DNA of 59,458 bases from IMG/VR virus record IMGVR_UViG_3300037246_000768, positions 1 through 59,458 of that record. One strand, given 5' to 3'. A program made the translations under genes and the position numbers. The notes below the pieces were generated by a model, which searched no databases, was not told where the DNA came from, and saw only the letters and a list, made by a program, of their open reading frames with translations. Shown here piece by piece: positions 1 to 59,458 of this stretch; position 1 is the first letter of the stretch; every line of letters begins with the position of its first letter. The stretch is from a virus. Its lineage: Duplodnaviria > Caudoviricetes.

Positions 1-160
1 TAGACTGTCAGCGTGCCCTTTTTATCCATCCCTAGGTGGCGCTGCATGAGATACGCAAGCGGCGCCGGCGTGCTGTACTGCTGCAGGGCCATGCTCTTGG
101 AGTCGCGCTGCGTGAGACCGGCCTGTAGTTCGTAGAGGTCTTTTGCCTGCTGCAGCTTTT
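1..160. repeat. Terminal direct repeat, left copy (circular assembly overlap with 59299-59458)
   Basis: 1-160 matches 59299-59458 except at positions 3 and 33; the last 127 bp are identical. Confidence 0.95.
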
Positions 161-2909
161 CGCTGGGGCTCGCCTTGCTGGTGAGGACTTCGCGCAGGGC
201 CTTGACCACTGCGAACTCGAACGCCTCCTCGACGTACTTGTGCTCGTAGCCTTTGCCCGGGGCGAGATCAGTCAGCTTCACGCCCATGAGCGCTGCGACG
301 CGCTTACGCAGGGTGCCCCGGTCGTGCTTCACGCGGTTGCGTAGATCTTCGACGAAGTAGGCTCCGAGCTCCACAGTCTTGATGTCGCTTGGAGTGCCGA
401 CTTCGGGGGCCTGTGCCTCCTGTGCAGGGGCGGCCTTAGCCTTCGGAGCGGCTTTCTTCTCCACCGGAGCGGGCTTCTCTTTGCCCTCAAGGGCCTGCGT
501 AAGTGCCGTCCTGGCAGCGCGCAGCCGGCGTAGCGAGTCCTCGCTTGTGGTGGCCCCTATTGTAAGCTCCACCGCTTCAAGCTCCTCGCGTATTTCTTCC
601 ACGGTATCGGGGATAAGCTCGGCGGGGTACTCAGCTACAGGGGCCTTGGGCGCTGCAGCCTTTTTGGGAGCGGCCTTCGGCTTCGCCTTGGGCGCTTCTA
701 CCGGCACGCTCGCCGGCTTCGTGGTGTCGGCGGTCTTAACCCACTGTTTGAACTCTTCTACGGACATTTCAGCCACGCCCATGATGCGGCTGGGGCCGGT
801 GTCGTCGTAGTTATTCAGGTAGATGCTTCTCGCTTCGTCGGCAGTTTTGGCACCCATCACAGCTTTGTGTTCGTCGAAGGAGCCGTCCGGGTTCTTTTGG
901 TCTACCACAAAGATGCGGTCGGTCTTCTCGTCTGGAGAGAAACCAGCAGGCATGAACACATCTATCTGGTCGCCGTCTGCCCCCTCGGTGCGCTTGATGT
1001 AGCCATAGTGATCTTTCAGTTCTATTTCCCACGCGTTGCCCTTCTCGTCAATGCCTTTACGCACTGACCCTGCAGGGTTTTCGATGGATACGTTGATTCC
1101 AGGGTACGGGGTAGGATGGCCCTTGGCGTAGTTGCCGGCCTTGGCCTGGGCTTCGGTGGGCTCCGCCTTGTCGTTCGCAGGTGAAGGTGCGGCTTCGTGC
1201 GCCGCTGCGTCAAGAAGTTCTGCGTCTGTGAACTCGTCGACCATGTCGCTGCCGTACTTTTTGCGCAACCTTTCACGCGTGGTGCCGACGCCCTTGGCTT
1301 CGCGGATCTCTTCTCGAACCTCGTCAGCCATCCATGCCGGGGCTTCCAACTTGGTTGCCTTCGGCTCCGGTAGCTTGCGGCCTGGCTGATCTGCCTCTGG
1401 TGCGGGCGCTTCTTCAACCTCTGGCTCGTTCTTCTCGATGAAGGCGCGCAGCTGCTCGGTCGGCACGTCTTTGAGCATGCTCTTCGGAACGCCCAGCTTG
1501 CGTGCGCGTGCGTGAAGATCTGCAGTGACCGCCTCGTCCTGGCCTGCTTCCATGCCGAACTCGTGCGCCTGGCCACGGCTCGCACCGGCGTCTAGCGCCT
1601 CCTGGTAGGCTGTGTCGTAGGCAGGGCCGTAGTCAACGAGACCTTGGGGCTTCTGGGTGGGTTGTACCTCTGCAGCGGGCGTGGGGCCCGGTGGGGGCTG
1701 CGTCGGCTGCATCGGTACGTTAAGGGCTGGGCCTCGAGTCATGGGGATAGCGCCGCGCGGGGCTTGGCGCCCTGCACCGGCTGCATGCGCCGCCTCTGTA
1801 GCTGCCAGAATCTGTGCGTCTATGTCGCCGCCGTCGCCGGTGAGACCTGCGGCTGCTCCATCGGCTTTGATCGCCGGGGTTGCGCGTGCGGCAAGGTATG
1901 TTCCTCCGCCGCCTGCCAGGCCGGGGATGACGGTTGCATAAAAGGTTTTCTTTGTGATCTCCCACATGCGGGGCAGGAGCTTGTCTGCGTCGAGCTCGCT
2001 CTGTAGCTCGGGAATATTCTCAACGTCGCCGACAACCTTGTTGACTGCAGCGTTGGCGACCTCTTGCAAGTTCTCAGTGATGATCTCACCGGTCTGCGAC
2101 TTGGCGTGTTCGAGTAGGCCCTTAACCAGCGCCTGTTTGACGGTGGCCCGGCTTATGGCCTTGGCCCCTTCGTCAACACCCTTCTTCAAAAGAATCTGGC
2201 CAGCTTTGCGTACGGGGGCGGTGAGGATATGCAGGCCCGCCATTTCAAGGGCGCCCTCTGCCAGACCATAAACGGCTCCGCCAATCTCAGCTGCAGTTCC
2301 GCTCGCTCCGGCCTCGATTAGATCCTGCGTGGTGCGTCCCTGCGCAGATCGTGCGTACGCTTCTGCCATGCCGCCGGTGAAACCCACCTTGAAGCCGGCC
2401 ACGCCACCACCTGCAGCGGTGAGTATTGCTCCAGGGCCAGTTACTGCGCCACTCGCAGCTCCGATAGCCGCGCCGGTTGCGCCAAGCTGCACACCGCGCT
2501 TCAACGCGTGAGGGAAAATAGCCGCTTGCTGTCCTACTAGCTCGGAGAAGCCCTCTACGACCTTCTCGACAAACCCTGCGTCTTCATTGTCGCTGGGGGA
2601 TGCTACCTGCACGCCTGCACGCTCAAGCTGGAATTGCTCTTCTTCGGTAAGGCCGCCCTCAAAGCGCTGCTTGAAGAGTAGTTCGCCTTCGGTCATGGTG
2701 GCTTTGCCGCGCCTGAACTCGCGACCTATCTCCATGCCCAGGAAGCCTTCTTCTTCTTTTTCTGAGAGGTGGGTTACTATATCTGCGTCTTCGTGGCCAG
2801 ACGCACGCGCGCCCTCTAGGTCAAACCCGCGTGATTCTGCAAGATGACTTGCTATATCTGCATCGCTGTAGCCTGCCTGCCGAGCGCCCTCTACGTCAAA
2901 GTACGCCAT
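1..2909 (-). CDS. 5' part (about 939 extra aa) of the giant polyvalent/DarB-like internal virion protein; includes an inorganic-pyrophosphatase (InPase) domain at about 735-1143
   Basis: Hand translation from ATG 2909 (MAYFDVEGARQAGYSDADIASHL...) stays open and joins MALQQYST at 92 in frame (2817 nt). InPase-type motifs AGNYAKGH..ISIENPAGSVRKG..W..HYGYIKRTEGADGDQIDVF..FVVDQ..FDEHK. Missed by the ORF track because of the contig edge. Confidence 0.88.
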   Translation of the reverse strand, partial: MAYFDVEGARQAGYSDADIASHLAESRGFDLEGARASGHEDADIVTHLSEKEEEGFLGMEIGREFRRGKATMTEGELLFKQRFEGGLTEEEQFQLERAGVQVASPSDNEDAGFVEKVVEGFSELVGQQAAIFPHALKRGVQLGATGAAIGAASGAVTGPGAILTAAGGGVAGFKVGFTGGMAEAYARSAQGRTTQDLIEAGASGTAAEIGGAVYGLAEGALEMAGLHILTAPVRKAGQILLKKGVDEGAKAISRATVKQALVKGLLEHAKSQTGEIITENLQEVANAAVNKVVGDVENIPELQSELDADKLLPRMWEITKKTFYATVIPGLAGGGGTYLAARATPAIKADGAAAGLTGDGGDIDAQILAATEAAHAAGAGRQAPRGAIPMTRGPALNVPMQPTQPPPGPTPAAEVQPTQKPQGLVDYGPAYDTAYQEALDAGASRGQAHEFGMEAGQDEAVTADLHARARKLGVPKSMLKDVPTEQLRAFIEKNEPEVEEAPAPEADQPGRKLPEPKATKLEAPAWMADEVREEIREAKGVGTTRERLRKKYGSDMVDEFTDAELLDAAAHEAAPSPANDKAEPTEAQAKAGNYAKGHPTPYPGINVSIENPAGSVRKGIDEKGNAWEIELKDHYGYIKRTEGADGDQIDVFMPAGFSPDEKTDRIFVVDQKNPDGSFDEHKAVMGAKTADEARSIYLNNYDDTGPSRIMGVAEMSVEEFKQWVKTADTTKPASVPVEAPKAKPKAAPKKAAAPKAPVAEYPAELIPDTVEEIREELEAVELTIGATTSEDSLRRLRAARTALTQALEGKEKPAPVEKKAAPKAKAAPAQEAQAPEVGTPSDIKTVELGAYFVEDLRNRVKHDRGTLRKRVAALMGVKLTDLAPGKGYEHKYVEEAFEFAVVKALREVLTSKASPSEKLQQAKDLYELQAGLTQRDSKSMALQQYSTPAPLAYLMQRHLGMDKKGTLTV

Positions 2910-2926
2910 CCAATTACCCCTGTGGG

Positions 2927-4618
2927 CTAGAGATTAAACGCTGAGAGCGGCTTCCTGTTGGTCATATCGACCGGCACTGCACTTCCTGCGTGCGAGGGGA
3001 TCAGGGCGTCGCTTATGGCAACTCCCTGCTTAACCCCTGCGCGCACACGCTCTGGGGATACTCTACGCGGTAGCTCCGGCGGGGGCAACTTATTCATTGA
3101 AGTGGGGTGATACCCGGCGTCCCTGATTGCCTGTTCATGCTCGGATATTTCGCTGGTGGCGGCCTGTATGTTCGGGCTTTCAGCAAGGAACTCCTCGATC
3201 GTCTTGAATGTTCCGTCGTCTTTTTGGAGCGCCGCCCTCTTAACGGGGTCGCCGTTGAGGTCGTGGTACTTCTTCTCAAGCACGCCGCGCTCACGCACGA
3301 GCCTGTCCTTGGCTTTGTCCAGGGCGTTGACAGCACGGCGTACGCTCTCGGGTACGTCCTTCATCCCCGAGTCGGTTTCCTTCAATGCAGCAACGGCCAG
3401 AGCGCTCTTGCCCTTCATTTCCTGCAGCTTGCGTGCCTCCACGCCCTTTGCCTTCTCGACCTTAATCGCTTCGGTGGTCTTGGCCTGGCGGGTCTTCTTG
3501 GCCGCGAGCTCGGTAGCTTTACGCACGGCGCTCGAAGCAGCCACGTTGCCTACCGCGTTCGCCTCTGCGACTGGCAGGCCCTGCTCTAGCAGCGAGACAA
3601 CCTTCGTCACCGCAAGCCGTTCCTGCTCGTCGAGGGGGTTCTTGGTATCAGCCAAGAGCTCTTTATACGCAATCATAAGAGACTGCGCGGAGCGTGTTTC
3701 TTTAAGCTCTGCTGCTGCCGTCTTGTCGCCGGCTTCAAGCCTGGCCGAGAGTATGGTCACTCGTTTTTCCAGGGGGCTCATGCGTGAAAAGTTCTTTATC
3801 ACCTTGTCGTTTGCGTCGATACCAAGCTTGGCTTCTTTGCGTACGTCGTCAAGCGACTTCACAATAATGGGGTCGTTAGGGTCGGCTGACCTGCCCTGCG
3901 TAGCCGGGACTACAAGCGGGCTGCCGTCCGGGCCGTTAAGTTGTTCGCCGGTCTCCGGGTCTACGACGCTCATGGCGACGCTCATGGTGTTGGCCTGGGG
4001 GTCGTAGAGCACGCTGACGATCTGCCCCACTGTACCCTCGCGCTCAGTCAGGTTGCCCTCTGCATCAGATGTCGAGTACATGCTGACGGCTCCACCGCGA
4101 TCGGCTGAAAGGCGCTCTAGCGACTGGAACACCTCTTCGTTTTTGGCGCTGCGCTGGATGCTCACCGGCCCCTGCGCCTGCATGCCTTCAAGCTGGTCGG
4201 CGAACTTACCCACGTTTGCGTGCGCCTGCATCACTGTTCCCGGCATTTCGTTCTTATGGAAGTTGATGGTGCCCACGGCGTTATTGGAGAGAAAGGCGAG
4301 ATCTTCGGGAGTCGCTACGTCTGCGTCGAGCCTGGCCTGGATGCCGGTGAGCTTACGAACTTTCTTTTCTTCTCCGCGCCGCTCAAGAAGGTACGCACGA
4401 TCTTCGGCGGTCGCGGTCGCCGCTGTCTCACCGGCGGCTATAGTTTGCTCGTGCCTCTCGATCGCCCGGCCCTCTGCTCCGACTGCCCGCCCCTCTGCAG
4501 CGTCAAGGCGATCCTGCTTGCGCTTCTCGCTCTCTATGCCAGTCAGCGCAGTGTAGGTGTCGATAGCGCCAGCAATCGGATTATACCCTGTGTTAGCCAT
4601 CTTGTCGAATACGCCCAT
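2927..4618 (-). CDS. Putative internal virion/DNA ejection protein (563 aa)
   Basis: Helical, Ala/Glu/Lys-rich ORF with RBS, directly upstream of the giant protein in the ejection-protein position of podophages. Confidence 0.6.
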   Translation of the reverse strand: MGVFDKMANTGYNPIAGAIDTYTALTGIESEKRKQDRLDAAEGRAVGAEGRAIERHEQTIAAGETAATATAEDRAYLLERRGEEKKVRKLTGIQARLDADVATPEDLAFLSNNAVGTINFHKNEMPGTVMQAHANVGKFADQLEGMQAQGPVSIQRSAKNEEVFQSLERLSADRGGAVSMYSTSDAEGNLTEREGTVGQIVSVLYDPQANTMSVAMSVVDPETGEQLNGPDGSPLVVPATQGRSADPNDPIIVKSLDDVRKEAKLGIDANDKVIKNFSRMSPLEKRVTILSARLEAGDKTAAAELKETRSAQSLMIAYKELLADTKNPLDEQERLAVTKVVSLLEQGLPVAEANAVGNVAASSAVRKATELAAKKTRQAKTTEAIKVEKAKGVEARKLQEMKGKSALAVAALKETDSGMKDVPESVRRAVNALDKAKDRLVRERGVLEKKYHDLNGDPVKRAALQKDDGTFKTIEEFLAESPNIQAATSEISEHEQAIRDAGYHPTSMNKLPPPELPRRVSPERVRAGVKQGVAISDALIPSHAGSAVPVDMTNRKPLSAFNL

Positions 4619-4630
4619 TGTCTTATCTCC

Positions 4631-4936
4631 CTAAAACATTCCGCCGATGGTAGAACCAAGCGCCCCACCGATTGATGCGCCAAGCGGGCCGCCAAAGTAC
4701 GCACCTATAATCATTCCCAATGTCCCGGTTGCGGTCATGTTGCGCGCCGTCTTAGCAGCTTCTTTCTTTAACTTGAGCTCTCGCTCTTGGAAACTGGCGG
4801 CCTGCTCAAGCCCGCGCCGCTGTATGTCGAGGCCCTTCCTGGCCGTCTCTCTGCTGGCCGCGTGGCCCGCTCCGGTAACCGCTCCGGTGGTTGCGCTGCG
4901 CTTGTACTGGCTGCCTGTTTTAAGTATTCCGGCCAT
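4631..4936 (-). CDS. Putative small ejection protein with C-terminal glycine zipper
   Basis: C-terminus GTLGMIIGAYFGGPLGASIGGALGSTIGGMF (GxxxG repeats); synteny. Confidence 0.6.
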   Translation of the reverse strand: MAGILKTGSQYKRSATTGAVTGAGHAASRETARKGLDIQRRGLEQAASFQERELKLKKEAAKTARNMTATGTLGMIIGAYFGGPLGASIGGALGSTIGGMF

Positions 4937-4938
4937 AG

Positions 4939-5421
4939 CTAATAACCTCCAGATGCGCCGGCTGTGGTGCGCCCGGCCTGCAAGCCGCCGAATGCAATGT
5001 CACGGCTGCGCGTTGCAATCCTTTGCCTTATCCTGTTTGCTGCGTCCACGGTCGAAAGAGAGCGCTGCCTGTCCCATCCCTTAGCGCTCTGGATGGCTGC
5101 AGTGCCTTTCATTTCCTTACCCAAAGACTGCAGCCGCCTTCTCTGCGTGGCCTGGCCCATGTCTATCGCTTGACTGACGTACGGCTGGGCCTGGTCTATT
5201 TCTTCTTGCACGATGCCAGGGTTCATGTAGTGAGTTTTTTGCATCAACTCATCTTCGTAAGGCATGAACCTTGTTCGGTAATCTTCCCACTCGGCCCTTG
5301 CGAGCGCGGCCGGGAGCATCTTTGCGTAATCGTCGCTAAAGGCCACGTCATACAGCTTGCCCGTCGGGTCGAACAGCATGCTTGAGGCTAGGTCGCTGAC
5401 GTTTGTGACTTCTTCTGCCAT
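4939..5421 (-). CDS. Putative internal virion protein
   Basis: 160-aa ORF, AGGAGG-like RBS, tightly packed in the ejection cluster. Confidence 0.55.
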   Translation of the reverse strand: MAEEVTNVSDLASSMLFDPTGKLYDVAFSDDYAKMLPAALARAEWEDYRTRFMPYEDELMQKTHYMNPGIVQEEIDQAQPYVSQAIDMGQATQRRRLQSLGKEMKGTAAIQSAKGWDRQRSLSTVDAANRIRQRIATRSRDIAFGGLQAGRTTAGASGGY

Positions 5422-5430
5422 GATAAACCT

Positions 5431-6486
5431 CTATCTCCCGTAGTTATAATATTCCGGCTCGCCGCTGAGATCTACCATCTGCCCGCCACCACCAGGATCG
5501 TACCCGCCCATTGAGTATTTGGTAGCGATGCCGCCAAAGCTGCTTATTAGGCTGGCCATGTACTCGTTGTTGCGTATCTGCTGGCCAGCCGTCATTTCTG
5601 CACCAAACATGCTGCTCGCAGCGTCCAGCTTTTCGATACCGAACTGGTAGTTCCAGTCGCTTATGGCTTGCGTTGTAGCGATCCCTGCCGCCTGGCCAAG
5701 CGAACTGACTGCAAAATCTGCGCCCCCACGGCCAAGCTCTACGACGTTCTGCGTCATCGCGGCCTCTTCGGCGGCAAGCCCGCTGACGCCCTCTACGGCG
5801 CCGCGCGCTGCAGCTACCGCGAGAGACCCGCCACCTACAGCGTCAATGGCTCCGGCCTTACCTTTACCACCACCGTATGCTCGTGCGAAGTCGCCGGTGG
5901 TGCTGGCCTTCTGCATGATGTTTGCGTTTATCGTGCCCTGCACTTGAGGCGTGAAGCGCCTCGTGTCGGTAACGTCGGCGATCGCTTTGTTCTCAAACGG
6001 CACGTAGCTCTCGATGTACCTGTTCCACTGCTCCCCGCTGATTGCTGCGATCTCTCTGTCGAGCGGAGTTGCGTCGCCCTCTTCGTACATCGCTGATATT
6101 TCATCGAGGAGGCGCTTTTGCTCTGCGTCTTGGGCAACCTGGGCCGCTTCTTCCCTACGCACGTCAGCCGGCTTGGGCGTGGTGACAGAGCCGTGTTCGC
6201 CGCCGGGCGGGGATGTCCACTGATCGTAGAAGTCTTGCGACGCCTGCCGGTTGCCGACCCAATCTCCGACTTCAACCATGAGCTTTTCAGTCGGATTGTA
6301 CTTTATGTACGGGAGATTGCCTTCTTCGTCGCCGACCAACGGCACCTTGATAGACTCTTCGATGGTCTCCCACGGCTTCGTTAGCGAAGTTACGGTATCG
6401 CCTACCGCCTTATCTCGGGTGTCTGACCAAATATCGAACGCCAGGCCGTAAACACCCTCAGTCATCTGCGTAAAAATATCGCGCAT
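5431..6486 (-). CDS. Putative internal virion/ejection protein
   Basis: 351 aa, Ala/Gly-rich C-terminal half, RBS CAGGAGG; synteny. Confidence 0.55.
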   Translation of the reverse strand: MRDIFTQMTEGVYGLAFDIWSDTRDKAVGDTVTSLTKPWETIEESIKVPLVGDEEGNLPYIKYNPTEKLMVEVGDWVGNRQASQDFYDQWTSPPGGEHGSVTTPKPADVRREEAAQVAQDAEQKRLLDEISAMYEEGDATPLDREIAAISGEQWNRYIESYVPFENKAIADVTDTRRFTPQVQGTINANIMQKASTTGDFARAYGGGKGKAGAIDAVGGGSLAVAAARGAVEGVSGLAAEEAAMTQNVVELGRGGADFAVSSLGQAAGIATTQAISDWNYQFGIEKLDAASSMFGAEMTAGQQIRNNEYMASLISSFGGIATKYSMGGYDPGGGGQMVDLSGEPEYYNYGR

Positions 6487-6562
6487 CTGCGCCTCCTGCT
6501 TCGTTTGTTACGGTACATCCTAGCCGCATGCGTATGCGTGACGCAACTTAAACCGTGCGTGA

Positions 6563-7417
6563 CTACTTGACCCTTATCACAGAAAGCGTTACGTCACGCC
6601 CAAGGAAGTTCTTACTCGCCCCTCCGCCGTCTGTTCTTGATACCCATAGTTCCACAGTATCACCTGCGGCGAGTGAAACCAAACCCGACCCCCCCGCCGA
6701 GCCGATGTCCCCCGACGCAGCTAATTTACGTTCCGTGTGGATATTCACGAAGCCAGTAACACCATTGTTTATGAACACTTGTGCCTCGAAATCGGTTGAG
6801 GCAGACCCGCTAAACGACATGGCGAATGACACGTAATACGTTCCCGTGTCCCCAACGGTGATATGGTCGTTTGCATGGTCTGGGGTCATCCCGTTCGACG
6901 GGTCATTAGTGTCGAAATAGGGATACTGATACCAAGTGTCCTGTGCCGCCAGTGCGAGGTTGGAGGTGTTCGCGTTGACCGATAAACCGCCGTGCATTTC
7001 TTGAGCGGCCAGACCATCTTCCCACCTCTTAGCCTGGGCATTGGATACGTGCCTTACCTTTGCGGCGTCACTGGAAGTCGGGTCGGCACCCAAGACATTG
7101 ACTATTTCCGAATGCTTGGTCGCGTGGGGATTGCCTTCGATGTCAACATGCTCTTGCCACACCTTAGCCTGGGCGTTGGATACGTGCTTGTTGTGCGCTA
7201 CGTTCGAGGATGTTGGGTCAGCTGCGTAGACGCCCGATAACTGCTGGTGAGTGAGCACGGTAGGGTCGGTCGACGGGGTTGAGCTAATGCCTGCCACCGT
7301 TGTCGCAGCGCCACCCACGGCCAGGGCTCCGAAGTAGACTCTCAACTCGTCGAAGTTCCTGCGTACGTTTGCGTCTACGCTGGCAGGAAGCACTATTATG
7401 TTTGGGAGCTTAGCCAT
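6563..7417 (-). CDS. Putative short tail fibre/needle protein
   Basis: Follows the nozzle gene; duplicated ADPTSS..HVSNAQAKxW motif; C-terminal beta-rich C1q/TNF-like end (ITVGDTGTYYVSF..VSLAAGDTVELWV). Confidence 0.6.
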   Translation of the reverse strand: MAKLPNIIVLPASVDANVRRNFDELRVYFGALAVGGAATTVAGISSTPSTDPTVLTHQQLSGVYAADPTSSNVAHNKHVSNAQAKVWQEHVDIEGNPHATKHSEIVNVLGADPTSSDAAKVRHVSNAQAKRWEDGLAAQEMHGGLSVNANTSNLALAAQDTWYQYPYFDTNDPSNGMTPDHANDHITVGDTGTYYVSFAMSFSGSASTDFEAQVFINNGVTGFVNIHTERKLAASGDIGSAGGSGLVSLAAGDTVELWVSRTDGGGASKNFLGRDVTLSVIRVK

Positions 7418-9146
7418 CGTCGTCTATCCGGTCGAGTTCTTCCATCGAGCCTGCGATAAAGACCTGGGAAACATTGTGCGTCCCCTCGATCTGTACCTGC
7501 CAGCGCCTGCCGGTGAAGTCCGGAGGCAGCCTGAATGCTTCTTCGCTTGCGACTGCCTGCGTGTGGATCAGCGCGCCGTCGAGGTAGACCTTGGCGGTCA
7601 CAGGGTAGTTGTCTGCGTAGACGCGCATAGCGCCAAAGCTCGCCTCGTAGGGGGTGAACTGCGGGCCGCTCTTCCAGGTGTAGGTGAGGGGGGAGGCTGA
7701 ATCGCCATCCCAGGCCCGTATCGTGCTGCCTGCGTAGACGTGCATCCCGAGGCGATCGCCGCCAAGATACGCATGCAGCGCCGTTGCTTCAAGTCCGGAG
7801 AGCACTATAAGCTGCCCTGTTTTCGGGTTGAAGACAAGGCCGCCCCTGGTTGCGTTTGCGTCGCGCGGATTTGTGTACCCGGTGATTGCGTCGTATGAGC
7901 TATCGAAGAAAGCGACGTAGTGGCCGGCGTACTCGCCAGCTACCATCGTGGCCGGGTAGTAATCCTTCCACTCCCTTTCGGTGATTATCCCCTCGGTAAT
8001 CAGCTTCGAGCCGCCGACACTCACGCTGGCGATGCCCTCGGAGCACGGGTAGAGTATGTCTCCGTTGACGTTTGCCACTCCCCGCCTGCTCGCGCACGCA
8101 TAACCCGTCTCAAGTCGCTCTATGGACAAGGCAGACGGGTCGGTGCCGGTTGTGATGGTGGGCAATCCGTTTGTCAAAACCAACAGAGAGTTGCCGAAGG
8201 CCGCCAGGGCGATTATCTGCTCGGTCACTGCGAATGCCTGCTCAAGTAGCCACGCATGCACCTGGTACGGCGCAGAGATATAGACTGCGTTGCCCGAGCC
8301 ACCAAGCGGGTCGTTCGGTGCGAACCCGGCGAGCGCGCCCCACGGCAAGGCCACTAAGCCTATCATGTCGTCCGGGGGAGGCAGCCAGCCCTCGGAGCTC
8401 AAGACTTCGCCGAAGTCCGTAAACTCGTGCAGGACTGGGGTGGCAACAGTTGCCGCAGGGGCAAGGGTCTCTGCAAGCTGGTATGCCGTGCCGCTAGTGC
8501 CCGTGTTCGTGAGATAGATGCGCTTCTCGTCCATCGGGCGGTAGATGGCTCCAAGCGTCGTCTCAAGGGCCGTTATGTCGATCTGCTGGCCGGGCAAGGT
8601 CGTAACGATGTCCGACACCGGCGACGGCGCGCTCTCTTCCCCGTACTCGTTGACGAAGGTGTAGACAACCGATCGGGATATTGCCTCTGTCGGGTCGTCT
8701 GAGGTAGCCACGCCACTCACCGCAACAGTCGGCGCCGTGATGGGAGCGGGCACGCCGATTGCGTACGAAACTTGCGGATACGCACCGGAGCCGCTATCAA
8801 TGATGTCGCTCGAAGTAACCTTCGGCACGCCGTCGCCAGTGAAGTAGCAGCGGTCAAACGTGTCGTTTACGATTGGGGTCATCGTCGCCTGAACGTCTGC
8901 AAGCCACGTAAGCCAGTATTCGGTGCCGGCGTCACGCTGCGCCGAGCTCTGGTAGCGAAAGAGAGAGCGATAGGGGGGCCACGTCGACAAGGGGGAGGGC
9001 GCGACTATCAACGACGGGTTGAACCAGGGGGCAAGCCCACCGCTCATAAGCCGGCAATTCTGCGCTGTCACGGCTGCACCAACCGGCAGCAGATGTTCGG
9101 ACATGCGCGGGGCTATCCCGAGAAACCTGTCGAAGGTTAATTTCAT
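7410..9146 (-). CDS. Tail nozzle/DNA-stabilisation protein (beta-propeller type)
   Basis: 578 aa; start MKLTFDRFLGIAPRMSEHLLP, VYTFVNEYGEESAPSP and C-terminal YTWKSGPQF..WQVQIEG, as in podophage nozzle proteins. Confidence 0.7.
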   Translation of the reverse strand: MKLTFDRFLGIAPRMSEHLLPVGAAVTAQNCRLMSGGLAPWFNPSLIVAPSPLSTWPPYRSLFRYQSSAQRDAGTEYWLTWLADVQATMTPIVNDTFDRCYFTGDGVPKVTSSDIIDSGSGAYPQVSYAIGVPAPITAPTVAVSGVATSDDPTEAISRSVVYTFVNEYGEESAPSPVSDIVTTLPGQQIDITALETTLGAIYRPMDEKRIYLTNTGTSGTAYQLAETLAPAATVATPVLHEFTDFGEVLSSEGWLPPPDDMIGLVALPWGALAGFAPNDPLGGSGNAVYISAPYQVHAWLLEQAFAVTEQIIALAAFGNSLLVLTNGLPTITTGTDPSALSIERLETGYACASRRGVANVNGDILYPCSEGIASVSVGGSKLITEGIITEREWKDYYPATMVAGEYAGHYVAFFDSSYDAITGYTNPRDANATRGGLVFNPKTGQLIVLSGLEATALHAYLGGDRLGMHVYAGSTIRAWDGDSASPLTYTWKSGPQFTPYEASFGAMRVYADNYPVTAKVYLDGALIHTQAVASEEAFRLPPDFTGRRWQVQIEGTHNVSQVFIAGSMEELDRIDDDG

Positions 9147-9841
9147 ACCACCGGCCTTTCGGGTGCGTTTGCGTTCTCGCCGCCGAGGTCGTCCTTGTCG
9201 GGTGCGTACGCAGGATCAATCGCGGTGCGTACGCCCATGGAGCGCATGAACGCCTGGTAGTGCTTGTCGCTGCGCTCACGGTTCGGCGCGCTTGTGGTGT
9301 CTTTCCCGAACGCCCTGAACAGGACGTAGTCGATGATTGCAGGCTCCCAGGAGTTGTCTATGGCGATAGTCTTTGTCAGATCAGTAAGGGGCGTCGGGGG
9401 GGCCGAGACTTTGACCTCTATCCTTTGGTCAGTCGAGTCTGGCTGCGTCGGGTAGACGTAAAAGATCTTCTGGTCGCGCTCGTCGAACCAGAAGCACTGC
9501 ACACTTTTGTCTGCGTACTCTGCCAGGTGCCAGTCGGGAAACGCCACGTCAAGCTGTGCGCGCTCAACAGGTCTGATACCTGCACCGGCCACGGCTCCTG
9601 TGCCCATGTTGCGTATCACGTCGATAAGGCTGGAGTGTTCAGCTGCTATTGCCTGCTTAGAGCCAGCTACCAGCGCGATATTTGCTGTGAGCATGAAGAC
9701 GTTGGGCTTGAAGGACTGTATTTCTGCCTGCGCAAGATTGATCCATGCGAGAAGTTCAGGCTCTGTCCAGCGTACGTGTGCTGTGTCGCTGAGAGTGTAG
9801 CCAACTTTTAAAGCGATCGCCGTTCCTACGATGGTTCCCAT
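9143..9841 (-). CDS. Head-tail adaptor (DUF6682-like)
   Basis: Motifs RWTEPELLAWINLAQ, FYVYP, AIIDYVLFRAFGKD; synteny. Confidence 0.72.
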   Translation of the reverse strand: MGTIVGTAIALKVGYTLSDTAHVRWTEPELLAWINLAQAEIQSFKPNVFMLTANIALVAGSKQAIAAEHSSLIDVIRNMGTGAVAGAGIRPVERAQLDVAFPDWHLAEYADKSVQCFWFDERDQKIFYVYPTQPDSTDQRIEVKVSAPPTPLTDLTKTIAIDNSWEPAIIDYVLFRAFGKDTTSAPNRERSDKHYQAFMRSMGVRTAIDPAYAPDKDDLGGENANAPERPVV

Positions 9842-9852
9842 AGGGAATTACC

Positions 9853-10476
9853 TCATGCGAAAAGTAAATTGACGCGGCGCCCGGTGCGCAACGATGCCCC
9901 TGAGTCTACCGCGCGCATGATGGCTTTTTCTAACAGCGGGGAAACCATTGTAGCTATCCCGGCTGCGCTCGCCATGTGCAGCACAGCGTCTTGAAAGAGG
10001 TGGTCGTAAAAGCCGTTCCAGGGGAGCTCGTCTTTCATGTCGACCAGCGGCGCCGGCGTGCGGAACATCATAACATTCAGGGTGTAGGCCGTGTCGTGCG
10101 CGGGGAATATTTCCATGATGCTGCCACGAATGTCGTATTCGCGTGCCGTGCTGTTTTCCGGGTCTACAACGTAGTCCGAGCGCGGGCGCGTAAGGGGCCG
10201 GAGGATGGCACTGGTAGTGTCACCCCCCGGCGTGAGAAACGTCACGTAAGGGAAGTCCTTGGCAATACCGAGCATGTCCAGCGGTAGATCCACAACCGAT
10301 ACACCGATCGCCTGTTCTTCGCTCTCCCAGATGTCACGCAAGAGGTCGCTGTGTACTTCCCACAACCTGCGTGCGATAGTGACCTGGACTGCGTGCGCTG
10401 CGTCGACGAAGCTGATGGTCGGCTTCATGTGGGGCATGCGGTTGATAACCCGCTGGAATAGCTCAAGTACGGTCAT
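9853..10476 (-). CDS. Putative second adaptor/virion protein
   Basis: 207 aa in the neck cluster, with a layout similar to the neighbouring adaptor. Confidence 0.5.
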   Translation of the reverse strand: MTVLELFQRVINRMPHMKPTISFVDAAHAVQVTIARRLWEVHSDLLRDIWESEEQAIGVSVVDLPLDMLGIAKDFPYVTFLTPGGDTTSAILRPLTRPRSDYVVDPENSTAREYDIRGSIMEIFPAHDTAYTLNVMMFRTPAPLVDMKDELPWNGFYDHLFQDAVLHMASAAGIATMVSPLLEKAIMRAVDSGASLRTGRRVNLLFA

Positions 10477-10488
10477 TTAAGGCCTCTC

Positions 10489-10893
10489 TTACTTTTTGGC
10501 TTTCGCCTTCTTGCGCTTACCAGAGGCACCCTTTTTCCTGGGGGCTGCCTTTTTCTTTTCGGGAGCGGTCATGCCGTCTTGCGCGAGCTTGACAACTTCC
10601 TTTTGGGGAGCGGTGGCTTTGGTTTCAACTGCGTCTGCGTCACCATCGCCCAAGTCAACCTCTTTTTCCTCGGCAGGCGCCATGGTCTCAACTTCTACTT
10701 CTACCACCGGCGTCCCTGCTTCGGGCTCTTCGGCTTCCTCGTGCGCCTTGACCTTGGGAGCCTTGTCGATCTTGCGACCGATGCGTATTTCCTCTTTCGA
10801 GGGCTGGTAAGGCTCCATGTACGCCTTCATATCCATGAGGGGTTTCTTCTCAAAGATAAGGCCCGTGTTAGTGTTGACAATGTACTTACTCAC
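10489..10893 (-). CDS. Hypothetical protein (acidic middle, Lys-rich tail)
   Basis: 134-aa ORF with RBS in the late operon. Confidence 0.55.
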   Translation of the reverse strand: MSKYIVNTNTGLIFEKKPLMDMKAYMEPYQPSKEEIRIGRKIDKAPKVKAHEEAEEPEAGTPVVEVEVETMAPAEEKEVDLGDGDADAVETKATAPQKEVVKLAQDGMTAPEKKKAAPRKKGASGKRKKAKAKK

Positions 10894-10907
10894 TTGGTAC
10901 TCCCTTC

Positions 10908-11897
10908 CTAGACGGCGCGCAGGATCATGTAGGCCAGCTTGTGAGCGGTGCTCGGGTCGGCAGACATCGTCACCGTCAGGGTGTCAGCAGTCAACACCGA
11001 TTTCAAGATGGTGTCGGTGTCGTCGGTTGCGCCGTAGCAAACGATAGCAACGTCAGTCGCGAGTGCGCCGGCGACCGTGATTGCTTCGGCAGCTGCGCCA
11101 CCAACGGTTGTGTGCAGACCGGCATAGGCGATGAAGTGGCTCGGTACGCAGCCGCCGACAGGTCGGAGGACTACATAGTGGAGCGCGTGTACCGTGCTCG
11201 GGTCGGCAGACATTGTTACCGTAACCGTATCTGCGGTGCAGATGGTGTCGGAGATCGTGTCGGTGTCGTTGGTGGCTGCGTAGACGGCAATCGCGATGTC
11301 AGTTGCCTTGACTCCGGTTACCGTGATCGCTTCGGCAGCTGCGCCGCCAAGCGTGGTGTGCGTACCGGCTGCGAAAACCTCGAAGCCCGGTACGCCGCCT
11401 GCGCGCAGGAGTGCGAATCCGTACGAGTGGACGGTGCTCGGGTCGGCTGAACCGAGGATGGTGAGCCGCCCGCCAGAGGCCAAGGCCGCAAGGATCTGGT
11501 CGTTGTCGTCGCTTAGGGTGTGGCCAACGACTGCGACATCACCGGGAGCCTGGACTGCCTGCAGGGGGATTACTTCCGTTGCGTCGCCGCCGATTGAGGC
11601 GACATCGCCGCCTGCTACGATGGCATAGCCGCCTGCGGCCGCGCCTACAGAGCGGAAAGATGCGGAGGTGGTGCTGCCCTGGTTCACGTAGCGAGCTACC
11701 TGGCCAAGGGCGGCGTCGGACTTGACGAATACGCATCCTACTGCGTAGCCAGCGGCGCCGTCAGCGGGTACGGTCTCGCCGTATACGTCGCGTGCGTTGC
11801 CTAGCGCGTCGCGTGCGACAACCTGGGCGGCGGCAGGATCTCCCTTGTCGCCAATCTGATGAAGGGTGCCTACGGTTACATTTTGAAAAGTTGCCAT
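10908..11897 (-). CDS. Putative capsid decoration/virion protein with three internal repeats
   Basis: Three about 80-aa units ending SADPSTxHxxxxxxLR; lies after the capsid genes. Confidence 0.6.
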   Translation of the reverse strand: MATFQNVTVGTLHQIGDKGDPAAAQVVARDALGNARDVYGETVPADGAAGYAVGCVFVKSDAALGQVARYVNQGSTTSASFRSVGAAAGGYAIVAGGDVASIGGDATEVIPLQAVQAPGDVAVVGHTLSDDNDQILAALASGGRLTILGSADPSTVHSYGFALLRAGGVPGFEVFAAGTHTTLGGAAAEAITVTGVKATDIAIAVYAATNDTDTISDTICTADTVTVTMSADPSTVHALHYVVLRPVGGCVPSHFIAYAGLHTTVGGAAAEAITVAGALATDVAIVCYGATDDTDTILKSVLTADTLTVTMSADPSTAHKLAYMILRAV

Positions 11898-11936
11898 GTG
11901 ATTCTCCTTCGTTACGTAAGGATGGTTTAAACAGCA

Positions 11937-11953
11937 GCCCCCCCGAAGGGGGC
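11937..11953 (-). other. C(UUCG)G stem-loop, probable partial terminator or stability hairpin
   Basis: Minus strand CCCCC-TTCG-GGGGG just after the stop of 11962-12402. Confidence 0.5.
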
Positions 11954-11961
11954 CACCGGGT

Positions 11962-12402
11962 CTAGCTCATGTCGATCCCGAGAATGCGGATCTTGATGGT
12001 CGGGTTCGTGGTCACGGTGCCACCGCCGATAGCCGCCACTGCTTCGATGTAGCCAGCGGAGGTGCCCACGGTCACGGGGGCGATGGTGGTGGAGCTCTTG
12101 TGCTCAAGCGCCGAGATATTCGCCGCAGGCGTAAGCGTGGTGCCTACGACTTTAAGCTGCAGGGTACAGGTGCCGGTGCCGCCCACCTGAACGACGGTGC
12201 TCTCGATCGTCGCCGCTATAATCATGTGATTGGCGGGGATGTTGAGCAGATTTACAACGTCGCCGTTTGCGATCTTGGCGGCGAGAAGATCATCGAGATC
12301 AAACTCTCTCTCGATGCAGTACGGCGCACGACTGGCGCCGACCTGCTTCTTAGCCAGGGTTTTTTCATCAGCCGCAGAGGTTGCGGAGGGAAGATCGGCC
12401 AT
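11962..12402 (-). CDS. Putative capsid decoration/cement protein
   Basis: 146 aa, beta-rich (GDVVNLLNIPANHMII), immediately after the major capsid gene. Confidence 0.6.
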   Translation of the reverse strand: MADLPSATSAADEKTLAKKQVGASRAPYCIEREFDLDDLLAAKIANGDVVNLLNIPANHMIIAATIESTVVQVGGTGTCTLQLKVVGTTLTPAANISALEHKSSTTIAPVTVGTSAGYIEAVAAIGGGTVTTNPTIKIRILGIDMS

Positions 12403-12462
12403 TAGAGGCTCCTTCTTTTTATGTCAGATCAGGGGCTTGCGCCCCATCACTGAGCGGATTGA

Positions 12463-13416
12463 CTAGCCGGCCTGTGCGTAACCGGTGCCCATGTACTTCG
12501 GGTTGACGACTTTGTAGCCGTAGACCTGCAGACCCTCAAGCGCCTGGCCAAAGGTGTTCTGCAGTTCGATCTTGCGCTCCTTGATAAGCTGAGAAGCGAA
12601 GGTCAGCGCGCCGACATGGCCAAACATCAGGGGCCATACGGAGGTTGCGCCCGAGCCGCTTGCGGCGGTCAGGTTGTTGGACTTGTAGATCATGAAGTTG
12701 TCGATCTCACCGATGCGTCCGTTACGCAAGGTCTGGTTGCTGGAGTCGCCGGTGAAGAGCGCGCTGCGCAGGTCAGACTTTTTGAGGCGGTTGCAGATGA
12801 TGTTCGGCAAAACCATCCAACGGCCGGCGCTTTCGGGTACGGCCTGCTCGGAGAGCACGCTTGCGGCGTCGGCGATGAAATCGAGCACGTTGGCCTTGGT
12901 CAAGACCAGGGGGGCGCCGGTGGTGCCCATGTTGTAGCTGCTGGAAATCAAGCCAGCGGTGAGACCGGTGTTGTTCGAGTCGACTTCGGTGTAGATGTTC
13001 GCGAGAACGTCCTTGTCGATCGTGATGCCCATGGCCTCGGATGCGTCACTCGCCCACTCGTCCAGGGCGTTGATGTCGAACTGGCGCTCGTCGATCGCGT
13101 CAAGGCCGACGCTGTAGAACTTGGCCTTGTCGATCGTGAGCTCAACGGCTGACGGCTCCGAGAACTGACGCGCGGCGTTCAGATCCATGTTGCGGGTGTA
13201 GTCGGCAATCGCGATGTCGGGGCGAGTGCGGATAAGGACGGTATCGCCCTGTGTTTTGATCTCACCTTCGTAGTCGCGCTGTGCGATCTCGCCAAAAACG
13301 GTCTTGTCGTAGAACTTCAGCAAGAGCTTTTTGGCGTAGATAACCGGCGTGTACTTCGATGCGTGAGCACTCGAATACTGCGGATAGTTACCCGCGACTG
13401 GTATGGGTAGGGACAT
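12463..13416 (-). CDS. Major capsid protein (P22-like HK97 fold, no delta domain)
   Basis: YEGEIKTQGDTVLIR, LTIDKAKF, NGRIGEIDNFMIYKSNNL, GLQVYGYKVV motifs; follows the scaffold gene. Confidence 0.88.
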   Translation of the reverse strand: MSLPIPVAGNYPQYSSAHASKYTPVIYAKKLLLKFYDKTVFGEIAQRDYEGEIKTQGDTVLIRTRPDIAIADYTRNMDLNAARQFSEPSAVELTIDKAKFYSVGLDAIDERQFDINALDEWASDASEAMGITIDKDVLANIYTEVDSNNTGLTAGLISSSYNMGTTGAPLVLTKANVLDFIADAASVLSEQAVPESAGRWMVLPNIICNRLKKSDLRSALFTGDSSNQTLRNGRIGEIDNFMIYKSNNLTAASGSGATSVWPLMFGHVGALTFASQLIKERKIELQNTFGQALEGLQVYGYKVVNPKYMGTGYAQAG

Positions 13417-13431
13417 TACTATTTCTCCTCG

Positions 13432-14460
13432 CTACTCCGAAATCCTACCGTGCACCATAGCGTCCATGATCTCGGCTTCCTTCAGCTTGAACTCTTCGTC
13501 CTTCCCCTTGTACCTTCCCTTTGAAGCATCGTCGTAGAACTTGTTGGTTTCAGCAGTGGTGAACCACTTGCCTGCACCGTGCTGCGAATTGGGATCAGCT
13601 ACGTCGGGGTTAGGGTTAGCGCGTGCGTCAGGGGCCTGCATGGCAAGCTGTTCGGCGGTCAGTTGGGTCGTAGCAGCATCATCGGCTGTTGGTTTGTTTT
13701 CGGGCGGCCTCTTGGCAGCCTTGTAATCGTTGAAGAACTTGGCGACCGCCTGTGCGTCACCGGCTGCGTAAGCCCGATTCATCAGCACATTTGCGTACTC
13801 GCCGGTCGCTTCGTCCTTCGTGACGTATGACCAATCATTGAAACCCTGTGACTCGTTGACCTCAAGCCAGTCGCGGCCCGCGTACGCAGCAATCTCGCCG
13901 TTAAGCGCCAGCCGTGCAGCGTCTGCGTCTGTTTCCAAGAGAGGTTCCAGCACCGTTTCCTCTACCGGCTTTCGTTCTCCGGCCTGCTCTACTGTCAGGG
14001 CCACCATGGCGTCGGCGGCGGGTTTACCGTACTCGGCTACCAGCAACTTGTAAGCGTCGGACTCAACGGCGGCGGCAGGGTTCGCCTTCGCTGCTTCTCT
14101 GAGCCTTTTCACTTCTGCTTCGAGCTTCACGATGTACTCGCCACGCCTGCGTGACTCTGCGAGGGCGCGCGGGGTCTCCTTGTTGTACTTCCCTTGCAGC
14201 GTAGCGAGTCTTGCCGTTAAGGCCGCAATGGTCTCCTCCGGGGAGAGTTGCGGTGTCTGTTCGGCTGCCTTCGGCGCTGCTGCGGGTTGGGCGGCGGCTG
14301 CTGCTGGGTCGGCTCCGGGGGCTGCAGGTGCGGCGGCGGCGGGCTGCGCTTTGCTCGGGTCGTCGCCTTCAACTACAGTTGCGGAGTCGGTCTCCTGCAG
14401 GACAAGCAGATCGTCCAATTCGGCCTGTGTTCTTTTCTGCGGGTCTTGAAAATTGGGCAT
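13432..14460 (-). CDS. Capsid scaffolding protein
   Basis: Low-complexity N-terminus, coiled coil with LQGKYNKE, C-terminal AMVHGRI; lies between portal and capsid. Confidence 0.75.
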   Translation of the reverse strand: MPNFQDPQKRTQAELDDLLVLQETDSATVVEGDDPSKAQPAAAAPAAPGADPAAAAAQPAAAPKAAEQTPQLSPEETIAALTARLATLQGKYNKETPRALAESRRRGEYIVKLEAEVKRLREAAKANPAAAVESDAYKLLVAEYGKPAADAMVALTVEQAGERKPVEETVLEPLLETDADAARLALNGEIAAYAGRDWLEVNESQGFNDWSYVTKDEATGEYANVLMNRAYAAGDAQAVAKFFNDYKAAKRPPENKPTADDAATTQLTAEQLAMQAPDARANPNPDVADPNSQHGAGKWFTTAETNKFYDDASKGRYKGKDEEFKLKEAEIMDAMVHGRISE

Positions 14461-14540
14461 GCGTCGTTTCTTTCTACTGCCGCCGAGGCCGCCCGAAATG
14501 GGTGTGACCTTTTAATCGGTGTGGCAGGATAATGCGTATT

Positions 14541-14765
14541 CTAAAGACTGCCTTGCCCTTTCGAGCTCAGCAGATCTATATTCTCAATAAATTCGTCCAG
14601 AAAAAGCGCCTTACCTTGGGCCCGGTGCATAAGCACTGGATCGGTGTGTCCACGCAATTCTCTATCAGCTTGCGTACGCATTTCAAGTAGCAAATCGTAG
14701 AGGGACGTTCTTTTCAGGTTCGCAAGGCCGTTTTTTTCAGCCTGGGTGAGTGATCGCGCTAACAT
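14541..14765 (-). CDS. Small conserved protein after portal (Bbp19-like position)
   Basis: 74 aa with HRAQGKA motif, directly downstream of portal. Confidence 0.5.
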   Translation of the reverse strand: MLARSLTQAEKNGLANLKRTSLYDLLLEMRTQADRELRGHTDPVLMHRAQGKALFLDEFIENIDLLSSKGQGSL

Positions 14766-16919
14766 CTACGCACCTCCTCCGGGCCTTACGCCTCGCCGAT
14801 TCTGCGCTAAATTATCGTCTGTGCCGCCTGCTGGGTTGCCTGCGTCGTCCTGCGTGCGCGGGGCTGGGCCCGGGGCTTGTGAGCCCTTCGGCTGTGCCGG
14901 TGCCCCTACAGGCTGCGGCCCCGTGTTGCCCTTGCCGCGCATGGCCTGCGCCTGTAGCTGTTCGGCTACCTGCTTCATCATCGCTTCAAGGTCTTCTATC
15001 TCGTCTATGTCGAGCCCCAGGTCTTTGGCCTGCTGCATAATCATCTTCGAGCGGTTCTTCAATCCTACCAGCTGCACGTCTATCGGGTTGCCGGTAGCAG
15101 CAAGGAACTCGGTGCGCCGCATGGTCTTCTGTTCTTTCTCCACAAGTGCGCTGGTACCGCGCGCAGAGACGTTACAGTCGCCCTTTATCGACTCGTCGGG
15201 GTCATACAGCATATTGTAATCGTAGAGCCTTGAGATAGCGCCCTCGATTATTTCGTCTATGTGGCCTACGACCTTCTTCATCCCGCGAGTTGCAGCTGTC
15301 ATCAGCATGGACAAGCCGGAGCTCGTGCCACCGGCGCCGCCCAGGTTGGAGTTGCCGTGAGCCCAGCGCGGTATGCCAGTCTGGTCTTCGGCCATCGTCA
15401 TAAAGAACTCGAAGGCCTTTAAGAGCCCGTCAACGATCATCTTCGGCTGGTAGTAGCGCACCGCCGGCGAATCGTTCATCTGCCGGTTGCGTGACTCAAA
15501 GATTTTCCAGGGGTATATATTCGTCGTGCCGTCCGGTATGCGCTCCAGGTCTATTTCTACCATGGGGCCGGATGCGAAGACTGCGTTGTTTGCCAGCGCG
15601 CGTGCGGTGGAGTTGCACATATCCTGCAGGTCTGCCATGAGCTCGGGGGCGCCCTTGTACCAGAACGAGCCGGGGATCTTCTCGTAGCCGGAGATATTGT
15701 AGGGCTTGCGATCGAGCTTGTCGGGGTTGAGGACTGCGCGAATTACGTGGTTGCCCACCTTCCATGCGTCGATCTCATACTCCATGTTTGCGTCGATGTC
15801 GCCTTCAAAGCCCCACTCCTGAAGGTACAGGCCCGGGACTGAGCCCCAGAACTGCAGGGCCTCTATCCACTTGATATTTACGGAGTCCTGGTCGCCCTGC
15901 TCGTAGATGCGTCGCTCTGCGTCGGGTGGGAGCTCTTCACGATTGCCGCCCCTGCCGTAATCGGTAAGGGCCTGCCGGATCTTCTGGTCGTTGTAGCCGG
16001 GCACGCCTATCAGTGCGACAAGGTCTTTGCGCTGCAGGCGGTGGCGCTCGATTAAGAAGTCGTCGTTTACTCCGCGAGACCCCGGGGCCGGGTACATATC
16101 GAAGGGGCTGACGCGCTCGAACTCCGGCACCAGCTTATTTTCTACCTCCACCACCCACTTGCCGTTTTCGTCCTGGCCCCACTTCTTGCGCTTGCGGTAT
16201 CTCAGCACCGGGCCCTTGAGTATCCCGGCCTTTAACGTGACCAAGTCGTAGATGACGGCCCAGAAGGCGTCATGCCAGCCGCCCTCCACAAGCTGATCGG
16301 CGATCTTGGCAGACATGCGCTCGGCGCGCTTCTCGGCTTCGTCCTTGATCTCCTTCAAGACGGCGTCGCGAGTCTCTTCTGCGTACGCCTGTATCTCGGC
16401 TTCAAGCAAAGCGCTGGGGATCTGCTCTTTCGCTGCGACAGCCTGACTCAAAACCTCGCTACGCACGCCGGCGACGTTCTGCTCGATCTCCTGCATTACT
16501 TCTTGGGGGAGCTCGGGGATTGGAGTAGGCATAACCTGCCAGGGTTGCTCTGCTACGGGGCGAAGTATGTCTTCAATCCACGCCTCGGCTGCCCGGCACT
16601 TGGTAGCGGTGAGCAGCATGTAGACTTCCGAGCCGCCCATTTCTCTGATCTTGCTGATTTTGTCCGGTGCGTAGACCCCGTGCCGCTGACGCAAACTGAG
16701 AAGCATCACGTCTTCGATGGTCGTCTTTGCGTTCTTGGCTTCCTGCCAGCTTTGCTCAACGTAGGCGGCCAGGCGGTCTATCTGCGGCGCAACGGGTGCG
16801 TACGTGGCCGTGGCCTGCGCCTTTTGGTCGGCCTCTATCGCATCGTTGTTGCGCACATGCACAAGCCCGACGCTGCTTTCCCCGGGCTTACCTGTTGGTA
16901 TAGCTTGATCGACGGCCAC
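14766..16919 (-). CDS. Portal protein
   Basis: 717 aa; GILKGP, ERVSPFDMYPAP, PGSFWYKG, TSSGLSMLM motifs and Q/P-rich tail; synteny with TerL. Confidence 0.88.
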   Translation of the reverse strand: MAVDQAIPTGKPGESSVGLVHVRNNDAIEADQKAQATATYAPVAPQIDRLAAYVEQSWQEAKNAKTTIEDVMLLSLRQRHGVYAPDKISKIREMGGSEVYMLLTATKCRAAEAWIEDILRPVAEQPWQVMPTPIPELPQEVMQEIEQNVAGVRSEVLSQAVAAKEQIPSALLEAEIQAYAEETRDAVLKEIKDEAEKRAERMSAKIADQLVEGGWHDAFWAVIYDLVTLKAGILKGPVLRYRKRKKWGQDENGKWVVEVENKLVPEFERVSPFDMYPAPGSRGVNDDFLIERHRLQRKDLVALIGVPGYNDQKIRQALTDYGRGGNREELPPDAERRIYEQGDQDSVNIKWIEALQFWGSVPGLYLQEWGFEGDIDANMEYEIDAWKVGNHVIRAVLNPDKLDRKPYNISGYEKIPGSFWYKGAPELMADLQDMCNSTARALANNAVFASGPMVEIDLERIPDGTTNIYPWKIFESRNRQMNDSPAVRYYQPKMIVDGLLKAFEFFMTMAEDQTGIPRWAHGNSNLGGAGGTSSGLSMLMTAATRGMKKVVGHIDEIIEGAISRLYDYNMLYDPDESIKGDCNVSARGTSALVEKEQKTMRRTEFLAATGNPIDVQLVGLKNRSKMIMQQAKDLGLDIDEIEDLEAMMKQVAEQLQAQAMRGKGNTGPQPVGAPAQPKGSQAPGPAPRTQDDAGNPAGGTDDNLAQNRRGVRPGGGA

Positions 16920-16992
16920 TCGGCTAACCTCCGTAAGTATCGGCTACTATTTTCACAGTGCATCGCATACGCACGCAAAAGTCAACGTATTT

Positions 16993-17403
16993 CTAAAAGG
17001 GTGCGTCGCCTGATGGGATGTCTTCTCCGGGCCCGTAATCGCCAGCCTCATGCCCGTCGTCTTTCGCTGTCTTGTTGCTGTCGCAAAAGCGAACGTCACG
17101 CGCCACTATCTCGGCGACGTACCTGTCTATGCCATCGTGCCCAGACCATTTGCGTTGCTGCAGGCGGCCTGAGACATAAACCTGACTGCCCTTCGAGAGC
17201 CACTTTTCGCAAGCCTCTGCCATCTTCCCGAAGACCACGACGCTCACCCACTCTGTTTTTTCTTCGTACCCTTCGGCAGTCTTTAGCTTTTCAGTGCATG
17301 CCATCGAGAAGTTGGTTACGGCAGTGCCTTTATCAGTGTGGCGCATTTCAGGCTTCTTCCCCAGGTTGCCGAGGAAGTGGCATTTATTTACTCCGAGTGA
17401 CAT
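16993..17403 (-). CDS. ssb: Single-stranded DNA-binding protein
   Basis: VNKCHFLGNLGKKPEMR, EKTEWVSVVVFGKMAE, KGSQVYVSGRL, acidic tail ending DAPF. Confidence 0.93.
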   Translation of the reverse strand: MSLGVNKCHFLGNLGKKPEMRHTDKGTAVTNFSMACTEKLKTAEGYEEKTEWVSVVVFGKMAEACEKWLSKGSQVYVSGRLQQRKWSGHDGIDRYVAEIVARDVRFCDSNKTAKDDGHEAGDYGPGEDIPSGDAPF

Positions 17404-17542
17404 TGCTATCCTCCAGTTCCTCCACGCGCGCTTCCAGTTCGGTTATCCTAGCGGCGGCCCAGTCGTCCTTTTCCGCTTGTGACATTTCACCCCAGACAAA
17501 AGGCTGTCCGGTCGATTTATTCCATATCTCATAAAGTTTCAT
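17384..17542 (-). CDS. Small hypothetical protein (52 aa)
   Basis: Hand translation MKLYEIWNKSTG..ELEARVEELE; ATGA coupling with the upstream ORF. Confidence 0.5.
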   Translation of the reverse strand: MKLYEIWNKSTGQPFVWGEMSQAEKDDWAAARITELEARVEELEDSNVTRSK

Positions 17543-17685
17543 TTCTCCTCCAATTCCTTCACGCGTGCTTTGAGGGCGATTATCTCGTCGCGGTAAAGCT
17601 GCAGGAGGTCGGCTACGTGCCTCTCGACTACCTGCCTGAAAGGGTAGTTTTTTATGTCTTCTACTTTCTGTGGTCGGCCCATCAT
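17539..17685 (-). CDS. Small hypothetical protein (48 aa)
   Basis: Hand translation MMGRPQKVEDIK..LKARVKELEEK; AGGAG RBS. Confidence 0.5.
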   Translation of the reverse strand: MMGRPQKVEDIKNYPFRQVVERHVADLLQLYRDEIIALKARVKELEEK

Positions 17686-17691
17686 CGTCTC

Positions 17692-19422
17692 CTATGCCCA
17701 GTTGCCAGGGCGCCCCTGGTTCTTGGCGTGAAGGTTCCCGCGCTGCGCTCTACGCATAGAGGGTAGCGGGGTGACTTGTCGAAGGTGTTTCGCGATCGCT
17801 GCTGCGATGACAAGATCGTCGTGGCGGCCAGAGTCGGCCTCGTACTTGCCGTCGTCCTGTATTTTGAAGCTCATCATTTCGCTAAAAACGTCTGCGCTCT
17901 TTATCCCGTGCGTACCTTCGCGAGCTTCTTGTATCAGGCCGTCGATAATCACCGGGCGCGTAGCCTTCGATGTGAGCCAGCCGTAGCGCTTGCGTGGCTT
18001 GCCCGGCGGCTCTGGCACCATTTCGCTGTAGAGGTTTGCGTACCCCGCGCTGAAAAGATACGTGACGACTACTAAGCCGTGATTATTCCTCTCTGGCCCT
18101 ATCAGCGCGTCGTTGTAGCGTTTGCCTATGGCGAGCAAAAACGCCGCATATTCGTCTGGGTCGCACTTGCCGTGCCACTGCGCAACTTGGTCGCCGGTGC
18201 GGTGGTCGATGATATAGGCTGCGTGTGCGTCACCCTTGACAAGCCCCTCTGCAACGTCTGCTGCCATTATGTACGCATTCCCAGGTATCGACTCCTGCCA
18301 GACCTTGAAGCGCCCCTCGGGTGCGGCGATGAAGTTTCCGCCAAGTATCTCGTAGCGAGCCGACGGCTCCGGCGCATGGTCTCGCTGCTTGGACATTTCA
18401 TTGTTGTCAAATACCGGGCGGCCGGTACCCAGGAATGCCTCTTCGGGCGTCGCCGGGTGTTCCTGCTGGAACTTCTCGATGCTGCCTTTGCACTCGTTCG
18501 CAATCGTGTACCGGCGCCAGTAAATCTTCTTGTCGCTGAGATTGTAACGCTTGATAATTTCTTCTTCTTTTTTCGTGCGTACAAACCCCGGCGGCACGTC
18601 CATTTCGTTTTCTTCAAACACGAACCACGGGAAGAAGATGCTGGTGTAGTCGTTGATGTCGTCTGCCGCTGCGTTGATGCTCTCCTCAACTATCGGGTTG
18701 CCAGTCTTCGATAGGCGCTTCACCCAGACGCGGTACTTTGCGTTCCAGAAACGGTCGTGAAACTCTCCGCCTATGCCCTTTGCGGTAGACTCAAACGCGA
18801 TCTCGGTATTTGGCTTCTTCGGGATGGTCTGCAGTACAGCTGTCAAGAGGTCGTCAATGTTGTTTGGCGGCCACTTAGCGAGCTCGGAGCAGTGCAAGAA
18901 ATGTATCAGCTGGCTAGACCCCAGATCGTCTTTTCCTGCGGTGGCCACGCGAAACGCAGAGTTGAGCCCCTTGCCTTCGCTGTCGTTAAACTCCATTAGT
19001 TTTGCGTTGTTGGAGCGAACCTGTGGACGCAGCGCCTTCGGGCAGAAGTCAAAAAACCTCTTGACCATCTTGAACACGAACTCGCTGGACTGCGGCTCGT
19101 GCGTAACCTGCATTGCGTAGCGGTTGGCGAAGAGGCTTGTTTTCTGGTATAGCCTTGCGGAGAAGTAGGTCGTTATCCCCATGCGTCGGCCTTTGAGGAT
19201 GACCAGACGCACGAGCCGGCGCTTCTTGATGTCGTTGATTATGTAGTCCATGAGCCGTTGGGGCCCGTTTAGCCTGAACGGCACGAGCTCACCGTCTACG
19301 GTCTGGACTTTAAGCAGGCGTGGCGCCATGTACTTGATGTCGCGACGCAGCCTTTTGACGTGCTTTATTACTTCTTCTTCGCTCATTTCAGGGGTGATGC
19401 CGTCACCGTGCTCAATCGCCAT
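17692..19422 (-). CDS. terL: Terminase large subunit
   Basis: Walker A LKGRRMGITT, Walker B LHCSE, ESTAKG, nuclease ADVAEG and HDDLV. Confidence 0.92.
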   Translation of the reverse strand: MAIEHGDGITPEMSEEEVIKHVKRLRRDIKYMAPRLLKVQTVDGELVPFRLNGPQRLMDYIINDIKKRRLVRLVILKGRRMGITTYFSARLYQKTSLFANRYAMQVTHEPQSSEFVFKMVKRFFDFCPKALRPQVRSNNAKLMEFNDSEGKGLNSAFRVATAGKDDLGSSQLIHFLHCSELAKWPPNNIDDLLTAVLQTIPKKPNTEIAFESTAKGIGGEFHDRFWNAKYRVWVKRLSKTGNPIVEESINAAADDINDYTSIFFPWFVFEENEMDVPPGFVRTKKEEEIIKRYNLSDKKIYWRRYTIANECKGSIEKFQQEHPATPEEAFLGTGRPVFDNNEMSKQRDHAPEPSARYEILGGNFIAAPEGRFKVWQESIPGNAYIMAADVAEGLVKGDAHAAYIIDHRTGDQVAQWHGKCDPDEYAAFLLAIGKRYNDALIGPERNNHGLVVVTYLFSAGYANLYSEMVPEPPGKPRKRYGWLTSKATRPVIIDGLIQEAREGTHGIKSADVFSEMMSFKIQDDGKYEADSGRHDDLVIAAAIAKHLRQVTPLPSMRRAQRGNLHAKNQGRPGNWA

Positions 19423-19906
19423 GGTCTATCTCTATTTTTAGCAAAATCGCCTCGAGTGAGCGGGTTTCCACTTCGACCTTCTTTGGAGCTCGGGCGCCAG
19501 GTAGGATGTCGAGTGCGATATTTACCGCCCCCTGGCGAGCGGGGTTGTCCGTCACCATCACCATGCCTTTGCCGGCGACGATTACCGGTTTTTCTGCCTC
19601 GAACTGGTCTGAGATTACTTCCGCTATCTTGTCGACGGTCACGCCCTGCCTGAGCAATGCGGCCTGCATGACGGTGTTGTAGCGACGCTGCAGCCCTCCG
19701 CAGTACACATCGGCCACTTCTCTGCTCACGTCCATCCCTGCAGCCTCTACAGCCTTCTTGGGGCTCTTTCCTGCAGCCAGGCCTGAGAGCACGTCGACCT
19801 CTTGCTGCGTTGCGACGATGACGGGTGGGAGCTCTTCGGCCTGCAAGGTATTTTCGGAGATAACCTTCGGCTCCACCACTATCGGCAAGGTTTTTTTACG
19901 GCCCAT
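19412..19906 (-). CDS. Putative terminase small subunit
   Basis: 164 aa overlapping the TerL start, with an HTH-like N-terminal segment. Confidence 0.6.
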   Translation of the reverse strand: MGRKKTLPIVVEPKVISENTLQAEELPPVIVATQQEVDVLSGLAAGKSPKKAVEAAGMDVSREVADVYCGGLQRRYNTVMQAALLRQGVTVDKIAEVISDQFEAEKPVIVAGKGMVMVTDNPARQGAVNIALDILPGARAPKKVEVETRSLEAILLKIEIDHGD

Positions 19907-20045
19907 AACACTTTATCCATTCAGGCACGAACAATGACAATATCAATGCGTAGGCAATGATAAGGCCGCCAAACAGGCCGCTCTGTGGATACCAGAACTG
20001 CCACCATTCGGCAGGGTGAAACAGCCATTTACGCAAGTGGCCCAT
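19896..20045 (-). CDS. Small membrane protein (49 aa)
   Basis: Hand translation MGHLRKWLFHPAEWWQFWYPQSGLFGGLIIAYALILSLFVPEW..; fills the gap after the endolysin. Confidence 0.45.
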   Translation of the reverse strand: MGHLRKWLFHPAEWWQFWYPQSGLFGGLIIAYALILSLFVPEWIKCYGP

Positions 20046-20051
20046 GTCTGC

Positions 20052-20369
20052 TTACGCTCCTATAGCCGTTTTTGGCTGGTATTCGATGTGGATTGCTCCG
20101 TGGTTTGACTCAATAACATCGAAGTCATCACCAAGGGAGTCGCGAATCTCTTTGATGATCGCCTGCCTCACGGCTGAGTCAACGTGGTTGCCACGAAAGT
20201 CCAATGCCAAGCCGACATAGTGTAGCGAACCCTTTGAGTGCGTGCCTTCGATGCCTGACGTGATAACGCAGTCGGCTCCATACTGCGCCATGATCTCGTT
20301 AACGACGGCAACAACAACAGCCATGGCGATTGCCGGGTGCAGCTTTACTCCCTTTTTAACATAAATCAC
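20052..20369 (-). CDS. Putative endolysin, peptidase M15-like
   Basis: ITSG..HSKGSLHYVGLALDFR..HIEY, the Zn-ligand pattern of the Hedgehog/DD-peptidase fold; next to the holin. Confidence 0.75.
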   Translation of the reverse strand: MIYVKKGVKLHPAIAMAVVVAVVNEIMAQYGADCVITSGIEGTHSKGSLHYVGLALDFRGNHVDSAVRQAIIKEIRDSLGDDFDVIESNHGAIHIEYQPKTAIGA

Positions 20370-20760
20370 CGTATCTCTCCCTCTTAAATAGGCCTTGGGC
20401 CTGCAGTGCCTTTACCGCCGGGCGGTATGCCCAGCCGCAAAAATCGCAAATAGCCTCCGCGCCGTTACCGGGTTTCCAAAAATCGCGCTCTATCTTCCAT
20501 ATCTCACGCACGATTGCCTTCTGCGTGCGCTTGTCGTGGAGCGAGAGCGTGGTGCTCTTGTAGCTTCTTACTGCGTCCGGGCAGGCCGGGTCGCGCAGCC
20601 AGCTTATTGACTGCATCAAAACCTCTGCCCAAAGCGAAATCTCATTATCTGCCGAAAAAAAGGTGACGCGCCCACTCTCAAAGCATCCGTCATCGTACGG
20701 TGCCGAGAGTGACCCAGTGATGGCAGTCACCGGGGGAGCTTTTGGCTGCGCACGCGTCAT
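20356..20760 (-). CDS. Hypothetical protein
   Basis: 134-aa ORF in the operon. Confidence 0.45.
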   Translation of the reverse strand: MTRAQPKAPPVTAITGSLSAPYDDGCFESGRVTFFSADNEISLWAEVLMQSISWLRDPACPDAVRSYKSTTLSLHDKRTQKAIVREIWKIERDFWKPGNGAEAICDFCGWAYRPAVKALQAQGLFKRERYGDLC

Positions 20761-20775
20761 GGCAGGTGGAAACCT

Positions 20776-21012
20776 TTAAGGCTTTTTAATCAGGCCGCCA
20801 AGTGGCACATTCGCCTTTATGCGGCCGTAGAGCGTCCAGCACAGCCCGACAAGCACGCTTGCCGCTGTCATGAGCGCGGTGACATCGGTGGTGATCTGCT
20901 CCTGTAGCTCGGGCGCCCATCCCAGGATAAGACCGACGAGGCTGATGAGCGTTAGGATAATCCCCTGGATCGTCTTCGATCGCAAGTGCCCTTTGCTTAG
21001 AGTCGTGGTCAT
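20776..21012 (-). CDS. Putative holin (two TM segments)
   Basis: LRSKTIQG start, two hydrophobic helices, YGRIKA basic tail. Confidence 0.7.
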   Translation of the reverse strand: MTTTLSKGHLRSKTIQGIILTLISLVGLILGWAPELQEQITTDVTALMTAASVLVGLCWTLYGRIKANVPLGGLIKKP

Positions 21013-21227
21013 CAGATCTTCTCCCTGAGTGCTTTGCCGCGCGCGATCTCTGCGTCGAGCCCGGCCATGGCTTCGTCCATGCGTTCCTGGGTTGCTGAGT
21101 CGTCAGCGTCGAGCTCTGCGAAAAGAGCACGGAGATTGCCTGACGCCTCAATCAGGCGGCTGGCAAGGGCGAGGGCGATGGTGATTGCGTCGAGCGCTAC
21201 CGCTACGGTTTCGCTGCGTACTTTCAC
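21012..21227 (-). CDS. Small helical protein, partner of the lipoprotein
   Basis: 71 aa, translationally coupled on both sides. Confidence 0.5.
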   Translation of the reverse strand: MKVRSETVAVALDAITIALALASRLIEASGNLRALFAELDADDSATQERMDEAMAGLDAEIARGKALREKI

Positions 21228-21598
21228 TGTGGGCCTCCGATCAGTGCGCGCACGTTAAGCAGTAGGCTGGTGATTATGCGTAGCTGCCCCTGTGCGCTGG
21301 AAACGTCACCTGCGTCGAGCATACCGCGCGACACGTTAAGCACCTGGCGAACCTCGACTACCTTCCGCTCAACCTCCATGTGGTTGGTCGGAGAGATAAG
21401 CCCCTGTCCAAGCGCATCGTTGGCCGCCGCCATCATGGCTTTGGTCTCGTGCGTCGCCAGGAGCCAGGACTGCTCGGCGTTACTCGGCTTTGGCGGCGTG
21501 GCTGACTGCAGTATAGCACAGCCGGTCACGAACAAACATCCGAGCAGCAGGGCCATGGCCAGATAAAACCCGTAAAGATTGTAGTCGTGTTTTCTCAT
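21224..21598 (-). CDS. Predicted lipoprotein in the lysis cassette
   Basis: Hydrophobic leader plus lipobox VTGC, helical mature part. Confidence 0.65.
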   Translation of the reverse strand: MRKHDYNLYGFYLAMALLLGCLFVTGCAILQSATPPKPSNAEQSWLLATHETKAMMAAANDALGQGLISPTNHMEVERKVVEVRQVLNVSRGMLDAGDVSSAQGQLRIITSLLLNVRALIGGPQ

Positions 21599-21620
21599 TT
21601 GCGTACTCCCTGTTGGTAAA

Positions 21621-22004
21621 AGGCAGGCACGGCAGCCGCCTTTTAGTGGACTATTTCTATGGTTTTACCGCTGTCGTTCATCACGTAGGCGGTGCCGTCA
21701 AAATCAACGATCATGAACGAATGGCCGCGCACATCCGTCAGCGTCATGCGCTTCCACCGCCCATCGGTGTGTATTGCGTTTGATATTTGCCGATAGACTG
21801 TCCCGTCGGGCACTACCGGCCCGGTTGGGAGAGTTACCCTACCACCAGCCGGCCGATCCTCCTCGTGAACGTCATCGTCTCCAAGGTGCTCGATCTCCAC
21901 CGAGAAGCATTCTCCCAGCAGTGTGAAGTCGTCGCCGTATTTCAGTCCTTGTAGTTTTGTAATCATATCTTCCTCTCTTTCTGTCTGGGCTGCCGTGCCT
22001 GTCT
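21621..22004. repeat. 17-bp inverted repeat pair (21621-21637 and 21988-22004) bracketing one gene
   Basis: AGGCAGGCACGGCAGCC versus GGCTGCCGTGCCTGTCT; 14-bp perfect core, 16/17 overall. Confidence 0.85.
21643..21966 (-). CDS. Hypothetical protein with C-terminal AYVMNDSGKTIE motif
   Basis: 107 aa, purine-rich leader AGAAAGAGAGGAAG. Confidence 0.65.
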   Translation of the reverse strand: MITKLQGLKYGDDFTLLGECFSVEIEHLGDDDVHEEDRPAGGRVTLPTGPVVPDGTVYRQISNAIHTDGRWKRMTLTDVRGHSFMIVDFDGTAYVMNDSGKTIEIVH

Positions 22005-22012
22005 GATTCGGT

Positions 22013-22264
22013 CTATTTACAGTTGTCGGAGTTCTTCATCGGGGTGTCGCCGGGCGTGTCCCGCTGGTAGTTCTTCTTCTCGCGGGGCCCCTTGACTTCG
22101 GCGGCGCGTGCGTCGAGCACGGCTACGGAGAACTTGCCGAAAGCCTTTGAATCTTCGGACATTGCGAGTTGCCGCGCAGCAGCCTCAACGACTGCTTTGG
22201 CGATATTGAGACTGTCGGCCTCAACTTCTAGAAGTGCGTGGAGCGATACCTTATGCTCTGCCAC
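22013..22264 (-). CDS. Hypothetical protein
   Basis: 83-aa ORF overlapping the upstream stop. Confidence 0.5.
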   Translation of the reverse strand: MAEHKVSLHALLEVEADSLNIAKAVVEAAARQLAMSEDSKAFGKFSVAVLDARAAEVKGPREKKNYQRDTPGDTPMKNSDNCK

Positions 22265-22724
22265 TGGCCACCATTCCTTTCTCTGCTGCGTTTACGGGTC
22301 TGTATGCTTCTTCAAAAACGGCTTTCGGGCTCCAAGACTTGTAGCCGTCAGGGTAAACGACCATGTAGCCGTCGCCGTCGTCTTTCGGGTCGTAGGGGCG
22401 CTGCTGGATCTTCGAGAACTCGTCCAACGTCATCGGCTTTGCGTCGATGATCTTGGCGCCCAGGTATGAGCGCATGCCGGCATGCTCGATTTCGCAGTCG
22501 GCTTCTGCTATTGACAACGAATCAGCGGCCGTGAAGGCTGCGTTGTGGGCAACGAGCTCAAGCTGTTGCTGCGTCAAGGCCTGCAGCCCGGGAGCGAAAA
22601 AACCCTCCGGCCCCATCGCTTCGATCGAGCACCTTACCGTGACGAACAAGCACCGAGCCTTCAAGGTGATGCGTTTCCACCAGTCGATGTCAACTCCAAA
22701 TTCGTTAAGGTTTTCTTCTTCCAT
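22251..22724 (-). CDS. Protein with C-terminal YxGxKxIxAxPM..GYxVxYPDGYxSWSPKxVFEEAY domain
   Basis: Motif read directly; I recall this domain fused to DUF2829/Tad2 and Gp49-family phage proteins. Confidence 0.6.
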   Translation of the reverse strand: MEEENLNEFGVDIDWWKRITLKARCLFVTVRCSIEAMGPEGFFAPGLQALTQQQLELVAHNAAFTAADSLSIAEADCEIEHAGMRSYLGAKIIDAKPMTLDEFSKIQQRPYDPKDDGDGYMVVYPDGYKSWSPKAVFEEAYRPVNAAEKGMVASGRA

Positions 22725-22756
22725 CGGTCTTCTCCTGCCCAGCCGGGCGGTGGGGT

Positions 22757-23032
22757 TTAGAGGTTTAAGGCTTCAAGCGCCGCTGCTGCGCCTTCCAGTT
22801 CGTGCATATCTTCGCCCATAATTCTCAGAGATTCCTTGACAGCGGCAATCTTGCCGGTTGCCATTGGTGCTTCTACCCTGTCGTCGCGAACCCCAAGCTC
22901 GCCGCCCACCTCGCCGGTAACGGTAAAAACACGTTCTCTCACCTTCGATATACGATGCGAGTATTCGATGATGGTTCCGGCGATGGCTTCTAATTCTGAG
23001 GTTTCTCTTACTGCTTCTGGCCGATCGTTCAT
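22757..23032 (-). CDS. Hypothetical coiled-coil protein
   Basis: 91 aa, strong AGGAGG RBS right after the tRNA. Confidence 0.55.
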   Translation of the reverse strand: MNDRPEAVRETSELEAIAGTIIEYSHRISKVRERVFTVTGEVGGELGVRDDRVEAPMATGKIAAVKESLRIMGEDMHELEGAAAALEALNL

Positions 23033-23052
23033 TTCATTTTCCTCCTTTGGTT

Positions 23053-23128
23053 TGGTGCTTTGGGCAGGGCTCGAACCTGCGACCTAGCGGTTATCGACCG
23101 CTTGCTCTGCCACCTGAGCTACCAAAGC
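23053..23128 (-). tRNA. tRNA-Ile (GAT), CCA encoded
   Basis: 76-nt cloverleaf: acceptor GCTTTGG/CCAAAGC, D arm GCTC/GAGC, anticodon arm AGCGG-TCGATAA-CCGCT, T arm GCAGG-TTCGAGC-CCTGC, ACCA end. Confidence 0.9.
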
Positions 23129-23224
23129 ACGGTTATTTTGCGCGTATGGATTATTCTACGCAGAAAGTTTTGAACGTATCGGCCTCTTGCCGTGACCACT
23201 GGCCAGCCTGACTTGGCGATAAAG

Positions 23225-23590
23225 CTAACCTTCATCCTGGCTCCCTTCATTCAGCATTATAAAACCAGTTTCGCTCCAATATTTACGCGCAGCAATTTTC
23301 CATATCCGCTTGTCGTCGGTGTTGGTGGCGTCGAGGAGCGACTTAATCAGGTTGTCAGTGTCCGGGGTCGTCTTGTGTGGCAGCCCACACATTTCCGCAC
23401 GCCTCTTCTTGCTCCACGACTTTGGCATGGGTAGTCCAAAAACCACGTCTACCGTGTCGCCGTCGATGCGTAACCCCTTGATGCGTATAGCATCCTTGAA
23501 CGCCCGATAGCGCTCGACGCATGCGCGCTTTTTCCACTTATCGCTGCGCGTTTGACGAGGTTTTGGGACTGGGGTTATTTTGTAGAGCAT
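23225..23590 (-). CDS. rusA: RusA-family Holliday junction resolvase
   Basis: PVPKPRQT, PKSWSKKRR, PDTDNLIKSLLDA..DDKRI motifs. Confidence 0.88.
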   Translation of the reverse strand: MLYKITPVPKPRQTRSDKWKKRACVERYRAFKDAIRIKGLRIDGDTVDVVFGLPMPKSWSKKRRAEMCGLPHKTTPDTDNLIKSLLDATNTDDKRIWKIAARKYWSETGFIMLNEGSQDEG

Positions 23591-23611
23591 AATGGATTCT
23601 CAGCAGATTGC

Positions 23612-23803
23612 CTAAGGCCCGACATCTGCTCCCCTTTCCCAACTCTTAACCAGGGCTAATATTCTGTTGGTCTTCTTAGCGATTATACCGTCGCCTTCGC
23701 AATCGTGGCAGTCCCTTGACTCGCATTCGTCTGAGACGAAGTGACAGATTATCTTGTTTATCTGGTTAAATGCGTCCGCATCAGCCCTACTCACGGGGCT
23801 CAA
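23612..23803 (-). CDS. Small Cys-containing hypothetical protein
   Basis: 63-aa ORF in the operon. Confidence 0.4.
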   Translation of the reverse strand: MSPVSRADADAFNQINKIICHFVSDECESRDCHDCEGDGIIAKKTNRILALVKSWERGADVGP

Positions 23804-24131
23804 CCTTCCCCTTGAAGACCAGGGCCCGAAGATCGCGCATGTGTGCGTCCTTTGCGTCGAGCAGATCCTGCGGCGCAGCCTTACCCTCCGGCACGACGCC
23901 CATTTTCAGCAGCTGCCCAACGAGGTCGCCGGCCATGTGCTCAGGGATAGTGACTGTCGGTGGGCAAACAGCCCCACGTTCGACCTTGACGCGATCTCCG
24001 GCTGCATTCCAGACGAAGCTGTCGCCGCCCACCTGCCTCTCGGTGATGTATATATCGTAATCAAATGCGCTGTAGTTTCTTGATACGTGCAGCTCGACTA
24101 GCGTGTCGCCCAGCCTCGGCTTAGTAGCCAT
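23787..24131 (-). CDS. Hypothetical protein
   Basis: Likely start MATKPRL at 24131 (coupled); C-terminal AKDAHMRDLRALVF. Confidence 0.55.
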   Translation of the reverse strand: MATKPRLGDTLVELHVSRNYSAFDYDIYITERQVGGDSFVWNAAGDRVKVERGAVCPPTVTIPEHMAGDLVGQLLKMGVVPEGKAAPQDLLDAKDAHMRDLRALVFKGKVEPRE

Positions 24132-24595
24132 CAGTCTTCCTCCTTGAGCGGGGCTATAAGAAACTCCGGCCCCTTGCCCATGCAGTCGCAGTAGATGTCC
24201 TGGGCGCACACAAGCGACACCGCCACTCGTGCGTCCTTGCCGGCCAGCATAGCCCCCATAGCGATCTCACGGCCGCTGCCGAGCGCCCAGATGTCGGCCC
24301 CGGTCAGCGGCACACGCACAGCAAGCTGATCCCCGTCACGGTCAAACAACTCGCCGTCGCATATCTCGATGACGTTTAGGTTGTCTAGCACGCCGTTCGG
24401 CCCAGGAAGATTTTTAATATCCAACCCGGTATCGATGACCCACTTCTTGAAGAGCAGGGCCTGGTTAAAATTCCCAGCCATCCCGTAGATCACGCCGTCG
24501 TGCGTAAAGATCTTTTGCGCCTCGTGGCACATCGACCCGAAAACCGCCAGCCGGTCAGCCGCCAGCGTCCGCCCATCCCACGCTATGACGGTCAC
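24131..24595 (-). CDS. Ntn-hydrolase (proteasome beta/HslV-like) protein
   Basis: N-terminal Thr (MTVIAWDG), LAADR, QKIF, GMAGN, ALGSG motifs. Confidence 0.72.
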   Translation of the reverse strand: MTVIAWDGRTLAADRLAVFGSMCHEAQKIFTHDGVIYGMAGNFNQALLFKKWVIDTGLDIKNLPGPNGVLDNLNVIEICDGELFDRDGDQLAVRVPLTGADIWALGSGREIAMGAMLAGKDARVAVSLVCAQDIYCDCMGKGPEFLIAPLKEED

Positions 24596-24807
24596 TGCGT
24601 AAGCTCCTTGCCGTTCAGGCCCACTAGCCCCGTCGCACCGGCAGCCTGCGCAAACGACTTCTCGAAGTGGCGCAGCACGCCGCCGATAACCTTATTCAAG
24701 GCCGCCTGAATCGCGATCTCGTCCGGCTGTTCACCCGTCGAGCTCTCGTCCATATCTATTCTGAGCTCGCCCCTCACCATTTCAATACTCACAATGATCC
24801 GCCGCAT
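24592..24807 (-). CDS. Hypothetical protein
   Basis: Likely start MRRII at 24807 after a CAGGAGG RBS. Confidence 0.5.
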   Translation of the reverse strand: MRRIIVSIEMVRGELRIDMDESSTGEQPDEIAIQAALNKVIGGVLRHFEKSFAQAAGATGLVGLNGKELTQ

Positions 24808-24854
24808 GCTCCCGACCTCCTGCCTAACTGCCTGTGGGTGTTCACTTGGCACTT

Positions 24855-24883
24855 ATGATACATCGACTAATGCGGGATGGCAA
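24855..24883 (-). promoter_or_regulatory. Sigma70-like promoter
   Basis: TTGCCA-17 bp-TATCAT. Confidence 0.65.
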
Positions 24884-24896
24884 GACCACAAGGCAC

Positions 24897-24929
24897 AAAA
24901 AAGCCCCTCTCGCTTTGAAAGGGGCTTTT
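24897..24929 (-). terminator. Intrinsic terminator
   Basis: Minus strand AAAAGCCCCTTTC-AAAGC-GAGAGGGGCTTTTTT. Confidence 0.8.
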
Positions 24930-24956
24930 CTATCCTTGCCGGGGGTGCTATCTCAT

Positions 24957-25382
24957 TTATGCAAAAAGGCCCGAGGGGCCAGACCTCCAACCAGGTGGAT
25001 TGCCAGGATCGTCGTCAGGTCTGTAGTATGTGGGCGGTTTCGGCTTGGGGCCAAGCGCGGTTGGAGTAATCGCGCGCACCTCCTCGTCGGAGAGCATAAA
25101 CCGCTCCGCAAGGTCAGGGTAGCGCCGATCCATCTTTCTTTGCGCGTCAGCAAGGGCCATTATCACGTCGGCCCTGAACGCCTCCACGTCAAAGTGGTAG
25201 TCGTCAGAAGCCGTTGCGACGCAAGCCAAATCGCCGTCACCATCCAGGTAACAGCCGGGCATCACGTCAGCCGACGCAAAAACCATTTCTCCCGGGGCGG
25301 GACTCCAGCCACCCCCATCACCGGCAAAGGCCGGCAGCACCATGAGCATAAGCGCGGTAGCGATCATAAGCAGCATTTTCAT
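24957..25382 (-). CDS. Secreted protein of unknown function (moron-like)
   Basis: Sec signal MKMLLMIATALMLMVLPAFA; has its own promoter and terminator. Confidence 0.65.
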   Translation of the reverse strand: MKMLLMIATALMLMVLPAFAGDGGGWSPAPGEMVFASADVMPGCYLDGDGDLACVATASDDYHFDVEAFRADVIMALADAQRKMDRRYPDLAERFMLSDEEVRAITPTALGPKPKPPTYYRPDDDPGNPPGWRSGPSGLFA

Positions 25383-25425
25383 CGGACTCTCCTTTTGAAA
25401 CTCGTGGGTGAGACTTGGTAGCTAA

Positions 25426-25454
25426 AGCATAGAGGCGTTGGCCTCGGGTGTCAA
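25426..25454 (-). promoter_or_regulatory. Sigma70-like promoter
   Basis: TTGACA-17 bp-TATGCT. Confidence 0.75.
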
Positions 25455-25458
25455 CCCC

Positions 25459-25638
25459 TTAGTGATCCGGCTCGGGCTCGAAGTAGGAGCACTCCAGCTT
25501 TACGTTGCCGGCTCCCTGGTGGCCCTTGCCGCTGCCGATCTGGTGAATCGTGTTAATGGCGCCTTGAATTATCTCACCATCGGAACACTCGGGCTGCTTG
25601 ACGCATTGATAACAGTCTTGCTCCAGCGAATAGCTCAT
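25459..25638 (-). CDS. Small Cys-rich protein (59 aa)
   Basis: Start MSYSLEQDCYQC after a GAGGAG RBS; shorter than the ORF-track call. Confidence 0.55.
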   Translation of the reverse strand: MSYSLEQDCYQCVKQPECSDGEIIQGAINTIHQIGSGKGHQGAGNVKLECSYFEPEPDH

Positions 25639-25681
25639 GTGGATCTCCTCGTGTGCGTGTGTGCTTCCAGAAGGGTGAATC

Positions 25682-25805
25682 TGCGGTGCCTGGTTCTTCC
25701 CCAGGTACTGTAGGCCCCTGGCCGATGACGCGACCAAGTCGTTAAACCAACTGCGCCTCGTGACTGTAGCTATTCCTTGCAGGGTTGTCGTCACGCCTCA
25801 CCGCA
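25682..25805 (-). ncRNA. Candidate structured RNA or leader with tRNA top-half mimic
   Basis: Closing stem TGCGGTG/CACCGCA, adjacent CCTGG-7 nt-CCAGG, internal stems GTGAC/GTCAC, CTTGGTCG/CGGCCAGG, AGGC/GCCT; begins at the predicted TSS. Confidence 0.6.
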
Positions 25806-25812
25806 AAATAGA

Positions 25813-25841
25813 AATATATCACCGGGCGGGCTTCACGGCAA
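25813..25841 (-). promoter_or_regulatory. Sigma70-like promoter (extended -10)
   Basis: TTGCCG-17 bp-TATATT with TGn. Confidence 0.65.
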
Positions 25842-25844
25842 GGG

Positions 25845-26099
25845 CTAAAGGCCGAGAGCGCGGCGCATAGTTTTCTCGGCTTCTTCCCTGCCCCACCGGC
25901 TTATGGTCCGCACCATTTCGTTAAGGCACTTGGGGAGCTTGTACCGCGTCTCCGTCATATCCTCATCGTCAGCGATGTGGGAGATAGCCCAGTCGTGATC
26001 CTCCGAAGGATAACCGCCACAACTAAACGTCCAGTCGTTGCCCTTGAAGTCCACCTTGGACGTGTCGAGCTCTGAAAAATCCTTTTCTATCCTTTTCAT
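25845..26099 (-). CDS. Hypothetical protein
   Basis: 84-aa ORF, ATGA coupled. Confidence 0.55.
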   Translation of the reverse strand: MKRIEKDFSELDTSKVDFKGNDWTFSCGGYPSEDHDWAISHIADDEDMTETRYKLPKCLNEMVRTISRWGREEAEKTMRRALGL

Positions 26100-26410
26100 G
26101 ACGACTTCTCCAGTGCGGCAGTGGCTTCTTTTTCTCCCCGCTCCGCATCGAGTTTAATCAGGTGATTGCCTGTTATGTCGGCATTACCAGCGATGGCGGC
26201 AAAGCGCCGCGTTGCACTCTCCAGTGCAGCGGTGGCGGTTGCTAGGCGAGTACGGAGGTCTTTGAGGTCGTCGTCCTTGTGGATGCGCCAATCGTAGCAA
26301 GTTTCCTTGTCTCTGGCTATTCGGCACACACCGGTTCCGCCATCGTCGTACATACAATCTTCACCCATTTCATCCATGTTGCGGCAACGCTTCTTCATGA
26401 AGTCGCTCAC
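26096..26410 (-). CDS. Hypothetical protein
   Basis: 104-aa ORF, GGAGG RBS, first gene after the promoter. Confidence 0.55.
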   Translation of the reverse strand: MSDFMKKRCRNMDEMGEDCMYDDGGTGVCRIARDKETCYDWRIHKDDDLKDLRTRLATATAALESATRRFAAIAGNADITGNHLIKLDAERGEKEATAALEKSS

Positions 26411-26441
26411 TACTGCACCTCCCTGTTGTCAGTGAGTGTAT

Positions 26442-26470
26442 AGCATACAATGGGTGTCACTCAATGTAAA
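26442..26470 (-). promoter_or_regulatory. Leftward sigma70-like promoter
   Basis: TTTACA-17 bp-TATGCT. Confidence 0.65.
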
Positions 26471-27014
26471 GCCCTTTCAAGGGAAAAAGCGCAGCGTAAA
26501 AAAAATAAAAAATATATTTATAAGTGGGGTCCTTTGCGTAAGCGTGCGTAATTATGCGTAAAAAGTGAGGGGGGAAAATGGCGAAAGCTTATGGGGGAGT
26601 ACCTATAATTACAGCCAGCGGCGCCGGATAGGGGGTGTGGGGGTGGCCTGGGTGGATGGGTCTGAACAGGGGGCAAAGGTTGTACAGACCTCTGCCCTGT
26701 GCCCATAAACCCTTGTTTTTACTGCGTTTGCGTCCGTGATTACCTCGAATGTAACCTAAAATGTAATCACCTGCGCTTTAGTCAGCTTTAGTTCAGATCG
26801 TCGTTGAGATTGCTGGAATGTTAAGTTATTTTACGCACTTACGCGTGGACAGGGTCCTTTGCTCCTACTACATAGTCAACAGCTCAGGCAGGTTTAATCT
26901 ACTAAAGATCAAGGAAAGAGTTGTAGTGTACTTTTTAAGTTAATTGCAAGGAGTGAACCGAAGCAGTGATTACGCATAGTTGAGTCCAATATGCATTTCA
27001 TTGCATAGCAGTGC

Positions 27015-27043
27015 TTGACAATGCGTTACACTGCGAGTAGGAT
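27015..27043 (+). promoter_or_regulatory. Rightward early promoter
   Basis: TTGACA-17 bp-TAGGAT upstream of the plus-strand operon. Confidence 0.75.
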
Positions 27044-27097
27044 TCATACTTGAAACACCCTTACAACTGACTTACAACCTCAACAGAGGAGTTCACT

Positions 27098-27211
27098 ATG
27101 AAAGCAAACGTAGAGTACAAGGGGATTTCCGAATGGTTCCTCTACCGCTCAATGCTCGCCGCTGGCTGGTGCGTATTCGGTATGGCGATTGTGAAAGGGT
27201 GGTGCATCTAA
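27098..27211 (+). CDS. Small membrane peptide (37 aa)
   Basis: GAGGAG RBS; MKANVEYKGISEWFLYRSMLAAGWCVFGMAIVKGWCI. Confidence 0.5.
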   Translation: MKANVEYKGISEWFLYRSMLAAGWCVFGMAIVKGWCI

Positions 27212-27393
27212 TGCCTGACTTCGAGCGACTTACCGACAAGCTGGCACTCGACTTGGCAAAAACCCCCGAAGAGAGAGCACGCATCAATGCGTATCAGCGC
27301 GGGAAGTACCGAGCACGCAAAGAGGTGGCAATCATTGCAGCAATTACCTGTGCGGTTTGTGTGCTGTTCACATTGAAAGGGTGGTGCGTATGA
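27211..27393 (+). CDS. Small protein with C-terminal TM helix
   Basis: Start MPDFERL coupled to the upstream TAA; ends VAIIAAITCAVCVLFTLKGWCV. Confidence 0.5.
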   Translation: MPDFERLTDKLALDLAKTPEERARINAYQRGKYRARKEVAIIAAITCAVCVLFTLKGWCV

Positions 27394-27617
27394 AGATCAA
27401 CCACGCATGGGCTCGACAGCTCACCAAGGGCGAACTAGCCCACATCACGCTAGACGCTGGGTGTACCTCCTACGCAACGGTGGTGCGCACCATGGAGAAA
27501 GAACAGAAGCTGCTCGACAAGTGGCACGTTGACGAAGCTGACGCGCACGATGGCCCCGTCTTCACTGGTTGCTGGGACTGCGTAACCATCGGCAGGAAGC
27601 TGGGGCTAGTCAAATGA
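27390..27617 (+). CDS. Hypothetical protein
   Basis: Start MKINHAW, ATGA coupled; CWDC motif. Confidence 0.55.
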   Translation: MKINHAWARQLTKGELAHITLDAGCTSYATVVRTMEKEQKLLDKWHVDEADAHDGPVFTGCWDCVTIGRKLGLVK

Positions 27618-27745
27618 CGCTCCCTATCCTCTCCCACACATCCATCGACTACCTGTACCTGCTTGGCGCTTCGTGCTTTTGCGTAGGTTTGGCGCTGGGG
27701 CTCTTGATTGCTGTGTGCGTCAAGCGCTGGGATGGCGACGCATGA
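27614..27745 (+). CDS. Small membrane peptide (43 aa)
   Basis: Hand translation MTLPILSHTSIDYLYLLGASCFCVGLALGLLIAVCVKR..; coupled at both ends. Confidence 0.45.
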   Translation: MTLPILSHTSIDYLYLLGASCFCVGLALGLLIAVCVKRWDGDA

Positions 27746-27978
27746 TTATCACGCAGCACGAGAAGAAGCGCAGCCGTAAGCTCTACTGGGTTCTCCTGCC
27801 AGTCTGCGACGAAGAAGACGGCTACATGGCGGAGCTTTTCATTAAGCCAGAAGTCGCACTCAAGGAATCCCGCTGGGACGCAAAGGCCGGACGTAAGAGC
27901 TATTACACCTACAATGAACCACTCAAAAACGTTATAGAACAGCGGTTTACGCATAACGACGCAGGAGGAGACACCGAC

Positions 27979-29256
27979 ATGGAAGCAATCGACTGGCGAG
28001 AACTGACAGCCAACAGGCTCTACACCGCTGGTGCGCAGGAGCTACGCAAGGCGGCCAGCGCCAAGGCCAAAGAGCTATGGCCGGAGCGTTCACGCACGAT
28101 CATCACGAAGGGGTGGAAGGCTGCGCATTGCAGGAGTTTTTTGCAGAACAACGTCTGGACGTATACCGCAGACGAAGGGCAGCCGAGGGAACAGCTGGAC
28201 ACACCAGCGGAGCGCCACCACGACACACACTTAGAGCGCGAGATACCCACCGAAACGCCTGTGATGACGCCAGAAGAGGTAAATAGAATGCTTGACGACG
28301 AGCCAGAGCCGACCCCCGCACCAGTCAAGGCGAAGAAGACCAAAACCCCACCGCTCGACCCTTCCGACCCAATGGCAGCTATGGCTGCGCTCTTCGCGCC
28401 TTACCTGAATACGAAAGTAGACGAGGAAGACGTGAAGCGCATCGTGCGTGAAGAGGCCGGGCTGCGCCCCAAGCGCGTGGTTATCGACCTGCCAGTGCTA
28501 GACGCAGAGATCGACGCAGGCATCGCGCACGAGTCCTTCCCCCGTCTTCTGTCCTGGCTCGCTATCGGGATGAACGACGCAGAGATCCCCCGCATAAATC
28601 CAATGCTTGTTGGCCCCCCTGGCACTGGCAAGACGCACGCAGCGCACGCAGCGGCGACCGCTTTGAAGCTGGAGTTCTACACGATCAGCGTAGGGGCGCA
28701 GACCACGAAGTCTGACCTTCTGGGATTCGTAGACGCACAGGGGCGCATCGTACGCACGCAGCTGCGCGAAGCATACGAGCATGGCGGAGTTTTCCTGCTA
28801 GACGAGATCGACGCAGGCAATGCGAACGTCTTGACGATCTTGAACGCAGCGCTGGCGAATGGCATTTGCCCTTTCCCCGACAAGCAGATCATCAAGCACG
28901 AGAATTTCAGGTGCGTAGCGGCTGCGAACACCTACGGCAGGGGCGGAGATCGTCTCTTCGTCGGGCGTAACCAGCTAGACGCAGCGAGCCTCGACCGCTT
29001 CACCAATATGTACTGGGACGTGGACGAGCGGCTAGAAGCGCAGCTGGCGCTTGACGCAGATTGGACGAAGTATGTGCAGAAAATGCGCAGGGGCGCACAG
29101 TCTATCAAGGCGAAAGTCGTTATCTCCCCCCGTGCTTCGATCAATGGCGGTTTGCTGGTGAAGCTCGGCGAGAAGTGGGACGACGTAGAAGAGGCGGTAC
29201 TCTTCAAGGGCATCCCCCAGGAGCTACGCGAACAGATCAAGCGCGCAGCCAACTAA
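27979..29256 (+). CDS. MoxR/CbbQ/CobS-type AAA+ ATPase (alternative in-frame start 27742)
   Basis: GPPGTGKT, FLLDEID, AAANTYG, LDAASLDRF; AGGAGG RBS before ATG 27979. Confidence 0.88.
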   Translation: MEAIDWRELTANRLYTAGAQELRKAASAKAKELWPERSRTIITKGWKAAHCRSFLQNNVWTYTADEGQPREQLDTPAERHHDTHLEREIPTETPVMTPEEVNRMLDDEPEPTPAPVKAKKTKTPPLDPSDPMAAMAALFAPYLNTKVDEEDVKRIVREEAGLRPKRVVIDLPVLDAEIDAGIAHESFPRLLSWLAIGMNDAEIPRINPMLVGPPGTGKTHAAHAAATALKLEFYTISVGAQTTKSDLLGFVDAQGRIVRTQLREAYEHGGVFLLDEIDAGNANVLTILNAALANGICPFPDKQIIKHENFRCVAAANTYGRGGDRLFVGRNQLDAASLDRFTNMYWDVDERLEAQLALDADWTKYVQKMRRGAQSIKAKVVISPRASINGGLLVKLGEKWDDVEEAVLFKGIPQELREQIKRAAN

Positions 29257-29257
29257 A

Positions 29258-29311
29258 CTCTGCTGACGAGTCTGGCCGGATACCAGACGAAACGCCGCGA
29301 GGCGTCCAGAG
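29258..29311 (+). ncRNA. Type I hammerhead ribozyme
   Basis: Stem I CTCTG/CAGAG, core CTGACGA, stem II GTCTGG/CCAGAC, GAAA, stem III CGCC-GCGA-GGCG, GTC cleavage triplet. Confidence 0.9.
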
Positions 29312-29344
29312 AATCCGATAACGACCACATAGAAAGGGCAAACC

Positions 29345-30193
29345 ATGAGACAGCAAGGCGAAAGGGTTGAAGAGCTAAAAGACCGCTACGCTATCCACAC
29401 CAGCGGCCTTCACGACTGCATGAGCATTTGCGAGGAGGCGGTTGCCAACACTGAGCGCAAGACGCAATACTCTGCGGAAGGGGGCTATGAGCGTACGAGC
29501 TTCACCAAGACGCGAGACTGGGCGCACTGCTTAGAACTGGCGCGCACTGGATGGGACGAGGGCAGGGGCAAGCTGCAAACCGAATTTGACAAGCTACACG
29601 GTGACGGCGACGTGCCTGAAAACGCTTCCTACTCATGGCAGGAACAAGGCGAGTTCTTTGATATGGGCGCGGTAATGAGCGGCGAGCCTGAGTGCTGGAT
29701 GGTTTGCGACCAAGACCCTAAGCGGCAGGTTTGGAAGATTACCGCAAATATAGGAATGTCAGCCGTTATCCCCGCAGCAAGCGCGACACACCGCGGCGCA
29801 GCTATCATGGCGCTAGTTGAAGCGCTACAAGATCAGGGGCACATAGTAGAATTAGAGGCAGTCGATGGGGCGAGAAACTGGAGCGAAAGATACAAAAAGC
29901 CCCTGCACATAACGATACCGCTGGGCATTACCCCCTTAGACCTAGGCACCGCCGCCTTCGTCCTCGCGCATCCCAGCATGTCACGCAGGGTAGTCTACGC
30001 ATTAACCGAGTATTCAGACACCCAGGAAGGGAACAGCCATTACGGAGCGCCATGGGACGCGCCCGAATGCAAGACCGACATCGCAAAGCGCACCATCTAC
30101 ATCGACGCCAAAAACGACACCTGGAGAAAATTCAAAACCATGAACGGCGCACGCAGCTGGCTCAAGGAGTACACCGATTATATTCAGGGCTAG
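29345..30193 (+). CDS. VWA-like partner of the AAA+ ATPase
   Basis: Adjacent to a MoxR ATPase; GEPECW and ANIGMSA..RGAAIMALVEAL beta-alpha pattern; MIDAS degenerate. Confidence 0.6.
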   Translation: MRQQGERVEELKDRYAIHTSGLHDCMSICEEAVANTERKTQYSAEGGYERTSFTKTRDWAHCLELARTGWDEGRGKLQTEFDKLHGDGDVPENASYSWQEQGEFFDMGAVMSGEPECWMVCDQDPKRQVWKITANIGMSAVIPAASATHRGAAIMALVEALQDQGHIVELEAVDGARNWSERYKKPLHITIPLGITPLDLGTAAFVLAHPSMSRRVVYALTEYSDTQEGNSHYGAPWDAPECKTDIAKRTIYIDAKNDTWRKFKTMNGARSWLKEYTDYIQG

Positions 30194-30283
30194 TCTCCCC
30201 CTTGGTTAGTGCCTCGCTCTCAAGGAGCGGGGCGCTGACGAAGCGGTAGACCACAACGACAACCCGAACAGAGGAGAGAAATC

Positions 30284-30634
30284 ATGGCAAAAACAGAGAT
30301 ACCCATTGTCACCATGAGCATCGGCAGCGTTATGTGCGACGCAAAGGGCTGCGGCTACACGCACAGCTTCCCCGAAAAGGCGACCACGGCTAAACAGGTG
30401 AGAGAGTTCGCCTATCGCTGGCTAAACAAACCCTGCCCTGACTGCGGCGCAAACCTTCTAACTGAGGCAGACCACGCAGCGGTGATTAAAATGGCGTCAG
30501 TTCTCGAATTAAGCGAGGTGGTAGGGCCGCTGGTGGGTGCTCTAGCGATTGAGGAGCCGCGCCAAGAGTCCTACAGCGTCAAGATGAAGGGCGACGGCAG
30601 CATCAAGCTCGAACGCAAGGAGAAAACACCTTGA
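30284..30634 (+). CDS. Zn-finger hypothetical protein
   Basis: CDAKGC and NKPCPDCGANLLT motifs; GAGGAG RBS. Confidence 0.6.
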   Translation: MAKTEIPIVTMSIGSVMCDAKGCGYTHSFPEKATTAKQVREFAYRWLNKPCPDCGANLLTEADHAAVIKMASVLELSEVVGPLVGALAIEEPRQESYSVKMKGDGSIKLERKEKTP

Positions 30635-30816
30635 AAATCTACATGGACATCGGGCACATGAAGACGGTCAGAACCGTCAACATCACCAAGGCCACGAAGA
30701 TCGACCCGCACAACATCCGGCTGGATTGCACTGGAGTCGGAGACAGCAAGCTGGAGCTTACCATCACGGTGGGCGAGGCTAAGAGAATCGCATTGACCGC
30801 TGGGGTTATCAGCTAA
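30631..30816 (+). CDS. Hypothetical protein
   Basis: 61 aa, AAGGAG RBS, TTG start. Confidence 0.45.
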   Translation: MKIYMDIGHMKTVRTVNITKATKIDPHNIRLDCTGVGDSKLELTITVGEAKRIALTAGVIS

Positions 30817-31053
30817 ACGCACGCAGACAGGGAGAAAGATCATGGCAGTCCAAGTCAAGTTTATCAGTCACCCGAAAGAGATTACCGACAGGTTGATGAT
30901 GGATATTCAAGTGGATGGCAAGCTGCTCCAAATCTGCATACAGGACGGCATCACTTCTGTCATGTCGGGTTCCCTGATCGTGGCAGAGAAACACGCCGAA
31001 AACCACGTCATCATCATCTAGGCTATCAAACACGCACCAAGGAGGAATAGATT

Positions 31054-31329
31054 ATGGCACGCAAATTTGAGTTAGGCGCATTGGTTGCTACGCACGGCGC
31101 AAGGAACCTCTACGAGGGCAGGCCGGAGGCAGACGTAAGAGCTTTAGTCCTTCGCCACCAATCCGGTGACTGGGGCGACGTATGCGACCAGGACGCAAAG
31201 GCGAACGACCACGCAGTCACGCACGACGAAAGACTGCTATCGAGCTACGAGCTAGGCGGCGAAAAAGTTTGGGTGATAACCGAGTGGGACAGATCCGTCA
31301 CCACCATCCTGCTACCAGCGGAGTATTAG
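31054..31329 (+). CDS. Conserved plasmid/phage small protein (RHxxGDWG..ITEWDRSVTTILLPxEY family)
   Basis: Family motifs read directly; AAGGAGG RBS. Confidence 0.75.
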   Translation: MARKFELGALVATHGARNLYEGRPEADVRALVLRHQSGDWGDVCDQDAKANDHAVTHDERLLSSYELGGEKVWVITEWDRSVTTILLPAEY

Positions 31330-31332
31330 ATC

Positions 31333-31557
31333 ATGGCAAAGTACAGTTACATGGACGAGGTTTGCGGCAACTGCGGCCTCACATACGGCTCACACCACGG
31401 CGGAACCTCACCGCACCCCTACGGCAAGTGCCCAGGACATCAGGGCCGCATGGACTGGGAGAACGGCCCCGGCTACACATTCGACGGAACTGGCACCTAC
31501 GCAAAACTTGAGTGGGGCACACCCGCCAAGCGAGGGCGGAGAGGAGTACCAGCATGA
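31333..31557 (+). CDS. Cys/His-rich hypothetical protein
   Basis: 74-aa ORF, CGNCG..H..C. Confidence 0.5.
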   Translation: MAKYSYMDEVCGNCGLTYGSHHGGTSPHPYGKCPGHQGRMDWENGPGYTFDGTGTYAKLEWGTPAKRGRRGVPA

Positions 31558-31781
31558 GCCACCCAAAAACCAAAGCCGAAAAAGAACTATTCGCCAAGGG
31601 CTACCGGGACGCACGCCGGGGCGCACAAGAGGCCAGCATTCACCCCCAATATTTGAAGGGGTGGAGGCAGGGCGTCAGGTACAAAATCGTACGCACACGA
31701 AACTACCCGTATTGATCTAGCCATCTTCCCTGCCCATCGAGGACGGTGGGCAGCATAGAGAGCTTGACCGTAAGACAATGC

Positions 31782-31810
31782 TTGACAACGCACGACAGCA
31801 CGATTACAAT
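31782..31810 (+). promoter_or_regulatory. Internal early promoter
   Basis: TTGACA-17 bp-TACAAT; preceded by hairpin CTGCCCATCG/CGGTGGGCAG. Confidence 0.8.
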
Positions 31811-31848
31811 GGAGTAGACACCGACTTACCATAGACAGGGAGGCAGAC

Positions 31849-32085
31849 ATGACAGAACTGACAAACAAAAACAAGGCAGGGTTCGCAAGAGACGCGCTGG
31901 ACAGGTACGAAGGAGTCACCGGCTCGGACGAAGACAGCCGCATTATGGATTTGCTCTGCGACTTGATGCACTACTGCGACGCACGCATGGAGAAAGACGA
32001 AGATGCGCGGAGCTTCGGGGGCGAGCTTGAGAGCGCCGAAGTGTATTACCTCGAAGAGATCAAAGAAACCACCAATGAAACTTAA
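31849..32085 (+). CDS. Small helical protein (DLLxDLMH family)
   Basis: 78 aa, GGAGG RBS, IMDLLCDLMHYCD. Confidence 0.6.
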   Translation: MTELTNKNKAGFARDALDRYEGVTGSDEDSRIMDLLCDLMHYCDARMEKDEDARSFGGELESAEVYYLEEIKETTNET

Positions 32086-32186
32086 AGCCCTTTGCGTAGC
32101 AGTATTTATCGCAATCACCTTTGCGTCGGCGCTGACGCTGATGCAGACAATTTCAATCGCGTACCACTAACCAGGAGGAAGTCAAG

Positions 32187-32564
32187 ATGGATGTAAAAAT
32201 GCAGGGGCCTTTCAACGTGACAGGCAAAGAAATACAGGACGCTTGTTTAAAGCTGGAAGAGGTAGCCAAGCTGTTCTCAAACATAACCTACCCGACCGCG
32301 AGAGGCTTGGCGGCTACGATCACTGCGAGCTTGCAGTTCATCGTTTATGAGTGGACTGAGCAGGGATTTAAGGTGCTGACCACCCCGCACAGGACAGCTG
32401 AACTCAACAAGCACTACAAGGCCATGGTTGACGCCGCTGACGAAGCCGTTGGTTTCATCGCCCGAATCAACAACGGCACCTACGAAGACCCCAAGCCCAA
32501 CGCTGGCAGCATGACCGAGGCCGAAGTCAACGATCTTTGGGAGAAAGAACAGAAGGGCAAATAG
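32187..32564 (+). CDS. Hypothetical protein
   Basis: 125 aa, AGGAGG RBS. Confidence 0.6.
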   Translation: MDVKMQGPFNVTGKEIQDACLKLEEVAKLFSNITYPTARGLAATITASLQFIVYEWTEQGFKVLTTPHRTAELNKHYKAMVDAADEAVGFIARINNGTYEDPKPNAGSMTEAEVNDLWEKEQKGK

Positions 32565-32720
32565 CCATGAACACATCTGACCGCTTCGAGCTTATCCACG
32601 AGGTAATACGCAAGGTGCGCGCAGGTGAGGCCACCGGCGAGGAAGCGGGAGCCGAAGCGGTCAGGCTCATGGCTATACCGATACAGCTAGAACTCAAAAA
32701 CGAGAAGGGAGCAGCCGACG

Positions 32721-32903
32721 ATGGCTAAATCTGAACAGATCAACGCAAGGGTGGACATAAACCTCTACCAGAAATTGCAAGACGAAGCAGCCGCGAGGGG
32801 GATTGATATGAGCAACCTCATACGCATCCTGCTTACAAACGCACTGACCCCCGGAACCTTTAAAGAGCCTACGCAGCCGACAGGCGGAGAGGCAGGCGCA
32901 TGA
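32721..32903 (+). CDS. Ribbon-helix-helix (CopG/Arc-like) DNA-binding protein
   Basis: QINARVD..LYQKLQDEAAARGIDMSNLIRILL pattern. Confidence 0.7.
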   Translation: MAKSEQINARVDINLYQKLQDEAAARGIDMSNLIRILLTNALTPGTFKEPTQPTGGEAGA

Positions 32904-33379
32904 AAAAGCAATGCGGAGAAACAGCAGCCAGAGAGTGCCCTATGGCTGACAAATGCACCGACAAGTGCCTGATAACGAAGGGCACGCACGACGCCATGAC
33001 GTTGAGCTACGCAAAGAAGATTCAGGCGTCGGCAGTCCTGCTAAAGCACGGGCCAAGCGCCAAGAGCACAGACTACTGCATCCTCATGACCGACAGGCAG
33101 GTGATGGACACGTACCTGCAATTCTGCGGCATGACCGGCGCGACAATCGACACCATTAGCAAGGCGCTGGAATCACTCGCAGAAGACCCGCCGAATATCG
33201 CAAGCGCGGTCAACAAGCTCAAGCTGACCAGAGAAGGGCTGATCTCCGCTGCGGCGCAAACCGTCGCACCCCTAATCTCCCCTGTCGCCGATCTCGCCCC
33301 CGAAGTAAAGGCGGCGATTGACGCAAAGAAACCCACGGACGATGCTGTTCAAGTCAAGGGCAACGGCACCGAACACTAG
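32900..33379 (+). CDS. Hypothetical protein
   Basis: 159 aa, ATGA coupled. Confidence 0.55.
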
Positions 33380-33393
33380 AAAGCGAGGACGAT

Positions 33394-33909
33394 ATGACAA
33401 ACCCAAACACCGGCAGCCTCAAAGGCATGAGGTGCCCTAACTGTGGCAGCTATGGCCCCTTCGGCGTGGAAATATCCCTGCGCACAATGATTGAGTACGA
33501 CGACGACGGCAAACCCTTATCGAACGGCGATGAGCCTATCTGGGCAGAAGGCAGCGCGTGCGAATGCGTAGAGTGTGGCCACACCAAGCTCCTGATCGAC
33601 TTCACAGAAGACGCCACCGAAGCACGCCGCGCAGAGATTCACGCGCACTGCAAGGGCCAAGCCCCCTGCCCCGACTGCTCCGTAGTTCCCGGCATGGCGC
33701 ACATCGAGGGCTGCGACATCGAGCGGTGCTCAAGCTGCGGCAGCCAGCGCACAGCCTGCGACTGCGACGACCACGACCCGCTGTTCTCCCGCTGGACTGG
33801 CTTCTGGCCTGGAAGCCTGGAGTCGGAAAAGCTGGGCCTCGACCTCGGCGCGTTTGTCGATGGCGGTGCGTACAAGGCGTTCTTTATCAAGCCGAAGGCG
33901 GTGAGCTAG
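33394..33909 (+). CDS. Multi Zn-finger protein
   Basis: [27 protein letters not shown] motifs. Confidence 0.6.
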
Positions 33910-34190
33910 TGAGAGAGCACACTAAAGATGAATATTACGCTGGCAAGGGTTGTACGTGTAATGCGTGGGGGGAGCATGAGTGCTGCTGTGATGCAGATTG
34001 GACTGACCCGCGAATCTACGAGTTGTTGAAGGCGTTGGAGACTGTGGAGTGGGTCGATAGGTTGTCTTCTGATATGCACACGGTAGAGAGGGTCTGCGCG
34101 TGGTGCGGTGGGCTTAGTGTCTTTGTCGGGCACAAGGACGATTGTCCACGGCAAGCCGCCATAGCCAAGGCAAGGGGGATCAAGCCATGA
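33909..34190 (+). CDS. Cys-rich hypothetical protein
   Basis: Likely GTG start overlapping the upstream TAG; CTC, CCC, CAWC..H..C. Confidence 0.45.
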   Translation: MREHTKDEYYAGKGCTCNAWGEHECCCDADWTDPRIYELLKALETVEWVDRLSSDMHTVERVCAWCGGLSVFVGHKDDCPRQAAIAKARGIKP

Positions 34191-34520
34191 GAGACGCCGA
34201 AAGCAAAAACTACTGGGCGCGCAAGCAACGCGTCGCAAACGTCAAAGGTGCGCTGACGATGATCGCCCTTGCGGCGTGCGTATGCATCTTCTTAATCAGC
34301 ACGATAGCGAGGGGATAACCTTGACTTACCAACAGAAAAAAGAACTGCTCGACGAAACCATGGAGCTAATCAAAGCCGCAGCCGAGGAACGGCTGATAAG
34401 CGCTTCGCCGGAGTGGGGGCCGCTGCACATCGTAGCCGTCGTCGCACGCGAGGCGATAACACTGGCAAGCTCGACCCGCGAGGGTAGGATGGCTATGCTG
34501 GACGTGGAGGGATAGAAACA

Positions 34521-34760
34521 ATGAAGGAAATAGTGCATGATTTTCACACCGACGTAATACCGAGCGCCCAAGAAGTTAAGGATGTTTGCAAGCCGGGCGA
34601 AGCCGATTGCTGTATTCAGCTGGTGATGGGTTCTGATGGGTTTGAATGTATGGCCCTAAACCGTATGCCAATAGTCAGCGTCCTCGACCGCTATGCCGCA
34701 GGCGACACCAACGCGAAAAGGTGTGGTTGCGAACATTACCCCGCCGATTGGGGCAAATAA
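34521..34760 (+). CDS. Cys-rich hypothetical protein
   Basis: 79 aa, GGAGG RBS, last gene before the terminator. Confidence 0.55.
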   Translation: MKEIVHDFHTDVIPSAQEVKDVCKPGEADCCIQLVMGSDGFECMALNRMPIVSVLDRYAAGDTNAKRCGCEHYPADWGK

Positions 34761-34817
34761 CCTTAACCCACCACCGGAGGCAAGCTCCTGACAGCCCCTA
34801 GAATCGACGCAACACAC

Positions 34818-34856
34818 AGAAGGGCTCCTCACACACGCGGGGAGCCCTTCTTTTTT
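34818..34856 (+). terminator. Intrinsic terminator at the convergence of two operons
   Basis: AGAAGGGCTCC..GGAGCCCTTCT followed by a T run. Confidence 0.85.
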
Positions 34857-34880
34857 GCTGTTGGTGGTGTGGTGCGTGCG

Positions 34881-35264
34881 TCAGGTGGGGTTTGGCTCCC
34901 ATCCGGGCTTCTCACACTGGGAGCAGTCCTCGATGAAGTCTATGCACAACTCGTAGTGCCCACCACATGACAGCGTATCCGTACAACGAGGACAGGGTGA
35001 CTCAATGTGGCAGCTACAGTCATAGCTTGCCCAATCCTCGTAGCGCATCTTCGGCTTGGCTTTCAGTGTCCGCTCAATTAAGGAGACTGAGGTTTCTATC
35101 AGATCATCTTTCAGCCCATCTACGCCGCCTGTCCACTTGTCAAACCGCTCTCTTTCTTCTTGGGTACACTGGTCGAGCAGTTTCTTTAGCTTAGTTTTTA
35201 GGAAATGCCTCACATCGTTTCTCACCCTACGCTCCCTCCGGTGCGATCTCCCGCACGCTCTCAA
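34881..35264 (-). CDS. Hypothetical protein (true start probably further downstream)
   Basis: ORF with C-terminal CSCH..PCPRC. Confidence 0.45.
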   Translation of the reverse strand: MRACGRSHRRERRVRNDVRHFLKTKLKKLLDQCTQEERERFDKWTGGVDGLKDDLIETSVSLIERTLKAKPKMRYEDWASYDCSCHIESPCPRCTDTLSCGGHYELCIDFIEDCSQCEKPGWEPNPT

Positions 35265-35598
35265 GAACAGTCCCCTCGAAGACCGACTCTATTTTGTGGG
35301 CTACATCCGTCAGCGTAATGTCGAGGAGCGCCCGGTTAGCTTTGGCGATCTCTTCGCTGGCCTGGGCGAAGCTGATTACAACCGCGCCCTTGGCTTTGTA
35401 GTGCTTGAGCCACTTTCCCTTTGCCCCGCAGACGTAGCCCTTCACCTCCTTGGTTTCCGCGTCGCGCAGTTCAGCTACGCATTCGTGGTTGTCGAGCTCC
35501 ACCCATGCACCGAGCGTGCGTAGACCACGGAAGACGGAGAGCGGCACGCCCGACCAAATCTTTCCATCTTTAAATTTGAATATTAGTTCGTCAGCCAT
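35227..35598 (-). CDS. Hypothetical protein
   Basis: 123 aa, GAGGAG RBS. Confidence 0.55.
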   Translation of the reverse strand: MADELIFKFKDGKIWSGVPLSVFRGLRTLGAWVELDNHECVAELRDAETKEVKGYVCGAKGKWLKHYKAKGAVVISFAQASEEIAKANRALLDITLTDVAHKIESVFEGTVLESVREIAPEGA

Positions 35599-35843
35599 TG
35601 AAATATCTCCTCGGCTTCCACTTGTGGCGCTTGGGCTTGGTGGGCTCCGCCTTGTTCAGGGTATCGTCGATCAGCGTGCTCATTTCTTTTTGCATTCTCT
35701 CAAGTGCTGCGTGCGCCTCCGGGTGAACGTACATCGCAATACCCTTCGGCGGGTCGATCTGCGTCAGGAAAAACTCTACCAGATCGCTCCGCCCATGGCT
35801 CATAAGCACGTCTACGATTGCGAGCGCATCTTTGACCTTGCTC

Positions 35844-36578
35844 CTATCCACCGGGCAGCCTTTCCTTGACGGCAGGATCAGGCACGGGGTCGAGGATGGC
35901 CTTGCGCGTAGCTTTGTACCAATCCCGGCACGCACGCAGCATGATCTCTTTGTACTCCTGGTCGAGCAGCCCGAAGCCATGATCGACGGTCATGCACGCA
36001 TCGGAAATCTGTACGGCGGTGAGCTCTTCCGGCATTCCAGCCTCAACGTAGTAGCCAGGATTCACGTACGCAGACGCGTCGGCCTCTTGCATAAAGGCCA
36101 CGCGGCCCATGATACCACGCACCCACGCATACCACTCGCGGTCGGTCTTATCGGCCGGAAAGAGCATGGCCTTTGCGTTCATGTGGCGGTACTCTTCGAT
36201 CTCTCCGCTCAGATTCGCAAGCGGCAAGTAGATCCCCGGCGGCATTAAGCAAGTGCCGAGCTTGTCTGCGTAGCACAGCTTGGAAACCTCCAGCCCTTCG
36301 CTCTTGGCCAGGTGGCGCGAGTGGCCGACGCAGAAATCATACCAGCGCCTGCCGAACAGCGCACCGGCGATGCTCGCGCCTGCGTAGGGGTGCTTCTCAC
36401 CCTCCTTGCCGTCCATGTTCGGGCTGCCAAAGTAGCCCCAGTCGTGGACGACGATGCAGAACCAGACGCGAGGGTCGAAGGGGAAGCCATAGAGCACACA
36501 CCAGCCGATGAAGACAAGGAAGGGGTGCAGGATGAACTGGTGCGCGCCGAAAAGCAGCGACTTGGTTCCTATCTTCAT
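35844..36578 (-). CDS. HD-domain phosphohydrolase-like protein
   Basis: H..VHDWGY..H..HSR..ADKL pattern. Confidence 0.6.
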   Translation of the reverse strand: MKIGTKSLLFGAHQFILHPFLVFIGWCVLYGFPFDPRVWFCIVVHDWGYFGSPNMDGKEGEKHPYAGASIAGALFGRRWYDFCVGHSRHLAKSEGLEVSKLCYADKLGTCLMPPGIYLPLANLSGEIEEYRHMNAKAMLFPADKTDREWYAWVRGIMGRVAFMQEADASAYVNPGYYVEAGMPEELTAVQISDACMTVDHGFGLLDQEYKEIMLRACRDWYKATRKAILDPVPDPAVKERLPGG

Positions 36579-36608
36579 CTGTCTTTCTCCTTCACTGAAC
36601 GAGGTTAA

Positions 36609-37487
36609 TCAGGTTTTTGGCATTGTCCACGCAAGATCACGACACACCTTGCCGTCGAGCTCGGGCAGATGAATCGGGCGCTCCGGGCTTTTGGGGTTCG
36701 TCCCCTGCTTGAACATGAAGGGTATCCCAACGACTTCGCATTGAATTTGTACCGACTCCACCCATTCCTTTTGCAGCGGCACGGCGTTCTTGCCGGACTG
36801 TGCGCCAAGGATAACGGTGGAGAGGCTATGGATAGCTGGGCCGGTTTGGCAAAGTGTCTGCTCACAGTTTTTTTCACAACCTGGGCAAACCTCTAAGTCA
36901 ATCGGCCCCTGCATCGGCTCCAGCGATACCCACACCTTCCAGCCAGCCGCCGCCAGTTTCGCCATGTGGGGCCAACCGGCGTCAAACTCGGACTGGTTGC
37001 GGGCGGAGAAGCCAAGGTACCAGTCCACATTAGACGGTGCGCCAGAAGGAAAAACTGAATCAATGACCCTCGCCATATTTTCAGGCTGCTTTGTCAAGAG
37101 TATGTACGTGTGATGAAGCGCCTCTAGCATGGCGTCTAACACTTCTGAACGCGCGTGATCTGACAGCCCCGGATCGCACCAATCCCCCATAAAGCACACG
37201 CCGATTACGCAGCGCCCGGTCTTCCTCGAAGGGGCGGCGAGCCTGTCTGCGTGGAGCATAGGCGTGAAGTTTTCGTACGCCCTGATCTTCGCAAACATCT
37301 TTTCGTGGTAGACGTACGCCTCGGTGCCAGACATGTCGTGGCGCTTCTCGTAGTTGTCTTTTTGCACCTGCGTCGCCTTGGCGATGTTCACAGCACGCAT
37401 CCTTGCCCAACACTCCGGGCACCCTTTCGTGCAGCCGGTGACGGGGTTCCAGGTGTGTGACAAGTAGCTGATACCAGTTTTATTCAT
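36609..37487 (-). CDS. Gp37/Gp68 (DUF5131) radical-SAM-like protein
   Basis: TWNPVTGCTKGCPECWA, MGD, LLTKQPE, WVSLEPM, PFMFKQ, ELDG motifs. Confidence 0.88.
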   Translation of the reverse strand: MNKTGISYLSHTWNPVTGCTKGCPECWARMRAVNIAKATQVQKDNYEKRHDMSGTEAYVYHEKMFAKIRAYENFTPMLHADRLAAPSRKTGRCVIGVCFMGDWCDPGLSDHARSEVLDAMLEALHHTYILLTKQPENMARVIDSVFPSGAPSNVDWYLGFSARNQSEFDAGWPHMAKLAAAGWKVWVSLEPMQGPIDLEVCPGCEKNCEQTLCQTGPAIHSLSTVILGAQSGKNAVPLQKEWVESVQIQCEVVGIPFMFKQGTNPKSPERPIHLPELDGKVCRDLAWTMPKT

Positions 37488-37513
37488 TTGCCTTCTCCTT
37501 TAATATCAACAGG

Positions 37514-38923
37514 TTAGAAAGGTTCTTCTTGGTCGTGAATGTCGCGACGGTGAGGGTAGTCGTTGTGCCCTTCTCTTGCCATGCAGAAGACGTTGGTGGC
37601 GGGGCCATCCCAGCCGAGTTTCACTATGCCGTTGTCGCCGGCGCGCTGCTTTTCAATCAACAGCTGAACGACGCCGGCCCACTCCAAGCGGCGCATCCTC
37701 TCGTCGTTTCCTATGCCCTCTTCGTCTGCAGGCCAGTATTTCTCCGGGCGGTACGCAAGCATAACCACATCTGCGTCCTGCTCGATAGCGCCCGACTCAC
37801 GCAAATCTGCCAAGTTGGGCTTCTTGTCCGGTCGGCTCTCGCACTGGCGGTTCAGCTGCTGCAGGCCGAGCACTGGTACGTGTAACTCTTTGGCGAGCCG
37901 CTTACAGCTGCGTGAGATATACGCAACAGCTTCTTCGCGGCTGTTCGTCCTGATACCGGCTTCCATCAGGCTTATGTAGTCAATGATTATCAGCCCGAGG
38001 CCTTCGCGTTTCTTCATCAGCTTCGCGGCCTTGCGTATGCTCGACGGATTGGCGGCCTTATCGAAAACGCGATACCTCAAGCTGGCTACATGGCGACGGC
38101 AGGTGGCCTCCATTGCGGCAAAGCCCTCGTCGGTAATCGGCTTGCGTTGCCTGATGTGCTTGCGGCTGATCTTGGTTTCCTGCGCGATAAAGACCTGCCC
38201 AATGTCTTCCACGTCCATTTCGAGCGTCCAGATACCAACGGGCTCGGTCTTGGCCACATGCCGTGCGATCGCCATAGCGATTGATGTCTTGCCCATACCA
38301 GGGCGACCTGCGAGCACGACAAAATCACCGCCAATGATAGACACTGCGTTGTCGAGGTCGATAAGCCCGGTCGTAATAGGCGGGGGCAGTTCTCCTGCGT
38401 ACGCTGCACGGATGTTCTCAAAGGTCACGCCCATCACCTCGCGGGGCCCGGCGCCGACCAACTCAGGCGCGTTGCTCTCAAACATATCGAGGAAGCGGTT
38501 GCTTAACTCGTCAAGATCCGCGCCGTGCGCGTATGCGTCGCTGGCGATCTCATTGCTTGCGTGTATGATCTTGCGGAGCGCCGCCAGCCGCACTATCTCC
38601 TGTGCGTAGCGAACGGCATTCCCTACGCTTGGAACTTCATTGGTAAGCGTAGATATATAGGCGGCTCCGCCTGCACGGTCGAGGGTGTTGTTGGATTTCA
38701 GGGCGTCAACGAGGGTAATGATGTCAACGGGCACACCCTTGGTGTCCATGTCGCACATCGCCGTGTAAATCTCTTGATGCCCAGTGCGGTAGAACTGATC
38801 TGCCCTGAGACTGATATGCACGAAGACCTCGTTGTTGAGAAGCACAGCGCCCAGCACGGCACGTTCAGCCTCTATGCTGTTGGGTGGCACCCTTTCGATG
38901 TTCGGGTAGTCAGTTAAATCCAC
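37514..38923 (-). CDS. dnaB: Replicative DNA helicase DnaB
   Basis: PPNSIEAERAVLG, AGRPGMGKT, IIDYI, QLNR, DLRESGAIEQDAD. Confidence 0.95.
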   Translation of the reverse strand: MDLTDYPNIERVPPNSIEAERAVLGAVLLNNEVFVHISLRADQFYRTGHQEIYTAMCDMDTKGVPVDIITLVDALKSNNTLDRAGGAAYISTLTNEVPSVGNAVRYAQEIVRLAALRKIIHASNEIASDAYAHGADLDELSNRFLDMFESNAPELVGAGPREVMGVTFENIRAAYAGELPPPITTGLIDLDNAVSIIGGDFVVLAGRPGMGKTSIAMAIARHVAKTEPVGIWTLEMDVEDIGQVFIAQETKISRKHIRQRKPITDEGFAAMEATCRRHVASLRYRVFDKAANPSSIRKAAKLMKKREGLGLIIIDYISLMEAGIRTNSREEAVAYISRSCKRLAKELHVPVLGLQQLNRQCESRPDKKPNLADLRESGAIEQDADVVMLAYRPEKYWPADEEGIGNDERMRRLEWAGVVQLLIEKQRAGDNGIVKLGWDGPATNVFCMAREGHNDYPHRRDIHDQEEPF

Positions 38924-38932
38924 GGTTCACCT

Positions 38933-39703
38933 CTATAATTTTGGCATGCGGCCGTGCTTACCGCCACCAACTGCAGGGGTTAAGTCTTTGTCTTCCCATC
39001 GTCGTGAAGATAACCAGCCCTGCGCCATCTTTGGAGTGCACTCTTCTGGGTCACGGTTGGCGGCCTCAATCTTAGCCGCCTCGTATATCTCGGCGCACAG
39101 CTTGCCAGTCAGGCTTGGAATCTCTCGCCATGAGTCGGCTGCCTCTGCCTTGCCTCTCCTGTACGCAAATGCTTCCCAGAAGATTTCAAAGGTAGTCAAT
39201 CGCTTGCCGGTGAGCTTCTTTTTTTTCTTTGTCATGTAAAAAACTATCGGCACTGCATCGTCAGATGCAGGAAGGGTTTTTTCTTTAGTTGTCTTTACTG
39301 TCTTTGGTGGGGCCGGTTTTCCGGGATAGCTGTGTACCGGTTTTGCGGTACAGTCTGTACCGGTTTTGCGGGACATCCCGTTTTTCCGGGATAGTTCCCA
39401 CCTCTTAAAATTCTTTTGTATTCCAAGTATTTGAGGTGAATGTGTACCGGTTTTCCGGGATAGCAATACATTTCTAAAAACTAAATTCTGGACGGCCTCA
39501 AATATTCTATTTCTGCCGAGCCCAGTCAGTTCAGAAATCACGCTGTAAGCAATGCGATCCTCTTTTTTATTCCACCCGTAGGTCAGCCGCTTGACGGCGT
39601 TATACACCCGCCACTCATTACCGGAGAGCTCAAGTTTACACTCGGCTTCCATGAGCTCGTTGGCGGTGCGTGTGTAGCCGTCTGAGGTTTGGGGGGTGGC
39701 CAT
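38933..39703 (-). CDS. Lambda O-like replication initiator
   Basis: DGYTRTANELMEA..RLTYGWNKKEDRI N-terminal domain; internal iterons; C-terminal FEIFWEAF..WL..RWED. Confidence 0.85.
   Translation of the reverse strand: MATPQTSDGYTRTANELMEAECKLELSGNEWRVYNAVKRLTYGWNKKEDRIAYSVISELTGLGRNRIFEAVQNLVFRNVLLSRKTGTHSPQILGIQKNFKRWELSRKNGMSRKTGTDCTAKPVHSYPGKPAPPKTVKTTKEKTLPASDDAVPIVFYMTKKKKKLTGKRLTTFEIFWEAFAYRRGKAEAADSWREIPSLTGKLCAEIYEAAKIEAANRDPEECTPKMAQGWLSSRRWEDKDLTPAVGGGKHGRMPKL
39313..39463. repeat. Replication-origin iterons
   Basis: Five copies of CCG(G/T)TTTT(C/G)CGG(G/T)A near 39313, 39337, 39360, 39378 and 39447, flanked by AT-rich DNA. Confidence 0.8.
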
Positions 39704-39704
39704 G

Positions 39705-40091
39705 CTAATCTTCCACCTTGTCCAGATCTACCTCAGTGACACTCGCAGGGTTCTTGGGCTTGGGGCCCATGCCCGAGGGCGCACCAATCTCTTCGATGAT
39801 CCAATTCTGGAACCAGCGCTTGCCCCACTTCGTTGTCGCCTGATCGCGCCACGGCCTAGCCGATAGGACTGTGATGGTGGAGCCCTTGACGTAGTGCGTG
39901 GCGATATACTCAGCCAGCCGCCCAAAGGCTACGAAGTTGAACCACTGCTCTACGATGGTGTCCTTGTGCTTGAACCTGTACGGCACAGCGAACTTAGTCA
40001 CCGGTTTATCTTTGTTGTCGCCATAATAAAATAGAGTCGGGCCACGCTCAACCGGCCCCTCCAGCCTAATAAATACTTCCGCATTTGGCAT
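39705..40091 (-). CDS. Divergent SSB/OB-fold protein
   Basis: QWFNFVAFGRLAEYIATHYVKGSTITV resembles the SSB core; lacks the PF tail. Confidence 0.65.
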   Translation of the reverse strand: MPNAEVFIRLEGPVERGPTLFYYGDNKDKPVTKFAVPYRFKHKDTIVEQWFNFVAFGRLAEYIATHYVKGSTITVLSARPWRDQATTKWGKRWFQNWIIEEIGAPSGMGPKPKNPASVTEVDLDKVED

Positions 40092-40184
40092 GCTTAACCT
40101 CCCGCAAGGCGTGCGCGTGCGTTTAAATAATCGCTTTAGTCAGTATCCGGGCAGTTTTGTGTCAATGCCCAGGACTGCGGGAGT

Positions 40185-41138
40185 CTAGGCTTTTTTATTG
40201 AACAGGTCGCCGGGTTCTGGCTCTTCGGAGGGACTGCGTGCGTCTCCGCTGACAGGGGCCGGAGTCTCCTTCCTTGGCTTCTCTTCCTGCTTCGGCGCCT
40301 CGTCCACGATCTCGCCGTCGTCGGTGACGGTGACCCGCTCATGCTCCAGGTCGATCACCTTTACCTCAAGGGTGGCGGGGTCGATGTTCGTGACGTTGCC
40401 CTCGACCTCTGCAACGCGCGCTGCATCTTCGATGGAGACGGGGAGCCAGGGGAAGGCCGCGCGCACGACTGTTTTCAGCACCATGGCCTCGTAGTCGGTC
40501 TTCCAGGGGCCGTTGTCCTTGGCCATGCTGCGCTTGCGGCGCTTTTCGATGTCGCAGATAGGCATGGCGTGAACCTTGATGCCGCCGGTGAGGTATTTTG
40601 CGTAGACGTACGCACCGATGATCTTTCCGGGCTCTGTCTGCGCGCTGTCCTTGCGTAGCCAATAGGGGGTGTGGTTAAAGACCTCCCCGGTGTTGTCGCG
40701 GAAGAGATCGAACAGATCGTTCTCGTGGATGATCGCCGCCGTCGGTGTGCCCTCAACCTGGCCGCTACGCTTCACGAGGTCTAGCATGCCCTTGTAGCCG
40801 AGGATAAACTGAACCTCCTTGCACTGGGCCTTGCGGTTGTTGAAGGGCACGAGATAGGCGTGGCCGAGCAGCCCCGGCTCTACGCCGAGCGTGGCGCACT
40901 GCATAAGGGCACCAAAGAAGCTGCCAGGGGTGCAGTCGGCGAGCGCGGGGTTGCGCCGCACTTCCGTAAGGGCGATGCGTGCGAGGCGGTCTGCGCTCAT
41001 GCTGGCCGGCATGGCGCGTGCGAACTCGGGGATCATGGCCTTTAGCTGGCTGCCCAAGGTGGGGGCCTGAACTGCTACGTCGCGCGAGGCGGTTGCGGCG
41101 ACTCTCTCTGATACGGGGGTGGATTTTCTCTTAGCCAT
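40185..41138 (-). CDS. recT: RecT single-strand annealing protein
   Basis: LGHAYLVPF, QFILGYKGMLDLVKRSG, PWKTDYEAMVLKTVVR..LPVSIE. Confidence 0.92.
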   Translation of the reverse strand: MAKRKSTPVSERVAATASRDVAVQAPTLGSQLKAMIPEFARAMPASMSADRLARIALTEVRRNPALADCTPGSFFGALMQCATLGVEPGLLGHAYLVPFNNRKAQCKEVQFILGYKGMLDLVKRSGQVEGTPTAAIIHENDLFDLFRDNTGEVFNHTPYWLRKDSAQTEPGKIIGAYVYAKYLTGGIKVHAMPICDIEKRRKRSMAKDNGPWKTDYEAMVLKTVVRAAFPWLPVSIEDAARVAEVEGNVTNIDPATLEVKVIDLEHERVTVTDDGEIVDEAPKQEEKPRKETPAPVSGDARSPSEEPEPGDLFNKKA

Positions 41139-41371
41139 TATGAATCTCCTTCTTCTGCGTAGCACTGCGGCGGGCTGGGGTCGATGCCCATGCGGTACTG
41201 ATAGGTAGCACAGAGGGTGTCGGGGCAGTCTGCGACCGCGACATCATCAGGCTTGGCGCAAGGGGCATGCTTCGGACGGTTGCCGTCTTTGTTTTCGCAA
41301 AAAGCGTTGATAGCTTCGAGGTGCTTTACGGAATCGAGACAGTCAGGACAACTGCATATTACTTTAACCAT
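41138..41371 (-). CDS. Small Cys-rich protein
   Basis: 77-aa ORF between YqaJ and RecT. Confidence 0.45.
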   Translation of the reverse strand: MVKVICSCPDCLDSVKHLEAINAFCENKDGNRPKHAPCAKPDDVAVADCPDTLCATYQYRMGIDPSPPQCYAEEGDS

Positions 41372-41372
41372 T

Positions 41373-42350
41373 TTACTTTAGCTCCTTCACCGTGAAGCGG
41401 CGATATGAGGATTCTTTGAGGTATTCTGCGTGTAGATCGGGATGGTCTGCGGCAAAGCGTTTTGCGTCGAACCTGTTTGCCGTGATGTTCGACCAGGAGA
41501 GGTTGAAGCCGGGGCATGTCGCCTTCCCAGCGTCCTCCATGAGCAGCTTGAGCTCGTTGCCAAGGCGCTTTTCTTCAAGCTCGGCGGCCTTGGTAACTGC
41601 TTTCGCATCCAAGAACGCAGCAGCTTTTAAATCACCGCCAGCGGGAAGCTCGATCGTCGGGCCCATGTCGTCAGCCGTTGGGTATAGGTGCTTGAGCACG
41701 TCGTCAGACGCTTGGCTGCCGTCAATGGCCGGGGGGGTGCGCTCGGTGACTTTATGCCAGAACTGCTCGCCGATGGTGAAGAGGTTGTTGTGCAGGTCGG
41801 GATCTGCGTCAGCGACCCGGTCGGCCATAGCTAAGCCGCCGAAGCCGCCGAGTAGCGCGCCGTAAAAGATCTTCGGCATGCCGGTGACGGCAAGATACCA
41901 CTGCCCCTGCAGGTAGTAGTCGTCGGGGATCGCATCGTCCTGCCAGTCGGTCTTCATGCCAGCGGTCTTGCCTTCGTAAATGCCGACGACCTTATTGGTG
42001 ACGCGGTCGATCACAACGCGGTCGATGTTCGCCATCGCCCAAGGATAGTCGGGGTGACGCAGGATAGCGTTGACCCGCTCCAGCTTATACTCCGGGTTGC
42101 GCTCCATCCACAGCTGCGCCACGAAGTCTTCAATGGCGGTGCCTATGGCTGCGGCCTCTGACTGCTCGCCATTGTCGTGAAGGGGGTCGATCTTGGAGAG
42201 GTAGACCTTGAGCGGGTTTCCCCACTTGGAGACGCCTGAAATCTGCGCCACGTCGGAGCCGCCGATACCTGCGGAGCGGAGCACCAGCCATTCTTCACGG
42301 CTGACTCCGGCGAGCTTTGCGTGGATTATCGAGTGGCCGACTTTACGCAC
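41373..42350 (-). CDS. YqaJ-like (lambda Exo family) exonuclease
   Basis: GIGGSD, ANIDR, EGKT, YYLQGQWYLAVTG motifs; probable GTG start 42350. Confidence 0.9.
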   Translation of the reverse strand: MRKVGHSIIHAKLAGVSREEWLVLRSAGIGGSDVAQISGVSKWGNPLKVYLSKIDPLHDNGEQSEAAAIGTAIEDFVAQLWMERNPEYKLERVNAILRHPDYPWAMANIDRVVIDRVTNKVVGIYEGKTAGMKTDWQDDAIPDDYYLQGQWYLAVTGMPKIFYGALLGGFGGLAMADRVADADPDLHNNLFTIGEQFWHKVTERTPPAIDGSQASDDVLKHLYPTADDMGPTIELPAGGDLKAAAFLDAKAVTKAAELEEKRLGNELKLLMEDAGKATCPGFNLSWSNITANRFDAKRFAADHPDLHAEYLKESSYRRFTVKELK

Positions 42351-42540
42351 TGGGCACCTGGCCTTTCTTGTAATACGCAACCAACGCACGGCGCACAATC
42401 TCGGGGGGTGTCAGCGGGAGCCCTTGGGTGGTCGACTTCTTAATGTCGGCCTCCATCTTGTCCCAAAGGGCGTTCGGGATGAACACTACCTTACGCAGCA
42501 TCTTCGCCGGCTTGACGTAAGGTGCTTTTTTCTTTGCCAT
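42343..42540 (-). CDS. Possible RHH/Arc-like regulator
   Basis: RKVVFIPNALWDKM..EIVRRAL; first gene of the replication operon, GAGGAG RBS. Confidence 0.5.
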   Translation of the reverse strand: MAKKKAPYVKPAKMLRKVVFIPNALWDKMEADIKKSTTQGLPLTPPEIVRRALVAYYKKGQVPSA

Positions 42541-42754
42541 TTTTGTCTCCTCTGGCTGGTGGTAAGCGGGGAACAACTTTATTGCAACGTCGAAGATTAG
42601 AAAATACACCCGGAGCGGTCAGCCGTCAACATCTAAATATGGTGTAGGCGCTGACGCTCATGTGCCATATAAAGGGGTTGACTATTTTATCGTGCGGTGG
42701 TCTATTAGTGGTAATGTGATTACAATGACAAATAGCGAGAGCGAAGGAGTCACG

Positions 42755-43216
42755 ATGAGCCAGCCAACAGAACTGAAACCGTGCCCGTTTTGCGGGGGCG
42801 AGGCAACCACCAACGAGCGGCATAAAGACCTACAAGGGAAGTATTATCTGGTCGGATGCCGGGACTGTAACCTTGATATGTTCACGCCGGAAGATTGGAA
42901 CACACGCCACCTCGACACCATACAGCCGCCCGACGCTGCGCTGGTGGAGGCGCTGGAGTTCTACGCCGAGCAAGAAAGCTATGTCATAAGCTGCGGTGAT
43001 ATACCTATAATATTTGATGGAGGAATCAAGGCCCGTGAAGCCCTCGCCCAGCACCGGGAGGGCAAGCAGTGGAGCGACGATGGCCCCGTATCGTATGAGT
43101 ATATTGAAAGCCCATCACTCGATTTCGAGGCGGTCACCGACACCATAAGCAGGGCTATATGGCTATTCCACAAAGGCCAGTGGTACGGCCCCATCACTCC
43201 CCCGGGAGGTAAGTAG
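42755..43216 (+). CDS. Lar-like (restriction alleviation) Zn-finger fusion protein
   Basis: ELKPCPFCGGEA..CRDC..WNTR; AAGGAG RBS. Confidence 0.7.
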   Translation: MSQPTELKPCPFCGGEATTNERHKDLQGKYYLVGCRDCNLDMFTPEDWNTRHLDTIQPPDAALVEALEFYAEQESYVISCGDIPIIFDGGIKAREALAQHREGKQWSDDGPVSYEYIESPSLDFEAVTDTISRAIWLFHKGQWYGPITPPGGK

Positions 43217-43217
43217 A

Positions 43218-43316
43218 ATGAGCAAATGGTTAGGCGGATTTATTGCCGGATTCCTACTAGGGTGGGCGTTCGATCACTGGATGCACTTTCAACTTCCACC
43301 TTGGACAATGCCGTAG
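43218..43316 (+). CDS. Small membrane peptide (32 aa)
   Basis: MSKWLGGFIAGFLLGWAFDHW..; GGAGG RBS. Confidence 0.45.
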   Translation: MSKWLGGFIAGFLLGWAFDHWMHFQLPPWTMP

Positions 43317-43329
43317 GAGGTAAGTAGAA

Positions 43330-43527
43330 ATGATCCCAATAAAAGGTGGCATCGCTGACAAACTAGGCGTCAAATTCTCAGGCAATTCCGATGTACAGGA
43401 GTTAGAAGACAGGGAAGCAGCGCGGAAGCATGGTCGGGCATTCCCAGCGGATTTTGCACAGGTAACTATTGACCCCGCAAAATACTGTGATAAATCGCTA
43501 TCAGGCGAGAAGGATGGTGACAAATGA
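43330..43527 (+). CDS. Hypothetical protein
   Basis: 65 aa, AGGAGG RBS. Confidence 0.5.
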   Translation: MIPIKGGIADKLGVKFSGNSDVQELEDREAARKHGRAFPADFAQVTIDPAKYCDKSLSGEKDGDK

Positions 43528-43904
43528 CCGACGACGCGAAACTCCTTGAGGCGATGGCGGAGGCAATTGCAGACAAGGAATGGTACAAGGGGTGGTGGGA
43601 CAGTGCTGGCAGTGAGGCTACCAACAGGAAGGGCACCTACAGAAAGTACGCACAAGCCGCCCTAACCGCCTACCACTCCCACGCCAGCGTCAAGCGTGAA
43701 GAGGCTGGGATGGTGGAGGTGCCAAAGAATGAATACCAGCAGCTTCTTTTCGAGGTGGCAGTAGAAAGGTGTCGCGCGGAACCAACAAGCGACCAAAGCG
43801 CAGATTGTGTGCATAGGGATTGCAGAGATTATTGCGCGGGCTACTTGCTACTCAAATTAAATGAACCGCTCCAAGCCGCACAAGGCGGGAAAGGTGGAAG
43901 CTAA
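43524..43904 (+). CDS. Hypothetical protein
   Basis: 126 aa, ATGA coupled. Confidence 0.5.
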   Translation: MTDDAKLLEAMAEAIADKEWYKGWWDSAGSEATNRKGTYRKYAQAALTAYHSHASVKREEAGMVEVPKNEYQQLLFEVAVERCRAEPTSDQSADCVHRDCRDYCAGYLLLKLNEPLQAAQGGKGGS

Positions 43905-44353
43905 TGTATTGCGTATATGAGCACGGAAAAGACGAACATGGTGGCTATCACGTATCCCCTTGCGGCGAGGGTTGGTGTGATACTTTTAAGAAGGCCGCAA
44001 GTTTAGCCGAGGCGTGGAATGGTGCCCCGACAGAAGAGGGGTGGGAGTGGATGCGCTACTACCCAATATGGGTGCATACCCGCACGGACAAGCTCACGGA
44101 CAAAATAGGCGACCTCACCACCGCCCTTGCCACCAAGACCGCCGAGTTGATGGAGTGTGAACTAGCGTTAAAGAGAATGACTACCAGCCGCGACTGGAAT
44201 TTTGCGGCCAACAAAAGAAGGAAGGCGCGCGCCGACAAAGCAAAGGCCCGGATCGCTGAGGTGGAAGATGAAAATTCAAGGTTGAAATCATGGATTAAGA
44301 AATATGTGAAAAGCGGCGAAGAGGCCATAATATCGCTAGGGCTAAAGCCATAG
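43904..44353 (+). CDS. Hypothetical protein with coiled coil
   Basis: 149 aa, TAATG coupled. Confidence 0.5.
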   Translation: MYCVYEHGKDEHGGYHVSPCGEGWCDTFKKAASLAEAWNGAPTEEGWEWMRYYPIWVHTRTDKLTDKIGDLTTALATKTAELMECELALKRMTTSRDWNFAANKRRKARADKAKARIAEVEDENSRLKSWIKKYVKSGEEAIISLGLKP

Positions 44354-44454
44354 CGAAGGGAGCTTAGGATGAGACATTGGAACTGGCCGCTAATCGGAGT
44401 CTTGGTTCTCCTCTTCGCCTTCTGGGGCGCGGTTGTGAGCAAGGTGTTCTTCTA

Positions 44455-45603
44455 GTGGCCGTCTTCCGCCGACGCATCTGCACCAGCTGCAAAACGCAAG
44501 CCCGAGACACCAAGCTCTTGAAGCCGCTGCCTCGCTGTGCGTGCGGTGCGTCCATGGCCTACACCCCCAAATGGTACGTGAGCGTGCGTGTGGCGACGCC
44601 TGGGGGGCGTAAGCTGGTAACCAGGGCCGTTTCCCCACACAAGGCAGAAGCGATCGCAGAAGAGCGCCGCCTGCTCTGTGAGCGAGATCAAGGAGCGGTG
44701 GTTCGCACCGGCGTCAAGACGGACTTCGCATCGGCAGCTGCCGCATTTCTCCGGTGGGTGGATACGCAGGAGCAGCAAGGGCGGTTAAGCAGTGACACGA
44801 TACGCCCTTATCGCTACCGATTAAAGGGGCACTTAGCGCCCTTCTTCGCCGGCCACGACATCAAGCATATCGACTACGACGCAGCCGACTCCTACGTCTA
44901 TAAAAGGCAGGAGGATGGAGCCGCCCCAGCCACTATCAACCGTGAGCTCGCCACGCTAAAGAAGCTGCTCGCGGTTTGCGTACAAAAAAAGATCATTACA
45001 CAGCACGCCCTGGCCGGCTACTCCCTGCTGCCCGAAGACAACGAGAGCGACCGGTATCTATCCGAGGGTGAGATCTTAGAGCTCCTGGGCGAGTGCTGCG
45101 AGCCACAGTACCCCGAGCACCTACACCCCATCGTTTTGCTCGCCCTGACCACGGGGCTGCGCCGTGCGGGGTGTCTGTCGCTCAAGTGGGAGGAGATCGA
45201 CTGGAAGAAGCGGGAGATCGTCAAGCGCGTGAAAGGCAAGAAGCTCGTACGCATCCCCATGAACGCCACGCTACGCATGGAGCTCGCCGAGTGGAAGGTG
45301 CGCGGCAAGATTATACGCACGCACGGGCCCGTCTTCCCCTCGCCGGTCACAGGGCAGCCGATGCTGGTGACAAGCCAGTTCGGGTTTGAGACAGCGTGCA
45401 AGGCGGTTGGGCTGGGCGACATCACGTTTCATTGCCTACGCCACACCTTCGCTACGCATTTCCTTGAGCAGCACCCGGATCAGATCGAGACGCTACGGGA
45501 TTTGATGGGGCACTCGGGGGCGTACATGACGAGGCGATATTCCCACATCACAGATCGGTCGCGGCATGCGGCTATGGAATCTTTTAAGATTGGAGAAGCA
45601 TGA
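44455..45603 (+). CDS. int: Tyrosine recombinase/integrase with N-terminal Cys motif
   Basis: PATINRELATLK, TGLRR, FHCLRHTFAT, MGHS, RRY catalytic set; probable GTG start 44455 coupled to a 28-aa membrane peptide (44369-44455). Confidence 0.92.
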   Translation: MAVFRRRICTSCKTQARDTKLLKPLPRCACGASMAYTPKWYVSVRVATPGGRKLVTRAVSPHKAEAIAEERRLLCERDQGAVVRTGVKTDFASAAAAFLRWVDTQEQQGRLSSDTIRPYRYRLKGHLAPFFAGHDIKHIDYDAADSYVYKRQEDGAAPATINRELATLKKLLAVCVQKKIITQHALAGYSLLPEDNESDRYLSEGEILELLGECCEPQYPEHLHPIVLLALTTGLRRAGCLSLKWEEIDWKKREIVKRVKGKKLVRIPMNATLRMELAEWKVRGKIIRTHGPVFPSPVTGQPMLVTSQFGFETACKAVGLGDITFHCLRHTFATHFLEQHPDQIETLRDLMGHSGAYMTRRYSHITDRSRHAAMESFKIGEA

Positions 45604-45806
45604 TGGACATAAAAGTTGCTGCGGTTGATGGGTCAAAGACCGGCTCTGTTCTCGTCTGCGACCACTGCGACACCCAGACAAGCATGCAAGTGGTCATAAT
45701 AATGCTCGGGCTATTGACTATAAGGGTTTGCCCTAGTCACGCCAAAGAACTGGCGAGCGCGATTGAGTCGGCGATGGCGGCCTTTGAGATTGGAGATCAG
45801 GGATGA
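45600..45806 (+). CDS. Small Zn-binding hypothetical protein
   Basis: CDHC..CPSH; coupled to the integrase stop. Confidence 0.5.
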   Translation: MMDIKVAAVDGSKTGSVLVCDHCDTQTSMQVVIIMLGLLTIRVCPSHAKELASAIESAMAAFEIGDQG

Positions 45807-45991
45807 CCAACGAAGAGCATATCGAAAGACACAAGAAATTGCACAAGAACTTAGACGAACTCATGGCTGACTTTATTTCCAACACCGATAAAATGCCGAG
45901 CCAGACGACGGTGATGGAACTGATCGAGTGGTCGCACAAGCAGACGGTGGAGCCTGACCATGAGGAGCCTAGCTCCGGGGATGGAGGGTAG
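45803..45991 (+). CDS. Conserved small phage protein
   Basis: EHIERHKKLHKNLDELMADFI..ELIEWS; coupled. Confidence 0.55.
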   Translation: MTNEEHIERHKKLHKNLDELMADFISNTDKMPSQTTVMELIEWSHKQTVEPDHEEPSSGDGG

Positions 45992-45995
45992 AAGG

Positions 45996-46187
45996 ATGAC
46001 CGACTTATTGCCGTGTCCGTTTTGCGGGAGTATTTGCAAGCTAAAAAGACGGACTGATATTTTTGTAAGCTGCCCCAACGGTTGCACCAGTGGCACTTTC
46101 ATCCACAAGGATACGTGGAACAAGCGCTCTCTCATAGCCATGCAAGCCGCGCTCAAGGCGAGGGGTATGAGGGTGGTGCCGCTTTAG
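45996..46187 (+). CDS. Second Lar-like Zn-finger protein
   Basis: LLPCPFCG..C..GC..WNKR. Confidence 0.6.
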   Translation: MTDLLPCPFCGSICKLKRRTDIFVSCPNGCTSGTFIHKDTWNKRSLIAMQAALKARGMRVVPL

Positions 46188-46192
46188 CCGGG

Positions 46193-46603
46193 CTAATCCC
46201 ACCTCCCCTGAGCCTTAAACTCCGAGAAAAGCATGGCGTCCACACCGTCAGGGAAAGGCCGCACGAAGCCCTCTATCATGTCGAGCCCCTTGTTGGTCAC
46301 TCGGCATGCGTAGAAAACCTCTCCTACCGCCCTATCCGTGGGCCACAGGGGCAACGTGAACTCGCCATTGGTCGGGTCTATGGTCGCCGTCACCTGATAA
46401 CCTACGAGCTCGTGGCCACTGGTTGCGTCGACCGCACTGGTCGGCCTGCCGTGCCTGTCCACGAGCGTAAGCAGGATCTTCCACCCCGCCTTGAGCGTCG
46501 TGCTGATCCCCGAGAAGCCCTGCGCCACGTTGTTGAGCGTGCGGGTGGTGAGCGGATCAGAGAAAAATCCAGGTGAAACGTATCCGTCAACTACGTAAGG
46601 CAT
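46193..46603 (-). CDS. Hypothetical protein of the fibre module (beta-sandwich-like)
   Basis: 136 aa; YVVDGYV start and GEFTLPLWPT; no signal peptide. Confidence 0.5.
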   Translation of the reverse strand: MPYVVDGYVSPGFFSDPLTTRTLNNVAQGFSGISTTLKAGWKILLTLVDRHGRPTSAVDATSGHELVGYQVTATIDPTNGEFTLPLWPTDRAVGEVFYACRVTNKGLDMIEGFVRPFPDGVDAMLFSEFKAQGRWD

Positions 46604-46616
46604 GATCTACTCCAGT

Positions 46617-46874
46617 CTATTCGTGCCAGTGGCCCTCAAAGCAATGGCGCAATTCGTGGCCAATCGTCTCGTTGTATTGCCCAGTGAGACGGTACTCGCT
46701 TTCTTCGAGAATAAATATATCGCAAGACAATTCATCCCAAACAGCGTGCCCGAGAACGGTTGGCCCGAAGGAGGACTCCATTTCCTCGGGGGTGATGATA
46801 TGCTGTTGCACGAGCACGCCGTCACCGCACCCGACGAAGAATAGTAGAGGCAGGGCTATCAGCAGGGGTTTCAT
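46617..46874 (-). CDS. Small lipoprotein with HEXXH motif
   Basis: MKPLLIALPLLFFVGC lipobox; TIGHELRHCFEGHWH. Confidence 0.65.
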   Translation of the reverse strand: MKPLLIALPLLFFVGCGDGVLVQQHIITPEEMESSFGPTVLGHAVWDELSCDIFILEESEYRLTGQYNETIGHELRHCFEGHWHE

Positions 46875-48340
46875 TAGTTCACGCTCCTTGATGTTTCATA
46901 CCAAACGGCATCTATATATACAAATTCTATTATGTCGCCTTGTACGCCACCATTCCAATCCGCACCGCCTAACAACACTAGCGTTGCGCCATCTTTGAAG
47001 TCTACACCTACACCTTGTATCCAGAGTGTTATTTTCTGTCCCTCGGTACCGTCGTCGAAAGTTGTTATATTGTGTGTTGCGGCAGTTTTAAAAACGTTCC
47101 CACCAGCAACAGAAGGCGTATCGTCTCCACTTGAGAAAGTGATAACCGCTAGAGGGAGTACAGCCCCGCCACCCGCTGCGTCGGCGTGGTCATGTGCGGC
47201 GTTGGCGAAGCTCGCTATGGTTGGCACCAGGAGCGTATTGCCACCGCCCGCTGCGTCGGCGTGGTCATGTGCGGCGTTGGCAAAGCTCGCTATGGTTGGC
47301 ACCAGGAGCGTGTTGCCACCGCCCGCCGCGTCGGCGTGGTCATGTGCGGCGTTGGCAAAGCTCGCTATGGTTGGCACCAGGAGCGTGTTGCCACCGCCCG
47401 CCGCGTCGGCGTGGTCATGCGTAGCGCTCGTGTAGTCGGTGATGGTGGGGGTTGCGATGGATGTGTCTACGTAGGCCTTAACCGCCTTCTGCGTCGGCGC
47501 GTAGTGGTCGCTATTATCGGTGAATGCCACATCAGCCGCAAGCTCCGGCTTAGGATCAATGCCTATAACGCCCTGCGAGGGATTGTCAGCTATAACAAGT
47601 CCAACCTCAACAGTGAAGTGTGGCGATCCGGGCGGGGTGTTGACAACGGCACCGGGAGTAGTCGCAGATAAAAAGAGGTGGTCACTTTCGCTGAACGCCG
47701 AAGTGTCAAGATCGCGCACCGCACCAAAGCGGGTGACGTATCCAAATCCATTGTTTGCTATTCCACCGGGGGTTGTAATCATCCCGATATTGTGGCTCGT
47801 GTCATGGTCGGAGGCGTCGGTCAGCCCCACAACCAAATGGATGCCCGTTGACCCAGCGACGTAAACCATATCGCCATCGTCTACAGCGGAGCCGCTTTCA
47901 TTCTTTACCCACAGCGGTAGCTCTTGGCCTATCTGCATAACGACGCCGCCGGGAAGGCCGAGGTCTAAGGTCTTAGAGGTGTCGTTCCACGCAAGCTCGC
48001 CTGTCCCTACGGTAACGACTGCGCCAGTGTCGAAGGTTATGGACTCAACCGCGTCGAGGGTGGACAGCAGGCCCCCGCCAGCAGCGCCTAGGTGGTCGTG
48101 CGTAGAATTGGTGAAGTCGGCCACGGTAGGCGCCGAGAGCGTAACCCCTGCGTCCGTCCCGTCAAGCAGGCTCGCATGCGTGTAGAAGTTGGTATCGAGC
48201 TCGCTCCAGGTAACGGTGGTTCCCTTGCCTGCGCCCCACGGCCCTGCGTCGCGGTAGACTATGGCGGCCCAGGCGGGTACGCAAAGGGTGAAAATAAGCG
48301 CGGCGACAACCGCCAGCGTGCGTAGGGATTTGCCGTTCAT
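46874..48340 (-). CDS. Tail-fibre-like protein with N-terminal Sec signal peptide
   Basis: Leader ending AWA-A; KGTTVTWSELDTNF, HDH repeats, GELAWN..QIGQE module, tailspike-like C-terminus. Confidence 0.7.
   Translation of the reverse strand: MNGKSLRTLAVVAALIFTLCVPAWAAIVYRDAGPWGAGKGTTVTWSELDTNFYTHASLLDGTDAGVTLSAPTVADFTNSTHDHLGAAGGGLLSTLDAVESITFDTGAVVTVGTGELAWNDTSKTLDLGLPGGVVMQIGQELPLWVKNESGSAVDDGDMVYVAGSTGIHLVVGLTDASDHDTSHNIGMITTPGGIANNGFGYVTRFGAVRDLDTSAFSESDHLFLSATTPGAVVNTPPGSPHFTVEVGLVIADNPSQGVIGIDPKPELAADVAFTDNSDHYAPTQKAVKAYVDTSIATPTITDYTSATHDHADAAGGGNTLLVPTIASFANAAHDHADAAGGGNTLLVPTIASFANAAHDHADAAGGGNTLLVPTIASFANAAHDHADAAGGGAVLPLAVITFSSGDDTPSVAGGNVFKTAATHNITTFDDGTEGQKITLWIQGVGVDFKDGATLVLLGGADWNGGVQGDIIEFVYIDAVWYETSRSVN
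47172..47419. repeat. 75-bp tandem repeat, about 3.3 copies
   Basis: TCGGCGTGGTCATG recurs at 47181, 47256, 47331 and 47406; encodes HDHADAAGGGNTLLVPTIASFANAA. Confidence 0.95.
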
Positions 48341-48343
48341 CTT

Positions 48344-50290
48344 TTATCTCCTCATAAGTATGGTTCTAAAGACGTTTTGCCATGCGCCACCCACGGGCAC
48401 ACCAGCCTTAACGCTGACCTCCTCGGAGAAGTCCGAAGCTGGACGCCCCATGAAGCTATTATTCAGCACTGCGAAAAAGTATGTGACCCCATTGGTAAGC
48501 GATCCTACCACTTCACCAGAGGACACACCAATTATTCGCGTACTCGCACCGGTCACAGGCGACGAAGTATCCCAATACAAGTCCTGGTCGCCAGCGTCGG
48601 CACCCTCAACCCACGTTACCGTTACCTGCTGGTCTGCGGGGGTGGCTACCACACTGGTCGGCGCTGCAAGGATGATATTAAGCTCTACCGTGTCGACGTC
48701 GCCCCATCCGTTTACAGCGTCGAAGCCGCGCATGGAGATTACATTGACAGCGTAGTCGAGCGCGCTGGGGTCAATGTCGGCGGCGGCGGTCTTGCTCGTT
48801 GCCGTGCCCGTCAGGCTGTCGAATGAATTACCGCTACCCTCTCCGGGGTCTGCGCCAAAGAACCACTCGGCGTCCGTTATCGTTTCCGAGGCGGTGTCGA
48901 TGTCGCAGCTTATGGCAACGCTGGTCGAACCCTTCGGCGTTGAGGTGGGTATGACTGCGGCGTTGGTGGTTATGGGGGTGACAGCGGCCGGGGTATACAC
49001 TATGAAAGCAGAACCCTGCTGCTGGACGTTTGGGAATGTTTCCGAGAGCGGGTCAGGTAGGGGCACCGTAGCTGGGTCTTGGCTTGTTTTAACCCATATA
49101 GCCTGCCCGCTACCTGTGCCGTCGTATCTATAATCGTGGCCGGTATCATTTGCTGCCAGAGCAAAACGGTACTTTTCACCGGACGTTATTGCTGGTTTTG
49201 TACTGTAGTCATATCTATTCCACCACCCGCCGCCAGAAGAATCGGCGCTATCTGGAGCCTGTAACAACTCACTATCGGGTACCACATCTGCGGTTGTTGA
49301 TGTTGCGTCTTCGTATACTCCTACTCGCGTAGCGGCAAGCCCCGTGGTGTCAGCATTTAGCCCAAATACTAGCTGGTCTACATCCCCGCTTTCAGATGCT
49401 AACCAGCCCGTTGTGTTCAACGTATCCCCAAAAGTATACAGGAAGTCTGCCGAGGCAGACCACGTAGAAGCCCCCATAGAGTTATACCCCAGGTCTGCGC
49501 TCACGGCTATAGTCTGAGGGTTCCCAATCCCCCGGCGCGTCATATCAGCGTCAAACTGTGCATTTCTGAAAAACACTTTGTCGAAAACGCCGTGCGACAC
49601 TTCTCGATATCTGCCGTATGCCCAGCCTGTTATTTCCCCATTAAGCCAGCCGATTGCGACCGGGCGGGGAAGGTGGGTAATCTTGCCGGTGGTGTACCGA
49701 TGGTGGCCGCCGCTGTTGCGCTTGTCCAAATGATAAATGGCGATGGAGTAGGGCACCCAATCAGGGTAGGTCGAACCGGGCAGGAAGTTGGCGGGGTCTT
49801 GGATGGTAAAACTGCAATCATCCACCATGCCGCTAAATTCAATGCGCTTCGGTATCCACTCACCTTGCGGAATATTCGCAACGGGCATTCCGCTGTAGAT
49901 CAGGGCTACGCCGTTGCCGAGGTAGTTCTCCAGCGCGTCGGGTACACGGGCACTTTGGAGGTCAACCAACTGGAGGAAGGTTGCGCCGTAGATGTGATTT
50001 TTTAGCGGGATTTTCCAGCCGTAGGGAGTTTCCACCATCGGGCCGTCGTACTCCAGACCCACCGGCTGCATGTAAAGCACATCGGTAGAGCCGTCCTGCC
50101 ACGGGTAGAGGGCAAGAGCTTTGGCGTCCAGGTCGAGGTAAAACGATCCACCGCGCTCAATGGCGTCGGCTTGCTGAGATACCCCCTCGTTGAGCCACGC
50201 GCCGTTAAGGCGTCGCCAGCCGTCAGGCGCAGCAATAGCCGTTGAGGCCAGGAGAACTAGGGCGAGGAGGGAGAGGGCTAGTTTACGCAT
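48344..50290 (-). CDS. Signal-peptide protein with Ig-like/Fn3 C-terminal domains
   Basis: Leader MRKLALSLLALVLLASTAIA-A; APTSVVATPADQQVTVTW..LTNGVTYFFAV Fn3 pattern. Confidence 0.7.
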   Translation of the reverse strand: MRKLALSLLALVLLASTAIAAPDGWRRLNGAWLNEGVSQQADAIERGGSFYLDLDAKALALYPWQDGSTDVLYMQPVGLEYDGPMVETPYGWKIPLKNHIYGATFLQLVDLQSARVPDALENYLGNGVALIYSGMPVANIPQGEWIPKRIEFSGMVDDCSFTIQDPANFLPGSTYPDWVPYSIAIYHLDKRNSGGHHRYTTGKITHLPRPVAIGWLNGEITGWAYGRYREVSHGVFDKVFFRNAQFDADMTRRGIGNPQTIAVSADLGYNSMGASTWSASADFLYTFGDTLNTTGWLASESGDVDQLVFGLNADTTGLAATRVGVYEDATSTTADVVPDSELLQAPDSADSSGGGWWNRYDYSTKPAITSGEKYRFALAANDTGHDYRYDGTGSGQAIWVKTSQDPATVPLPDPLSETFPNVQQQGSAFIVYTPAAVTPITTNAAVIPTSTPKGSTSVAISCDIDTASETITDAEWFFGADPGEGSGNSFDSLTGTATSKTAAADIDPSALDYAVNVISMRGFDAVNGWGDVDTVELNIILAAPTSVVATPADQQVTVTWVEGADAGDQDLYWDTSSPVTGASTRIIGVSSGEVVGSLTNGVTYFFAVLNNSFMGRPASDFSEEVSVKAGVPVGGAWQNVFRTILMRR

Positions 50291-50302
50291 GAGCTACCTC
50301 TT

Positions 50303-50749
50303 CTATTGCGTGAACACGTAAAAATATATGACTCCGGTGTTTGCGTCGCCTATCCCGGTGCAGGTCAGCGTATGGAGGCCTATCGTATAGGGTGCGACAA
50401 CGGTGGTCGTGTCCTGCGCCATGGGGTAGACCTGCTCGGTGGCCGTAGTGCTCCGCCCGGTGACTACTCCGCCCAGCACATCCACTCCGTCTGCGTCAGC
50501 GAGGGTACATGCCCACACGCCGCTAGGCGCTTCACCCCCATCGCCGGGGTTCGTCACAACGCGCATGATGTAGCCCGAGAGAAAGAACGTCCCGGTAGCG
50601 TTCGTCGCGTCGGCCGCCAACGAACACGCGTATTTTGCCGTGTCGCCGTCCTGCTTCGAGCAAGAGATTGTGCCGGCTGCGTAGGCCGATACGCAAAGGG
50701 CGACTGACATAACTGCTGCGATCATGGTTACCAGTAATATTTTACGCAT
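50303..50749 (-). CDS. Signal-peptide beta-rich protein
   Basis: Start 50749 after a GAGGAG RBS; MRKILLVTMIAAVMSVALCVSAYA-A. Confidence 0.65.
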   Translation of the reverse strand: MRKILLVTMIAAVMSVALCVSAYAAGTISCSKQDGDTAKYACSLAADATNATGTFFLSGYIMRVVTNPGDGGEAPSGVWACTLADADGVDVLGGVVTGRSTTATEQVYPMAQDTTTVVAPYTIGLHTLTCTGIGDANTGVIYFYVFTQ

Positions 50750-50780
50750 GTGGATCTCCTCGTTGTTACGGTATTGGCGG

Positions 50781-51047
50781 CTAAGCACCGCCGACTAGGT
50801 ACTTGGCGACTGCGGCCTTTACGGCCAGCCCTATGGCGCCAAGGACGAATAGAACCACAGCGGTTATGACAACCTTGGTTGTGGTCTTCTTGGCAGTTTC
50901 CATGCTCCGAGAAAAGGCCCGCATGTTGGGCCAGACGTGATCGAACTCTTCTTGCGAAACGCTAAAGCGGCATGAGTGTTCGTGATGCTCATTGAGTGCC
51001 GAAACAATGGCTCTCACGTCTTCGTCAGTTAAGTTACGTGCGCTCAT
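50781..51047 (-). CDS. Single-TM membrane protein (holin-like)
   Basis: Start MSARNLTDEDVRAIV; C-terminal VVITAVVLFVLGAIGLAV. Confidence 0.55.
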   Translation of the reverse strand: MSARNLTDEDVRAIVSALNEHHEHSCRFSVSQEEFDHVWPNMRAFSRSMETAKKTTTKVVITAVVLFVLGAIGLAVKAAVAKYLVGGA

Positions 51048-51125
51048 TATTCCCCTTAATCCCTGCGAATAGCCGCAGCGTCTCTCGGTCGTCAATGGCT
51101 TCACCTCTCGGATGAACCTAGTATG

Positions 51126-54100
51126 TTACAAATCTTTCCTGTAAAGCAACGTAGAATCCGACTCTGCTGCGTACCTGCGTAGCTTCTCAGCCACGATGTT
51201 TATGCGCTCAGTGAAGTGGTCTACGATGGCCTGGCGGTCTTCGGCAGTCGTGTTCGGACTACGCAGCCGCTTCGCCATGGCCGCCTTCGAGTCTGTGATC
51301 TCCCGCTGCAGGTCGCGTATGTTCCAGCTGCGAGTCTCCACCGGGTCGTAGTTGTAGAGGTTGACGCCTATCAGCCTGGCCAATGCGTCGCCGTGCGTAG
51401 ATCTCGGGCGGCCGCGCGCGTCGAGCTTGCCGGTAAGTGCGTCGATCTCTTTACCCAGGAAGCCCTTGCCGCCGATATTCACCCAGCTTGGCGCGGCCAT
51501 ATTATACATATAGGTGAACACGGCCTGTAGCTTCTCACCAGGCGGCGCGTACGGGTCTACAATGGGCCGCTGGGAGAAGGGGTCGATGTTGGTCTTCACT
51601 GCAGTTATAATGTCGTATGCTGGGGAGCCTGCGAAGCCTAGGCCAGATACCAGCTTGAATACGTCGTCCACTTCGCGGTCTTTTCCTGCGATCTTGCCTA
51701 CCCTGTAGAGCGATTCGCTCCACGCCGACCACGGGAAGAAGTAGCCGATGTCCACGACTTTCCAGCGCCCCTGCTCGTCCTTGACCGGCAGGATGTACGC
51801 ATGGCCCTTCTCCTGAATCCAGCCAGGCATGGCGGCCATGAGCTTGTCGTACTCCTCGTCGTCCACGTCCAGCGACTGAGCTACCGCGTACGGAATAGCC
51901 ATCGTGGCTGCCATGAAGGGTAGGCTGTGCATCGGGTGGTTCACCATGGAATCGAGGATGCGCGGCAAAACCTTGAGCGTGTAGGTGATAAATGGCGACC
52001 CGAGGTAGTGATCGCGCGCAGCCTTAACGGTTGGCGAAACCTCGGAGTAATCGAACAGCCACTTGTGCGCCGAAAGAGCGGCCTGCTCCGGGCTCTTCCC
52101 GTGCTTCTCTATCTCGTCGATGATCTTAGCGGTCTTGCCCAATGCTTCCATCAACTGATAAACGTCGCCAGTCGCGTTCATAAATGTGGCGGCCATGAGC
52201 TTCATAGTCGTGAAGAAATTGCCCCCGCTCTGGCGGTTGGTAACGTCCAGCAAGTCCGTCTCGATGCGCTGGAGCTCGGTGTTTGAGAACGTGGCCTCGG
52301 TGACTCCGTACTTCTTGGCTATGCGCCAGTAGTTCCCGTTATTGCGTATTTCGCCGGCCGCTCTGGACATAAGGCCGGGTATCCGGTGCCAGCCTATGCC
52401 GCTCATGCCTAGCATGATACCGTTGGAAACAAAGTTGCGCACCTGGCCGGAGACGTTGGCGGCAGTTTTAGACCACTTCCAAACTCTGATCGACTTTTTC
52501 AAGAATGTGTCAAGCTGCTTGCCCAGCCCTTCGTCTCCGATTGCTGTGCGAACAACACCCACCAGATCGTTGGCAATCTCTTTGCGTACGACCATGCCGC
52601 CGAGGGGCCCGTACTTCTTGCCCTTCGGTATCTGTGCGTAGCCCTCTGGCATTGGGGTTCCTTCGGGCGGCCCGAACTCTTTAACCAGCGCGTCCATGCG
52701 GTCGGCGATCTTCGCTGCTTCTGCGCGCTTCTCTTCGTTCATCAGGTGAAGAGAAGTTCTAATCCGGTCGCGTTCTGTCGCCAGCCAAAACACGCTTACG
52801 AGCTTGCCGCCCTTGAGTTTTGGCACACCACGCACCTGCTCGCCCACTCCTGCACTCCGGGCTTTGCCACGGTTCCAGTCGAAAGGGTCTATCTCTGCTA
52901 CGCGCCGGCCAAGCTCTGCGTGGTCTGCCATGGCTTGCGCACGGTTGGGGCCCACGATCCCGGCCAGGTTCTCGGGGCTCACGTTGTCGTGCTTGATATT
53001 CTCTTCAACGATCTCTTGCGCCTTGATGGTGTAGGTGCCGTCAGCGTTCTTCTTGTACCGATACCACCGGCCTAGCTTCTTCCAGCCGCTCTTCTTGTAC
53101 GTTTCCTTGCCGCGAATCTTCTCCATGGCCGGGGTGCCCTTACCTTCACGCACGGCGTTGGCCACCTTTTCATTGCCGAAGAAGTTGTTGAGCTCGGAGG
53201 CGTTCACGTTCTCATGTGTGAAGACCTTGCGCGATCGCTTTACGCGCTGCATCTTGTAGGTGCCGTCTTCGTTAATGTCGTAAGACCACGGGCCCAGCTG
53301 GTAGCCGGGGCTCTCCTGCCATGCCCATTCGACCAGCGAGCCAGGGAGCACCCAGTCATGGTGCTTGGCTATGTCGTTCAGCCAGTCGAGAATAACCACG
53401 TCGCGCATCGGGAGGTTATACGCACGAGACACCAGATATGCAGGGTCGGTGATCTCTCCGTTGGCGATACGCTGCTCATCGGTCATGTTTTTGTTGCGCT
53501 TCTTTGTGTAGCCAAGCCCCATCTTCTTCCCGGTGCTCATGGCTTTTACGCCCTCTTCACCGATGAGATATTTGAGGTAGACGCGCGGCAGATACTGGCC
53601 TCTATTTTCGTCGATTACATCCTGCGGCAGCAGCCTGTGAGCCACCAGTATGTCGCCAACGGTTTCAACGGTCTGCTTTGCTTCCTGCGCGGCCTTGCGC
53701 CACTGCTCCGGTACGGCGTTAATGTCGGCCTCTTTGTTGGTGAGGTATTCGTAGACCAGCTTCGCGTCTTCGCCACTCAGGTCACGCAGCATCTTGTAGA
53801 GCTTGGCAGTCTTCTCTTTGACATCCCCCAGCAGGCCAAGAGCTATGTACCGGCGTGCCTTGTACTCGTCGGCGTCCTCAAGGCCCATGAGCGGGGATGC
53901 AATAGCGTTGTCGGTGCCGTCTATGATCTTGTTCGCACGGTCACGCAAAGACATCCGGGTCGCCGCCTGGGCGGGGCTCGGGTCGGTCTCTTCAGCCAGG
54001 GAGTAATCTGCACGCGCCACAGGCTTGCGATCGCGATAGTCTCGCTTGGCGAGCTCTCCGCTTTCGAGGTCTGCGAACACGTCGTCAGCTGCGAGGTAAC

Positions 54101-57100
54101 CGTAACCGGTAAGCGCGTTTTTGATGCGCTCAAGGAAGGCCTGCAGCTTTTTGAAGATGCGCTGCGCCTGGGCGGTGATCCCGTCCTTGTTACCCATGAC
54201 CCAGCGTGCGTAGGCGTCAGCCCTTGTCTCGGCGCCGGCCTTTGCTTCTGGCGGGTATTTCTTGTCGAGCACCGCGCGCTCTTCTTTGGTAATAAGGCCC
54301 ATGTTTTCGGCGACGTGAAAGAGCTCGTGATAACCGGTCTCTTCGGTGGCTGCGTCCATGGCCAGGCGGATAAGGCTACGCATCGAGCCGTCAGAGAAGA
54401 CCTGCGTTTCCGCATGGCCTGCAATCTTAACTTGCTGCTTGCCTTTGCCGTGCGCTTTGCGCGCTTCTTCGGTGATCTCTTCTGGGTCAATGGTCTCCAG
54501 AATGCCGAGGTTGACCACGGCCCCACGCGGCAAGGCCTTCTTTAGCGCGGTGCGTATGCGCCTGATAGCCTTGATGTTTAGGGCTACGACCTCTCCCTCT
54601 TCGGTGACTGAGAACGCTTCCTGCGTGGCCGCTTCGGGGTTACGCACCGAGTAGCGCACGTCTTTTTCGTACACGATTTCGAGCACGCGCTGCAGATTTT
54701 TCTTCGGGAAGAAACCGACTTTTGATTTGCGGGTGCCACGGCCTACGTCTTGGAAGCCGCGCTCGCTCTCCATGAGGGCCAAGAGATCTTTGTCGAGAAA
54801 GAACACTGCGCCGTCGCGCTTGGTGTGCGGTACGCGTAGCTGGTGCTGCCCGTTATCGTCGCGGAAGACGCGCACGCCGTCTCGGGTAGTGGAGATCGAC
54901 TGTACCGCTTCTTCGGGCTGCGCGTTAAGCCAGCTGGCCGCTTCCTCCGGGTTCACGGAGCGCCATGCCCTGAGATTGTCGATGCCTTCCTGGTCTACGC
55001 TCGTGGGAACAAGTATGCCCTGCTCTTTCGTGCCGTCTGCGCGGGTGAAGGTGATGACGCTACCGTTTTTGACAGCGCCAAAGCCTGCGAGCAGGTTGCC
55101 GGTGACGATGTAGCGGGTGGCCTTCGTCTCTTTCGGTGCGTAGGTATCCCAGTTCTTGCGTATTTCGCCGCTAAAGTTCTCACGGCTGCCGGCGAGCATC
55201 GCGTACTGCATCATGCGTAGCGAGACGTTGCGGTCGTGCGACGCCAGGGCGAAGTTGAATTTTATCTTGCTGCGCGCTGACGGGTTGCCGGTGCCCTTGG
55301 CCACTGTCACGCCAGTTACGACTGCTGGCACGCGCACTCCGGTTTCTTCATCGAGCATTAGCATGTGCGAGCTACCGATAGTGTAGCGCTCGATCATGTC
55401 CTCGGCCTGCGTGAAGGTGCGGTGCGCCTCGGCGATCATCTGGTCGAAGAATGCAACCGACCGCTCTTCCACAAGGGCTATCTCGCGCTTCTCCATCTGC
55501 GCTGCGACGTAGTCGTCGTAGGCCTTCCTGAGATCGCTGACGATCTTTGCGCTGTGCTCAACCGGCTTATCGCCTGCCAGGGCCTTGGTGACTATCTCTT
55601 CGAGCTTGAGTCCTGAGTAGGGCTTGTTCATGTTGCGCACGAGCATTTCTTCGAGCACCGCGTCGGCCGCGAAGGGGTTGTCCGGGTCGGTGCCGGTGTG
55701 GACTACGTCTTTGCGCTGCGTCTCTGCGCGAAAATCAATGTCTTCGGTGACAAGGTTGTTCTGGCCAATCGAATTAAGGTACTCGATATGCGCTTCAAAC
55801 ATTTCGGTCACTTCTGAATAGAACCGCCCCTGCGTTTCAGCCGGCAGCAGCGCTATGCGTCCAGAGGCTTTGCGGAAAAAGCCGACCACGTCTCCGCTCT
55901 CGTCACCCTGCGCGACACTCATGCTTATCATGCTGGCCACGTCCGGGTTGGACTGCAGCCACTGGGCCACCATGGCGTCGCCGTACTGGTTCATCATGTC
56001 GGGGATGTGCTGCGAGAACGCACTATCTGCGTCGGCAGAGGTGTTCGCGCTCATGGACTTGAGCTTGCCTTCGAGCACAACGGCGGGGCGCGTCTCTGCA
56101 GGCAGGGCGGTGTTGAAGAAGGTATAGCTCGGCTTCTGCACTTGGCCTTTGCGGAAGATGCGGCCAAGCATCTGAATGACGGTATCAACGTTCAAGTCAG
56201 CCTGGGCGACTATCATGTGCCTCGGGCGCTTGTCGGCGGTCTTCGCGGTGGGGTGAAGAGAGAGCCCGGTAGACCCTGCGCGGTTGATTATCAGCGCGTC
56301 AATATCGCCCTCGTTAAAGCCACGGATGGTCTTCTTGCGGTTGGTATCCTGGGCGCTGCGCTTTTTGATGATGCCCTTGTTGCCCTGCATGTCGATGTAG
56401 ATGTCTCGACCAGTGATCTCACCGGTGCGTATGCCGGCAGACTCAAGACGCATACGCATTCTGTCTATCGGCGAGCTCGTAACGCCCGTCACTAGATCTT
56501 CGATGCGGGTCTTCACACGTAGGTAGGAGGCGTAGGCGTCGGGCGCGTGCTCGGCAAGCTGCATTTCCGTGAGGTAATGAGCGGTCTTCTTGTCCTTCTC
56601 GTCCTTCACGGTGTAGCGGAGCGTGTTGCGTAGGGCCTTCAAGAGCACGGATTTAAAGCTCGTGCCTATCTCGTCACCCAGTTTTAGGTTTTCAGCCGCC
56701 ATCATGTCGTGAAGAAAGGAGCCCATCGTGTTCATAAGGCCGATGACAGGCTTCTCTCCACGCTTGAATGCGTCAATAGCCTCGTTGGCCACCGCGTCTG
56801 CCTTGATAGCCAGGAGCATTTGCGCCACGTAGTTGTGGACAACCGAAGGAAAGGCCACGCTGTTCACCTTGAAGTTGTCTTGGCCGGCCTCGGCCACATG
56901 CCCTTCCTCTTCAAGTAGTGCCGGCCATGCTGCCTCCATTTCCTCCTGCAGGTCGCGGCTGAAAGTTACAAGCCGGCGCATTTCACTGGTGAGCTTGTCT
57001 GCGTCGACTGCGTCACGCACGGCGTTATCGTCGTCGACCTTGCGTACCATCTTATCTATCTGGGAGAAGTCCTGCTCGCGCCGGATGTAGTGGCCACGCT

Positions 57101-59458
57101 CAGTCAGGAAACGGGAGACCACCTGCTGCAAAGCCGTAGAGCCCCGTTTCATCGCCTCGGTAAGCTGCTCGAATGAGAGCCCGGACGTTCCAAGCACGGT
57201 GCGATAGTAGAGCGGCATGTTGCCGGGGCGCTTGGCGAAGGTCGCACTCAGATAGAGAACTCCGGCAGCCTCTGCGATCATTTCACGCACGTACTCTGCG
57301 GTGTTGAGCTTGGGGTTGCCGTCTTTATCGACCTTCGCAGCCTTCGGCCTACGGTCTTGCGCGGGTGCTTCGCCGCCTGCGTTGTGGGCTTCGTCCAAGA
57401 TGACGATGTTGTCGTCTGAGAGCTTGAGCAGGATGTCTCGCTGCGCGTTGTTGATGCGTACCTGCGAATAGGTGGTCATAAGCACGCCGTAATCGTTGTC
57501 TTTCAGGTACTTCTTCGGGTCGGCCTTGAGCGCCCTGTAGGTGTCGGTCGTCCTCTTGCCGAGACCGCCCTGCTTCTTGTAGACCACGCTGCCCTGCGCG
57601 TCGGTGATGTTGGCTTCCTTGTCACCGTGCATGATGAAGGGGGTAACTTCGTGGCCTATGTCGTTGAGGTCGCGGTTCATGTCGGTGAGGAGGTTGGCCT
57701 TCTCAGTCATAAACACAGCCGTCTTACCCTGCAGGTTTGCGTAGCGGATCAGCGCAGCGGCGACGCGGCCCTTACCGATGCCGGTCATGTCGCCGTTGAT
57801 CTTGCCCATGCCGCCTTCGATAGCGTCGATTGCAAGGGCTATAGCGTCGATCTGCTCTGCAGAGAAGCGCGAGTCGCCGTCAACCGTAGTGTAAAGAGCC
57901 TCAGAGCTCGGGTAGTCGAGTTTGCCGGCTACCCAGGTGTCGAGGTCGCCGTGAGCGTCTACGATCTTCTGTAGGGCCTTACGCAGCGGCGCGGCCTGGT
58001 TCTTTGGAACGAGGTTGCCGCCGCTCTCTCCCTGCGATACCGGGTCATAGCGGGACTGCAGTTCACTCACCTGCGTCGGGGGCTCCGCCTTGGGGGCTTT
58101 CTTCGGGGCCTGTTCGGCCTTGGGCTCTGCGTATGCGTCGTCGAGGTTGAATGCATGCACCTCTTCCTTGGTCGAGAAGCCGGGCTCCTTGGATGCGCGT
58201 GCAATCTTGCGGTAGATGGGTTTGATGTAGTCTCGGATTGCCGTACCGAACCTGCGTGCGAGCTCGGTGGATACCTCGGCTATGGTGCGAAGGCCAGCCT
58301 CTGAGTAGAGCGTGGCTATCTTAATGCCGAGCGAGATGACCTTCGGATCTATGCCTGTGCGTAGTGTGGTGGGGTCAAGCTGTACGTCGAGCTCTTTTTC
58401 AAGCGCGTCGAGCTTCGCCTGCTTCTCGTCGGAGAGCCGGCTTAGAACAGCGGGGCGGTCTCCCACAGCAGGCCCTCTAACGTCCACTCTTCCAGCAGCT
58501 GCTCCGGCGTCTGGAACTCCGACACCTTTTCCTGTGCCTTCTCGTCCCTGCCGTTTGTCTCCAGCGCGCTCTCCAGGCTTCTCGCGATCTCCTGGTTTCC
58601 CCCGGTCAGCGTCACCGCGTCGCCCACCGGCCCCATCGCCTCGCTCACCAGTATCCCTAATTCCACGTCGTTGTTTTCCAGTAGGACTTCCAGCGCCTGT
58701 CTCAGATACACTTGGAACCTCCTTCCCTTCCAGTACGGCTGCAACGTCGTCAAAGTTCTGCGCGCTCTCCACCTGTGCTTGCGTAGTGGGTGCGAAGGTC
58801 TTATCGGCTTGGGCCTTGACCCCGTCAATCGTAATGAGTCTGATCGGAAAAGTCGTGCCCTGCTTACGGTAAACGTCGCCGCTTATGTCTATATTATGCG
58901 TCACATTGTAGTGGCTGTAAAGGTAGTTTAAGAAAACCCTATCAGTCCCGGTCATTTTACCGTCTTTAAAATTGTGGCCGCCGACGATGAATGCAGCCTT
59001 GCCGTCGTCTTTAAGCGCCATCAAAGACTCTGCTACTATCTGGTGTTCCAACTTCTTGAGCGGGAATCCATCGAACTCGCGCACGCTGTCAGCCGTGCCG
59101 AAAGGCGGGTTCATAATTACCCGGTCAAACTCACCTTCCATATCGGGATCGAGCTCAAGGCTTGCGTCGTCGTTGGTGACGGTGAAGCCCAAAGCCTCCA
59201 GGTGCTGCGTGCGGGGCCCGGTGTCCAGCTCGTTGGTGACAACTTCCTGCGGCTTGGCTACGCCGGCGACCAGCATGCCGTTTCCTGCGGTGGGCTCGTA
59301 AACTGTCAGCGTGCCCTTTTTATCCATCCCGAGGTGGCGCTGCATGAGATACGCAAGCGGCGCCGGCGTGCTGTACTGCTGCAGGGCCATGCTCTTGGAG
59401 TCGCGCTGCGTGAGACCGGCCTGTAGTTCGTAGAGGTCTTTTGCCTGCTGCAGCTTTT
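51126..59458 (-). CDS. 3' part of the giant polyvalent/DarB-like protein: N6-adenine MTase, Strawberry-notch-type SF2 helicase, zincin, C-terminal LPD38-like region
   Basis: QQYSTP, EPTAGNG, MNPPF (MTase); GDMTGIGKGR, DEAHN, LSATFA, STGLSLH, QMLGRIFRKGQ (helicase); YHELFH (zincin); frame continues through the terminal repeat into 1-2909. Confidence 0.9.
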   Translation of the reverse strand, partial: KLQQAKDLYELQAGLTQRDSKSMALQQYSTPAPLAYLMQRHLGMDKKGTLTVYEPTAGNGMLVAGVAKPQEVVTNELDTGPRTQHLEALGFTVTNDDASLELDPDMEGEFDRVIMNPPFGTADSVREFDGFPLKKLEHQIVAESLMALKDDGKAAFIVGGHNFKDGKMTGTDRVFLNYLYSHYNVTHNIDISGDVYRKQGTTFPIRLITIDGVKAQADKTFAPTTQAQVESAQNFDDVAAVLEGKEVPSVSETGAGSPTGKQRRGIRDTGERGDGAGGRRGDADRGKPGDREKPGERAGDKRQGREGTGKGVGVPDAGAAAGRVDVRGPAVGDRPAVLSRLSDEKQAKLDALEKELDVQLDPTTLRTGIDPKVISLGIKIATLYSEAGLRTIAEVSTELARRFGTAIRDYIKPIYRKIARASKEPGFSTKEEVHAFNLDDAYAEPKAEQAPKKAPKAEPPTQVSELQSRYDPVSQGESGGNLVPKNQAAPLRKALQKIVDAHGDLDTWVAGKLDYPSSEALYTTVDGDSRFSAEQIDAIALAIDAIEGGMGKINGDMTGIGKGRVAAALIRYANLQGKTAVFMTEKANLLTDMNRDLNDIGHEVTPFIMHGDKEANITDAQGSVVYKKQGGLGKRTTDTYRALKADPKKYLKDNDYGVLMTTYSQVRINNAQRDILLKLSDDNIVILDEAHNAGGEAPAQDRRPKAAKVDKDGNPKLNTAEYVREMIAEAAGVLYLSATFAKRPGNMPLYYRTVLGTSGLSFEQLTEAMKRGSTALQQVVSRFLTERGHYIRREQDFSQIDKMVRKVDDDNAVRDAVDADKLTSEMRRLVTFSRDLQEEMEAAWPALLEEEGHVAEAGQDNFKVNSVAFPSVVHNYVAQMLLAIKADAVANEAIDAFKRGEKPVIGLMNTMGSFLHDMMAAENLKLGDEIGTSFKSVLLKALRNTLRYTVKDEKDKKTAHYLTEMQLAEHAPDAYASYLRVKTRIEDLVTGVTSSPIDRMRMRLESAGIRTGEITGRDIYIDMQGNKGIIKKRSAQDTNRKKTIRGFNEGDIDALIINRAGSTGLSLHPTAKTADKRPRHMIVAQADLNVDTVIQMLGRIFRKGQVQKPSYTFFNTALPAETRPAVVLEGKLKSMSANTSADADSAFSQHIPDMMNQYGDAMVAQWLQSNPDVASMISMSVAQGDESGDVVGFFRKASGRIALLPAETQGRFYSEVTEMFEAHIEYLNSIGQNNLVTEDIDFRAETQRKDVVHTGTDPDNPFAADAVLEEMLVRNMNKPYSGLKLEEIVTKALAGDKPVEHSAKIVSDLRKAYDDYVAAQMEKREIALVEERSVAFFDQMIAEAHRTFTQAEDMIERYTIGSSHMLMLDEETGVRVPAVVTGVTVAKGTGNPSARSKIKFNFALASHDRNVSLRMMQYAMLAGSRENFSGEIRKNWDTYAPKETKATRYIVTGNLLAGFGAVKNGSVITFTRADGTKEQGILVPTSVDQEGIDNLRAWRSVNPEEAASWLNAQPEEAVQSISTTRDGVRVFRDDNGQHQLRVPHTKRDGAVFFLDKDLLALMESERGFQDVGRGTRKSKVGFFPKKNLQRVLEIVYEKDVRYSVRNPEAATQEAFSVTEEGEVVALNIKAIRRIRTALKKALPRGAVVNLGILETIDPEEITEEARKAHGKGKQQVKIAGHAETQVFSDGSMRSLIRLAMDAATEETGYHELFHVAENMGLITKEERAVLDKKYPPEAKAGAETRADAYARWVMGNKDGITAQAQRIFKKLQAFLERIKNALTGYGYLAADDVFADLESGELAKRDYRDRKPVARADYSLAEETDPSPAQAATRMSLRDRANKIIDGTDNAIASPLMGLEDADEYKARRYIALGLLGDVKEKTAKLYKMLRDLSGEDAKLVYEYLTNKEADINAVPEQWRKAAQEAKQTVETVGDILVAHRLLPQDVIDENRGQYLPRVYLKYLIGEEGVKAMSTGKKMGLGYTKKRNKNMTDEQRIANGEITDPAYLVSRAYNLPMRDVVILDWLNDIAKHHDWVLPGSLVEWAWQESPGYQLGPWSYDINEDGTYKMQRVKRSRKVFTHENVNASELNNFFGNEKVANAVREGKGTPAMEKIRGKETYKKSGWKKLGRWYRYKKNADGTYTIKAQEIVEENIKHDNVSPENLAGIVGPNRAQAMADHAELGRRVAEIDPFDWNRGKARSAGVGEQVRGVPKLKGGKLVSVFWLATERDRIRTSLHLMNEEKRAEAAKIADRMDALVKEFGPPEGTPMPEGYAQIPKGKKYGPLGGMVVRKEIANDLVGVVRTAIGDEGLGKQLDTFLKKSIRVWKWSKTAANVSGQVRNFVSNGIMLGMSGIGWHRIPGLMSRAAGEIRNNGNYWRIAKKYGVTEATFSNTELQRIETDLLDVTNRQSGGNFFTTMKLMAATFMNATGDVYQLMEALGKTAKIIDEIEKHGKSPEQAALSAHKWLFDYSEVSPTVKAARDHYLGSPFITYTLKVLPRILDSMVNHPMHSLPFMAATMAIPYAVAQSLDVDDEEYDKLMAAMPGWIQEKGHAYILPVKDEQGRWKVVDIGYFFPWSAWSESLYRVGKIAGKDREVDDVFKLVSGLGFAGSPAYDIITAVKTNIDPFSQRPIVDPYAPPGEKLQAVFTYMYNMAAPSWVNIGGKGFLGKEIDALTGKLDARGRPRSTHGDALARLIGVNLYNYDPVETRSWNIRDLQREITDSKAAMAKRLRSPNTTAEDRQAIVDHFTERINIVAEKLRRYAAESDSTLLYRKDL
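59299..59458. repeat. Terminal direct repeat, right copy
   Basis: Matches 1-160 with two substitutions. Confidence 0.95.

Follow-up and report, generated by a model that had tools for sequence, protein, structure and literature searches.

A compact type I hammerhead ribozyme at the junction of AAA+ ATPase and DUF7192 genes in a phage

We describe a hammerhead ribozyme at positions 29258-29311 of a phage sequence, in the 88-nt spacer between a gene for an AAA+ ATPase and a gene for a DUF7192 protein, and confirm that it is genuine, well formed and non-random. The sequence, an IMG/VR virus record (linear, 59,458 bases, GC 57%, estimated to be 83% complete), was analysed over its whole length, which we call the window. 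The motif, its non-randomness, its membership of a family and the covariation within that family were all established by computation. We consider it very probable that the element is a true type I hammerhead, belonging to a phage subclass with a predicted pseudoknot, and that it would cut an RNA shared by the two genes.

Results

A complete hammerhead in the AAA+/DUF7192 spacer

The element begins 1 nt past the TAA stop codon of the AAA+ gene (29254-29256), ends 33 nt ahead of the ATG of the DUF7192 gene (29345) and lies on the + strand, as do both genes. A direct reading of the sequence shows that none of the conserved hammerhead core nucleotides is missing; the three helices measure 5, 6 and 5 bp, and a GUC triplet is present (Table 1). 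Stem II is closed by the G10.1-C11.1 pair (G29270 with C29288) and stem III opens with the A15.1-U16.1 pair (A29292 with T29305), while the H17 position is occupied by C29306, which is part of the GTC triplet at 29304-29306, is not G and has stem I directly 3' of it. The topology is type I, with stems II and III closed by loops and stem I open, and 38 nt separate the predicted cleavage site from the downstream ATG. When 29250-29320 is folded, the structure of lowest free energy coincides exactly with this three-way junction (-20.7 kcal/mol, z -2.0, equalled by 6 of 200 shuffles), and the same junction is retained when the element is folded in a 241-nt context. A preliminary description of the site had given letters and coordinates that all proved correct on direct reading, and its identification of a complete type I hammerhead with predicted cleavage after 29306 agrees with three lines of evidence: the sequence itself, a family model and the covariation seen in relatives.

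Table 1. Coordinates of the hammerhead, its flanking genes and RNA structures in related loci; positions refer to the window unless another sequence is named
Feature	Position	Strand	Details
AAA+ ATPase gene (AAA_5 / MoxR-like), upstream	27673-29256	+	527 aa; Pfam AAA_5 E 1.7e-17
Stem I, 5' strand CTCTG	29258-29262	+	pairs with 29307-29311
Core C3-U4-G5-A6-C7-G8-A9 (CTGACGA)	29263-29269	+	direct read
Stem II, GTCTGG / CCAGAC	29270-29275 / 29283-29288	+	6 bp; 7-nt loop II CCGGATA
GAAA (core G12-A13-A14 and A15.1)	29289-29292	+	direct read
Stem III, A+CGCC / GGCG+T	29292-29296 / 29301-29305	+	GCGA tetraloop
C17, predicted cleavage site	29306	+	scissile bond 29306/29307; hammerhead numbering
Stem I, 3' strand CAGAG	29307-29311	+	predicted 5' end of downstream product
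3' tail ATCCG	29313-29317	+	predicted 5-bp pseudoknot with loop II CGGAT, 29277-29281
DUF7192 gene (VWA-like fold, plausible), downstream	29345-30193	+	282 aa; PF23822 E 4.2e-24
Strong hairpin after DUF7192 stop	30207-30239	+	about 15-16 bp, perfect
Tunturi_4 Twister-P5 ribozymes	3804-3861, 4727-4788, 6962-7019, 8544-8604	gene strand	48-62 bits; intergenic
Type II hammerheads	L017 677-728, L019 687-764, L021 664-715, L023 632-681	same strand as AAA-DUF7192 pair	found by descriptor
Type II hammerheads	L025 294-372, L026/L027 646-697	same strand as AAA-DUF7192 pair	found by descriptor
Strong hairpins in AAA-DUF7192 spacer	L005 2250-2310, L006 2284-2340, L008 223-310, L011 2187-2275, L032 2103-2155		no ribozyme there

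The motif is rare in shuffled DNA and falls below the Rfam cut-off

When both strands of the window were scanned with a descriptor specifying CTGANGA, GAAA, the A15.1-U16.1 pair, H17 and three stems, the spacer element was the sole match with stems of at least 4 bp. The window was shuffled 1000 times with its dinucleotide composition preserved: 20 shuffles contained a match with stems of at least 3/3/3 bp and none with stems of at least 4/4/4 bp. Arithmetic from the 20 in 1000 extrapolates to a chance of about 2e-5 per window for stems of 5/6/5 bp, so that a few matches could arise by chance in a very large scan. Three features that the descriptor does not consider also argue against chance, namely the intergenic site, the shared strand of element and neighbours, and a complementarity between loop II and the 3' tail.

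At the gathering score, Rfam reports no hammerhead in the window. The Hammerhead_1 model (RF00163) gives the element 24 bits against a cut-off of 34, with an E value of 0.00095 in a 271-nt search and of 0.21 over the whole window, and no other ribozyme appears in the window in Rfam at E ≤ 5. The preliminary description had named a search with hammerhead covariance models as a check: the Rfam match stays below the cut-off, whereas a family model built from 46 sequences scores the element at 67 bits, an inflated value (see below). Compact phage hammerheads with short loops score low against the Rfam models. Covarying type II relatives (described below) also fall under the cut-off, five copies reaching 25-32 bits against 37 for Hammerhead_II (RF02276) and the other two being unlisted at E ≤ 1, from which we conclude that the Rfam cut-off misses compact phage hammerheads.

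Sister hammerheads covary in the helices left free by the search

We searched IMG/VR with a pattern made of CTGANGAG, 10-30 free bases and the GAAA-stem III-C17 segment of the window, in which stems I and II were not required. This pattern of core plus stem III identified 63 IMG/VR phage loci with 64 copies, all carrying the identical stem III hairpin and together representing 47 distinct sequences. Although they lay outside the search pattern, stems I and II are both formed in most copies, as scored by script; the exceptions are three loci with a 3-bp stem I (L046, L056 and L081) and one class with a bulged stem II. One locus, L072, matched the pattern but forms neither stem I nor stem II, and was left out of alignment A5.

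A second alignment, A4, combines the window with 11 distinct sequences chosen by the length of stem II and loop II only (a stem of 6 bp, or of 1 bp, a bulge and 5 bp, with a 7-nt loop). Across these 12 rows, 95.8% of the cells of hammerhead and pseudoknot pair and 9 of 20 pairs show changes on both sides, values reached by 0 of 500 shuffles; in slid registers, 24-40% of cells pair. Covariation is seen at all five pairs of stem I, and compensatory changes occur at two of the five stem II pairs counted. Stem III is invariant in A4 because the search pattern fixed it; in L101, which was found with a pattern fixing stem II and loop II rather than stem III, stem III and its loop differ and the stem still pairs. 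The core columns are invariant except for N7 in both A4 and A5, these letters having been fixed by the search pattern.

The family covariance model R1, built from 46 non-window sequences (A5, with L072 excluded), matches the window over the full model length with 67 bits (E 4e-19). This score is inflated, since the training sequences were collected with a pattern in which 27 bases were fixed to those of the core and stem III in the window itself. The independent evidence is the covariation in the unconstrained helices.

Loop II and the 3' tail are predicted to form a pseudoknot

Five bases of loop II are complementary to a stretch that begins one base past stem I (Table 1), a predicted 5-bp pseudoknot that the preliminary description missed. 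The chance of at least five Watson-Crick pairs is 1.9% when only the 3' flank is considered and 3.9% when either flank may supply them. In the relatives the pseudoknot is predicted in the same register, with 83% of cells paired and compensatory changes at two of the five pairs: one is C-G in the window and U-A in nine others, and the other occurs as U-A, C-G and A-U variants. Pseudoknots between stems I and II are described for all three hammerhead topologies, in about 40% of cases, in a survey of these ribozymes (PMC3088659), which also showed for a type II hammerhead that mutating either side of the pseudoknot slows cleavage and that combining the compensatory mutations restores it.

The window layout is typical of its sister copies

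Among the 64 non-window copies, 54 lie behind a same-strand ORF of at least 50 aa that ends between -10 and 150 nt upstream, the stop codon abutting or overlapping stem I in most of them, and 47 precede a same-strand ORF that starts within 150 nt downstream, mostly at 14-31 nt. The layout in the window, with gaps of 1 and 33 nt, is thus typical of the sister copies. Three IMG/VR hammerheads (L040, L094 and L101) share the same architecture in full, with a 5-bp stem I, a 6-bp stem II, a 7-nt loop II, a 1-nt spacer and a 5-bp pseudoknot partner; in them, too, stem I follows immediately on a stop codon and about 30 nt separate the ribozyme from the next start. Their stem I sequence, by contrast, is wholly different from that of the window and yet paired, and both partners have changed in one pair of stem II and in one of the pseudoknot. 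Their neighbours are unrelated to those in the window (ORFs of 67 and 141 aa, the latter without a Pfam match).

Published type I hammerheads of phages and prophages (RF00163; PMC3088659) have the same core as the element, the same junction of three helices and likewise an open stem I, and they too occupy intergenic positions between co-directional phage genes (PMC3088659). The element differs from them in its score, which is under the RF00163 gathering cut-off, and in its neighbours, an AAA+/VWA-like pair in place of the usual integrase-linked or small unnamed genes. The genes beside the sister copies are mostly small; a Pfam scan of 10 larger flanking proteins revealed one ArdC-like protein and found neither AAA nor DUF7192 among the 10. 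The ArdC-like anti-restriction/zincin metallopeptidase gene (L098, 597-1457; ArdcN E 1.1e-28, MPTase-PolyVal E 2.2e-42) has its sister hammerhead 26 nt upstream, recalling the association of hammerheads with ardA noted in PMC3088659.

The flanking genes form a recurrent pair

In addition to its AAA_5 domain, the AAA+ protein has a bpMoxR match in Pfam that stays below the cut-off. The roughly 300 residues ahead of the ATPase domain (residues 305-443), encoded by 27673-28590, have no Pfam match; this N-terminal part is matched only by L005 and L011, and most homologues are about 370 aa long.

The DUF7192 family comprises 2881 representatives at E ≤ 0.001. An AlphaFold model of the window protein, built on 58 sequences, reached a pLDDT of 86.6, and its best matches in the PDB are VWA chains of NorD, from structures of NorQ-NorD complexes (probability 0.99-0.77, TM only 0.23-0.30), followed by weaker matches to other VWA/MIDAS folds; a PDB search with the protein sequence returned no match. 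The label 'VWA-like' used in the preliminary description therefore draws support from the NorD VWA domains as best fold matches, but the TM scores are low, and we regard a VWA-like fold as plausible but not firm.

Related loci were sought with alignments A2 (10 sequences) and A3 (2 sequences), and 36 loci with a DUF7192 homologue were examined, 3 from named phages and 33 from IMG/VR contigs. An AAA+ homologue lies directly upstream of DUF7192 on the same strand in 34 of the 36; one exception begins at the DUF7192 gene and allows no judgement. In roughly 26 of these 34 loci the two genes overlap or are at most 45 nt apart, which implies that a processing site at this junction is no general need of the module. 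Searches for closer relatives comprised blastn of 27673-30193 against the phage collection (no match), single-protein scans of viral contigs with the DUF7192 and AAA+ proteins (no close relative), a word-indexed protein search (only 2 distant homologues), the exact stem II pattern in viral contigs (no match) and alignment A2 against genome contigs (no match). None of these searches brought up a close relative of the phage in which the hammerhead could be seen conserved at this exact locus.

Other RNA structures surround the AAA+/DUF7192 module

The preliminary description had raised the recurrence of ribozymes between such AAA+/VWA pairs, which did not hold as a general feature: one of the 36 other loci has a ribozyme at this junction, and none was found at the junction of the other 35 (Rfam at gathering score in 30 loci, Rfam at E ≤ 1-5 in 14, descriptor and R1 in all). 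The one case is Tunturiibacter phage Tunturi_4 (PP885687.1; L002), in which a Twister-P5 ribozyme (RF02684; 62 bits against a cut-off of 37.6) occupies the 99-nt spacer (between 3778 and 3878) of the homologous AAA and DUF7192 genes. A second twister follows directly after the DUF7192 gene, so that the pair brackets it, and the four twisters of Table 1 are the only ones in the 88-kb genome, all within one operon of about 5 kb. Tunturi_4 thus resembles the window in carrying a self-cleaving ribozyme on the gene strand between AAA and DUF7192, but the ribozyme belongs to an unrelated class and is present in four copies, two of them bracketing DUF7192, whereas the window has one hammerhead and a plain hairpin. 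The feature table of the Tunturi_4 record holds no RNA features over the twister stretch, and none of the papers listed by a full-text literature search contained both 'Tunturiibacter' and 'ribozyme'.

The plain hairpin in the window follows the DUF7192 stop codon. The fold of 30194-30283 reaches -40 kcal/mol (z -4.0, equalled by 1 of 200 shuffles). Because no T-run follows the hairpin, it is not a classical intrinsic terminator, and a terminator scan did not list it; stabilisation of the 3' end or service as a nuclease site are possible roles. The same spacer was considered as a second ribozyme and rejected, as it contains CTGACGA without GAAA and without a junction. Taken together, the predicted ribozyme cut and this hairpin resemble the two twisters that bracket DUF7192 in Tunturi_4. 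Five further loci (L005, L006, L008, L011 and L032) have strong hairpins in AAA-DUF7192 spacers of 36-73 nt.

Seven loci carry type II hammerheads, which lie in the same operon and are separated from the AAA gene downstream by one or two small genes. Their stem I covaries, with compensatory changes at 7 of 17 predicted pairs, and near-identical gene lengths make the seven loci appear to be one clade, to be counted as one or two events. They have the same catalytic core as the window element, and the copy in L023 has 20 consecutive bases in common with it, a run that starts at GAAA, takes in stem III and ends two bases beyond C17. They differ from it in being circularly permuted (open stem II), in lying upstream of AAA and in that no Watson-Crick pseudoknot was seen in them; moreover, AAA and DUF7192 overlap by 4-19 nt in these loci, unlike the 88-nt spacer of the window. 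In L021, L023 and L026, a promoter-like stretch (TTGAC, then TA-rich) lies about 10-40 nt after the ribozyme, which hints that the type II ribozyme may trim transcripts that read through towards a new promoter.

L011, one of the two loci with a full-length AAA+ match, has a candidate type III hammerhead at 387-442, with stems of 5/4/5 bp, a canonical core and A at the cleavage site. It lies 20 nt before an AGGAGG-ATG and two genes upstream of the full-length AAA+ homologue; it is absent from the Rfam matches at E ≤ 1 and scores 12 bits with R1.

Together, the type I hammerhead in the window, the Tunturi_4 twisters, the hairpins of five loci and the type II and III hammerheads elsewhere in the operon form the basis of a wider reading, possible though rather unlikely, in which the AAA+/DUF7192 junction is a hotspot for independently acquired RNA-processing devices, with interchangeable ribozyme classes releasing the mRNA of the partner and setting the ratio of the two proteins. 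The coincidence of ribozymes at the same junction is suggestive but thin and rests on one locus, Tunturi_4.

Discussion

Predicted processing of the shared transcript

Cleavage, and a role in stoichiometry or mRNA stability, are what we infer from the findings above. A scan of the + strand between the AAA+ and DUF7192 genes found no promoter-like or terminator-like site, which makes co-transcription of both genes the simplest reading, and the two would accordingly share one RNA. The ribozyme would fold co-transcriptionally and cut between C29306 and C29307. The AAA+ mRNA would then end in a compact stem II/III structure with a 2',3'-cyclic phosphate, nearly the whole ribozyme being retained on it, and the DUF7192 mRNA would start with a 5'-OH 38 nt ahead of its ATG; a purine-rich GAAAGGG stands 6 nt before this ATG. 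A search for RNA runs that contain 28300-30300 listed none. That 5'-OH and cyclic-phosphate ends change the decay rates of mRNAs is established in general terms for E. coli. The two halves could then decay or be translated at different rates, which would uncouple the levels of the ATPase and its partner, and, if the hairpin at 30207-30239 belongs to the same system, the ribozyme cut and the hairpin would delimit a single-gene DUF7192 mRNA.

According to published proposals, phage hammerheads divide long transcripts into gene-length mRNAs that differ in stability (PMC3088659; PMC6765202). The effects put forward in the preliminary description—splitting of the transcript, a set ATPase:VWA ratio and stabilisation through the 5'-OH end—would be in line with these proposals, and the support for them is circumstantial. 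The twister at the same junction of one distant phage and the hairpins in five other loci give this functional reading a comparative hook. We consider the functional reading a reasonable proposal.

Competing explanations

The element might instead be a true hammerhead by descent that is inactive or irrelevant here, either a relic or a selfish 'punctuation' cassette moving between phage gene junctions, an account that we judge improbable. It would explain why the sister copies sit between many different, mostly small unnamed genes and why most relatives of the gene pair have no spacer at all, and it agrees with the report that the genes flanking prophage hammerheads are not constant and that some of these hammerheads are perhaps non-functional (PMC3088659). 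A relic, however, would be expected to lose through decay the very features that are retained in the window, where the core shows no deviation and the predicted pseudoknot is intact. Against both relic and cassette stand the different ribozyme class at the same Tunturi_4 junction and the strong spacer hairpins in five loci, which hint that RNA structure matters at this junction.

It is very improbable that the element is a chance look-alike, that is, a GC-rich hairpin pair without catalytic role beside which CTGACGA and GAAA stand by accident. Such an origin would fit the sub-cut-off Rfam score (E 0.21 over the window) and the fold z of only -2.0, and the extrapolated 2e-5 per window means that a few cases would be met in a very large scan; yet none of the 1000 shuffles produced stems of at least 4/4/4 bp, and the element lies between genes, sharing the strand of its two neighbours. 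A look-alike would, moreover, have to acquire by chance the additional 5-bp pseudoknot, at a probability of 2-4%, in the register seen in covarying relatives, together with the architecture of L040, L094 and L101, from which it differs in pairs of stem I, stem II and the pseudoknot where both partners have changed in a compensatory way.

Least probable of all is a structure that acts mainly without cleavage, by stabilising the 3' end, offering a nuclease site or uncoupling the translation of the two genes. Plain strong hairpins do occupy the AAA-DUF7192 spacer of five loci, but a hairpin needs neither the 11 conserved unpaired core nucleotides, nor the H17 rule, nor the pseudoknot, all of which are kept family-wide.

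Significance

Intergenic hammerheads of phages have been known since 2011, by the thousands, and the genes beside them in prophages have been reported to vary (Perreault et al. 2011, PMC3088659); the example in the window leaves this overall picture unchanged. It is, in the first place, a clean compact hammerhead that the Rfam cut-off misses; related phages have at least five type II hammerheads that are missed likewise, and annotation by gathering score consequently under-counts phage ribozymes. It also enlarges the type I subclass stabilised by a pseudoknot, a feature for which compensatory changes are seen here as well. The AAA+/VWA-like gene pair, which has two unrelated ribozyme classes at its junction in distant phages, offers a convenient system for the long-standing, unproven idea that phage ribozymes tune the expression of neighbouring genes, and the hotspot reading, if true, would give phage self-cleaving ribozymes a concrete and testable biological role.

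Additional observations

Two other candidates in the window were rejected: a descriptor match at 11853-11913 with stems of 3/6/3 bp is at chance level, and a 12-bit partial match to the family model R1 at 50516-50556 on the - strand is without stem I and has G at both A15.1 and H17. The - strand of the window also carries a tRNA-Ile gene with anticodon GAT (23053-23128) and a very long ORF (51126-59390, 2754 aa) that comes close to the end of the record.
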